Of a stretch of DNA of 64,000 nt, positions 1 through 64,000 are shown one piece after another (positions within the stretch are counted from its first letter, which is position 1; the number at the start of each line of letters is the position of its first letter). The stretch comes from Podarcis filfolensis. Lineage: Eukaryota. Made by a program: the position numbers and the translations under genes. The stretch is from the NCBI GenBank assembly GCA_964270895.1, contig OZ185443.1, one strand, 5' to 3'. The notes under the pieces were generated by a model. The model saw only the letters and a list, made by a program, of their open reading frames with translations. It had not been told where the DNA came from and made no database searches.

Positions 1-89
1 CTGGAATTCACCATGCACACCTCCCTCATTCTCTTAGAATGGCAATGGCACCCACCTGAGAGGGGCCGGAACTGAATTCCGACTGAAAA

Positions 90-545
90 AGCCCTGGTAG
101 ACTATTTTCAGAGTAGTATGTCCCAAATGTACATAATAAAGAATGTAAGCTTATTCTGGACAGTGATAGCAGCACAGAGTCATCAGCATACGGGAGCAGA
201 GCAGAGGAATTCTGATAGACAATGGAGGGGCATGAGCATCAACATTATGGAGACAAGGGGCCAAATAATGTATAAATAAATTTAAAAAGAAAGGAGACTC
301 AAATAGAGCCCTGCCTGACACCCTTAGAGCAGGAATTAAATTAGAAACCTGTCCATGCTATCCACATCTGAATTGGCTGAATGTTTGGTTATATAGACAT
401 CTGATGATGAATAGTAAATGTTTACTCATCAATGTTTTATATAATGTAGACCACAGCAATTCCCCTGAGAACAAATCAAAGGCATACCTATATCAATAAA
501 GGGAGTGAAAAGCTTACCACCAGAAACAGAACCACACTACGCAAT
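90..545 (-). mobile_element. Degenerate non-LTR retrotransposon reverse-transcriptase fragment (RTE-X-like; clade uncertain)
   Basis: Manual minus-strand translation across frameshifts and stops gives ordered RT motifs: FID..AFD...ELLWSTL...LLFIIRCLY, KGVRQG, FLNLFIHYLAPCLHNVDAHAP, YADDSVLLSLS. Confidence 0.8.
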
Positions 546-2942
546 TTCACAGTGGTGGTTTATAAAGCAAAATTACATTTGAAAAGGAAGAACCTTTTTG
601 AGTGTGAATCTCCATCCAGTGTTTCCAATTAACATCCAGTATTTCCTTTTCATAAGCCAGCAGTTCTTTGATTCCCTCTTTGCACTCTAGCCCACACTTA
701 AACACAATAAATATCCTCCCACCCCAGACAAGAGTAATGTAACTTTAGCAGTAGGTCAAGAATTAGGTGACTTTCCAGGCAGTGTCATTAAGACCAACCT
801 AAATTGTCTGGGTATAATGAATAACTCCATCTTAAATCCATGGAACTCCATTAACTGCTCGATGGCGCCTTTCAAGGTATTAAAACCTACCAGCAATGCA
901 GACGAATTTATATTATATCTTTAAGGCTACAAGAGTATTAGGAAGAATGCCAACAAGATGAGCCACCATGTGTTAAGGATTAGCATTCTGTTTGTCACAT
1001 TCAGATCACCTGACTCTGCTTTGCAAGCATGCTACCTCCAATTGTCACTGATTGTACAGTGAATTTGTCCAAACTCCAAACCGATAGCTTTGTTTCCATA
1101 GAACAGTATACTAAATTTCCAATCCAAGGCAAAAAATAAGTTAAAAGACCATGTTCCCACCTGTATTTTTGGACTATAACCCCAGTGGGAGAGATTATTT
1201 GTTATCTGATCAACTTGCTTTCTCGGATGAACAGAGACAAAGCCTGGGTAGGGCACTCAAGAGGCAAGTGATAGAATTATGGGGATCCAGCAGGTAATAT
1301 ACTAATGTTTTTCATGTATTCTACTGACACAGGAGGGAGTTTACATGCACATGCACTGACCACACTCATGGAAACCACATTTCTGCTATCAGTGTGAAAG
1401 AGCATCATGTGTGTCTTTGTAAGGCTCCTTTGTAAGGCTGAAAATCACCAGAGTTGCTGGGGAAACCCAGTCAGATGAGCGGAATCCAAATAAATTGTTG
1501 TTGTTGCTACTTGTGGACACCTGTACATCTGTACTTCACATTGAAACACACAGCTGCTGTGGAGTTGTGACTACTGTGTGCATGTCTGTGTGCGGGGGTT
1601 GTCATTTTTAAGTACAGAGCAAGTCTTTTAAAAGAGGCCCCGTGGGTACAGAGTACACTGTATGATTCCACTTCCCCCTCACATATACATACAAGTCTTA
1701 TTTGCAGGTCAAGAAAGTTACTGTGTTCTTTCAGTGCCAGCCAAAGTTAGAATATTCTACTAGCAAATAATATATCTCTTATTTACTTGATATTTTATAC
1801 CAGCACTCAAATGTGTTTGATTTTTACAGTACTGCAAGCAGACTACTTTTGCAGCTGGGTTCAGGATGTTCATAAGAATGTATCTTTCTTTTTTGTGGGA
1901 AAGTTCAAGAACAGCTTATCTACTTCAGATTATTTCTTGTGCATTTTCCAGTGAAACAAACACATAAGGTCAGCATCTGCTTAATGTTATGACTCCTTTA
2001 TGTAGTATAAGGGACTAAAAGTATACCCTGAAGACAATCCCTCTGCGCTTAAAAACTTAACATGAAAGTGATGAAATGAAGCTTCCTGTGCAGACATATA
2101 TTAAGAAAGTAAGTTTAAAAACAAACGGAGAGAGGACAGAGTTTGGGAAGTTGTAGCAAAATGGTCAAGGAATAATTTCTAGGACACTGTCAGGCTTTAA
2201 TGTTTGTACATACAAATCATGAAATGGAATGGCTTTAGGCTGCAGTCCCAGCCTAGAAGCAAGTTCCACTGAATTCAATGGAACAAATATTTCTGAACAA
2301 ATAGGATTGGATTATACTATAAAGCATTTCAAAGTAAGGTCGAGTTTGCATAATACACTTATGAGGAAAAAAGCTAACACATTAAGGACTCTCGCACCTG
2401 CTCTTAGCCACCTTTTATCTCCTTTGACAGGGCACTTTTACACTTGAGGGGTCTCAAAAAACTTGTTACGTGTAAGAAAGGGAGACACAACTTTAAGGGA
2501 AGACCCATCAGATACAGCTTTGTGCATAAAGGTTGGGTTCAGTCTTCAGCATCTCTAGTTGAGAAATCACAGAAAACAGGACTAGGAAAGGCCTTCACAG
2601 AGACTTTGGAGAGCCACGGATAGCTGGAGCAGACATATGTTCTGGGATATATGAGTCATTGGTCTTAGAAGAAGAGAGCTTGCTATGGTTAACTTTCCTC
2701 ATGACGTAAATCCTTGAGTTTCCTTTAGAGTCAAGATGATAACTTGTAAAATGAGGAAGAGGCCTCTGAGTTCAATATGATGGGTGTTGTCCCCCTAATA
2801 TTGCAGCAGTTCAAGGGTTGTAATCAACCAAGTCCTACTCAAAGTAGACCCACTGAGAGGAATTCAACATCACATTCTTTTGATCTTTCCATCAGTTCAA
2901 GCATTTCTGCTTGCCAGATACATTTGTATATGTTATCTTCAC

Positions 2943-3130
2943 TAGTATATTCACTTTTTATTAATAATATGCACATTTTTTAAAAATCATTGATTCAAAT
3001 ATTGCATTGCAACATTCAGATAAGTGTGAATTTTGAAAACTGGCTATGTTTTGGTTCTCATACTGTTTCAGAAAGTGAAAAGTTGATGAATTCACCTTTA
3101 AATGTAAACTGAACTGAATTTCTCCCCCAG
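2943..3130 (-). repeat. Fragment of an AT-rich lacertid interspersed repeat (non-autonomous, DNA-transposon-like)
   Basis: Reverse complement shares the 'aaaattcacacttatctgaatgttgcaatgca' core with the copies at 16040-17095, 31440-32075 and 42960-43480. Confidence 0.6.
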
Positions 3131-5824
3131 CTCTAGAAAAGACTAAGGAACATATCATCACTCTCATGCATCTTGTGATAGAACAGTGCTGTTGACAAGA
3201 ACAATACTGGTGACAAAATCTTAAGAGGGATTTATTTTGTTTCGATTATAATTTTCTCTGGTAGTGGTTAATGTGTTTGTGCCCATCTGGAACTTTTTTT
3301 CTATCAGATTAAGACTGCTGATAAGCCACAATGATGCAAATCTATGAGTTTGTGCTTAGTTTTCTCAGGAATTGGCTTTTCCAACCATTCATTTATTGGT
3401 AAGTTGATCATGTGAAGACTGCTGCAATTTCTGCACATTTTACACTGTGTAAATATCAAGAGCCCAGAATTGAAGACTGGCCTAATAGCAATGTTGCTTT
3501 TAATAAAAGGCTGTGATCCTTAGCATGATGTGGATTACTGATAGTCTGGTAAAATGAAGCAAACTAATTGTAAGCTGATTTGCCAGTTGCCTTCATGAGA
3601 CTAAACTGCTGTTATTTACACCAAATGCGGTCAAGTATCCCTTTAATGCAGACATGGATTACACACATTCAGTGCAAGACAACATAATCCAGAAAGCACA
3701 CTGAAATGTAACAGAAAGTCCGACAAAATCAGAAGCCAGCTGTTGGGTGCTTGCAATTAATTTGGTAGCTGCCTTGAAGGTTTTTAATGAAGGATCAGCA
3801 ACCAAGAAATGACACAATACAGATCATGATCGCAATGACCAAAAAATTAAACATTTTATTGCATTGTTGCATGTAAGCAGAAAATTTAAGATCAATTTAA
3901 ATTTAAGATCAATTTAAGCAAAGCAAAACTTAACCGTGACTATTTTTGCTGTTTACTTGTGTGATTCTTTGAATCTTCTTTCTTTAGTGAGGACATGAAA
4001 AACAATTTTCAGTTATTTCTCTCCCCCCTCAAGTCATTATAAGAAATCTGCTATATGTTCTCCGGTGGTTTCCCCCTCTCACTTCTGTCAATGCATTTAA
4101 GAGAAAAATAGAATTGCAATCACTGTAAAACAAATTCCAGGAATGACAATTTTGGGTGCTGTTCTTGCCTGTTCTGTTGAAAGCCAAAGGTTGAGGAACT
4201 CAAAATTCAGTTCAGCTGGCTTTGATTATTTTTTTTTAAAAAAAGAGGCAGATAGCATAAAATATTAAAGTGTTTAACAATCTGAAAGTAGGGGATTTGA
4301 ACACATAACTTATGCACTGTAAAGATCTGCATGCCTTACCTTAGTGCTGTACTTTATAGCACATAAAATGTTAGGGGTTAACAATATAATCCTATGTATG
4401 CCTACCCAGAACACACAGACCTCAATGTGAGTATGGCTGTTTTAATAGGATCATATATACTCATAGCAAGCTCAGCTAGTGTGTGCCAGCCAAAACAGGA
4501 TTACTGAAAAGCAAGAAGAAAGTATAAAAATGCTTATAGGAACTCAAAGGTTCGCAGAACTACATCTTTAGGGGGGAAATTAATGGTAAAGCCACAGAAT
4601 GCTGATTGTCAAGGTGCTGGGGAAGGGGAGAGAACAGAATGAAGTCCCCTCAGAGAGAGTTATGTGTAGCTGTTTAGCATCAACCCTGAACACAAACATT
4701 ATATACTGTAACATTTTCTTGAAGATCCCAAACATATGTGCCTCCTCATGAGAGAGATGACTTCTTCTCTTCTAAAAGGGAACAGGGCGTGGCAAATGTA
4801 TCCCCCACGTCAAACCAAATTTTTTAACATGGACTTGCTTGGTCACCTGTATTATTGAAAATGTAGGCATACGTGTGTGTTTCTCTGCCACATTTTCTAA
4901 TGTCTGGTAAAGTTCTGGGGTTTATCCTGGAGTAAGGTTTCAGGCAATTTCCCATGGGTTACTTGGACACCTGCATTTTCCCTTAGAGCAAAGGGGGAAG
5001 AGGGGACAAGTTCACACTTGAAAATAGATAGGCATAAAATAGCCTGAGACGAGCTCCCAATTTTGCCTGTTCTGCAGTCACCTAGTTTGCCTTGGATTTA
5101 ACACGAGGGATGGGGACAGAAAGTACAACTGATTCACTTTCCTGATCTCCGTGCATATTATTATTAAATTCATATGGGTGGTCACCAATAACATCCTCAG
5201 GGTGTCTTTCATCTTCATGTCTGCCACTGCCACAAATTATTTACTTTATAAAAATTGTAGTACGGCTCCTTCAGAATCAGAATTTCTCTCTTTCCATCCT
5301 TATATTAAAATAATGTTTCTAGCCATCATCGATGAAGGCTACACTTTAGAATGGATCCAAAATGAGACATCTTCACTGTAGATAGTGATCTGTTCACAGT
5401 TCCTTCAGTAACTCATATTAACACCTGATGTCCCATGCTGTCTTACTGTTGTTATCCCAATCATTAGGTTTTTTTCCTGCTATCAGGACATCACAAAATA
5501 GAGTAACTACATTCCAAAATTCAGCAGCTATTACATTACATTACAGGTTCAATTCCTGTAAGGAAGAGCTGCATATTCCTGAACTTTGGGGGGGGGTGAC
5601 CCTTAGGGTCCCTTTAAACTCAGCTTGAAAGAGACTGAGAGAAGGAACTTCCTCTCACAATTTATGATGATTAAGTGGCAACATACCATCTGACAATGAA
5701 CTTTTTTTTTTTGGTCAACTTGCAAAACTGCAAAAAGAGGGCATAATTTATTGTGCAGAACTGCTGGAATTTCAAGGATTTGAGCTACGAACCTTTTTCC
5801 TATGTCCACCCTTCACCTTCTCAG

Positions 5825-6036
5825 ATCCAAAACACAAGCTTATTACCCTCCTACAAAAGCCAGAGGAACAGAAGGAGCTCTGAAAGAACCACCGTCGTCT
5901 GGTAATTCAGTCTCCAACATGATGCGTTTGAAAGATAAATGGCCAGATAATCAAAGATGCTTCTCTAGTCAAAATCTACACGGACAGTGTGCAAATAATC
6001 CTGTGGAAGATAAAGCACCTATTACCAGCACAGAGT
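5825..6036 (+). other. Candidate internal exon, product unidentified
   Basis: Acceptor cttcaccttctcag| and donor |gtaagt; one open frame (SKTQAYYPPTKARG...PITSTE). No homology recognised. Confidence 0.2.
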
Positions 6037-6674
6037 GTAAGTCCCTCTAAGCAAGGTTTCGCCTGTGCGAATGACTGATACCATCTGGAAGCAGAAGATT
6101 GACAAGCCAGAAGACAGTTAAAGATAACAACAGGGCACCTGAGATTCACTGAGGGAATTTATCACTGTCACAGTGTGCGATAAGTGGCACACTGCAAGTG
6201 TTTCCAGGCTTTAATGGTTTCCCCTTCCCCACTCTCCTTAGTCTCATTTTTTTTTTCAGATTCCCCAGGCTTACTTCACATACAAGTAATGCAATGAGGT
6301 CACTTTATTCCAAATTGTAGCTTTATTTTGTGTGCGTTGTTGTTGTTTTATAAAATGGATGCAATTGGCCTATTTTACTATTTCACAACAGAGAGAAGGT
6401 GATCATGAGAAAAAAACAATTCCAAGTCCAAGGAGGAAAGAAAGCAAGAAATTGTATCACTAAAATGCTGAGGGATACTTTACAATCTCATTAAATGGCA
6501 GTAAGTGCTTGCCAACCTCAGAGAAACCAATGCCAGGGGAAAGCATGTGTGAAACAGAGCTTCCTAATCTTCTAGGTACCTTACATTTTGTTTTCCATAT
6601 TCAAATCCCAATTTAAGACTTCTTTTTTTGGTGTGCTTTAGCAGATGGGGCTAAATACATCCAGTTCCAGGGTG

Positions 6675-6785
6675 TTTAAAGCAGAGGCTGGACAGCCATC
6701 TGTTGGCGGATGCTCAAGCTCCAGCTTTCCTCTACTGAACAGCGCCATACAAAGATCCCTCCAACTCCATGGTTCTGTGAAAGCA
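6675..6785 (+). mobile_element. Old CR1 LINE 3' end remnant
   Basis: tttaaagcagaggctggacagccatctg...cctccaactccatggttctgtga resembles a CR1 3' terminus; compare 49944-50060. Confidence 0.6.
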
Positions 6786-7152
6786 TAGCTTTCAAAAATC
6801 CTAAATTGGAAGTACGCATTGCAGTTTTGAAAAAGATTTGGTACTGATCTCTTTGCAACCTGAGCTTTTAAATCACCATTGGATGTTTGTTTTCAAATTA
6901 TTTGTGACAGATTTGGGATTCCTCATGGACACATGTGAATGGTGTTGGAATGTTACGGGCTTCCTTGATATTCCTTTCCTTTCCCTGTCAAACAGAATAC
7001 CTATCACGAGCACAAACAGTGGTGATGATGGCAATGTTTTGTATGCTACTATTCTGGTGTGTTTTTTTGCTACTGTTTAGCTTCACTTATGTATTTAGGC
7101 TAGCCTGATCATAGTGCTTTATACAATGTTGTTTGGTTTAAGATGTTAAATT

Positions 7153-7504
7153 GTTGTTGTTTAGTCGTTTAGTCGTGTCCGACTCTTCGTGACCCCATGG
7201 ACCAGAGCATGCCAGGCACTCCTGTCTTCCACTGCCTCCCGCAGTTTGGTCAGACTCATGTTTGTAGCTTCGAGAACACTGTCCAACCATCTTGTCCTCT
7301 GTCATCCCCTTCTTCTTGTGCCCTCAATCTTTCCTAAATCAGGGTCTTTTCCAGGGAGTCTTCTCTTCTCATGAGGTGGCCAAAGTATTGGAGCCTCAGC
7401 TTCACGATCTGTCCTTCCAGTGAGCACTCAGGGCTGATTTCCTTAAGAATGGGTGCATTTGATCTTCTTGCAGTCCATGGGACTCTCAAGAGTCTCCTCC
7501 AGCA
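7153..7504 (-). mobile_element. RTE-BovB LINE, 5'-truncated
   Basis: BovB 3' end with (CAA)n tail; near-identical to 21003-21350; TSD ATGTTAAATT at 7143-7152 and 7505-7514. Confidence 0.93.
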
Positions 7505-7864
7505 ATGTTAAATTAGTGTTGTGCTGATATTTGTATTGTATTTGTTTTGTTTTTACAATGCACAGATTGATTTTTGCTGTACCTACTGATATTGTGATTT
7601 ATAATTATGGCTTCTAATGTTTTTGAATTGTTATACTTCCATTTGATATGTTGTGAGCCACTTTGGACACAGTGTTGTGGGAAAGTGGCATACAATAAAC
7701 AGATGATGATGAAATAGTAGTCACCTCTGTGGGCATTCTACCAAAACAATGAGCTAGATGGAGCAACAATCTGACTCAGTATAAGGCAGTTTTCCTATGT
7801 TCTCATGTTCATGTGACCAGAACCATGTACACCCAACATTTTTGCTGGATATATAATTGTACAA

Positions 7865-8160
7865 TATCCATTCTTAAGGAAATCAGCCCTGAGTGCTCAC
7901 TGGAAGGACAGATCCTGAAGCTGAGACTCAAATACTTTGGCCACCTCATGAGAAGAGAAGACTCCCTGGAAAAGACCCTGATGTTGGGAAAGATGGAGGG
8001 CACAAGGAGAAGGGGACGACAGAGGACAAGATAGTGTTCTTGAAGCTACCAGCATGAGTTTGACCAAACTGCGGGAGGCAGTGGAAGACAGGAGTGCCTG
8101 GCGTGCTCTGGTCCATGGGGTCACGAAGAGTCGGACACAACTAAACGACTAAACAACAAC
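7865..8160 (+). mobile_element. RTE-BovB LINE, 5'-truncated
   Basis: Encodes SILKEISPECSLEGQILKLRLKYFGHLMRREDSLEKTLMLGKMEG; tail actaaacgactaaacaacaac; TSD ATAATTG(T/C)ACAA at 7853-7864 and 8161-8172. Confidence 0.93.
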
Positions 8161-11100
8161 ATAATTGCACAAGTGGAGTTTGTGTGCATGTATGCTCTGT
8201 TAACAAGACTCAATGCGCACAGAACGACAGGGCCAGAAACTGTGATACTGATCACACACTGAGAAAGAGGAGTCACTACCACAAACAACTCTGGAGCCAA
8301 CTGATGATTCCCACGTAATCCTCCCCCTATGGTGTGGGCAGGGAGGTCCCTCCCCGTACCTGTCCTGATCACCTGGAAACGCCTCCCCGGGCGGGATTGG
8401 ACAACTGGCTGGGGTAGGCGGAGACTTCCAGGTATCCCACCTAGGATCCAGGGGGCTGCACGCAACCACGCAAAGGGTGGCCCCCACTTAATGTGTGGAG
8501 TGGTCATTATGTGGGCAGCTTCATAGACATTCTACTTCCAATACATCTAGAGTGAAAATATTAATTATTACAATTCACCTCTGCTGGATTCATCTCTACT
8601 GGATTATGTTCACCTGAGCAGACCTCAAAAATGCATTGTGCTACCAGAGTTTTGTGGTGGCTCAGAGCAGATGCCCTCACAACACACTAGAATAATAACA
8701 TGTGTGGTCCTCAAAGTTAATATATTGCTTTTGCTTTTTTCAGAATGCTTCTGCTAGTGCTTCAAAGAGCAGAACCTTCACTGAGGGCATATTACACATT
8801 ACCTTAATTATGTTTATATTGAAGGCAACTTTAGGAATTCTATAGGGAAATAGGCTTAAATTGTCTCACACTGCTCAATAATCAGTATATGTGCAGCAAC
8901 TTGAAGAAAAACCTGGAGGGGGAGTGGGAAAAAAACCCAGCCAATCTCTTGCTGCATTTGCTATTGAGCAGGTCAAGTACAAAGGGGCAGTAAATATTTA
9001 CAAGCATCTTGGTGGAGCTCCACAATAAGGTATTATTTACTAGGAGCAGTGTAAGCAGACTTGCTGTGCATAATGGGACTCTAGCATAGCACAGTCAGGA
9101 TATTAATTTGTATGAATAATGAATGTCATGCTACCGTGGTAGCAAGAAGTCTACTTCACGGTGAAACTAGGGAACCTGAAATGTGATCCTTCTCCCTAAT
9201 TAAGTTGAGGGTTTCTTCCATTTTTTTTAATTATATGATTTTAAAAGCTATGCAAAATTTATCACAGAATTCCCCATCTCTATGAGTGAGTATTTCTACT
9301 TTTTAGAAGACAAACAGTTCTATAGCCAGGCAAAGATGTAATGTAACACATAAATATGTTAAAACAGACAAATGCACATAAATTTGAATTGTATGTGCAG
9401 CCTTAGCACTCACAGAGTCTTTCAGTAGTGGGGATGGGGGCTAGATGTGCAACCTATCTAAACAATAATATCCCAGTTCTTCTGAGACTACTTCTTATTT
9501 AACAAGGGGATAATTATTATTTTTAAGTTGGAGATCTCCAGATTTCTACATCACTATTGCTACATTTTTTTATCTATTGTACCTGCAAGGAAATCGGGTG
9601 CGGGGGGGGGGGCATCAATACTGGGACAAATTAAAAAGGCAGTCAGAAGGGACTCCAAATACCTGAGCTCTCCCTGCAGATGTTGGGGTTGACCAGCATG
9701 CTGCACAATGTTGAGGCTGGCTCAAGGAGGCACCACTCTGTTCGACCCTTGACATGCTAGCTAATGCATGGTAGGAACATATACACTGGACCTCTGTTTC
9801 AAGTGGAACAAAAAGAAATCTCTATTTGCGCCCCGCCAACCAGGAGACAGAGTGGGAGCATGAACAAATGCAAAACACAAACAATGTTGGCTTCCCTTGG
9901 TAATTGTTATTCATTATTGAAGAGTAGAACTGTTTGGTTGAAAGGTATGCAAAAATGGCATGTGCCAGCAATTTTAATAAATCTGAGTTAGGTATGAGAA
10001 GTTTGGAATACATAGCTCTACCAGACCCAATTCAGCCATATCACCTCGAGACGAACAAAATGGTAGTTATCGCAAGGCAAAATCTTTCCTCATCATTTTT
10101 TTCAAGTGAAATGTAAGATACATATTTTATTAAATTTATTTTTTTAAGCTACAAAAATAAACATATCGAAACTAAATGTTCACATTAGGAAAAAGTGACA
10201 CATGGCCTGCTATATTCTTGAAATATTCTATATTCGTTCCAGAACATTGTGAACATTGCTCATTGCTTATAATAGCTTGAATAACTCCTTCCTGAACTTG
10301 CATTTAAAATATTAATTTCCACAAATCCATACCTCTGTCACTCAGATGGGAACATTTTGTCCAAATTTCACTGCTGGGATGAAGTCCATGAGACCTTCCA
10401 GCTCCTATGGGGGTTGTATTTGGCTGCCAATGAAAAGGAGTCATGTGTGACCATATTTGGGACATGTCATAGCATCACATTGGCCTCTTTCCTTCAGACA
10501 CAGCAGCACACACATGGGCCTCATTTAATGACATGGAATTAAATGGCTGTCAGTGTTGACTGAGTAGGAATTTTGGGGGTGCTCCTTTTTCACCTACTCC
10601 ATACAAATATTGATTTGGCTTGGATGGATTTGATGCAGCTGTTTGGCTTACTGTCCTAACTTATAGCGCATAGTGTGCATAGGAAAGTTAGTTGTATCAT
10701 TGCCATGGTAAATGCCTGAAGGCACCTGAAGTGAACAGCATTTGAGCAATCAACTTCACCGTACCACTCAGCTCATATTGACAGATGCTCTTGGGCACTG
10801 TAACCTTTACTGTGCTGAATGCTAACCAGCATGTGTAGGGTGGATAACAAGAGCCCCTTTCTGCTCACCTTCACAGTGAGTTGGCAATGAAACTTCCCCT
10901 TCTGGCTATAATGGTATGGAGGATTGAGCCAGGGTGATGTTACCCTTATGAGAAGATACAGGGATTGTACTTCAGTCGTCTCAATCTAGAGCAGCCCTCA
11001 GAACTACTTTAGCTTAGGTTTGGATGCTGCAGGTTCTTTATAGATTAATCAATGGTTTTGTGACCTTTCATCTGTATTTTTTCCTCATGGGGAAAGAATG

Positions 11101-12134
11101 GGGGCAATGGCGGGATCCCTAAATTTGCATAACTGTTCTGAAATAAGTGATGAAAAATACTTTCCCCAATTATATGCAATGTACATTTTAACTGCTATTA
11201 ATAAACTCACACTTCCGTGCTAGTCTTTTCAGACATTATATAAGTAATATAGCAAAGCACAGAGTGAATTGTTCAGACATAAGATGTCTGATGATGTGTT
11301 GAGTGATGTTGAACTATAATCATCTCAATCTATATAATCTTTGATGACAGGGGGAACTCGTTCCTATGCGCACACACCCACAGCTTCACACCTCCTTTTG
11401 TCCTTTTCATATTTGAACTTGATAGAAAGGATAATTTCTTAAAACTTGTTGCGTCTTATGCAGTCAGGCAAGAATTATAAGAGGGAAAATAATGTAAAAA
11501 CAAAAAGGAGAGGAGATACAAGATTCATGTTGATTGTTATAGTAGACATGGACACATGTTTACAATGTTTTTTAAACATTTGTGTACAATAATTTAATGG
11601 AAATGTGTGCAGATTTTTAAAAACATAGCTGCAAAAAACCACTATGTAGCTAATCACAGAGTTAAAAGAAAAAAAGAGGAGGTCTTAGAAAGGAATTATA
11701 AAGTGATTAACTACTTCTTTCTCAATTCAGTCACTGAATCATAGGACACGGCATAGTAGAATAACCAACAATGTGATGGAAAATTATATTTTCGTTCACA
11801 ACTTTTTGCTCAACTCTGAACAAGAGCTTTATTTGTTCATTCATTCAGGATATTTATAATTCACCCTTTATCCAAATGAGCACTATAAGCAATTCTCCTA
11901 TCAAAGAAGTCTCACTATTTATTTCCATCATACAATGCATCAGGTATGGTAGACACTTGGAAGGTCAACAGTAATCCCCTTCATTTGTTGAAAGTATTTA
12001 TGAGGACCTTCAGGAACAAGCCAGATAACACTGCTCTTGCAAATGCTCTCATGGGTCATTAGTGAATGTAAGTTGGGCATGTAAGGTGTGACTCTATCTG
12101 CATATCGGGGGTGGAGGGGAGTATAAGGTAGAGT

Positions 12135-12256
12135 TAGCCAATGCAGTGATCTCCAGATGTTGGACTAAAACTCCCATCCCTGAACATTTCCCATACTGAC
12201 TGGGGCGATGGGAGTTGTAGTACAACATCTGGATAACACCACATTGGCCACCACTG
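12135..12256. mobile_element. Short palindromic hAT-like MITE (degenerate copy)
   Basis: ctccagatgttggactaaaactcccatc...gatgggagttgtagtacaacatctgga; same family as 51584-51719. Confidence 0.7.
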
Positions 12257-13013
12257 GTCTACAGTATCTCAAAAATGAAGGAGGAATTCTGGAACAATCT
12301 GTGTTGGTATATGCATAATGTCTCTTCATACAGCCACTGACTGTTTTTCATTCATTTACTGACCAATTTCCTGGTAAGTTTTGAAATAATGGTAGTGGTT
12401 CATTCTGCAGTCATGGAGGACTAATTAAGTTGGCCTGCATTCAGAGATCATCATGATGCAGGGCTCTGCCTCCCTATTCTCAAGGTAAGAGGCTATGGAT
12501 TCAGAGGTTACATCTGGCTAGAAAGAGAATGTGCCTCTTGAACCAAATTGTGACTCCTTCTCAGAAGTTCCAACACCAGAGAGCCTTTCTTGCTTGAATA
12601 TGAAGCTATAGTAGAACCATGGTAACCTCCTCCCTATGTGTGTGGCTCAGCAACTGCATCCCAGTTATGGACCCATCCACCACCACCTCCTGGAGGGTTG
12701 GCAGTTATCTACTTTCACAAGCTTTCAATGCTTATTGCTGTTGGTTAATTGCATTTTAACTTATGGTTACAAAGCTTGAGATAACTTGTAATGAAGGGTG
12801 ATATAAAGAGTCAAACATGCAAGTAAGTAAATAAATAACAAGTTTATGCTCCCCTAAAAAGTGTCCCCCCATTCTTGGTTCAACATGTTGTCCAGTGTTA
12901 TCCCCCATCTCCTACTTTTTTTTGCGCTAAGATTCCCGCATGTTTAGACTTCTGGCAACTCACTTCATGTAGATCTTATGGCAAGTTGACTGGGGTGAGG
13001 AGTGGGAAATTAC

Positions 13014-13099
13014 CTTGCAGTGAGCAATAAAATAGTTGCTTCAATCCAACAGGGAATCATATAAAATTTAAAATAATGACTCTCGATGAAATTCACATA
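13014..13099 (-). other. Candidate internal exon, product unidentified
   Basis: Minus-strand acceptor gccttttgctgactctgcacag| and donor AG|gtaatt; 86 nt, open only in frame 0 (YVNFIESHYFKFYMIPCWIEATILLLTA); phase-compatible with 14456-14589. Confidence 0.2.
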
Positions 13100-13714
13100 C
13101 TGTGCAGAGTCAGCAAAAGGCTATACTAAAGAAAACTTATTCCTAAATTCAAAATGAGGACCTATGCAGCGAAGTATTGAGATACTTCCTCAGAGGAGCA
13201 AATTTTACACTACAGGAACAGCAAATTGAATGCCACTTTAGCTACCAGAGACTACTTTCAGAAGAAAGTAAAAGGAATATAATAAAGACAGGCAGGGTGG
13301 CTACACAGGCTATAACATTTTGGTAATAATAGTAGAATGAGGGCAACTAATCTGGTATCTTCCATTAACAGTAACTTGAGAAAAAGACCAATTTTATCCT
13401 GAAAGAAATATATGGTCTCTGAAAATAAAACTTGTCTGAAGCAGCTCTCAATGAGATATGAAGACCAATTCTTAAGTGTTTTTTATACTACCATTTGGTG
13501 TAGTCATCACACAAGAATAGTATGTGTTTACCTCAAAAACAAAAAAAATGTAATGCATTTCATGTGGGGCAATCCATGAAAATTGTTTTAACATTGCAAC
13601 TGGTTCAGAAAGCTGCCACTCAATTGGTATTATTCCAAGACCAAAGAAGCTAAACCCGGCACCAGTTTGTTTTCTGGTGCAGTCTGTCATGCTCATAAAT
13701 GCCAACTGCTGGAG

Positions 13715-13845
13715 AGCCATGAAGTTGCCAAAATGATGCCCTCCAGATTTTGTTGGACCACAGCAACTCCCATCATTGGCCATGCTGTCTGAGCCTATTG
13801 GATATTGGGGGGCACCAGTGGCATAGCATGTGTTTCCAGCACCTG
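13715..13845. mobile_element. Short palindromic hAT-like MITE (degenerate copy)
   Basis: ctccagattttgttggaccacagcaactcccatcattggccatgctg core, shared with the other copies. Confidence 0.55.
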
Positions 13846-14455
13846 GGACAAGGCAAGGATGGGGGGGCCCAACCTCATTGTGGGCATCACATGGGAGGCA
13901 ACAGGTGGTATTTGCTTGCTGCACCTCTGTAGCAGCTGCTGCTCACAAAGGTCACCAGCCAGTTGCCGTGTTCACCCTCTCAGCTCAGTGAGGTTCTGGC
14001 AGGAGTGGTGGCTGTAACCCTTTGGTTGGCTTGGCGGCAGCTCAGCGGAGATGGAGCCACAGCTGCAGCAGGTCTAGGGCAGCAGAGAACAGTCCAAGGC
14101 ACCAAGCACAGCCCTTCCCCGGTTGTCTCTCCTTGGCCGCACAGCTGAGAGAAGAAAGAAGGCCAAAAGGACTCAAGGCCAGTGTCCTTCTCTCCCTTAA
14201 CCTCGCTGCTGTTGCTTCCACCACCTTTTCCTGATGAGCACAGCATTGCCACTGGGAACAAAGGCACTGAGCCACCACTGGCTCACATGCTTATAGGCAA
14301 CTATATTTCAGAGACTTTATGCATATCCTGATTCTCTGACAGAGCTCTTACTTAAGGAAATTCATAAGTTATCTAGGCATTTTGTAAAATAGAGCATGCA
14401 TCAGAGGTGACATATGCTATTAAAAAAAACCAAAATAAATATTTGGGTCCTTTAC

Positions 14456-14589
14456 CTTCCAGTATGTTTTATGGGTTAGAAGGACATCCACATCAAAATG
14501 AGATCTGGGATCATAAAAAAATACATCCTCAGATACAGAGCTTATCCTACATGGTGTCCTGTTGCAATTTGGAGAAGTCTCATGAGAGT
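14456..14589 (-). other. Candidate internal exon, product unidentified
   Basis: Acceptor ttctgttttatgctag| and donor AAG|gtaaag; 134 nt (phase 1 to phase 0) encoding SHETSPNCNRTPCRISSVSEDVFFYDPRSHFDVDVLLTHKTYWK. Confidence 0.25.
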
Positions 14590-15184
14590 CTAGCATAAAA
14601 CAGAACATGAAGCAAGGTTCTTAGAATGTCAGCACATTTGTAATCACAATTTAAGTGTCTCCCATAAATTGAGTCTTGTCCTCTGTGACTAGAAAGTACA
14701 GAATGAAAGTATGTTGTTAGTTCATGATTTACATAGGACAAAACATACTCTCTAATGCTGTTAAGTAGGTGGGGGGCGTATAGATATATTTCACGCATAT
14801 GAGTCTGTCCTCTGTGATGTCTCCATTTCTAAGCCCTGTATTAGTGTTGTAATGCTTCTAGATCACACTTTTTTAAAAAAAATGAGTCAGCAAATGGATA
14901 GCCTGTAACATCAGAAAAGATGTAGTGTTAGAACTGGCTATTACGCAATTAGGTTTTATACGTTTCCATATGTTATAAACTGATTCTTGACAACCAAGAG
15001 ACAGTTTTTAGCCATATCGATGGGAAATAGTATGTTATGTTGTCCAGTGGTTTTCATGTTATTTGATCTATAGGCAATATGTGCTCCTCAAAGGCACATT
15101 AATGGGTTTAAGAAAGTGAAACAGCTCTCTGTCTCTTAGTTATGTGGGTATCCTATCCTCATATCTAAGTACGGAATATTTGGG

Positions 15185-15350
15185 GAGAGGACTGTAGCTC
15201 AGTGATAGGGCATCTCTTTTGCATACAGAAGGTCTCAAGCTCAAGCTCTGGTTTGTCTAGGAAGGACTGGGGGGTGGGGTCTACTTGAAACTGCAGGGGT
15301 GCTGCTTGTCACAGCTAGTGACACCAATAGTCTCAGTATAAGGCAGTTAA
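15185..15350 (+). mobile_element. tRNA-derived SINE (Squam2-like), diverged
   Basis: tRNA-like head gtagctcagtgatagggcatctcttttgcatacagaaggtctc; tail ctcagtataaggcagtt. Confidence 0.7.
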
Positions 15351-16039
15351 TTAATATGATCATATGTCATGACTCACCAAATGGTGCTTAAGGAATAAAG
15401 GAAGCATGTGGGCTTTCTGTGAAAGCAAGGATAGAAATCTGTCCATTAGTCTATTTCCCAGTTTGGCTGCATTTTGAAAATTTATTGGCCATTTCTCCAA
15501 AACTTTAAAATAGCTACAATATCAAAACAATCCAATAAATCAATTAATAAAAAAGAAATAATTTACAATACTAAAAGCTGTCAATAGCACTGAATGACAA
15601 AAAGAACAAAACTTCTGTCATAAATAAAATATGAATTTCACTTAGTGCATCTCTTTATTAGGTGAAAGTGACATTTATTGGCCCCTGTGTAAAAGACAAT
15701 CATCTGGTGCCCTAAGTCTGCCCACATCTCATTTCAAAACCATTTCCAGAGATTAAATAAACACATGAAAAATGACAAATGGCACCACTGTCCTAATTTA
15801 TTATTATTGCCTTCCAAGAGCCCTTGCAGAGGCATTGTGCTGCTTTTAACTGACAAGTGAGCCAAGCCAGTCAGCCACCACACAAGAGTCACATCTCCCA
15901 TTCCCAAGAGATAGTAAAAAATGCTTTTATTAGGGCCAATGAAAGGTGGTTCAGGAAACAGATATTGCTATGCATGATGGCAGCCTCAGTAACAGATTTA
16001 TAATACATTGGAAAAGGCATTTCAGAGACTCAAAGTTAA

Positions 16040-16837
16040 GTTTCGGGGAGAAACTTGATTAAGTTTGGCATTTCAAGGTGAACTGATCTATTTTTGATTT
16101 TATGAAACAATGTGAGAACCAAAACACAGCAGTCTTTGAAATTCTCACTTCTCCAAATTTTGTAAAGCCAAGAAATGTGTAAACTGGGGTAAGTGAGCAT
16201 AAAATCCATATATTAGCAAAAATAGCATATTAAATTACATTCCATTGTGGAAATGTACTTTACAGAAATGTATTTGAAGGCCACAGGGTGGGTTACAACA
16301 TTAAAACACATTGAAAACAGTTTAAAACAACTTACTTTTGAAGGTGACCCAGAAACTACAACTAATCCTGAATGCGGCAGCTAGATTGGTGACAGGGAGT
16401 GGCCACCAAGACCACATAACACCAGTCTTGAAAGACCTACATTGGCTCCAGTATGTTTCTGAGCACAATTCAAAGTGTTGGTGTTGACCTTTAAAGCCCT
16501 AAACGGCCTCGGTCCAGTGTACCTGAAAGAATGTCTCCACCCCCATCACTCTGCCCGGACACTGAGATCCAGCGCTGAGAGCCTTCTGGCGGTTCCCTCA
16601 CTGCGAGAAGCAAAGTTACAGGGAACCAGGCAGAGGGCCTTTTCAGCAGTGGTGCCCGCCCTGTGGAACGCCCTCCCATCAGATGTCAAAGAGATAAACA
16701 ACTATTGGATGTTTAGACATCTGAAGACAGCCCTGTTTAGGGAAGTTTTTAATGTGTGACATTTTACTGTATTTTTAATCTTTGTTGAAAGCCGCCCAGA
16801 GAGGCTGGGGAAACCCAGCCAGATGGGCGGGGTATAA

Positions 16838-16888
<51 letters not shown>

Positions 16889-17095
16889 CACAAAAGAAAG
16901 GTGGGTTAGGCAATTAGACAGAATTGCATTCAGACAAGTGCCTATTAGAAGAAATGCACCCGAAAATGCTGGTGATTTTTTAAAGGGTTCTTCTTAAATA
17001 AGAAACGGATGTGGAAAGGTGGAGAACTTAATTTAATATTGGGGAAAAATGAGAAACTAAGAGGATCTGAAATCAACAGAATCTCCATCCCAATT
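16040..17095 (+). repeat. AT-rich lacertid interspersed repeat, split by a nested L2 insertion
   Basis: The 5' half (16040-16260) and 3' half (~16900-17095, ending ctccatccc) are colinear with the copy at 31440-32075. Confidence 0.6.
16336..16888 (+). mobile_element. L2-clade LINE 3' end with (ATT)n tail
   Basis: ORF2 C-terminus LQLILNAAARLVTG...HITPVLKDLHWL...VLVLTFKALNGLGPVYLKE...LWNALP...HLKTALF; 3' UTR aaagccgcccagag...gatgggcggggtataaa; tail of about 15 ATT units. Confidence 0.92.
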
Positions 17096-18662
17096 TGTGG
17101 CACATTGTGTTCATCTCTACTCAGAAATAAGCCCTATGGTTAATAAGATTACAAAATTCCTGGTGTAGAAAAGATCAGTTTGCATTCTAGGTTGGAGAAT
17201 GGGCACTCTCCCTTTGACAATACAGATGCCAACAGTTATTTGAATCCATCTCTGGCATAATTGGAATTCACAGGCCTCTTGTAAGGTACAGAGTAGAAGA
17301 AGAGAAACATGTGACAGTCCTTATATGAGCAGAGCTGGATGTTAACATTAGATGACACAGAAGAACCTATGATATCCATAAGACTGTTGTGACATGCTAG
17401 TCTGGGGACTTATAGAAAAACAAGTGGCAATTCTTCTATGGATTCTAATTCTAGAACAAGACAGAGAAACTTCTGGCATTACCAGAGTGACCTTGGCACT
17501 GACTGGGGAGGAGGAAGGGGAGAGACACATTGCAAAAGTAACATTTGAAGCAGTGGGAAATCCTCATATGCACTCCTGCAAATTGAAATAAATGAGTTCA
17601 ACATCATAGGACCTGTATATACCATTGGAAAAATGTATTACCAGAATATGCCACAATCATTAAAGGGTGCATAATGGATCTTGACAGAATGACGTTCTTT
17701 TCTTCCCTGCACAGGCAGGAAATACATACAGCCTGACAGCAAACCATAAAGGGAATATAGATTATATTGCTATGAATATGTATATTACTGAAGTTTGGGA
17801 CTGTGCTAATGTTGAGTGAATTGAATTATTATACCATGCTGAAAATCACCTAAAATAAAATTAACTGAAGAGAAGGATGAATTAAGGAAGATAATTATCA
17901 AAATGAAACAGAGAAAGAGTAATGTAAATACTGCAAATTTGAGCAATGAACGGCAATTTGAAATACCCATCCAATATAACACTACATGCAGCATAAGGTC
18001 CTCTACTGCATCAGGTAAAACTCAAGTTTTACTTATTTACTTTCAGAGCAATCCAAAGGATGGGGAATCTGCCCAGTTGAGAGGACATGATCTTCATCTG
18101 ATGGAAGGGCTTCTCTCTCACTATGCTTGTTCCCTGCTCCAACTTGGGTGCTCCACCAAACAGATTGCCAATAGACAGAAAATCCCCACTAGGCTGCGTG
18201 GATGAGCTCCCCTATTCTGGGAGGGGGTAGTTTTATTGTATTCAAACCCCCTTCTGGTCCAGTGAATTGGGCTGAAGTGGGTGGTTTGGGTTGCACAGAT
18301 ACTTTAACTTGTATTTGTATAGCTTCTTTACCCCAAGTCACTCAGAACAGCTTACATTTAATGATGATAGCTTGCAATGTAAGGCTTATAATACAAAAAG
18401 AAAAGGGGGGAGGGGACAAAGAAGTATCAAATGTATCAAGTATCATACTGTTACATAAAGAAGTTTTGTAATGACCCTGTGGAATGGTCACTAGAGGAGA
18501 CAAAGTTGCAAGGGTGACAGCCAAATGGCAGTTGGTCCAGCGAACCCAATGGAGGGGGGCAGACTCTCATTCTCACCTCTCTCTTAGCTAAAAGCAGGTG
18601 GAATGGGTGCCGAAGGAGAAAATTCTGAGAGAAGCAAATGGCAGCTGGTGTCAGACAAATGG

Positions 18663-18736
18663 CATGCTCTGGCGTGCTCTGGTTCATGGGGTCACGAAGA
18701 GTCGGACACGACTAAATGACTAAACAACAACAACAA
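18663..18736 (+). mobile_element. Extremely 5'-truncated BovB 3' end (74 bp)
   Basis: ggcgtgctctggttcatggggtcacgaagagtcggacacgact + (CAA)n; TSD TCAGACAAATGG at 18651-18662 and 18737-18748. Confidence 0.9.
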
Positions 18737-18914
18737 TCAGACAAATGGATGGATGGAGCTTTGATTCACCACCTCTCTCTTAGACGTAGCCAGAAGGACT
18801 GGCTGCTTGTAGAGGCACTATATAGAAAATTGACATAATATGGATAATGTAATACAGTGAATTGACATAATGCAGATCCCTTTTTTGATTATTATTATTA
18901 TTAAAAAACACACA

Positions 18915-19727
18915 TGTCAGGGGCTCAGGAGCAGGAGCACAGGGGAGAGAGGAAATGGAGAGCGAAGGGGAAGAATCCGAGGGCAGCGTAGGGGAGTATG
19001 ACAGTGGCCCGAGAGATTCCATGAGCTTCTCCAGTGAATCAGAAGATTCCCAGAAGGGGGCGCCGACAGTCAGGGCAAGGGGGGTCCCAGGGGGGACGCA
19101 CCAGAAACAAGGAGCCAGCGGGGAACCCCAAAGCAGCAGAGGGGGATCAGGACCAGTTTCCCCACCAGAGCGTAGTGGGGGGGGGGAAGAGTCACATGTG
19201 TCAGGACCAGCGTCTCCTCCAGCGGGGAGAGAAAGTGAGTCAGGGCTGACCACGCCTCCAACGGAGGGGAGGTCAGTTGCAGCTAGCCCCCCCAGAGGGG
19301 GAAGCAGTGACAGCAGCAGTGAAACGGTCAGGAGGAAAGTTGCTGGCTGGGCGCGCGCGCCAAGTTCAAATGTACAGGCGTGGGGGACAGCAGGAGACCC
19401 GGATGGGGAACCAGCTCCTAAAGCCCGCCGGAGGGAGGGGGAAGGCTCAGGGGATTCAGCGTCAGAAGAGTCTAGAAAGGGCGAGACCCCAACGGACAGG
19501 CGGAACCAGAGGCGGAAAGAACAGAGGAAGAGGTGGAGTAAGGCTAGAGTCTTAAACTGGTGTCTGGGGGGAGGAGACTCAGACGGAGCATCAGCGGTCT
19601 GAGAGTTGAGACGTAGAGCCGCACGCTGCGGCTCTGGAAGTGAAACTGAACTTCAATAAAGACTTTTGTACTTAACAACGAAGCAGCGTTGGTCCTTTGT
19701 GAGCTGGGACCTCGGGCGGCTCTGACA
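18915..19727 (+). mobile_element. Solo LTR (probably Ty3/Gypsy), 813 bp
   Basis: Termini TGTCAG...CTGACA (inverted); 5-bp TSD ACACA at 18910-18914 and 19728-19732; AATAAA at 19655-19660; GC-rich with retained CpGs. Confidence 0.88.
18955..19602 (+). CDS. Putative LTR-embedded 215-aa ORF (acidic, disordered, Arg-rich C-terminus); expression unproven
   Basis: Uninterrupted ATG-TGA frame wholly inside the solo LTR, ending about 50 nt before AATAAA. Confidence 0.4.
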   Translation: MESEGEESEGSVGEYDSGPRDSMSFSSESEDSQKGAPTVRARGVPGGTHQKQGASGEPQSSRGGSGPVSPPERSGGGEESHVSGPASPPAGRESESGLTTPPTEGRSVAASPPRGGSSDSSSETVRRKVAGWARAPSSNVQAWGTAGDPDGEPAPKARRREGEGSGDSASEESRKGETPTDRRNQRRKEQRKRWSKARVLNWCLGGGDSDGASAV

Positions 19728-20187
19728 ACACATAACACCTTATGAAGTGGGCTCTGGTCCATATAGTCTTATTGTCCCATAAAGCTGTTACTTTTTAAAG
19801 TATCACAGGACTCTTAATTATTTCTAATGCCACAAGAACAGCACTGCTGGATCAAGCCAAAGTTTTACCAAGTCCAGGATTCTATTTCCAAGAAATCAAT
19901 AGCTGACCCACCTACACAAGCAAGACCTGAGTCTGAAGGTCTGGTCAATGTCCAGTCAATGTCAGCTTTCAAGCCAATTTCACTCCCAGGACATGTCATC
20001 AGAGAAATGCCTTTCTGAAGCCAGTTTTGGGACTGAAATTGATGCACCTCTAAATATTAAGGTTGCAACCCTATATCCAACAGTAAATCCCACTGACTTC
20101 CATGGAGATTATTTCTGAGTGGACAGGTAAAGGCTTGTACCGTAAGTGATGTTATTGAGGGCTAGATTGTACTTTAGTTTAGGCAAG

Positions 20188-20190
<3 letters not shown>

Positions 20191-20226
<36 letters not shown>
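20191..20226. repeat. (CA)n microsatellite
   Basis: About 18 CA units. Confidence 0.98.
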
Positions 20227-20228
<2 letters not shown>

Positions 20229-21002
20229 GCCAGTAAATGGCTCTGACTAATAAAAGCTCCATTTATTAAGCTGCAGATATTTCAGTGATCAGTACATTGC
20301 ACTGATTAATCAATTATTGTGCAGTCCTCTGTCTAAAACTCCACTTCAGTTTCTATAAAGTTAATAAAATTGTAGTCTGTAATAAAAAAAAAAGTGACAA
20401 TCTGTGCTTCAGTGAAATACATTTGGTAAGATATTATTTTTTAAAAGAAGTTTTGTTATAAAACATGCATGATGAATTAGTCATAAAAAGTCAAAACATG
20501 TAAAATTAATGTTAAAAGATGTAATGTATTTTTCCTATTCCTTTCACCAACTATAAATCATTTCAAATGGCTTTTAGGTATGAATGATAGCTTTGTGCAG
20601 AACTGAGATGGGCCTGTCCTACAAATTGATACTAATGGCATAAGAATTATTAAGCAAATTAACATGAAACTTTATGACTGTGGCTTTATCTTCCTTCTGC
20701 GAAAAGTGGATCAATGATGAAATGCGTTTCTAAAACCATGGAGATAGCTCAGGTTTGTTTTTTGTTTTGTTTTTATAAAATCTCCATGATAATTTCTGAA
20801 ACTCTTTAGAAGCTCAATCCACATCTCATTTGTGCTAATGTACTTGCTTTATGCCATCAATTCAAGTTCTTTGGGTTATTGTGGATGGCTTTAACTATCA
20901 CACCTGCATTATAATTATGAAATGGCTTACTCTTAAGAAATCAATAGTAACATTAGGGGGTGAAATATCTTTAGGTATACAAAAAGCAGCAACATACATT
21001 TT

Positions 21003-21871
21003 TGTTGTTGTTTAGTCGTGCCCAACTCTTCATGACCCCATGGACCAGAGCACGCCAGGCACTCCTGTCTTCCACTGCCTCCCGCAGTTTTGTCAAACCC
21101 ATGCTGGTAGCTTTGAGAACACTGTCCAACCACCTCATCTGTCGTCCCCTTCTCCTTGTGCCCTCCATCTTTCCCAACATCAGGGTCTTTTCCAGGGAGT
21201 CTTCTCTTCTCATGAGGTAGCCAAAGTATTGGAGTCTCAGCTTCAAGATCTGTCCTTCCAGTGAGCACTCAGGGCTGATTTCCTTCAGAATGGAGAGATT
21301 TGATCTTCTTGCAGTCCATGGGACTCTCAAGAGTCTCCTCCAGCACCATAATTCAAAAGCATCAATTCTTCGGCGATCAGCCTTCTTTATGGTCCAGCTC
21401 TCACTTCCATACATTGCTACTGGGAAAACCATAGCTTTAACTATACAGACCTTTGTCGGCAAGGTGATGTCTCTGCTTATTAAGATGCTGTCTCGGTTTG
21501 TCATCACTTTTCTCCCAAGAAGCAGGCGTCTTTTAATTTCGTGGCTGCTGTCACCATCTGCAGTGATCATGGAGCCCAAGAAAGTAGATACCTCTCACTG
21601 CCTCCATTTCTTCCCCTTCTATTTGCCAGGAGGTGATGGGCCCAGTGGCCATGATCTTCGTTTTTTTTATGTTGAGCTTCAGACCATATTTTGCACACTC
21701 CTCTTTTACCCTCATGAAGAGGTTCTTTAATTCCCCCTCACTTTCTGCCATCAAAGTTGTGTCATCTGCATATCTGAGGTTGTTGATATTTCTTCCGGCA
21801 ACCTTAATTCCTGCTTGGGATTTATCCAGTCCAGCCTTTCGCATAATGAATTCTGCATATAAGTTAAATAA
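21003..21871 (-). mobile_element. RTE-BovB LINE, 5'-truncated, with the RT C-terminal half
   Basis: Two overlapping frames (21551-21844 with NLRYADDTTLMAESE...GLKLNIKKTKIM; 20971-21579 with RRIDAFELWCWRRLLRVPWTARRSN) joined by one frameshift; (CAA)n tail. Confidence 0.96.
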
Positions 21872-23344
21872 TATTTACATTTAGATATATATAAAAAGCA
21901 AACAAAACAAAACATTTCTAGCATCCTCTAGGTGACCTATTTATTTATTTATTTATTGAGAATACACCTTGATTTGCTTGCACAAAGTTTACACAGAGTT
22001 TAGATTATGTCTGGTCTATATTGAACATTCATTCCTATTTGTTTGTGGGGTTTCACATGTCTTTCTGTTAGCTCTTCACATTCCACACCTGCCACTTTCT
22101 GCAAAAAAGTACATATATCTTTAGAACACCAGACTTAGGAATTAGAATTCAATTTGTTGTACTAACTTCAGACAGTTGCAAGAAGATGGTTAAAGATGAG
22201 CAATATGGCATGTAACAGACTTGTGCCATGATTCAAAACCAGCCATAGTGAATCCCCTAAAGCAGATGTAGTCTAGGAGTCTTACTGTACATATGAATGC
22301 ATCAATTGAAGAAACATGTCAACATCCTGAAAATTATAACAGAAAATATATTTTTATCAGTTCTTCATTTGAAAACTTTGTTTTGTATCATTGTTTTGTG
22401 ATACATTAAATCCTATTTTTTCCTATTTCCAGTGCAAAATTGTGTGATGCAAGCTTATTTGTCAGATATTGTTGTCTTGCTCAACTTACTTGATAAAAAG
22501 GGACCAAATCCAAGTTACTTCTGTCAAGTCAACACTGACAAGCAGTCAGCATTTATCTTAATTAGCCCTTAGATACATGGGAAGTGCCTAGTAATTGGCA
22601 TATTTCTATTGAATTTGACAGATACAACAAAAGTATAAGATAAGAGACAGATTTGATGGATATGAACTTTGCCATGAGGATTCAGTTTGGTTTGAAATTA
22701 ACTCACTTCACAAGCTCAAGTGAAGATCTATGAATTTTCACCTTATTGAACTTTTTTCTTTTGGATGTAAGCACAAAATGCTATTTGACACTCTCTGGCT
22801 CATAGGTAGATTAAATTTTCATAAGCTTTGTAGCCTCAAGAGACCATGTTTTCTCCCTTCTGCGAGGTTGTCTTAAAGGTCGAGAAAAGAATCACACCTA
22901 CTTCTTTCAGGATAACTCCCACGATTGCCCAGGCAGGCTGATCATGGCTCATGAGTGTGATGGAAACAACTGATAATGAAAACCAGTGTTGCATAAATTC
23001 AGGCCACAACTTGTATTGGTTAAACAGTAGGCAAGCAGGGTTGGCATGACAGTAGAATAAGGATCAGTTTCTTATTCCAGCCATCCTGTTGCTAATGGAA
23101 TAGCATTTCGCTTGGGCTTGGAAAGCACATTCCCCCTACCCACATCCCGGAGATGGCCAGTGTTGAATCTGGCATGGTGCAAGCCAAGCATCCAGGATGC
23201 AACTGAGTAATGGAAAGGGAGAGATAAGCCCTACCTAAGCCTAGGGCAGGCTTTGAGTCAATTATTCCTCTAGGTCCCTCATTTCCACCCCAAAGTTGTG
23301 ATAATTGTTTTCAATTGCCTAACATAAATAATAACATAAAGTTT

Positions 23345-23694
23345 GGGACGTGGGTGGCACTGTGGGTTAAACCACAGAGCCTAGGACTTGCCGATCAGAA
23401 GGTCGGCGGTTCGAATCCCCGCGACGGGGTGAGCTCCCGTTGCTCGGTCCCTGCTCCTGCCCACCTAGCAGTTCAAAAGCATGTCAAAGTGCAAGTAAAT
23501 AGGTACCGCTCCGGCAGGAAGGTAAACGGCGTTTCCGTGTGCTGCTCTGGTTCGCCAGAAGTGGCTTAGTCATGCTGGCCACATGACCCGGAAGCTGTAC
23601 GCCGGCTCCCTCGGCCAATAAAGTGAGATGAGCGCTGCAACCTCAGAGTCGGTCACGACTCGACCTAATGGTCAGAGGTCCCTTTACCTTTACC
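23345..23694 (+). mobile_element. Sauria SINE, full length
   Basis: tRNA-like head with B box ggttcgaatcc (~23408-23418), Sauria core gtcatgctggccacatgacc, tail tttacctttacc. Confidence 0.95.
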
Positions 23695-24150
23695 TAAATA
23701 ATAAGTTCACTGAGGGGAAGCTTGGAGAACAACAACAACCAAGCATGAATTGTGCTTAGGAGAGAAAATAATATTTCTGGCCCTCTCAACCACTGGCCAC
23801 TATGGTCTAACACTGAGGGCAAATGGGCTAAACCTTACAATGGGAAATGGCCCTGAACCCTCTCACAATATATTGTAGGATGTTCCCAGTCCTGCAAGAT
23901 CCCATGAGGGCAGCATAGGGAATGAAGTCTCATCTTGCCTTCTCTGCACGCACCTGAGCCCCTGCACCACTGGGCATAATTGCCCTGCATGGAAGCATAT
24001 ATGGAGCAAAGCTACCATTGGCCCTTGCATTCCTAGGATTGGGAGGGGTGACTATTTACTGGCTGAATTTTCATATCTTATAGAAAGTATTAAGAGAGCC
24101 TGTGCAAATGACTCATGAGTGATATCTAAAGTAATGCCTTCTTTCCTCAC

Positions 24151-24294
24151 CTAGTGCACTGTGTTAGTGATGGCCAGTGCTCATCAAAACTGATAGGGCA
24201 GAAGGCAGGAAGACCAGCAGTAGATGGGCCAGAGCCAATATCAAGCAGATCCATGTAAATGTGATTTTGTCCCCATTCTCCAGCCTTCTGAGTT
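24151..24294 (-). other. Candidate internal exon (144 nt, symmetric phase 2-2), product unidentified
   Basis: Pyrimidine-rich acceptor ccttagtcttagtttcgcccttgcag| and donor AG|gtgagg; only one frame is open throughout: TQKAGEWGQNHIYMDLLDIGSGPSTAGLPAFCPISFDEHWPSLTQCT. Confidence 0.3.
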
Positions 24295-24674
24295 CTGCAA
24301 GGGCGAAACTAAGACTAAGGGCAAGGAAGGTATTGGAGAGTGCTACCCCTGGACTGACTGTAAGTAATGACATGCCGAGGGAGGCTGGATAAAATCAAAC
24401 TTAGGTCTGTGGGGTACTCCTTCATTTGGTCAAATGGACCAGACTTCACTGTACTGCATAGATATTTAATAAGAGTGCAGGTGGGGAGGGCAGGAGAGGG
24501 GGGCTGGAGGGAGGGAGAGGGAGAGGGAGAGAGATTGAAGCTTCTTAATAATCATATAAGGTTTTTAGAGAGGCTGGTGTGAACTGTATCACCATCTGAC
24601 TCCACAAGCCACATGGTACTCACGTATCACATTGTACCTCTTCCCAGATATTGTTCCTGTAGTTCTGATTGACG

Positions 24675-24832
24675 AAGAGAACGTTCTGACAGTAAGAGCT
24701 GTTTGACAGTGGAATGGACTACCTCAGAAGGTGGTGGACTTTCCTTCACTGGAGGCTTTTAAGCAAAGGTTGCAGGGCCATCTGCCATGGATAGATGGGT
24801 TCCCTTCCAATTCTACAATTCTATAATTCTAT
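24675..24832 (+). mobile_element. CR1 LINE 3' end remnant
   Basis: Encodes approximately LTVRAV*QWNGLPQKVVDFPSLEAFKQRL; tail ttctacaattctataattctat. Confidence 0.85.
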
Positions 24833-27001
24833 CTGATCAGTCACTAGAATAACTGCTTGGTGAGATGTGAACTTCCATGCTGAAAGTTAGAAAGAAGCTC
24901 AGGGAACAGGAACCAAGTCTGCTTCTGCCCCACCCTATACAAATTTATTTATTTACTTATAGATTTTGTGAACCACCAGTTGTTCACAGATCTCATGGTG
25001 TTTTTGTACCAAGAAGTGCAGCAATCACATATTAAAAGCAGTAAGCCAATGGAGCAACTGGTGCCATTCTTTGAAATTACACCAAATGGCAAACAATTGG
25101 CCTCTGACAAAGATGGCAGTTTTAAGTAGTTCCCTTGTCTGCCTTCAATAGGATGCTGTTTTTAATTACTGTATCACATGCTATCTTGTCCATGGGAATC
25201 TGTCTTCATTTTGAGTCTGGAAAGATGATGCTCAGCAAGTGAACACAAGTGATACTGACCATTTGAGCTAAAATGCTCCTGTTAATTGAGAGATACATTG
25301 CTGTTTCACTCGGGAGAGCTTTCTAAAGGATAAATCAGTATGATCTCCCGGAGCTCCAGTCTAGATGTACTTTTATTACAAGCTCAGAATCTTAAATTTC
25401 CCCTGTGTTCTTCTGCTGAAGAAAAACACCTTTAAGTAAAAACTTTATCGTTTACTAGTTCAATATCTCATTTCACATACACAAGCCCCTTGACATATAA
25501 TCATCACTTGCCCGCCATTCCTTCTTCAGTCATTGTCCAAAAGCTAATGATATTAATAAAACCTGCCATATGGATGAAAATGGACATTTCTAGATGTCAG
25601 TTAACTTATATTGCTGTATTAATGACATAAAAATTGAGAGCTCTTCTTGAAACAAATTATCACAAGACCCCCTTCTTACGGCAAAATTAGGGATGCCACT
25701 GTCAAATGCATCAGTTGAAAAAGAGGCATTTAATAGGAAGTGTGTGGACTCAGGAACATTTCCACTGGTACTTCAGTGATCAGGGAGGATAAGACTAACC
25801 TTTTCCTTTCCCCCTTCTAGTTCTGACTAAAATCTCCTTCATAGTTTTTTATTAATTTCCATTGTTTTTTGTAGTGTGAATGTGGAGGTAAGTTTTTTGG
25901 TGATTATAAAATGTGGGTTTGAGGTGATATTTATGTTATGTAATGATATATTGTATTGCAATTATGTTGCATTTTGATGTTTTTGAACAGGATTTTGTGG
26001 CTCTTAGTTCTTCTGATTATGCACATTCTTTAGAAACATTTATTTATTGATGACACTTAAAATGTGGAATTATTATTAGTAGCAGTGGTAGTATTGCTTG
26101 GTTTTGAATGAGGGATTTACAGCACCTTTCTTATATCAGTTCATTTTTTTCTTTTCTTTTTTGAGCTTTGCAAACAGTTTAGAGTGTTCTGCTGAAACAA
26201 TGTATAAATTAAATAAACTGCAAGCCCTGGAAGAGAAGATTCAAGGAAAGTGGGCTCCCCCCCCCCCCGGACTAGTAGCAGGCATAGTAGCCGCGGATAT
26301 ACATTGTATTAAATCTCTCTTCCCTGTATGCCAAGGTCTCAAGGAAAATTGGGGGTCTGTGCATGCTAAAGTTTTCTTTTTCAACTGATGTGGTTGCCAG
26401 TGGTGTATTTAGTGTCAGAGCTAATTGGGCCTTCAGCTAATTAAGTACAGTTCCACACAAAGCAACTTGCGCCCATCACTGCCGATTAGAACAATGGAAA
26501 GGATTTGGGTGTGGGTGGGTGCTTGGATATTGTCACCAGGAATTCAAGAAGATCAGTAATTCAGAACCATTGATTTCTACAGGAGCTAATTTGATCCAAA
26601 ACAGTGGTGCAGAGAGGGAACTTTTCTTACAAGCAAACAGACATGGACAACACCCACCCATTTAGGTTTGGAATGTCTTGTTTATTATGCTGATTCCAAT
26701 GCTTTCTGATACAAAAATCTGAGAATAGTTGTTTTTGACATATAAATAGCTAAAGTCTGGTCCCACCATAATTAAAGACAACTTGCTTCTTCCCGCAACT
26801 CCCAAAAAAGAAAGGACATTGCCTCTACATATATGTTCACTTTTGAAAATAAAGGAAATTGTATATACAAAGGTTTTGCTTTTTTGTTTGGAAGCCAAGC
26901 TTTTCTTTTCTTTAAAATACAGCTAGTGGGCCTGAAATGACAAACGGGTTTTTAAAAAATGGCTATTTCCTTTCAGGTTCTTGGCACAATGTCTCATTCT
27001 C

Positions 27002-27020
27002 TAGTGCCCTCTGGTGGCTA
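27002..27020 (-). promoter_or_regulatory. CTCF core binding motif
   Basis: Reverse complement TAGCCACCAGAGGGCACTA versus consensus TGGCCACCAGGGGGCGCTA; 3 differences, all at positions that tolerate the variant base. Motif match only. Confidence 0.6.
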
Positions 27021-27924
27021 CTTTGTTCTGACTGTTCTTAAAAGAGTTGTCAGTTATTTCAATGGCAGAAATCAACTGAATTCTAAATTACTGTACAGAG
27101 TTATGGAAAGTGAAGGACAATGATAGACTGTATGGTGTATGGGTGGTGATAAAGCCAAATTCCAAATGTAACGTAAGAGTGAATGCCAGGGTTCACTACA
27201 AAGTGTTTGGTTTAAAGGAAATATTACTCTAGCTTTGATGAGAAAAAACATTAAAGAAAAGAAAGGGAGGGAAATGGGGCATTGAAACTGGGCCCATCAG
27301 TTGAACATTATGTAACAGATGTCGCCCTCTAGATATTACTGAACTATAATTTCCATAATCCACAACCATTAAGCATGCTTGCTAGGGATGGTAGGGGTTG
27401 GGATTCTTCAACATCTGGAGAGCCAAACGTTCCCCACACCTGCTCAAGGGTTCTCATTTTCAAAACTTACAGATACTTTGGTTTGCTTCTTTGTCATATC
27501 CAGTACTACTGTAAGAAACCTCAAAGTGTTTCTGAGGTACATGCATCAATGAAGATTTAGCCCTTATTATCATCTTGTTTCCTTCTCGTTACTATGCAGT
27601 CCCTCTGAATTTCCTGTGATTCTGTACATTGCTACACACATACACACACTTTTTAATTGTCATGAAGGCATTCAACTACTGTACATCCCCAACACACACA
27701 ACTGGGCAGGAGATACATTTAAATCAATATAGTATCCTTGGAGGAGAAGATACATTGAAATCAGTATCAGTATCCTGACTGTGCAATGACTTCATGTGTG
27801 CAATGCCTATTCACTAAAAAAGAAAAAAGAAGAAGAAAAGGTGGAGGAGTTGAGCTGCAGTTGTATGTGAAATATTTATGTCGCTTTTACTACTGTTTAT
27901 CAGAGTTTGTGTAGAATATTGACT

Positions 27925-28235
27925 TGTGCCCCAAGGCCCCCAAGCCCTTCCCCAGTAAATAAATTCCAACGGACGCATAATTTTAATTTTTGGGCAAAAT
28001 TTTGGCCACAACTTTATTGATTACAAAACAAATTAAGTGGTATTGGCCTAGGCATTGGTCAGAGACTATAACTGACTCCTGCCTCTCTGGCTGGTAGTCT
28101 GAAAGGGTAAACACCAAACAAGGGAGCAACAGTGAAGATAGATTGAAGCTCACCCCGGGGTTCCTGTAGTCCTGGCATGGCCCTAGCCCCTCAAGTGGAC
28201 TTCAGACAAGATCCAGGACCCCCCAGTTCCTTTAC
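27925..28235 (-). mobile_element. Ngaro/DIRS-like retroelement terminal remnant (tentative)
   Basis: Minus strand reads aatcaataaagttgtggccaaattttgccc...gggcttgggggcctt, matching 62860-62945. Family assignment is from memory. Confidence 0.4.
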
Positions 28236-29089
28236 TGGAATACCCTATTTCTGGATGGGTATGTGATGGCCATAAATAAAAGCAATTTGAATAGATTTAG
28301 AACAGTCAACAAGAAAACATTTGGCCATTCTCAATGGAGACCACGTTATGATCTGAGTCACAGTGATCTCACCAATCTTATTTTAAAAATGCAGTGTGAA
28401 GAAAAACATATATATGCTTTCCCTCCTTAACAGACAGTAAATTAACTTTTGATCAAGTTTAAGCTGTTCCTGTCTTTTTTCTGAACTCAGATCTGTTCAA
28501 TGGCTTGATATGTTTTCTGAATTTGCTTCCTATCTGAGACAGCAAAAGTGTGGCAGAAAAGGAGTTGTCAAGTGCCTGGCAGGCCACTCTGCATGGTGGT
28601 GAGCTGTGTGTTATCTCATGGCGTCAAATGTTGTGTAGGCAAATCCTTAGTGGAGCATGCCAGTGAGATTTCCGTCTAGAAGTTTTCATTACAGAGCTCA
28701 GTCATAGGTAGATGTTCAGCTTCCAATTATCCTTGAACTAGGATATGGAGTCCTGCAATGCATACCAAAGGAATCGGTTTTAGTGGCAAATTACAGTACA
28801 GCATGTTTAGGAAACTAATCAGTTCTAGCTTAAATATCACTTTAAACACCTGGGAATCAGTGTCCTTGGTCTGAAAGGATATATTGTAGGATAGGGTCAT
28901 TTTATTACTATTTTAATGTTAGATAAAAATATTATTTTGATTTTATAGTATCATTCACTGCAATTATTAAATCATCTATCGAGAGGAAGATATATATTGT
29001 TGTAAAAGCCTGCCACATTTCTTCCTTGCCTTTGTTCTGCAAAAAAGTGATTATCTATAAAGTTATCTGGTCATTTATTTGAAGGAGCT

Positions 29090-29400
29090 ATGCTTAATAC
29101 CAGTGCAAATCTTCCTTTCTATAACCTCATTCCTATAACTATCAAATTTGCCTTTAATAGGAATTCCTTTTGTGCTTCATTTAAATTCAAGGAACTGATC
29201 AGGTCACCTACCACAAATATTTCTGGATCAAAAAGAATGTCACTGTCCATAATCAGATTCATTTCTCCACTTTTCATTTTCTGCAAAGAAGCACTACTAT
29301 ATTTTGCCACAACATAAAGAAACATATTCCAATTTTCTTTCCCATAATACTAACATCTGTCATTTGCTTTCATCCCAAATCTCAGCATTCTCATAACCAA
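29090..29400 (-). mobile_element. Old L1-like ORF2 C-terminal remnant
   Basis: ILFDPEIFVVGDLISSLNLNEAQKEFLLKA resembles the L1 ORF2 region downstream of the zinc-knuckle; degenerate. Confidence 0.5.
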
Positions 29401-29819
29401 TGCCCTATATGCACCTGAATACAATATTCTACTCCTTGAGAGCATATGGTGAACATTAAACTTTTGCCTAATCCCCCCCCCCCACAACCTATGCCTTTAC
29501 TTATTAACATTCAGTATACTTTTTTCCAGAGAATGACTGGATCCTAAGTAGCAAAATACAATTTAAAGCATCTAACTGATTGAGTATCAGAGGTATGGAG
29601 TTGGTTCAGTACTGAGAGTCCAATTTAGAAAGAAACAGTAAATGAAGGATGGCAGTTAATATGCAAGTTTGGTTGCATGTAAATAAAATTATTCTAATTT
29701 CTTTCAAAATTATTGCAAGGAAAACATATATAAAAGAAAATACATAAAATTGTATCTATAAAAGAAGAGAGAAGTGTAATGGCATAGCAATAGGTATAAG
29801 GGTCACTGATCACTGCGCC

Positions 29820-30170
29820 AATAGGTCTGGTAACCTCAAGGTTAGATTACTGCAATGCATTGTATGTAGGGCTGCCTCTGAAGACTGTTCAGAAACTTCA
29901 GCTGGTGCAGAATTCAGCAGTCAGGTTGCTCACCAGGGAAATAAGGTTTGAGCATATAACACCAGTTCTGGCTTAACTGCTTTGGCTGCCAGTGAGTTTC
30001 CAGGCCTAGTTCAAACTGCTGCTTTTGACCTATAAAGCCATAAATGGATCAGAACCTCAACACCTCAAGGACCTCCTCTCCCTGCATGAATCAACCTGGA
30101 CCCTGTGCTCATCATCTGACATCTTCATTTGTCAACCACAAGAGGTTGGAAGGGTGGCAAAATGAGAACA
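29820..30170 (+). mobile_element. L2-clade LINE ORF2 C-terminal remnant
   Basis: [35 protein letters not shown]...HITPVL...WLPV...LLTYKAING. Confidence 0.9.
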
Positions 30171-30242
30171 TTGTCAAGAGAAAATCACCAGCCTTTCTCT
30201 CTCATCTCCAACTCCTCTCCTTCTCATAGAATCTACCTAGTG

Positions 30243-30386
30243 AAGGACTGTGACTCAATGGTGAAGCACCTGCTTTCTATACAGAAGGTCCCAAATTCAA
30301 TCTGGAAGTAAGGCTGGAAAAGTCCTCATCAGAAACCCTGGAAAGCTGAACCAGTCATTGTAGATAATACTGAACCAGATGAACCC
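30243..30386 (+). mobile_element. tRNA-derived SINE (Squam2-like), diverged
   Basis: Head gactcaatggtgaagcacctgctttctatacagaaggtcccaaattcaat; body gaaaccctggaaagc...cagtcattgtagataatactgaaccagatg. Confidence 0.75.
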
Positions 30387-31439
30387 TGGAAAAGTTTCCT
30401 AGAAAGTAAAGAAATAGCTATTATACCTACACTTTGCTTTCCATTAAGATATGGTGCTTGGAGTAGTTTGAGTGTCCATCTAAAATTTCAGTACTGCACA
30501 ACTAGGGGCAGACGTTGTGCCATAATGAATTTATACTATATTCAAATCTATTTCCAACAGATTTATACATGGATTTGGGTGGTTAAGACCCAATCAAGCT
30601 TTGCTCTCATCAGACCACCATTTGCATCAAACATCTCCAGGTTGTTTTTTTTAAAGCTCAACTAATTTTATGCAAAATTATATGCAAAAAATACAAGTAG
30701 TATGTGTATAGAATGAATGAAAGAGACAATCTCTGTGGTGTATTATATTTCTGTGGCTTTATTTTATATATTTATAATTATATTACCATGCATTTATACA
30801 CATTCTTGTGTATTGTGTATTGTGGTTTTGTTAGGAAACCTGGTGTGTAGAAATGTGACAAGTATAATAGTGCATGTACTATGTGAGAATTGTTCATATT
30901 TGTAGCAGAATTGGGGAAATAAGGCTTACTTCTTGTCAACATTAAGAAGTGAGATGGGAATTAGAAGAAGAAGAAGAAGAAACCTATGTGGATAAGCTTG
31001 ATCTTTCTCTAAACGATTCCACCAAGGCCTCCCACATTTTTTATGTTCCATAAAGCAGTAAATGGTCATGAACAATGTCTGTGAATGTTAGTTACACATT
31101 ATGTCTCTGTGTGTAAGTGTAAAGAAAATAATCTCATCTACATTTCTAAGAGATGCTAATTACATACTGCATATTAAATCAAGTCCACTTGGGGAAAGGT
31201 TTCCTTAATTAATTAAATTAATTAGCAATAAGGCAGAAGAGGGAGCCATGGTTATCAGGAGATAATCACACCCCCAGGACATGGCTTTGCACTCAGAAGG
31301 AATGTTTCAACTTTTAGGATGAAAGTACGACAACTTTTACTTAATTTTAACAAGTGACTCCTGGATATTCCCACACTTTAGATAGGCCAGATGTGTTTGC
31401 TCCACACACATTTGTAACAAACCAAATGACACAGCAGCA

Positions 31440-32075
31440 GGAATGGGGGAGAAGTTTGGTTTGCGTTTAAAGGTAAGCCTACCAAATTTGTCTTCTCTGT
31501 GACAACACACAAAGCCATCTTTCAAAATTCATACTTCTCTGAATTTTGCAATGCAGTTCTCCTGTCAAGTAACGTGTATAAAAAGTACCGTATTTTTTGC
31601 TCTATAAGACTCACCTTTTCCCTTCTAAAAAGTAAGGGGAAATGTGTGTGCGTCTTATGGAGCGAATGCAGGCTGCGCAGCTATCCCAGAAGCCAGAACA
31701 GCAAGAGGGATTGCTGATTTCACTGCGCAGCGATCCCTCTTGCTCTTCTGGCTTCTGAGATTCAGAATATTTTTTTTCCTGTTCTCCTCCTCCAAAAACT
31801 AGGTGCGTCTTGTGGTCTGGTGCCTCTTATAGAGCGAAAAATACGGTATATACTAGGGTAAAGTGTGCATAAAAATGCATATGGTAGGGAAAATAACACC
31901 CCAAAATGCATTGTGTCTAATAAGATAAATTCACACTAAAATCCCGATGAAGGACTATTTCTTAAAAATAAAATAAAAATCACAAACTGATGTGGAATTG
32001 TGGTCAATTGAAGACTGGAAAAAATCTTTAGTCAGGACAGAGAAATAAAAACTGACAGATTGGCCCATTCTTAAA
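31440..32075 (+). repeat. AT-rich lacertid interspersed repeat (near full length), interrupted by a MITE
   Basis: Runs from ggaatgggggagaag to gattggcccattc; homologous to 2943-3130, 16040-17095 and 42960-43480. Confidence 0.65.
31588..31846. mobile_element. Tc1/mariner-superfamily MITE (Tc2/pogo-like TIRs)
   Basis: TIRs CCGTATTTTTTGCTCTATAAGA / TCTTATAGAGCGAAAAATACGG; TA TSD at 31586-31587 and 31847-31848. Confidence 0.92.
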
Positions 32076-35000
32076 CACCAATGATAACATGGCATAAAAT
32101 ACATTTTTGCATGGTTTACTGTCCAATTTGATTGCTTCAATGTATCTTCTTTTCAGAAACATAAACCTGTGTTAACAGAATAACAGAATAAGGCAGAACG
32201 GCAGGCACTGCTGAAATTTGAAAGACCAAAGTCATCCCTTGTAGCCAGGAGTAATGTGGGGGGGGGGGTGAGAAAAAACTACCCCCACCTTCCACTCTGA
32301 CACTATCAGTGGCAGAGCTTCAGATATGGTGGTGAATCAACTTTTCCGCTGCTCCCGGGCCAGGATTTGGGTTGCTCTTTATCAGGGAGGTGCCAGCAGC
32401 AAAGCAGACTCTTTTAAAAGGAATGGCTGGATCTCATTCCCAGGTATTCCAGAAACAAGTTAACCCCCCTTCTGGTCGAAAGATTTTGCTTTGACATGGT
32501 GATCAATGTTTTTAAGTATTGTTATGATTATAAAAAACAAACCCAAAAACTCAAAATGGCTATCCAAGGAAATCCAAAGTTTTATAGATGCAGGGATAAT
32601 TTGCCATGCAAAATAATGTGTTGATGAATACTGCCATATCCCCTTTTGCCTCCTTTCTAATTTCCCAGAAACAATTATATTCGCCTGACAACAACAGGAA
32701 GCATGACTGCAAAATTGGAGAAAACCAGAAGGTCCTGAGAATGGCATCCAAACACCATGAAATTACAATCTTTAGAGCATGTCAAGAAAAGGGCTAATTC
32801 AGTATAATTTCTTTCTGTAGTTGCAATTTGGTCATTACTATGATATGACAAACCTGCAATGCCTGACAATTCTGAGATCTATGATATTTTGCTCCAATAA
32901 TTTAGAGTTTTTAAATATACGGTATATTAGATGGCTGACCACTCCAACTTGAAACTGTTAATTGGGAACTGAAGAAGGGCCAATGTTGCTTCATACCATT
33001 TGGACATGTCCTTTTATGATCATGCTACTTTAAAAGTGGGTGTTGGGGTGTTTAAATGGTGAACTGATGAGGAATCATGGTCTGATAAAGTACATACTCA
33101 AACTTAATTATTCACACCAATGGAAAAAAATGAGGCTCAATATGCACAAGGCGGTGCTTCTCCCCAACAGCTTTGAGAGCACTGGCCTAGATGTTCTGTT
33201 TGTTTCCCTCACCTGTTCACTGGGTGACCTTGGACCACTTTCTCATAGGTATTTTAAAAGAGCCTTCCTGGATCAGTCCATCTAGTGAAGCATCCTGTTT
33301 TCACAACAGAGAGAAGGAGGAGGAATGGGGAGAAGTATTGGGGAAGTTGCTGTGAATTCCTTGAAAGAAGAACAGGAACAAACATGGTAATTTATTTATT
33401 AATCATCTACTACGATCAAATTAGTTCCTTTGCTGTTAAATAATTATTCTCTTTGCAGTTTGTTTGGCAAAAGGCTTCTTCGGTTTATAACTTTTTAAAG
33501 AAAAGAATTTGCTGGAGCAATCAAATATTCTACGGACCAGCAATTCAAATAGCCTGCCACCCCCCCTCCCTTTTCATGTTCCACTATGACATCTTTGGTA
33601 CTGTTCCTCTTGCTTAACACAACCATCTATTTGAATATGAATTCATTTTGTAAAATTAACACATTAAAGGTTTACATCAATCATATTGAAAAGCTAGCAA
33701 AAATGAAATATAACTTTCATTTTCCATCAACTTACAAAGAAAAATGCCTTGCTGGAACAAGACAATTACATTTTTATGTAAACAAAAGTCTGCACTAATA
33801 TGATTTAACAAAGAATTTATAAAATTTGTTATAAGAAAACTTCAGGTAGTGATACATTCTGACAAGGGTAGAGTTTTATGTTTTCAGATATCATTTTAAT
33901 TTGAACTTTACTTGTAGAAAGTTCTCCAGTAAACAATTTTTCAGGAACGTCCCTCCCACACAAAAAAAGGTTGAACAGTGTATTATTTTCCAACACGTAG
34001 TGTAAGAGATGTGCATATGCCTCCCTGCTCCCCATGTTATGAGAGGAGTCATGGCCACTAGTGGCAGCCCGCCATGTGCCCATAGGTCATGCCCTCTGGT
34101 AACTGTGCTTTCAGCAGTAAAATGAAGGAGGATCCCTCTGCATACAGATGTGAATTCCAGCTCTGGTTACTCCAAGTGATTGCTTATCCTGAAGAGCTCT
34201 ATGCACATAGGGCTGTACAAATATAGGTTTCCTTCTAAATCACTGCATTTCTCCACATGGTTTTTATATCCTAATTGATTTTATGGTCAGCTGTTAAAAC
34301 TGCTTTAAAATCTGTCAACATCTCCCCCCGCCCCCCCCCCAAAAAATCAGCACAGTTATCTGTTAATACGTATGTTGCTTTCCAGAACTTCAATCCTGGA
34401 GTAATGTTATTTGGAATACCTTCTTAATTCCATTTGCTAGATTCCTCTCATCCCCCTAGATAAAAGATTCCAGTCATTACTTTTAAAACTAGTCAGCTTC
34501 TCTCCTTCCTCTTTTTGGCTTCATGGAAATGTTTTTTGAGGTCACAATGTCACAGAGTGACTTCATCATTGTACCATTTTCATGTGGCTATGATGCTATG
34601 TGAAACATGAGAAGTTAATTGGTGTGCGCTAGGTATGTGTCCCCATCATCATGAACTCATTGGCTGCCTCTCTGTGTGGATAATGGCAAAGTCCCAGATA
34701 GGTTGGTGCTGGAAATGTTATCAGACATGCTATGGGCATATCTGGCATTTTTTTTTTTTGCATTTTATATTGGGTGGGTTTCCCCATTCCACCTGGGATA
34801 AGCATGTAAAAGAAATACTGGTTATTCCACTGGCACAGAACCATGCTATCCTTAGTCCCTGCATTGTGCAAGTATAGAAATACTCTGCCCATCACTTTCT
34901 TGGACCTCTTTCATAGCTCAAATGTGCTATTTTGCAACAGTGCATTTATGAAACAGTGTTCATGAAGCAGTAGCTCTTTGTACAATGTATTAATTAAGGC

Positions 35001-37442
35001 TTAATAAGTAAATTACTATTGTATGTAGTATTCCTTGCCTTCAGCTATCCCGAATGACTACTGAATTTGATAACAGAGCTGTCTATCACTTTTCAATTGT
35101 ATGAACACTGAAGCATTATTCTCACTAAAACTTCACAATTGCATACTGTTCCGTCTGAATATTAATAGTCTGCACACCACATATTTTTATTTGATAGTCT
35201 AAGAATGGGAATTATAAAGTACAAAATGTAATGAGAAAGACCAGTCTAATAAATTATGAACTCAGGCATTCACCTGAAAAACAGACACACACAGAGAGAG
35301 TCAATTCTCTCTTCATTTCTTCATTTGACTATGATGCCACGCCCTGAAGCTATTTGAAATCTGAAAATAATTATAGCATTAGCAATCCATATTTATTTAT
35401 ATATGAAATGAAAATGCAAGGCTATGATAAATAGACTCGTTTTCCATTTTCTCTGGGATCAAATTGTGCAGAAGAATTCTATGCACAAATTAATTATATT
35501 TTAAATGAGTCCATGAAAGTTTAGAAGCACTGGGATTGGCACTTGATAAAGGACTATTCCACTCTCCCGCCTCCAATTCTATTTATCTTGAAAACCCTTC
35601 TAGCCTGAAGGTTCCATGCAATATTTCTTAAGTAAATTTCTCACCCTGGAGATGTTGGTGTGCAAAGCCAACATTTTTTTTTCATTTTATGCAGGGGGAA
35701 CTGGGAGTTTTCCCGAACAAATCTCAAAGGGTTAATTCATCAGACAAGCAATGCCTTAGTTTGTTGTTCTCTTTCATTAAACCCTCACCCCAAAGAGGCT
35801 GCATTGTTCTTGGGAGATGAGGCAAATGATGTCCCATCAGGACTCAGTACAGCCTAGTTCAACAGAAAAAGGTTACACTGCCCTCCTCTTGGTCCACAAA
35901 GCATGTGTGAAGGTTCTGCGAAATGCTAGCCAGTAACACGAATATTCTGCTTCTTACAGCCATTACTCAAAGAAAATAAGGCATTGCAAAATTCTGAAAG
36001 TAATGCAAACATCAAGTAGTGGGTGTAAAAGTGAACAAAGGTCACATTGTATCTGTTGTTACAATGGATTTTGGACATCACACCTGTTATCACACCCGTA
36101 TTTGTGCAGATGGTGCACCACAGTTACTGGTCCTACCATCACTTTCTGCAATGAAGAGAGACTGCACATAGACTGAGTTCGGATGCTTGGCATCTTGCAG
36201 GAACTGGAGTCTTTGAATGAGTGCCCATGAATCTTTCCCCTACCTCATGAAAACACATTCTTTGCCGCCATAGGGAGTCCAAAATTCCAAGGCCCTCAGT
36301 CCAAATGATCAGACAGAGTAAGGAATACAAGTACATTTGGAAGTGGAATAACTACCGTATTAAGCAAAATCCAGACAGTAATTCAAGAAGTCAGGAAAAT
36401 GTATGTCACCATTCTCCACATCTTTCTCACCCCTTTAACTCCTTGTGAGTATCTGATACCTGCATAAATTCACTCTTGTTGAGTTGAAGATTTTCTGAGA
36501 AATACACTCTGGCAAGTTATATTGAAACCTGTCATAGGTTACACTCATGAGTAAGAAAGATAATGTTTATAGTGAGGCTGATGACTATATTTTAAGAATA
36601 GCTAAAGAAAACCTAAAGGTAAAGTGCTTCCTCTAAAGTGGTAATTCACATAGTAATTCTTTTTCATTTTAAAATTGATTCTGCACCCCAGCGCTATGAC
36701 AGCAGTCATTTCTCAACCCAGCTAGCCATCTTAACCTTATAGTTGCATGTGAAGGATAACAGTAAGTGCCTATCAGAGCAAAATTGATTAGTCAGTAGAA
36801 GGCTAGCTGTAACATGGACTTGCACATAAAATGGCATGTTTTGCTCATCATTATATGCAAAATTCATAAAACGTAATAATTGTGCCCATTTTATCCTTCT
36901 ATGGGCTCACGCACATGAGTAGCTGCCACATTAAATGTGCAATTGCAAACCAAGCCCATTGGGAATTTTCCAGCATGCCACTAAAGACATTGGTGTGTGT
37001 GTGTGGGGGGGGGGGGATATTTGTAGTGACTGGGGAAAATTTCTCTGATCCACATGGCATAAACCCAATGGAGATAATCAATGTCCCACCACCTTTTTGT
37101 TTGTCTCCTCATAATGCTATGGGGTTTTTCCCCCCATGGAAAGGCCAGCTGATCTAGAAAGGATTTAGAATTTCAGCATAATGTGTACCTGAGTGTTTCT
37201 CACTGGAACAGTCCATTGAAATGGGCAAAGGAGTGTCCTCACCATCTCTATGTTTCAGTGTAGGACTTCCTGAAATTGCTAATACTCATCCTTCCTCCAC
37301 ACAGTAAGTTCATCAAAGCAATACCATGCCGCAATGTGACCAGATTATCCTATTAACAACACCCACCCTTACATTAAATCCAGCCTCCAGTATGGAGTAG
37401 GAAACAAACTCCTGGCCAATTCAGCCAAATTTTGGACAGGCA

Positions 37443-37487
<45 letters not shown>
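37443..37487. repeat. (AAT)n microsatellite
   Basis: About 15 AAT units. Confidence 0.98.
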
Positions 37488-38691
37488 TCCTACTCAACCC
37501 CACAGCAACTATAAATCCTGCACTGGAACTGAGGGTGGTCTGGACAGGGACTTTTAAACCCTGTGGCCATGTCCCATGACACAGATACTTTCATTCCTGA
37601 CATCACTGCATGTCACATCACTCCCTCCCTTGCCTAAATGGTGTCCCAGGATGTGGGACCATATAGTCAGAGGAGGTGGAATGCTACAGGTAGCAAGCTC
37701 CACTGTGCAGAGTGGCATTTAATTTTGAGTAATCTTGAGCAGTGTTTGGCTGCTTGGATATCCTTGTAAAGAGCCCCTTAATATAGATGTCCTCAATGTT
37801 TCTACAATACTGTGCATCTGACATGTTAAAAGCAAGAGAAAGTGACTAGTGTAAAGCATCCAGGAAGAAACGCCTTTTACTGACAGAGTACTTATATCTT
37901 CCGTTTTCACCCATCAACCAATTTTTCCAGTCCTAGCTCAAGAAGAGTGTATCCATTATTTGATTATATGCACCAGTGCTGTTATAAAATGAAGGCCGAA
38001 ATGACTTCAGTTTCAACATATTTCACAGGCTTAAAATCAGGCAGATTTCAGCAAGTGTCAAAAAAGAAAAGGTTCAAATTTTATATTTCCTTTAATAACC
38101 ATGCTCTTTTCTGTAGTTATACTGTGAAATTTCACGTCTTTGTATCCAGATATAAGCATAATCATTTATACATAGGAAAACTTACTGAGCTTTTCTTCTT
38201 CTTAATTGAGCTGCTTTCTCTAGTTTAGAAAATGCCTGTCACCTGATATTGCTCACTGTTCATAAGCTTATTAAGTCACACATGATTTTAATTCGTAGGC
38301 AAGACTCTTCATATTCAAAATTACTATTGTCCTGGAAACATCACTAGCATCACCAAACAAACAAAACACAATCAATAATTTCTTCCATATGTGTGCTCAG
38401 AAATAGAAGGCTTTAAACTAATTCACTGGGGAGAGATGGGATCTTGAACTGCCTCTGTATGAACTCTCTAGGGGAAATATACTGAAGAATTAACAATTGC
38501 ATCCAATTAGATTGCTAATAGTTCAGAACCCTGTAATCGTTCCTGATGCAAACTCATTCTCCTTAAACAAAAACAATGGGCAATAAAATATGTAGAAACA
38601 AATATAGTGGCATGTAAGCATAGCTGGCTGGATCACGAATGGAAAAAAGAGAACATTTTTAGAAGAAAGAAAACATGGTATGCCATAATTT

Positions 38692-38790
38692 GAGAACCAG
38701 TGTGCTTGAGTGGTTAAATTGTTGGACTAGTACCTAGGAGACTAGGGTTCAAATCTCTACTCAGCCATGAAACCTCCTAGGCGCCCTAGG
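38692..38790 (+). mobile_element. tRNA-derived SINE head (Squam3-like)
   Basis: gagaaccagtgtgcttgagtggttaaattgttggactag...gggttcaaatctctactcagccatgaa with A-box- and B-box-like motifs. Confidence 0.7.
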
Positions 38791-39899
38791 GTTATTAACC
38801 ATCTATCAGCACAGCACCCCAAAATGTGTGAGATTGCATAGCTCCAAAATGTGTTTGGGGAAACTGTGCTCTCACACAGGCTGTGACTCACTCGTGTGGC
38901 CCTGTTTTGGACTATGATATGTTGGAGGGTATGACATGCTCTGTGTTCCATTAGTTTTCCAGAAGTGTCTTGGGGGAACATCAGGGAAACAGAATAAACT
39001 GCTGGGTGAATGCAGCCTCAGAGTGTCAAAATACCCAACTTATTTTATGTGCACCACCCACAATGATCCTGCCTGGAGGGATTCTACATTACAATCTTAG
39101 GGGCATGGCTGAATTTAGCAGTTTAATTCTGTGCAATGCAAAGAAGGTGAACTAAAACCCAGCTATGCCAGCCAATTGAGAAGTGGCTCCCCAAAATTGT
39201 ACTTGGTTCTTCCCCTGAACAGTTACAACAGTGCCTGCACTGCCACCAAAGGCGGGTGGGATGCTGCAATGCAGAGAACTGCTGAGAGAAAGTGAAATCA
39301 GGTGTGAAGTACCATTTTCCCTTTAACAGAATGAGGCCCTGGGTGTCCACTCTCCATATCTTCTAACCTCATCTGGGTAGAGCAGGTAGGAGAGTAATAC
39401 TGTTAATTTTTATTTCCATCTCTTCAACCTCTATGGAAAATTGTACGCCTTTAAGAGAATGCCTCCGTATTAGTATTAGAGCTGGATGTAGTTTTTAAAA
39501 CATAAATTCAAACTTCTAGAAATATGAAAAAAATAAAAATCACTGGGCAGCTCCCAGTTCTGGCAAGCAAATGATTTGTGAAGCAGTTGCAAGTGTTAAT
39601 CCCAGCTTTAATATTTCTAATTAATTAACCTTGGCTACAGCAACTGTAAACTGCAAAGCAAGGGATTACTTTGAATTATCGGAGAATAAAATAAATCCAT
39701 TATTTAAATGGGAAAAGTCTTTGAAAACAGTTGCTGAGAATCTACTAAAGCTTTAAATCATATTTAAAGAAGAAGAAGAAAAAAGTCCATGTGTTAAGTA
39801 TTGCATTTGATTCTGTTATGAAGCCTGCCTACTCTTAACACAGGAAAACAGCTTTGAGTATTTGACTAGTCACTTTGGCACTTCCTCGTCAAATAGGAT

Positions 39900-40010
39900 T
39901 CAGGGAAAAGGAACTTGTGGCTTTCCGGATATGATTGGTCCCATCAGCTCCAGCCAGAATGGTTGTTGGTCAGGGGTGATGGGAGTTGTGGTCCAGCAAC
40001 AGCAGTGCCA
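39900..40010. mobile_element. Short palindromic hAT-like MITE (degenerate copy)
   Basis: ggtcccatcagctccagccag...ggggtgatgggagttgtggtccagcaaca. Confidence 0.6.
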
Positions 40011-40653
40011 CCAATGACCCACTCCTCTTCTGCAGGGTACATAGGGAGCTCCCAGCAAGCATGGACTTCCCCCTTCACTGAAAGGCTGGGACAATGCAGC
40101 GTGTGGAGAGGTTCCTGATGCCACAGTTTGTAAGGAATTCCCTCTACTCATAGAAATTCAGTTCTCATACTTTTGCACATGCAAGATTTCCTTGGATCAG
40201 TCACTTCTCAGTTAAGTTTTGACAGGTGGTCACCAGGGCTTTCAGTTTCCTCAGATCATTGGCCAAAAGCAATAAAAGCTGGCAGACTGACTGACAGTAG
40301 TTATATAGAAAGGAACCATTTAAACAATATGGGGCAGCATCCAAAGTTTGCATGAGCAGCCTCCTGGTCTTTCCCGTCCCCTCCTGCCGCTGCAGCTTCC
40401 CAACAACCTCTCTTGATTGTTGGGGGGTCGTCCTGAACAGGGCAGGCTATATTGTGAGAGGGACTAATTCCAAAAATGGGCAGAGGAACTGTGCATGAGT
40501 CCATGAGAACCAGAAAAACAATTTAGTGACAGCAGAAATTGAGCCACTTATTTAGCCATCTATTTATATTTATGGTTTATTTATTTACTATGCTTATCTA
40601 CCCTTTCCTGAAAAACAGCACTAGAATACTTAGCAGATAAAAAATAGCACATA

Positions 40654-40656
<3 letters not shown>

Positions 40657-40691
<35 letters not shown>
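40657..40691. repeat. (CA)n microsatellite
   Basis: About 17 CA units. Confidence 0.98.
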
Positions 40692-40695
<4 letters not shown>

Positions 40696-41569
40696 CTCCT
40701 ATATTATGTTATGTTAGTAGGGGTTATATTGTAATAGCTTCTTTTTTAAAAAAGAAAATAAAAAGATATAAATACGTTTGTTTTCCATCCCATACTTGAG
40801 GGAAAACAGAAAATTAAATATTGAAAATTTTTGGCTGTTAATGCCACCTGAGATAATTTGATATTTTATTTCCTTTGCTAAAAATCAATCAATCAAAATA
40901 AATTCTAGTTTTTGTCTGATAGGTTTTAGCCCAGAATTGGCTCAGTCAAACACAGAAACTGCAAACCTGATGCTTTAGTAACATTATAAACACTGATGAG
41001 GAGACTACTTCAACACATCAAATATGAACCATAAGAGCAAACAAAGCAATTGTCAACCCTAGAATTCCTCTCTTTCTCTTTCTGAAGACCTGCCAAAGTG
41101 TGAGCATGTGTGCGTTATACAACTCAGGAAGTTTCAAAGGAATAGAAGTAATGGATCTATGTTATGTTAACTATGTTTTGTGAGTAGACAGCATACCTAT
41201 TTGATTCAAGAAGCCACATCTAAGTAAATTGATATGATGCTATTCTAATATGATGGTTACCTACAGAGGAAGATAAAGTAATCTTTGCTAATCATTCTTG
41301 ATTAATTATTGCTTTGTGACTGGGTCATTTAATTCAGTCTTCCAATACATGCTGTTACATAAATTAGATGTCCATGCGCACAAACACACACTTTTCATAA
41401 CAAAAATTACATCAGCATAAAGAAAACTGCTTCTGAATAAATGGATATATCCTTATTAAGGCATAAATTCATCTAGTGAAATTAGTTTCTAGCAGAATGT
41501 AATTTATACCGGCTCTGTTATATTTGCTACTCAGTAAGACAAACATTTTCTGTGTCACTAACAACTGAT

Positions 41570-42085
41570 ATAGCACCCCCCCCCAAGTGTCCTGATTTTC
41601 CAGGGACAGTCCCGGAATTACAATAGCTATCCCAATTTCTAATTTGATCCTGGAATGTCCTTATTGCCCCCACCATCACTGCCACTGAACTCGGGGAGAA
41701 GGATGAGCCGGCACTTGTCCCAGGTGGCAGTGGATATGCAGGTGGCAAGGGAGCAACCCATTGCCTCTTCATGGCTGCTGTTGCCAGCCTCCTCCCTTGG
41801 GCAGCTTGCAGCATCTGCTGGAGAGCAAGCGAGGAGGAGCAGATGCCACCACCTCTGAGGCCCAGCCCTGGGGGATGCAACGGTTCTGAGGGGCAAGCAA
41901 AGGACAGGGCCACCCTGGACAGAAAGAAAGGAGGAGCAGAGTGAAGTGGAATGAATCTTGGTTGTTTTTAAAAAATGCTTTGTGTGTCCACATGCAATCT
42001 TTCCCCTTTCTAAAATTTGTTTATTGATGTGTGCTTTTGTTTTCGTAAATCTACAAAAGAATAAAATTAAATCAGGAATAAGGGG
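41570..42085. mobile_element. Non-autonomous hAT (Blackjack-like) element, tentative
   Basis: ccaagtgtcctgattttccagggacagtcccggaattac sub-terminal motif followed by GC-rich filler; ends poorly defined. Confidence 0.35.
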
Positions 42086-42094
42086 GGTTCTCTC

Positions 42095-42580
42095 TCTCTC
42101 TTTTAAATAATCTTTATTCATTTAAATTACACACATATACAAAGAATTTGTATACTACAAAAAGCAAATTAAAGAAAAAGCAATTAAGAAAAAAGAAAAG
42201 ACGAAAATACAGAAAAAAGAAAGAAGAAAAAGCAGATTTATGTGCATAAAAAAATTAATCTTCCTAATTAATACTTAAATAAACACTTAAATAAAAAAGG
42301 CTTCTGACAAAACGAGTCTTCCAATCATTCCCATTGTACTTTTTATACTGTCATTTCCCCCCGCAGAGTTTTATATTCTTTAATATTGTTCCCGTCTACT
42401 CCACAAATGGTATTTGTCGTGTTTACAAGTATCACTCAAGTTCTGCTAATATGGTGTGGTTGGTAAAATATGATCTTATATAATCCTTAAATATTCTCCA
42501 TTCTCCAAATATTTTCTGGTTCAATACTCCTCTAACTCTTCCCGTCAGTTTTGCTAGTTATAAATATTCTAACATGATGT
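42095..42580 (-). mobile_element. L1-clade LINE 3' end
   Basis: ORF2 terminus MLEYL*LAKLTGRVRGVLNQKIFGEWRIFKDYI, then a T-rich 3' UTR with aataaa and an A-rich end near 42100. Confidence 0.72.
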
Positions 42581-42959
42581 TAGAATATGGGGCGTTCTCA
42601 GGACGGTGGAGGGTGTGGGTGCTGTGTCCCATTGGTGTAGGCACTTCCCCCTCTTCTGATAGGAAATGCTCTGCTGAGGTGGGTCAGTTGGGGAGTGAGA
42701 GTGAGAAATGTCCCTATTTCACTTGGAGGAATGTTGGAGGGTATGATGGAATGTCTTCTTTTTTAATGGTTGATACATTTCTGATACATCTGATTAAAAA
42801 TTACAGTATATGGGGTCCGGGATGTTTCTGCAAGTAAGCAAAGAAATAGGATACTGGAGAGGGAAATCTAGAACTACATGTCTTCTCAGCATTCCAAGTA
42901 TTTTATTGCAGAGATCAGAGAGAAATTTATTTTGTTTGGATTTTAACCTAATTCATACA

Positions 42960-43480
42960 ATCTGATCCAATAAGTGAAGCAAAGTTATCCATTTAAAATC
43001 ACACTTCTCCAAATCTTGTGATGAAGTTCTCCAACACACACATACACAAATGTGTACAAATGTGCATATATTAGTGAAATCATTGTAACCAATTGCATTA
43101 TAGAAGGTTGCATATATTAGACAAAATTACATCAAAAATGTCTACAGTGGTACCTTGGGTTACAGATGCTTCAGGTTACAGACTCCACTAACCCAGAAAT
43201 AGTACCTCGGGTTAAGAACTTTGCTTCAGGATGAGAACAGAAATTGCGCAGCGGTAGCAGTGGGAGGCCACAATAGCTAAAGTGGTACCTCAGGTTAAGA
43301 ACAGTTTCAGGTTAAGAACGGACCCCCAGAACGAGTTAAGTTCTTAACCCAAGATACCACTGTATATAAGATAAAACTGCACCTGAGTTGTCACATAGAC
43401 CTTTTTTCTTGAAAAGAAAAATACAAAATTGCACAAAAATACACACTGATGCAGAAATGTGGCAAAGCAGATGCGACTCA
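42960..43480 (+). repeat. AT-rich lacertid interspersed repeat, interrupted by a MITE
   Basis: aaaatcacacttctccaaatcttgtgatgaagttctcc...gcatatattagtgaaa...tgatgcagaaatgtgg is homologous to 31440-32075. Confidence 0.6.
43145..43362. mobile_element. Tigger/pogo-type MITE
   Basis: TIRs CAGTGGTACCTTGGGTTA / TAACCCAAGATACCACTG; TA TSD at 43143-43144 and 43363-43364. Confidence 0.92.
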
Positions 43481-45031
43481 CTTGGTGGGGTGGAGCTGTC
43501 AAGCTAGCTTGCTGGAAGATGGGTTGCTGTTGCATGCTGGGAGGAAGAGGAGGAGAGATGAAGAGACAGGGTGTAGTGTGAGTAGCTTTGGGGGCAAGCT
43601 GAACTTAAGGTAGGAAAACAAAACAGAGAAACCAAAATTGTCAGATTTGGCCATTCCTGTTTTATCACCTTTGTGGTTATGAGTATGAAAAATAGAAGTC
43701 TAGCACCACAGAGGAAGGAAAAATAACTATAAACTCACTAACTGCTCATCCAGAAGTTGGCTCCATTTGTAATTAGTCCATCCCAAAATGTAGCCGCTCT
43801 GAATAACAATTAAGACAGACCTCAAATGTGGTCGTTGTTTTCCTTGTTCAAGGGAAAGATGAAAAACACATCTCCCCCCAGCAGGGTGAAGCAAATCTGA
43901 TAAGCAGAAAAGGCGGATATAAAAATTGCATGACTTTTGTCAGCAAACTCTGATGTACATGATTATAAAAGTAATTTACTTGCATTGTTATTGCTTAATG
44001 GTAATGATTGTATCTGTAGACCATAATTAATGTATGATGAGAAGATTCCTGCAGTTAAAATACATTATAAGTTCTCTGAGGAAAGTATATCCAGAACTTA
44101 GTAGCTCTCTACCCTGATATGGGTTTTAATATAATTTCCAAGGGATTTTAAATACCCAGCTTTGGAAATTTTGCAAGCAGGAAGTGAACATTTCAGCAGC
44201 TCTAGATGTATGAAGTTGATTTGTAAGCACCCTTGGGTGACAGTGGAAGAAGAGTGACATTGCTGCTGTTGTAAAAAAAACACACACACACAACCCCCCC
44301 CCCACACACATATTGGTTATTGGAAAGATGCATTTACATATATTCCAAAACAATATGGCTTCATAAAGGAGCACCATGTTTATGCTGCAATAAATAATAA
44401 TAACATACATGACTTTTTTGTTCATTTTACATTCTGGTCATCATATAGCTAAAGCAATCTAAAGATACTGATCTTTTTAACACACAGTCAACACAGGTGT
44501 CAGTTACTTTTCTCAGCTCGCTTGGAGCTGCACATGAAATTTGTGTGTATCTGTCAGCTTGTCTATTCTTCACTTCTGAGACTGTCAGAAATAATCAGCT
44601 TGCTCTTTCCCATTTACTCAGGTGCAAATGGAAGTCCTACTTGCGTCCTGACTGCCAAGGGACACAGCCCACACAGTGCTAGCTGTTTACACTGGAGTAG
44701 CATCACTCAAGAAAGGAACATGCAGATGTGTAAACAACCATAACATTCACAACAGAATTAGATAAATGTTATGGAAACGGCTTTTGCCAATTTTCTCTGA
44801 TATTTACTATAAATATTATGGGGGCGGGGAGAAATCCCATTTCCTGGAGAGAAGGTTGATATTGTGATTCACTGATATATAAGAATGCTAGAGCAACTGC
44901 ATTTAAGTAATGGCTGCTCTCTGGTGTTCTACACAAGAAAAACAATGTTGCTTGGGGCCGCTTGTTCACAGACAGATGACTGCTACCACACAGCTGGGAG
45001 GAAAGTATCCAATTTCCACTATAAGGAAAGC

Positions 45032-45278
45032 TGTTATGTACTGAAGTTCTCACCCTGGGCCAGCAGGGGGATACTGTAGATAGTTATGCAAATGAAGGAT
45101 CGAAAGTGACATTCAGTGATTGGATAGTTTTAGAAAGTTGCTACAGTTACGTTGTTCTGGAGCCCTATATAAGCAGGCTGACTGAGCTCTTCAGTTCAGT
45201 TCCATTCTGGCCTCTGAATAAACAAGAGCTGTTTGAAGAATCGCTGTGTCGTCTGATATGTTCACCCACAACTTAACA
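45032..45278 (+). mobile_element. Small solo LTR (247 bp)
   Basis: Termini TGTTA...TAACA; internal order ATGCAAAT, gattgg (reverse CCAAT), ctatataag, aataaa; TSD imperfect (aaagc/ccagc). Confidence 0.7.
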
Positions 45279-46869
45279 CCAGCTGGGGGCCTGCCAAATG
45301 CCCCCATCTACCCAGATGCATCCCAAGAAGGGGCTCCTCCAGTGTTGGGTTCTGCTGCTCTGGTTCATGTGCACTGACCCCCATCCCCTTGTCATCCTCC
45401 ATCACCCTATGAACACTTCCTACAGAAACCTCTCCTTCCTTACCCCCAGCTTGCCCCAGTGTGTCCCAGTCCCAGCTACACCCCTCACCGGGATGCTCTT
45501 CCTCCTTCTTGTGGCCCTGCCGGTTTATGACAGATAGCACTTGTAACATAATTAGCATAGGCAGATGTTATGCAAATCTGTCCTCTGTTAACCTCTTTTT
45601 TGACAATGCACAAATCATCACCCCATCAAGCAACTGTAGCCCAAACCAACAGATTGGCAGGTAGACTGCTCTCTGCTGCATCTTGACAAGAAGGATTTAT
45701 GATATCAAAATTTTTGACTCTATTTAAGGAGGAGAAGGTGTCTTTACCTTTACAATCTATAAGTATTGTCCCAGCTCAGTGTCAAGCTTGGAGATCAAGG
45801 CACAATTATGTGTGCATGGAACCTAATTTGGGAGTATAATAAGAGAGACTGTAGTCGTTGATGCTTACATGGTGTAGAAGTTAAAGTAGGCTGCTTAAGT
45901 TATATATTTCATGCCTTTTAGGAGAAGTTAATGTTTTAAGTGCCTTAACTCCCATCTTAAACCAAAGGGTTTTTTTTTTCTTTACAGAATGATAATGATA
46001 ATACCATCTAGAAATAATTCCCTATTATAAGTAAAATTGAGTGGTACTGCTAACTGTTGCATATGCACAAAATCTTGACTGCTCTCTAAAATGACATTCT
46101 AATAATGTGTTCACACGTATGCCCTATATTGGGTGTTATTTCTTATTATTACTCCAACAATGAAAATGTTGTAATTTGTATGTGTGGATGCTTCTTCCAC
46201 ATGCCAGTGATCTATGAAACATGGAGCCAGCAAGATAAGTTAACACTTTTACACAACGCTGCACCTTGTTCCTGGCTATGATGTTGGAAGTATGTTAAAT
46301 GCAAACTGAGTTTACCAATCAGACCTTTACTGTAAATAAAGACTTATTTTGCATGACAGGATAAAACTACCTATCATCATCTACTGAATTGGGATGTTTG
46401 ACTATCACATAGCATTTACCTGTGATCACTGCTGTTGCTCATCATCACATCCTTCATTTCTCATTAGTGTTTGGGCTGCTGTCCTATTTTAGATGTAGCA
46501 ATCTGTGTTCAGTCTTTTCCCCTAGTACCAAAAGGACTATGAAATACTCAGCTTTCCTGTGTTTACCCAAAGTGGCACACACACTGGTTTTCTATGCATT
46601 TTGCCAGTGCTGAAATCTCTGTCCTACTTTGAACAGTACAGCAGAAGAAGCAGAAGCACGTATCATTCATGCTCCCAATTTCCTTGCTTGTTATGCACAT
46701 CCAAACTGGTTCCAAAACTCAGCTGAACCGGGAGTGAAGCAAGATCCGAGCTTCTAAGAATCTCCAGCCCCATCTACACTTTGCCCAGGCCCCCTTTATG
46801 CTCACAGCTGTCTTCTTTGTCTTTAAATGTAGTTTTAAGTGAACTTAATGCAAGCAAATGCATATAGAA

Positions 46870-46995
46870 CAGGGGGTCTCCTCTACCTGTTGCTGGACTA
46901 CAGCTACCACCATCCCTTGCCATAGGCTGTGCTGGCTGGGACTGATGGGAGTTGGAGTCCAATAACATCTGAAAGGCACCAAATTGGCTACCCTG
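46870..46995. mobile_element. Short palindromic hAT-like MITE (degenerate copy)
   Basis: gctggactacagctaccaccatccc...gggactgatgggagttggagtccaataacatctg. Confidence 0.65.
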
Positions 46996-47964
46996 GATCT
47001 GTAAGTATCCTAGTGTGGGATAAGTCGGATTCCATTAACAAAGACTCCCCAGGCATTCCTTCCTCTACTGATGGTAAAATTATAGCCTGTGAAAAAGCTC
47101 AAAGAATAAAACATATTCTTATTAAAATAGTAAAACAAGCAGCACAAACAAGCAAAACAAAGCAAAACAAAAGACAATAGTTGTTAATTTTCTTATTATA
47201 TTCATCACTGAAAAAATGAAGTGTTTTACCAATCACCAGCCTTTATAGGTGATACCAAAAAGTTCAGTGTTTTCTCGAGAACGAACCGTCTGTGTGTTCC
47301 ATTTTGAACATCAATAAGTGCAGCAGAAAATGTCATTCCCCGGTGCTGTCAATGCCCCTTTGTCAAAGTATTGTCTACAGGTTTATATCCTGATATAATT
47401 CTCAGTCAACTGCTGCTCTGTTCTTTAAGATAGGAATAGTTGGAGGGGAAAGGAGGGACACCACATTATCCAGGAAGAAGTCTTGAGACTTTTTGATGTT
47501 GCAACCTTCTGATGTGCTAGTAGCAGCAGCCAAATAAATGAAAGCAATTATTATGAAGGCAGGAACAGAATGTGGATACAATGGGGAGAAAATAAATGCA
47601 AGTGTCAGCATGTTTAAAAGGCAGTTATTTACTCAGGCATCACCTCTCTCAACACATTTATTCTGCCTGCAAACTCTAATGGCTGTGTCAGTCTTCTCGG
47701 CAGGTGAAGAACACACTTCCAAAGTGCAAAAGGTGATGGTCCCCTGTGCATTGTGCCCTGTGAGAAAATCCTACTGAAATTTTCAGTAGGGTTTAGTTCT
47801 ACTCTAGATGTGTAGGATCAGGCGGCACAAATGATTTATTTATTTAGAAGAATTTATAAACCACTTTGTCAATGGCATTCTTAAGTTGTGTACATCCACC
47901 TTTGAAACTATATTTATGACATAAAGGGGATGAAATTATGATGAGGATGATGAAAGGTCAATTC

Positions 47965-48240
47965 TGGCCCCATCTGCACTGCAAACTTAAAGCAGTATCA
48001 CGTCACTTTTAACAGTTATGGCTTCCCTCAAAGAATCCTGGGAACTGTAGTTGATTAAGGATGCTGAGAATTGTTAGGGGACTCCTATTCTCCTCAGAAA
48101 GGTACAGTCCTAGAGGGGTTTAACAATCAATCCCTCTTCCCAGGGAACTGCAGGTCTGTGAGGGGAATATGTGTCTCCTAACAACTCTCAGTACAGTTCC
48201 CAAGATTCTTTGGAAGAAGACATGACTATTTAAAATGGCA
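47965..48240. mobile_element. Fold-back (palindromic) non-autonomous DNA element; superfamily uncertain
   Basis: Arms ttatggcttccctcaaagaatcctgggaactgta...ctgagaattgttagggga and tctcctaacaactctcag...tacagttcccaagattctttggaagaagacatgac are imperfect reverse complements. Confidence 0.7.
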
Positions 48241-48879
48241 GCCATGAGTGACTACCCAGATTACCTCAATTACTGCAACTGCTATAGGCAGTGGCAAAAC
48301 AAACAGGAAAGAGGAAGGAGGAAGAAGTAAAATGAATGTAACACAACCAATAGAATTGCAAGTAATTAATTACTGAAATGAATGTAATGTTAAAAAAATT
48401 AAATGTAACAAAAGGAGACAAAAAAATCCATTTATTTGCCATTCACTTTCACTTATTTTCCCCTTGCAGATCCCTAGTAGACCATCACATGGAGAAATTG
48501 AGCAATATGAACTAGCCCAAAGAGTCTTGCTATGTACTAATCATTAACTAATTTGCTCTGTCTCCTTATTTCTATGGCGGCATAATAAAGTCACCATTGT
48601 AGTCCCAAAACAACATTAGATCTTGCAGGCAGAACATACCATTGTTCTGTGTGTCCTTTAAGCTAAATGGTTTAAAATCCTTAACATACCATTGAGTAAT
48701 TGTTTTGCTCCTTGTCAGACACAGTGAGTAAGCTCAAGTAATTAATGCAATGTGTGAACATAAATAGACTCTATAGCCTCACTGGAGCATATGGATTTCT
48801 TTCTGATTAATCAGAAAACATCCATATGGTGTACAAACTCCTGATTTATGTTGTCTTCCATTCATGAAATTCAGCAGAC

Positions 48880-49002
48880 AACTAATCTACCTCTACCTGT
48901 TGGCGGACTACAACTCCCATCACCCCTGACCAATAACTGGCTGGGGATAATGGGAATTAGAGTCCAACACATTGGAATGGTCACAGGTTCCCAACTCCTG
49001 CT
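48880..49002. mobile_element. Short palindromic hAT-like MITE (degenerate copy)
   Basis: gttggcggactacaactcccatcacccctgacc...ggggataatgggaattagagtccaacac. Confidence 0.65.
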
Positions 49003-49943
49003 AGAATCCCATTTACTGTTATAGGAGATAGAGAGACTTGCAGCCTTAGGGTTTTATATATGCTTAAGCATTCCACCTTCCATGTTGTCATGCGCAGCAC
49101 ACTGTTTGTTAGGATGGCCGATAGTAACATGAAACGTGTCTATAAACATTTGCCGATCGTGGCATTCTTTCAGATTTCCATAGTCATTTACTTTTAATAT
49201 AACAATTACAAATTATTAGCTTAGCCACCTCTTTATTAAATAATTGATTAAAAACATAACCTAACAAGGAACTTCAACTTGCTTTATTGTCAGCAAAGAA
49301 TTCTTTGCCTTAATGTATAATTACTAATGTCAATTCTCTTAATAATTAACCATCATTTATCTTCAGCAAATATTTTATATGACCGAACACAGCTGGGCTT
49401 TTCCTTTGGAACATGTATTATTGATAGAGTGCACATAGGAAAAGTTGAAGTAATGATATAATCTAGGCCAGGTTGCTCCTGACATTAAAAGCATCTTTTG
49501 AAATTGCATCAAGTTTATGAACTCTTATTTAATAACAGGAAGGTTCCCCCCACCCAAGCCAACAGCAGTGTGAGAGGACATTTTTGTTAAGGATCTTGGC
49601 TTTAAAGGAAAGAGGTAAACTTCTCTTCCCCATATGTTAAGGTTGCAATGAAAACTGTCTATTATTAAATGTGAAAAACTAGACATGATTTAGTGTCAGA
49701 GTCATAACATGATGACATACTTTTCAGTGCAGGTAGGTACATTATATGCCTTATTTATTTATCAACAGGATTATTTTACCCATCTCTCCTAAAAGTGGAA
49801 GACAGATAATATATTCAAAAGTCAGTAACAAACAAGCAAACACTACCAACAAAAAATTACAAAGGTAACAAAAATAGAAGACAAGAGTAGCGAATGTCTT
49901 TCCAGAAGTTCATCTAAAAAAGGAAAGACGTCACCTGCCTCTC

Positions 49944-50821
49944 ATAGAATCATAGAATCATAGAGTTGGAAGAGACCACAAGGGCCATCGAGTCCCACCC
50001 CCTGCCAAGCAGGAAACACCATCAGAGCACTCCTGACATATGGTTGTCAAGCCTCTGCTTAAAGACCTCCAAAGAAGGAGACTCCACCACACTCCTTGGC
50101 AGCAAATTCCACTGTCGAACAGCTCTTACTGTCGGGAAGTTCTTCCTAATGTTTAGGTGGAATCTTCTTTCTTGTAGTTTGGAACCATTGCTCCGTGTCC
50201 GCTTCTCTGGAGCAGCAGAAAACAACCTTTCTCCCTCCTCTATGTGACATCCTTTTATATATTTGAACATGGCTATCATATCACCCCTTAACCTCCTCTT
50301 CTCCAAGCTAAACATGCCCAGCTCCCTTAGCCGTTCCTCATAAGGCATCGTTTCCAGGCCTTTGACCATTTTGGTTGCCCTCCTCTGGACACGTTCCAGT
50401 TTGTCAGTGTCCTTCTTGAACTGTGGTGCCCAGAACTGGACACAGTACTCCAGGTGAGGTCTGACCAGAGCAGAATACAGTGGCACTATTACTTCCCTTG
50501 ATCTAGATGCTATACTCCTATTGATGCAGCCCAGAATTGCATTGGCTTTTTTAGCTGCCGCGTCACACTGTTGGCTCATGTCAAGTTTGTGGTCAACCAA
50601 GACTCCTAGATCCTTTTCACATGTACTGCTCTCAAGCCAGGTGTCACCCATCTTGTATTTGTGCCTCTCATTTTTTTTGCCCAAGTGCAATACTTTACAT
50701 TTCTCCCTGTTAAAATTCATCTTGTTTGTTTTGGCCCAGTTCTCTAATCTGTCACGGTCGTTTTGAAGTGTGATCCTGTCCTCTGGGGTGTTAGCCACCC
50801 CTCCCAGTTTGGTGTCATCTG
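49944..50821 (-). mobile_element. CR1 LINE, 5'-truncated, young
   Basis: Unbroken frame from (F)ADDTKLGGVANTPEDR through EKDLGV, LVRPHLEYCVQFWAP and WNLLP to the stop; tail (GATTCTAT)n; flanking duplication CTGCCTCTC at 49935-49943 and 50819-50827. Confidence 0.97.
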
Positions 50822-50861
50822 CCTCTCTTTGGAAGGAGTTTCAGGGACTAGGCATGATGAC

Positions 50862-51060
50862 TAAGAAGGCCCTTTTCTGGTTTTGACTAATGAAGCAAAG
50901 AGGTTGAGGGAACATTTAAGAGGCACTTCAGTTAAGCAAGCAGGTTTATGCAGGGGAAGACAGTTATTCAGATATCCTGTACCAAACAACCAAGCTACTG
51001 CATTCTGGACCAGTTGATACTTATGGGATATTTCAAGGGTAACTGTACCAACATAGATCA
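50862..51060 (-). mobile_element. Old L2-like ORF2 remnant
   Basis: YVG.TL...KYQLVQNAVAWL motif. Confidence 0.55.
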
Positions 51061-51583
51061 AACATATGATAATTTTAGTATTGTAAGGTAATAATGGTGT
51101 CTTAATGGGTTAGCAAGATTTCAGCAAGACAAATGGACATAAAAGACCAATGATAAAAGGAACAAAGCTGAAACACAGCTGGCAGGGCAAAGGTGGTTCA
51201 TCCACCTCATTTTCTCCCTCCCAGAGTTCAAGTCTGGATATTACGCAGGTAATTACTTTAGTATCCATTGCATGTTATATCACTTTGTTGTGTATGCTTA
51301 TGATGTACATACATCTAACGGGACAGATCACCAGCATTCGACACACTGCCTTGGTTTGATATTGCTATCAAAGTTTGCAATAAGTTTGCTTGTCTTCACC
51401 TCTTGTTTCTATGAACTGGCATATGTTCCAATTTCTGCTTTCTGTGAATGAAATGTCAGCATTGGTACAGAGCCAGAATAAGTGTGATTACAATTTGTGT
51501 GTGTGAATATACAGAGAGGCAGTCACTTTAGAAAACCGCTTGTCATTGCATTCTATCAGCACTGCTCGACAAATTAACTAGGC

Positions 51584-51719
51584 CAGGCATAGGCAACCTT
51601 CAGCCCTCCATATGTTTTGGCCTACAACTCCCATGATCCCTAGCTAACAGGACCAGTGGTCAGGGATGATGGGAATTGTAGTCCAAAACATCTGGAGGGA
51701 TGAAGGTTGCCCATGCCTG
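51584..51719. mobile_element. Short palindromic hAT-like MITE, complete
   Basis: TIRs CAGGCATAGGCAACCTT / AAGGTTGCCCATGCCTG; whole element self-complementary; 8-bp flanks aactaggc/atctatcc only partly match. Confidence 0.85.
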
Positions 51720-52894
51720 ATCTATCCATTCTAATGAGAAAGCAGGCCTGACCGATAGGGAAAAACTTATACAGGAAGTGCAAGCCTTATACCAAGCAAT
51801 ATGTTTGGTATACGTCTTCCTTTTGACTAATTTTCTCCTATTACCATTTCTTACACCTCCCTATTTCCTATGTATAGACTGTTACATGGATTGGGCACCC
51901 TGCACCAAGCACTTCAATAGCCCTCACCCACAAGCCATAATCAAAATGAATGAGGCCAGGCTTTAATTGTGCATGATAGACACTGCCCATTGTCTATGTA
52001 GAATGATACAATTAACCAAAATATATGTAAGGAATGCATATACGTTTTATCAGTTTTCATGAGTGCAATTTTTAGTAGAGCTATAGGTCAAAATTCACCA
52101 AAGCAGTGCCCTGGGGGTTTTTAAGCCACTTTTGAAATCATTCTTGGAAGCCATGATAAGAACATGGTCAAACCATTTCAAGTCCTCATTTGAAAGTGGT
52201 CAACCCTGACTCATCTGTTGAGATTTTTTATGGAGTATTACAGCCATGACATATCAGTGAAAATGTATAGATTTAATGTTCTTACATTTTCCATAACACA
52301 TTTGACAAAGTGCCACATCAGAGATTAACAGTCAACAATCACACTCTTGGGGAGGTAAAATGGCACACAAGTTAAACAAGTGATTTAGAGGCAAAAGAAA
52401 AAGGAAAGCAATAGACTGGTAGTATCCATAACTGGAACAGTGATCCGATGGAAGTGCATCCAAGGTCAGATTTAGAGCCTCTCGATTACTGTGCATGAGA
52501 TTTTCTGGTTGCCATCAGAACCAAATTCTTCAGCTACATGATAATGATTTGGGGACATATTTAGTTAAAGTGGCATCTGCTCCAACAAATGGAAGTTTAT
52601 TTCAGCACAAATAATGATGTGAAATTGAAAGCTAACATCAGATCAAATAGATAGTGTGAAATACACAATGCAATGCAATATATTATAGTACTGGCTAAAT
52701 ATTAAGAAATATATGAAAGAATACACAGTACTGGATGCCTCTTCAAATCAGCTGAAGAATTTGAATTGTTCTACCAAAGGCTTTAAGTACAAAAGGCAAG
52801 TTACAGGTTACAGGAATGAGCAGGTACACAAGTGGTTAAATGCATGACTAAGCGTGAACTAAGATGTTGATCTAACAAATGGCATACCTGGATA

Positions 52895-53249
52895 GTAAAG
52901 GTAAAGGTAAAGGGACCCCTGAGCATTAGGTCCAGTCGTGGCCGACTCTGGGGTTGCGGCGCTCATCTCGCTTTATTGGCCAAGTCATGTGGCCAGCTTC
53001 CAAGTCATGTGGCCAGCATGACTAAGCCGCTTCTGGCAAACCAGAGCAGCGCACGGAAACGCCGTTTACCTTCCCGCCAGAGCGGTACCTATTTATCTAC
53101 TTGCACTTCGTGCTTTCGAACTGCTAGGTTGGCAGGAGCAGGGACCAAGCAATGGGAGCTCACCCCGTTGCGGGGATTCAAATCGCCAACCTTCTGATCG
53201 GCAAGTCCTAGGCTCTGTGGTTTAACCCACAGCGACATCCGCGTCGCCA
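52895..53249 (-). mobile_element. Sauria SINE, full length, with internal rearrangement
   Basis: Reverse-complement match to 23345-23694; tail gtaaaggtaaaggtaaa; imperfect 11-bp TSD atacctggata (52884-52894) / atgcccggata (53250-53260). Confidence 0.95.
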
Positions 53250-55050
53250 ATGCCCGGATATCTAGATATAATAAATATATCTAGTTAGATCTAGTTAATA
53301 TATCTGGTCAATAAATAGGAACAGTGAAATTTGCATATCCCTAGACATTGTTTTATCAGATGCTTGTTGCCAATTAAATAGATTGCAAGAAAAAGGACAA
53401 GAGAGGTAATGGCCTAGGTTCACATGTCATGGTAATCCAAACCATGGTTTACTTGGACGGTGAGAATTTGCGGTTCCTGAAGAAGAGGCCACAGATGCTT
53501 TGCTCATCTCTTGATTTTTTTCACCCCCGTGCTGCACTGACCTAAACCAAGGTTTGGCTTAACATTCCATCCAAACCCAGGCTCCTGGTTAACTCTTCTC
53601 CTCCCTTCTAGGAGCTGTAGCCAAGGGTGGTATCTATCCAGTTCCACTAACTGCAAGCCCTTTTGTCTTCACAATGGAACCTTACTTCTCTTCTCCATGC
53701 TGCCTTGAAATATGTTCTGGAGGTTCCCCCATTCCTCTAGAGCTAATTTAGGGGGATGTGAGGGATGGGGAGGAGAGGAGAAGAGAGGAGAAAAAGGGAA
53801 AGTTCCAATGCACAGCCCAAAGTACATGCACTAGCAGAACTGTTAGCTGCATATCACCCCAGAAGTCCACACATTTGCATTGTCCTAGTAAGCCATGGTT
53901 TGCCTTATCATGGCATGCTACCTAGCAAACAGTGTGACCCAGACAATGTCAATTCTTCTTTATGGAATCCTATACAATAAGTCAATCATATGTAAATACC
54001 GTATATATTGTGCAAATGAAATAGAACATAGGGAAAAGCATAAAGGTCACTGACTGTTACACATATTAAATAAAGAATAGCTAACGATACACAACACAGC
54101 TATTTGGAGCATCCAAGAATAAGAAATATTGAACAAGCTTTTCGTCCTTCTTAACATTCCTCGGTGGTTTGATCTCCTTTGGCATTTATTTTGACATTTA
54201 ATCTTGAATCTTTTATAAAAAGAGACCATATCTGCTTTACACAAAATAAAAACACATTGTATGCTTCCTTCAGGGATTTTTGTCACCATTTTGCCCCTGA
54301 TTTTTTGTGACATCTTATCTTTCCAAGGATGCCATTATTTTTATAGGCGTGAATTAGCATAGAACTTTTACAAAATCAAAAGTTCAACTATCTCCCTGTG
54401 GATTCACAGTATAAAGGGTAAAGCAGTGGGAAGACTTTTTTAAACATCCTTGGAGTTGATGGTTATAAAATAGCACTGGGCTTGTTAATATACCTTAGTG
54501 AAATACAAATGAGGTCTTTTAAAAATCGCTTTCGAGATCTAAAATACTAGCAGTTCTCAAGTGAAAGGATTGGAAACAAGCAGCTCCATTTCCCCCCCTT
54601 TTTGTATGAAATGCAGACATAGGCTATGATAACCCAGCAAACCATGATCACATACTGTTGTGATTTTCAAAACTTCACATGCAAATCTTTACAGCTTCAT
54701 GGACAACTGTATAAACCCTGTCCAGGTGGATCACAGCTGGATAGTCTTTGGATGATATGTATAATAAGACACATACATGCAACAGTGGTGAACTAGTGTG
54801 AGCTATATGTTCTCTATTGCCTCCACAATGAAGACATGATATAAGAGATATGGTGCAAGACCACATTGTTTTAACCTGATTCAGCATCTGCAGCCATTTC
54901 ATTGATAATTTAAATTCCTACAATCAGGTATAATTAACTCCAGGAGATGAGAGGGTGTGAATGTAAACTCCCGTCTCCTCAGATGAGTGAAACCATGCTG
55001 ACTTGAGTCACAGCACCTGCCGTTTGACTAATACATGTCTTTCATAACAG

Positions 55051-55423
55051 GGTAAAAGGGGTAAAGGTATTCTGGACAGTTAAGCCCAGTCAAAGGTGAC
55101 TATGGGGTTGCGGTGCTCATCTTGCTTTAGGCCAAGGAAGCCAGTGTTTGTCCACAGACAGCTTTCAGGTCATGTGGCCAGCATGACTAAACCACTTCTT
55201 GTGCAACGGAACACCATGATGGAAACCAGAGCGCATGGAAATGCCATTTAGCTTCCCACCGCAGCAGTACTTATTTAACTACTTGCACTTGTGTGCTTTC
55301 GAACTGCTAGGTTGGCAGAAGCTGGGACAGAGCAACAGGAGCTCACCCCATTGCACAGAATCAAACCGCCGACCTTCCCAAGAGGCTCAGTGGTTTAGGC
55401 CACAGCGTAACACCTGTTCACCC
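55051..55423 (-). mobile_element. Sauria SINE, older/different subfamily
   Basis: Shares ggtcatgtggccagcatgactaa and gctttcgaactgctaggttggcag; carries an extra gtttgtccacagacag segment. Confidence 0.9.
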
Positions 55424-55645
55424 ATCCTGCTACCACTAGTTAGTGTTTAGAAGGGCGAAGCCTCCAAGACTCAAGAGCATCTGATCAACGCAGTCCCAAG
55501 GAACTATTTGGCAATTGGAGGTGGTTGGTTGAGTGCCTTTCACCAAGGGTGCCTCCAAGTGCTCACCAGGGGTCTGAAATTTCATTTACCTCTCTGCCCA
55601 CACTATATGTCACCATTACAAAGGAGAGAAGTCTGTAGGCTAAAC

Positions 55646-55801
55646 CATAGCTGTCAACATTCAGATTTGAAAATAAGGGATCAGCTGTCCCGGAGACAGT
55701 CTACAGGGTATCTAACAATCTGGGATAGCAGTGGGAAGCAGTGGGAAATGGCACTGGAATAAGTGAATTTCCTGCAAAAAAAGGGAAGGTTGACAGCTAT
55801 G
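55646..55801. mobile_element. hAT MITE, 156 bp
   Basis: Perfect 13-bp TIRs CATAGCTGTCAAC / GTTGACAGCTATG; perfect 8-bp TSD GGCTAAAC at 55638-55645 and 55802-55809. Confidence 0.93.
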
Positions 55802-56479
55802 GGCTAAACAAGAAGTGTTCCAATGGCCAATCATAGGATACCACCTCAAATCCTATACATCCCACTGAGGTGGGAGGTAGCACTTTATAAAGGCCCCTAG
55901 ACCTCTCTTGATTGCCCTCAAGACTCTTCCCAAGGTAAGCTCCTTTCTAGTGCATGGTCCCTATCCACAGGCTACATTTCTCAACATCTCTCAACTGTGT
56001 CATCCTCAAGGGCTTTTCCCTGGCTGGAATGTGTCTGTTTACCTGCCTCTTGTTTACCTGCATGGGTTGTGAGGAGATCAGTAGTATGTATGTGATTGTA
56101 TCAACACCTGACTTCTGTGTAGTTGGAATGTACCCTACTGCAAACATCAGTACCAGCTGACCCACCACTTCATCTGGCCCTACCCACTGGAAGGTTGCCT
56201 CTGAGGGTATGCAGCCTTTGGGAAGGAAAAAGGACCCCAATCCTCTAAGATTTTGCATATTTGTAGCAGCAAAGAAACATATAAAGTTATTAACATATTT
56301 ATCTGGCAATAAAAATATGTATGTGGCTCTGATCCATTACACCTCAAAGGTATCCATGTTTCTACTCAAAAGAAAGACCCACTTTAGATCACTGAGACAT
56401 GTTTTCATCAGTTCCACCAAAAGCCTGGGTGAGCAACTGTGTTTTAGTACTTGGTGCCCAAAGCCCATCAGTGGAGAGG

Positions 56480-56645
56480 CTTAATTGCATCTTTAGGGAC
56501 AATGAATTTCATACTTGGGGCATCACCACAGAAAAGGTGCTATCCCATGTCACGATGCAGCAAGCAATCCTTGGTGATGGAATAACCAGAAGGTCCTTCT
56601 CTGCCAGTCTCAATGCTCGGGTCAGCTGGTAAAGGAAAAGGCAAG
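56480..56645 (-). mobile_element. Old L2-like 3' remnant
   Basis: tttcatacttggggcatcaccacagaaaaggtgc is the reverse of the 'RAFSVVxPxLWN' region seen in the 16336-16888 copy. Confidence 0.5.
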
Positions 56646-57574
56646 ACACTTGGGTCCCAAGTCATTTAGGGCTTTTTACATCAACATATTTATATCAACA
56701 CCCTATACTGGGCCAGTAACATACAGCAAGCTCTTTTTATGCTATGAGAAGTGCCTTGATTGACCTAACTGAAAGTCTTTAAAGTGTCAAAGCATATGTT
56801 TTCTTAGCACTTGGAGATGTGTTGCTGACAAGTTATCATTGGTGTGCCACACAAAAAGACGCTGAATTACACACTGCCTTCCATTATCTCTGATCAATTC
56901 CATTAACTCTGCTGTTTAAAGGTGTGTAATTGATTGATGAATCTCCCCTGCTAAGTGTTTGCAGTTGCTGTAGACCTAGGATGGGGGAAGAGCTCTACAC
57001 AGAGATCACTACTTTTTGGAAGAAAGAGCCCATAACAGAACTGTGAGCATTTCTTTTAGTAACAACTGAGAAAACCTGTGGAATTATATAATCTGCCAGG
57101 TTATACAATCAGAGAAGAGGATAGACATCTTTTAGTGCTCTATTCAGGGAAACTATGATAATGATTTCAGAGTGAGAACAACAGTAACAGAAAGCTGGTT
57201 TTTTCACTTCCCTGCAAAAATGTGTTGGCATGGGAGTAGAATGTATCATGTCTTGCTCAGTGCCACCCAGTTCAGTGTAAAGTGCTCTTCATCACCCACC
57301 AAAAAAGTGTGAGTTGTGTTGCAATTTGGAAATGATGACATTTCAACCAAAACCCTTTGACTTGTTTGTTTTACATTTCTTCACATGGGATTATTTAAAT
57401 GCACTTGCTAAATACTATTTGATCTTACAGACACCTTCTGACGGAGAAAACAAGAAGTAGCTTCATTAAAGAAGGTACTACTTTGAATGCTTGCTTATGA
57501 CATCTTTTGTCATAAAGATGTCACAAGTGAACATTAGAAGTCTGTCTTCAGCTATTGTAAACACAAGAGTGTGA

Positions 57575-57680
57575 GAAATGCCCTGGTGAATAAGACTAAA
57601 GGCCCATCTAGTCTAGCTTTTCATTCTCATAATGGCCGACCAGATGCCTGTGGAAAGCCCAATAAGCAGAAATGAGTGCA
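57575..57680 (-). mobile_element. CR1-related 3' UTR remnant
   Basis: aaaggcccatctagtctagc...tctcataatggccgaccagatgcctgtgg; a similar piece lies at 33258-33308. Confidence 0.55.
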
Positions 57681-59420
57681 ATAGCACTCCCAGTACAATT
57701 TTTGTTAAAACGAAAATAAGAAATAAGCCTAAAATCTAAGGTTGGCATATTTCCCCCCCTCTAGCACTATATTCTGGTTTTGAAAGAATCAGAGAATGAA
57801 GGGACAACTTGAGGTTGCTTTCTCCATTATTAATTCTTCTTCACAAACAGAACTTCAATTCCACATTAATACATGGAGCAGATGGTTAACACCACTCTGT
57901 GTTAGTCTGTTCTGACACTTTTCAATAAAGGCAGGTGCCAAATGCTACACTTTGATATAGATATGACCTCTGGGAATGATTGTTCTTTTCATCACTTGCT
58001 CAAGAGCAGAAAAGAGTGGTGTCAATGGATTGACTTTGTTTGTGGCTTTTTATTTATTTATTTATTTAAAAGGTGCCTTTCCAATTGGAAACTCTGATTT
58101 AAAATAATTTACAGGCTTGCACAGGTTTCAGAAATTACTTAAATCAGTATGTGTATCAATCTCCTATGCTAAATAACAGCATATATGGAAAACACAGGGT
58201 CAGTATACTACTTTAGATCCATTGCCCCATAATACCTTGAGCATCAGTGTTGCTCCCAAACTTAAGGGGAAGCAGGCTAGGCTGAAGGCTGAACGGAAAT
58301 GGAAGCATTAGAAGATATATTGGGAATTAGCACAGAGACTGAAGAATGTGTTTATTTACTACTTACATGGGGTAGATGTTAAGGCAGGTGCTTCAGATTA
58401 CAATTTATATGCTTTGGGGGTCATGACTAAATTTGTAAGTGCCAAAATTATTCTCTTCAACCAAAGTGTTGTGCTTTTAGCATTACTGTCAAAAGTAAAG
58501 TCAAATTTCAGAAGCAACATTTCAAAATGTTCAACATTCCAACACTGGCATTCAAATCTTAAAATTATATTTACTTTTTTAAAAATTAAACTTAAAAATT
58601 GATGCAAAGTTTCACTTTGTCTCTGGTCTGTGCCAGTTCTTTGGATGGGTGTCCATCTCATACCTCACCAGTCTTGTTACATTCTGATCTAAGAATGCAC
58701 TTTGCATATTCTCCCCTCCCCCATATTATTTTTCAACCATCTATATCTGACACTTCAGTATACAAAAAAAAGAAAGAAAAGAAAAGAAAAAAGGGAGAAA
58801 AAAGATTCCCAAGGTGGATAGACATAAAACAAAAACAGTAAAACAGTAATTACATCACAGATTGAAAGACGGAGGGAAAGAAATATTTGCCATGGTCAAA
58901 AAGACAATGAGCTTTGTTGTGGAGAACATTCCACAAATGGGGCATCACATTCGAGAAGGCATTTCCCACAAACATTGTGCTTGCCTTGGTTCAGATAGCA
59001 CAGCCACATGGATCAAGGTTGAGGAACCACAGGCACAGAGACCAAATGTGCCCCTTGACCTCTCTGTCCAGATGAAAAAGGTTACCTACCGCTGTCAGAG
59101 ATGATTGAAGTGTTCAGAACAGGTGATTCTTCAGGTACCCAAGCTGTGCTTTTATTATTTATGCCTAGTCACCTAGATAGTGACCTAAAACATATGTGAT
59201 TTGAAGGTAGCATTTTGAATTTGTGCCTATAAATACACTGGAATCTGGTATACCTCCATGTACATACACACAGAGAGAAACACATATATACTTACATAAA
59301 CTAAAGTGGTTCATACACTAAATGCACAACAATACTCAATAAAAAAATATAATCACAGTAAAAACTAAAAACATCCTACTAACTAAGGGCACCATGCCCA
59401 GGAAAAGCTTCTTATTGAAT

Positions 59421-59559
59421 NNNNNNNNNNNNNNNNNNNNNNNNNNNNNNNNNNNNNNNNNNNNNNNNNNNNNNNNNNNNNNNNNNNNNNNNNNNNNNNN
59501 NNNNNNNNNNNNNNNNNNNNNNNNNNNNNNNNNNNNNNNNNNNNNNNNNNNNNNNNNNN
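59421..59559. other. Assembly gap (139 N)
   Basis: Run of N; the right flank resembles an L2 tail. Confidence 1.
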
Positions 59560-61253
59560 TAATTTATTTATACCCTGCCTGTCTGGCTGAGTTTCCAGGT
59601 GGAGACATTCCTTTAGACAGACGGTCTCAAGTTTTTAAGGCCTCTAAAGTTCACCCCCAGCCTTTTGAACTCTACCAAAGCTTTTCCTTGTATTCTGTTT
59701 CCTCTGTCCCTAAAAAAGATTTTGCTTTGTGCAGACACCTTTATTTTCTTGTGCATGTGTCAGAATCAATGTATATGCTTCCAGCAAGACTCTAAATACT
59801 GTTTGTTTTCACCTGGAGACTGGATGATTTCTAGTGGGTGAGTTGATGTGTATGGAGTTGGCTGATTCTGTAAAATGAACCCAGGTTGCTTACCTCATAC
59901 AGTATTAATCTGTGCCCCCAAATGACAAAACATTTCAGCTGTCAGCCTCCAGAAGCATTGTAGATGTTATCTGTAAGGCTTTCAAAGGGGACTCGTAGGT
60001 TTTCTTTGTGGCCCGGTTAACAACAATAGAGATATTTACAGTTCATTTCCTATTCTACTCTTGTGCATTACAAAAGCCTCCTCAGATCTGTTGCTAATAT
60101 ATTCCGAAGTCACTTTGGCAGAGAAGTGCAAAGAAAACCCGCTGTCACCTTTCAGAACTTGCCAAGCCTTGAAAGGCAGGAGACTTTTCTATTCCAAACA
60201 TCTTCCACAGTGATTTATGTCAGTGAAAGAGAGATGTTAATGTTTTCAAGCTTCCGGTGTAAATCTGAACATACTTATTGCACAACAGAGAAACCTCTTG
60301 TTTGAGGATCTTTTCGTCTTAAGATTTGGGGCCCTTTGCCTCTAGTGAAGAAGATAAGTAGAAGTCCTGTGAATCAGGAAAACTGAATTATATTTGGGTG
60401 GCTATTCCCCTGAATTTCACATTACTGCCTGGGTATATTATTGCCTGGGTATATGGGAAGACACACCTCTGAGATTGGCACCATAATGATGCCAGTTGGT
60501 ATTCCCAATATAGCTAAATAATTCTCTCTCTATATATATATATCTGATCAAGAGATGAATAAAATCATTAAAAGATATATATCATTCAGTGGAATCAAAA
60601 TGTATCCATGTATAAAGAAATCTGACACCCAAGCAATTGTATAAAATTGATCAATTTGTGGACTCATTCAACATCTCCCTCCAAAAGGGGAGATTTACTG
60701 ATGTACAATGCAAATAAAGCCTGCAAGGAATCAAGGTGTGGGGTAGGGGTGAGGGCAAATGATAGTTTAAAAATAACTGGTCACAGAAGGGGAAGAGTGA
60801 ACTTGTCTATATAAAAATAAATGTATAGTACAATATAGAGCAACAGGAGTGTGAAACTGACTAATACAACATTGATCAGCCACAGAGTGTGAAATTGACT
60901 AAAATAATATAGATCAACCAGGGTGTGTTGAAATACTGGTCACTTGCCCGAATGGGAGGGGAAAGGGAGGCAGATGACAGGATTCTGAAAACAAACTACT
61001 GGGGGGGGGGGGCTCACTGTAAGTCCCTAACAGTCAAAAGGAATGCCGTCGAGAGCAGGAACTGCAACCCAACTACTGATTGCAGGACAAGCTAAAGTAG
61101 CCATTCACAACCTGATCATTGCATATCCCCAAGTGGCAATACCAAGCAAAAGTGCATGTGTCTATTCTTTATGGGGGTAGAGAAACTCCAACACAGCTGC
61201 AACAGTGTCCCCAGCCTATGTGGCAGAAGGATAGAAGGGCCAACTGTCTGAAT

Positions 61254-62000
61254 TAGGGCCGCCTTAACCATTGGCTCTAGTGGTGCATGGCGCCAGGGCG
61301 CCGGGCTCTCAGGGGCACCGAGCATTGGAGTCCAGGGCCAAGCGTTGGAGTCCGGGGAAGAGCAGAGTTTGCCCCCGAACTCATGCTGAGCCACCCTCAG
61401 CAGAAGAGTGCTGCATTGTTAGGGGTGCCAGGCACCTGCCGCTGAAGCCGCTGTGCTCCCCAGCTGTGGAGAGGAACGGCGCAAGCAGCAAACGTGTCCC
61501 CTTCCCTGCTCTGCTCTGCTCTTGCTATCCATGTCCCGCCCTGGAAGCTGGAGATTCTATGCTGCGATTGGGCGTTAGTGTTTTGGATGTGGCAAGGGCT
61601 GTTGTTGATTGGCTCAGTCCGTGTCAGTTGGGTGCTCATTTTGCTGTGGCCTGCAGCAATTTGGCGATAAGCTTAATTTTATTCCGCATGCCTCTTAATA
61701 AGGAGTAATAAAGAGGTGGGTTTGTCTGAGAAGAAATGCCAGTCTGCTTTGGAATTTAAATGCATTTTCTTTCTTTCTCTGTCTCTTCCTCTCTCCTCAC
61801 TTCTCTTTTCCTTTCCTGGAGCACTCTGCAGGTGTATTGTTACCCTTTCCGTCCGGTGATACTGTTTTCCCTGGTATGATCGGTGGTATGTTTTTAGTGG
61901 TACGAAACTCCCTAAAAAAGAGCTCAACAACTTTGGGGTCCCCTTCCTAAAAAAAGCTGATCTATGCACCCCGGCACCGCGTATGCTAAAGATGGCCCTG
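61254..62000. mobile_element. Non-autonomous hAT element (Tip100-like termini), 747 bp
   Basis: Imperfect TIRs TAGGGCCGCCTTAA / TAAAGATGGCCCTG; perfect 8-bp TSD GTCTGAAT at 61246-61253 and 62001-62008; no transposase motifs. Confidence 0.9.
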
Positions 62001-62464
62001 GTCTGAATTCACAAGATGATAGTGGGCCTACAAACCCAAGCACAAGAGCTGAGGTTGCTCCCTCGGTTCACACATTCCACCCTTGAGCATGTGAGAGAAC
62101 AGAGAAAGGGACTGTTTGGGGGTGCAGTCAAGCCATATAAAGCTATGGTGGCCACCCCACACATACAGTGTGCATGCACGAGCATGCCAAGCAGCCTGGC
62201 CTCCTCCCATCCTAGACTGGAATCAGCAATGCACCCAGCTCCAGAGTTGTGAGAGACTAGCGGGAATGGACTTCTACTTGCAATCTGAAACCATGTGTCC
62301 TTGTGAGACTAAAGAGCACATTGTGTGGCTCTTTGGTCTTTTCTGAATTCTGTAAAACTGGAGGTATGATGAATTGACATGATGTGCAAGAGATTCCAGT
62401 AAGTGTGCGTATATCAATGATGGAAGGCATGAAGCGATAATTATAAGTGGGATCATCTTTAAAG

Positions 62465-62945
62465 ATGGTCCTGGTTGCAGGCAGGCCCCCAACCTGGTTC
62501 CTCCCCCCAGCATGGGCTGAGTAACAACGTCATGCCAGGGTAGCACCACAATCACCCCGGCTTCTTGGCCAATCACTTTTGTGTGGGGTGATCGTGGGGG
62601 GATATAAAAGCAGCAGTGTGACGTGTGTCAGGCACCTGCTTCACGCTGCCAAACACCCAGCCACTCGCCCTTTATTTTATGTGTCCTCTGGCCTTGCTTT
62701 GGACTTTGGTTGGTCTTGGGATGGGTAGGAATTTTTCCATTTGGCGGATTGGCACTGGCCACTTGGTTTTCGCCTACTTTTTAGCAATTGGCACAACTTT
62801 GTAAGGTTTGGCTGTCAGGCATTGGCTCATTTATTTGTGGGGGAGGGGAGGTTAGTTGTGGCCTAAAATTTTGCCCAATAACCTTAAACCAAAATTCTGT
62901 ATCAGTGTGAATTTAATCTAACGAGGGGCTGGTTTGGGGGCCTTG
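62465..62945 (+). mobile_element. Ngaro/DIRS-like retroelement terminal remnant (tentative)
   Basis: ggccaatc followed by gatataaaag promoter-like motifs; the end gttgtggcctaaaattttgccc...gggggcctt is shared with 27925-28235. Confidence 0.45.
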
Positions 62946-63338
62946 CCATGCAAGTGAGCAATGTAGGACTCATGTGGCCCAATAAGGATTTATTTTAAAA
63001 TATAGCTGAGTACTGTTTTGGTTTTCCTTGTGTCCTGCTATGGTTCATTATACTAAACACTTATCCACATGGAAAAAATATATGAACATTTTCCTCACAT
63101 TTAAAAAAAAAATCTAAAAGGACATTTTTTATTGCATCATATTAAAAAACTTATGCCAGATGCTTCCTTCCTTTAACATTTGCAAAGTTTATGTTTCTGC
63201 CCTCATGAGTCCTGCTGTTTTGTTTAAGGCTCGGAAAGGGTAAATGTTGGTGTAAGTTCATCTGCATCAAACGAAGAGCAAGTTGGTCCGAATATAATCT
63301 AACAGCAAATACCCATCACACCAGAACATTAGCTATGC

Positions 63339-63359
63339 AGAGAGAGAGGGAGAGAGAGA

Positions 63360-63413
<54 letters not shown>
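63339..63413. repeat. (GA)n microsatellite
   Basis: About 37 units with two interruptions. Confidence 0.98.
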
Positions 63414-63417
<4 letters not shown>

Positions 63418-63572
63418 ATTATTTGAATGAATGGTGGTTTTTGTCTCTCGTGTGTTTCATTTTTAGGCTTCTAACAATAAATACACTTGAAGCAGAAAGC
63501 ATGTCTTTGTTGTTCCACAGAAGATCTAATATTAGAAGAGGCATTCTTTGTTCTCTTTAAGATGGTCCTTCC

Positions 63573-63717
63573 NNNNNNNNNNNNNNNNNNNNNNNNNNNN
63601 NNNNNNNNNNNNNNNNNNNNNNNNNNNNNNNNNNNNNNNNNNNNNNNNNNNNNNNNNNNNNNNNNNNNNNNNNNNNNNNNNNNNNNNNNNNNNNNNNNNN
63701 NNNNNNNNNNNNNNNNN
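63573..63717. other. Assembly gap (145 N)
   Basis: Run of N. Confidence 1.
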
Positions 63718-63764
63718 TGGGGCATATTTTTAGCTAGTAAAAGCCTTTAAGACTGAAATCCTTA

Positions 63765-63912
63765 ATAAGCTTGCCATATTTTGAAGAGCAAAAAAGAGGA
63801 CACATTTGCCCACTTCTATTTTTAACTATGGATCACTATGATGACTCTCATTTTACATACCCATGAAAAAGAGGATGTGTCCTTGAAAATGAGGACATAT
63901 GGTAAACCCTAC
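63765..63912. mobile_element. hAT Blackjack-like MITE remnant
   Basis: Ends ttgccatattttgaag...gaggaca and gaggacatatggtaaaccct form a degenerate inverted pair. Confidence 0.5.
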
Positions 63913-64000
63913 CCAGTTTGCTGGGAATAAGCCTCGCTGAATTCAGTGGGACATACATTGGGATAGATCAGTATCATTATGTAGCAGACCAGTGAATTAT

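Follow-up and report, generated by a model that had tools for sequence, protein, structure and literature searches.

A long open frame in a solo LTR of Podarcis filfolensis is very probably the C-terminal tail of a chromovirus Pol polyprotein

The long open frame of a solo LTR in the lizard Podarcis filfolensis very probably represents the C-terminal tail of a Pol polyprotein, which in full-length relatives is read through the PPT into the 3' LTR. As an overall explanation, we strongly favour a Pol tail that likely stays on integrase and whose basic tip would serve import or tethering. The LTR lies in the window analysed here, a 64,000-nt stretch of contig OZ185443.1 (Table 1). An earlier note on this DNA had suggested that U3 is coding and that translation of the frame uses the 3' LTR copy in the genomic transcript. 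Both suggestions are borne out by the Pol frame, which passes the PPT and enters the LTR at 3' LTRs. The same note had proposed a separate, ATG-started accessory protein comparable to Sag, Nef, Rev or Tat; this part fails, since the frame is continuous with Pol and the ATG is private to subfamily A, the subfamily of the solo LTR.

Table 1. Coordinates of the solo LTR, its coding content and its putative signals, as positions in the window
Feature	Position	Strand	Remarks
Solo LTR, Ty3/Gypsy chromovirus (Tf1/sushi type), subfamily A	18915..19727	+	813 nt; full-length parents PR-RT-RH-IN
Left target-site duplication ACACA	18910..18914	+	
Right target-site duplication ACACA	19728..19732	+	
Pol/integrase C-terminal tail, 228-codon stop-free frame plus TGA	18916..19602	+	Would span the entire putative U3 and 7 codons of R
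Internal Met, the start ATG of the earlier note	18955..18957	+	Subfamily A only
Acidic Ser-rich start of the LTR-coded tail, conserved SSESEDSQKGAP block	18916..19083	+	
Variable SP/TP linker	19084..19320	+	Most in-frame length changes fall here
Two basic clusters (PKARRRE; RRNQRRKEQRKRWSKAR) with acidic spacer between	19375..19548	+	Candidate bipartite NLS or tether
V-L-N-W-C codons, overlapping TATA-like CTTAAA (19551-19556)	19549..19563	+	Putative TATA role, judged from position
Self-primer AGACGGAGCAT	19581..19591	+	Complement of the sequence directly after 5' LTRs; putative transcript 5' end (U3/R border)
AATAAA polyadenylation signal	19655..19660	+	
Antisense stop-free frame	18780..19499	-	Third codon positions common to the sense frame; most likely its shadow

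The boundaries described earlier hold, the element beginning with TGTCAG, ending with CTGACA and being flanked on both sides by ACACA. So does the frame from ATG to TGA, which encodes 215 aa, takes up 648 of the 813 nt (80%), contains every motif quoted in the earlier note and stops before the AATAAA, which follows 52 nt past the stop. The sense frame is already open upstream of this ATG. The family is large, with 2817 candidate loci, and the 40 that were scored show 97-100% identity. Among the 30 loci closest to the solo LTR, 22 have a 5-bp TSD and three are 3' LTRs with the PPT directly before them. Retention of the frame, a check that had been proposed, gave a divided answer: read-through is kept in young sister lineages, whereas 13 of the 30 closest copies are broken (nine shifted and four with a stop, against 17 intact). 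The solo copy itself is a passive, inert recombination remnant. Its neighbourhood also holds a short interspersed repeat with an ACAACA-repeat end, with copies at 7151-7504, 7867-8161, 18655-18735 and 21000-21345; one copy lies 180 nt upstream of the solo LTR, and an inverted pair is formed at 7152-8161.

A long frame could also arise by chance in G/A-rich DNA, as the earlier note had cautioned; the LTR is poor in T (13%), and the antisense frame is open too. Yet among 3000 dinucleotide shuffles, scored on either strand under three shuffling schemes, only 0.6-0.8% contained an ATG frame of at least 215 aa (P 0.006-0.008), and 1.3% contained a stop-free run of 245 codons. The frame has moreover survived 27% DNA divergence and numerous indels, and the codon models (omega) and the excess of third-position differences (p 1e-10) described below refute chance, to which we assign next to no probability. 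As for the antisense ORF of 157 aa noted earlier, the overlap is real, as 239 aa from a CTG or 80 aa from an ATG, and the length of 157 aa matches, by our count, a GTG start at residue 83 of the antisense frame. An antisense gene was rejected: the third codon positions are common to both frames, five of 10 representatives with an intact sense frame carry an antisense stop, and synonymous shuffles leave the antisense frame with only 0.4-2.3 stops. Together these results mark the antisense frame as most likely a shadow of the sense frame.

Read-through from Pol into the LTR is seen directly in a Podarcis lilfordi protein model (P0006), in which an acidic Pol end runs straight into the LTR frame, and in genome copies L036, L037 and L039. 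Exact PPT-LTR junctions of the family group number 876 in the genome, against 0 in a reversed control. At eighteen of the first 30 junctions by position, the LTR frame meets no stop in any of the 503 upstream codons examined, and 13 of these 18 also retain the full tail. Full-length loci picked by position had 1300+ Pol codons in frame with the LTR in 10 of 15 cases. In a search for diverged relatives, whose matches were chosen by protein score and are thereby biased to intact copies, about 70 of 150 (hand count) lie within open frames of 1164-1887 codons at 3' LTRs, and in the partner 5' LTRs the same frame as a rule spans only about 200-240 codons. Young sister lineages, with LTR pairs 99.9-100% identical, have unbroken frames of 1512 to 1868 codons that end in the tail. 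Pol models of Podarcis muralis likewise end in the tail, among them UniRef A0A670KNJ5 (1498 aa, RT-RH-IN), with 56% identity over 93% of it.

Subfamilies at about 93, 91, 78 and 73% LTR identity show read-through in every case, with tails of 195-232 aa and the same closing motif. In a search of this genome with a P. lilfordi piece the best match was at 68%, and a more distant subfamily was not found. A profile search of 1.84 billion proteins gave 10 matches, of which those named are lacertid, and none of the 10 showed a range beyond lizards. The P. lilfordi 'hypothetical proteins' P0005, P0006 and P0007 are pieces of the LTR frame, and probably reflect annotation of retrotransposon remnants, not of host genes. 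Two forms of the youngest lineage occur, one with separate gag and pol frames (L099, L107) and one with a single fused frame of 1868 codons (L098:978-6584). The fused form was the commonest long frame in the diverged-relative search and its LTR pairs are identical; the two-frame form has the word G GGA AAC near the gag end, which we take to be a slippery word of the PEG10 type.

MMTV sag and HIV nef are separate genes coded in U3 of the 3' LTR, each with its own start and with spliced or own transcripts. The lizard element resembles them in that U3 of the 3' LTR codes for protein, and differs in that its frame is an extension of Pol; neither a conserved start of its own nor a frame separate from pol, the marks of a sag/nef-type gene, was found. 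An independent accessory gene in U3, with an ATG of its own and a spliced or internally started transcript, is accordingly very unlikely, although subfamily A offers a good Kozak context at 18955, every 3' LTR has an ATG in the PPT just 5' of it, and many subfamily A copies retain the LTR frame while being out of frame with Pol. A2, B, C, D and the outside relatives lack the ATG at 18955; its site reads EDWESEG, EQIESGG, TDGEESEG, EEIESEG or EETESEG in them, and the positions of Met differ between subfamilies. In young copies the frames are continuous with Pol, and the 1.2 kb upstream, scanned in two copies, holds a single pyrimidine-rich acceptor-like site. The resemblance of the basic tract to Rev and Tat, drawn earlier by eye, has no sequence support: the 215-aa protein has no match in Pfam, and a search of the Atlas gave no usable match. 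With the longer tail, the Atlas search returned Chromo clusters at 0.77-0.78, a lead only.

The weight against intact read-through comes from subfamily A itself. With the junction phase counted as net indels relative to a real in-frame copy, Pol and the LTR share a frame at seven of its 29 3' junctions, a shift of 1-2 nt in a G run separates them at 20, and two junctions are cut upstream; only one of the 29 is both in frame and followed by a full tail. These copies are older (LTR pairs 95.7-97.9%), four different G runs carry the shifts, and one amplified block of contig C19 accounts for 13 of the 29 junctions. The G-run shifts fit slippage after insertion or assembly error; the tail may also have been relaxed or lost in this subfamily. 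Contig C19 as a whole, mainly at 40.1-43.0 Mb (L134-L146, L014, L021), holds 21 of the 29 junctions, and the units of its amplified block are near-identical (99.9% over 3.8 kb). The contig is also rich in remains of other chromoviruses and of nested Copia and LINE elements, which is what one would expect on a W-like or heterochromatic chromosome.

Between distant subfamilies the tail shows purifying selection, which is undetectable among the closest ones. Pairwise GY94 codon models were fitted with our own implementation to one real copy per subfamily. For B versus D, they gave omega values of 0.03 for both RT and the integrase core and 0.07 for the chromodomain; the tail had 0.29 upstream of the LTR and 0.16 within it. 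For the LTR part, omega was 0.40 for A versus C (p 5e-5), 0.42 for B versus C, 0.16 for A versus D and 0.14 for C versus D, the lowest values being rough because the distant (D) pairs are near saturation (t 2.4-2.8). The dN/dS check that had been asked of the frame is thus answered in favour of coding by five distant pairs (0.14-0.42), whereas the close pairs A versus B (0.60, p 0.11) and A versus A2 (0.93) do not differ from 1. At least three close copies share each of 10 non-synonymous and six synonymous variants; with a neutral ratio of 2.6:1, these numbers are too small for a decision.

Differences at first, second and third codon positions were 31/35/62 between A and C (62 of 128 at third positions), 45/38/106 between A and D (106 of 189; p 1e-10) and 2/1/15 for a pair of D lineages. 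In DNA-only alignments, close subfamilies differed in length by 3, 9, 15 and 39 nt, multiples of three as a coding frame would have it; such alignments of distant pairs are too noisy for indel counts. Across four subfamilies, the acidic start block has 30 invariant columns out of 47 gapless ones, and synonymous changes occur in 19 of the 30; in the second basic cluster 12 of 17 residues are invariant, seven despite synonymous changes. Every block contains residues that stay invariant although their codons vary synonymously, which indicates that amino acids are being kept, beyond any DNA signals.

Full-length parents of about 6.5-6.7 kb were reached by following the PPT-bearing copies. Their Gag contains Retrotrans_gag, Ty3_capsid, DUF4939 and CCHC domains (Pfam), and their Pol has the order protease, RT, RNase H, integrase and SH3 (Pfam, locus L032). 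Classification of the RT, which the earlier note had recommended, places it closest to Ty3 (E 5e-65, against 3e-21 for the best retrovirus). With gag, PR-RT-RH-IN, a Ty3-like RT, TG..CA ends, a 5-bp TSD and a PPT, the parent is a Ty3/Gypsy LTR retrotransposon. After SH3 lies a chromodomain remnant that Pfam missed; over 54 aa it matches a sister-family domain above the Pfam Chromo cut-off at 52% identity (pairwise E 9e-16), and its best PDB match is the chromodomain of HP1-alpha (E 0.45). The aromatic residues of canonical chromodomains form a cage, and by alignment they are missing from the remnant. As judged from these comparisons, the parent carries a degenerate chromodomain at its integrase C-terminus, the mark of a chromovirus. 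About 370 aa of tail follow the chromodomain, of which 195-232 aa are coded in the LTR, and gag and pol stand in a -1 relation in most lineages.

The priming site assigns the element to the Tf1/sushi type, which self-primes and has no tRNA PBS. After the 5' LTRs, in place of a tRNA-type PBS, stands a sequence complementary to an 11-nt stretch of the LTR itself. Such a complement, of 10-12 nt, is present at 23 of 26 full-length loci, and the remaining three are explained by one point change and two mis-called LTR ends. Self-primer and PBS co-vary, with three sequence forms across subfamilies, and the duplex between them appears in five of six folds. The V-clade elements Sushi-ichi and Amn-san share with the lizard family the Gypsy domain order, the CCHC Gag and the chromodomain position, and also an 11-nt self-primer and a -1 relation of gag and pol, seen here in most lineages (bioRxiv 2022.12.06.519325, PMC6317226). 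The lizard family may differ from them in its long, partly LTR-coded tail and in a chromodomain that by alignment lacks the cage residues.

In Tf1/sushi elements the self-primer is the RNA 5' end, as described in the same two sources (bioRxiv 2022.12.06.519325, PMC6317226), and by this analogy U3 would end near 19580 and the transcript would start near 19581. The TATA-like CTTAAA lies 30 nt before this putative end of U3, and the Trp codon of V-L-N-W-C lies 23 nt before the self-primer. With such a start, 97% of the frame would lie upstream of the point at which the solo copy's promoter fires, and we infer that the frame is not expressed from the own promoter of a solo or 5' LTR; ribosomes would meet it only in the 3' LTR, where the genomic RNA ends. 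Contigs from four sequencing runs, tentatively taken as RNA, cover a full-length copy in all of its 30 bins and nowhere join the 5' region to U3, a result that weighs neither way, as run contigs cannot reveal starts, strand or absence.

A Pfam Chromo scan of the genome revealed four further families, 40-66% identical in Pol, whose LTRs (four compared) fail to align with those of the solo LTR's family. In their full-length loci the Pol stop falls 208-361 nt inside the 3' LTR in eight of nine cases and 31 nt inside it in one. Positions of stop and self-primer in the LTR are about 686/667 in the solo LTR's family and 302/280, 209/216, 362/390 and 308/275 in the others, and the tails of all five families are acidic with a basic cluster at the end. 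The motif L-x-[C/N]-W follows the basic cluster in the solo LTR's family, in F2, in F3 and in two outside proteins. In four families, 21-28 nt separate the Trp codon from the self-primer downstream, a spacing that makes a DNA role for this codon inseparable from a protein role. Third-position bias was absent from the single F3 pair (14/6/12) and from five read-through copies of F4 (8/13/7). F4 is an old family, in which seven of 19 copies read deep into U3 and 12 stop near the LTR start, seven copies stopping at the same place, 2 nt into the LTR. Its LTR-coded tail ends in RRRELVSPRRSARLKARR (L165:1699-2058; L168, L176, L185), which is reminiscent of the RRSARL core of the HMGN nucleosome-binding domain; a PDB search with this tail gave compositional matches only and does not support the likeness. 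A second very young chromovirus family (L191:2383-7877, L192) has a 1374-codon Pol frame in many copies and a 409-nt LTR without AATAAA and with its own self-primer.

One may ask whether the tail has a job at all, or whether the frame is open only because Pol must stop near the poly(A) site, which keeps the 3' UTR short and avoids nonsense-mediated decay, or because promoter and primer DNA are constrained. Indeed, stop and self-primer are at most about 35 nt apart in all five families. The final codons share their DNA with the TATA-like site and the self-primer. From family to family the tails differ greatly in length and sequence, and the LTR DNA is unalignable. A jobless tail would not by itself account for the invariant residues with synonymous change in every block (7/12 in the basic cluster), nor for the recurrence of the basic cluster and L-x-[C/N]-W in families and proteins 52-66% apart in Pol. 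We consider this explanation unlikely.

According to the reading we prefer, a Pol tail with a function on integrase, the genomic RNA would be translated as Gag-Pol, and ribosomes would pass pol and the PPT and then enter the 3' LTR. Pol would stop beside the self-primer, seven codons into R. After protease cleavage, mature integrase would keep the residues beyond its chromodomain, a disordered acidic linker followed by a tip of two basic clusters. By analogy with the elements discussed below, this tip may import or tether the integration complex, perhaps in place of the decayed chromodomain; such a role in nuclear import or tethering seems to us slightly favoured. The tail might instead be translated with Pol, cut off by protease and act as a separate acidic-basic protein, an RNA chaperone or nuclear factor. 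Retroelement proteases are known to cleave polyproteins within linkers, and here the linker is of low complexity and the Arg-rich end conserved. In composition, 78% of the residues of the 215-aa part are disorder-promoting, and there is no predicted fold (AlphaFold on a 10-sequence alignment, pLDDT 40.6, where even the chromodomain stayed unfolded, so that the value says little on the tail). What makes cleavage rather improbable is that the CRM and Ty1 analogues retain such tails on IN (PMC3059260, PMC10050235). If true, it would partly rescue the idea of the earlier note.

The analogues that support a retained tail come from plants and yeast. Pol running into the 3' LTR is already known for plant CRM elements, and in CRM group A a targeting motif is coded there, according to PMC3059260 and PMC3605345. 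The lizard family shares this layout and is not a member: CRM primes with tRNA-Met whereas the lizard family self-primes. In CRM the CR motif takes the place of the chromodomain, of which the lizard family keeps a remnant upstream of the PPT. CRM is centromeric; young lizard copies are dispersed along chromosomes, and older ones cluster at contig ends. PPT-LTR junctions do cluster there (C1:1-510000; C2:124.9-125.3 Mb), with 17 of the 47 junctions listed for C1 in its first 0.51 Mb, and the contig-end copies examined are mostly older and broken. Ty1 integrase has a disordered linker of 230 residues and a bipartite NLS framing a targeting segment (PMC10050235); the lizard tail is comparable, a putatively disordered linker of about 230 residues closed by two basic clusters that flank a short segment. 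This is a likeness in layout. Ty1 is a Copia element whose tail is coded inside pol before RT, outside the LTR, and the partner of its tail, AC40 of Pol III, has no known counterpart for the lizard tail. In the full texts searched, we met no report of Pol entering the LTR in vertebrate chromoviruses.

With these analogues in mind, one may speculate, as a single joint reading that we hold only tentatively, that a vertebrate chromovirus branch writes an integrase targeting module into U3, taking over site choice as the chromodomain decays. The module would consist of a disordered acidic tail and a basic cluster with L-x-[C/N]-W, pinned to the transcription start. It would conceivably be the animal equivalent, arrived at by convergence, of the CR motif of plants and the targeting domain of Ty1.

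Masking treats Gypsy LTRs as non-coding; in the lizard family almost the whole of U3 codes for Pol and is under selection as protein. As Pol runs into U3 in several families of one genome, LTR divergence and the dating derived from it need re-reading for these families. The LTR-coded tail also explains spurious 'hypothetical protein' models in Podarcis and goes unremarked in automated models. It offers a short candidate for how chromodomain-decayed vertebrate chromoviruses may reach the nucleus or choose their sites. If the reading of a targeting module in U3 were true, thousands of lizard LTRs would be promoter and protein code together.
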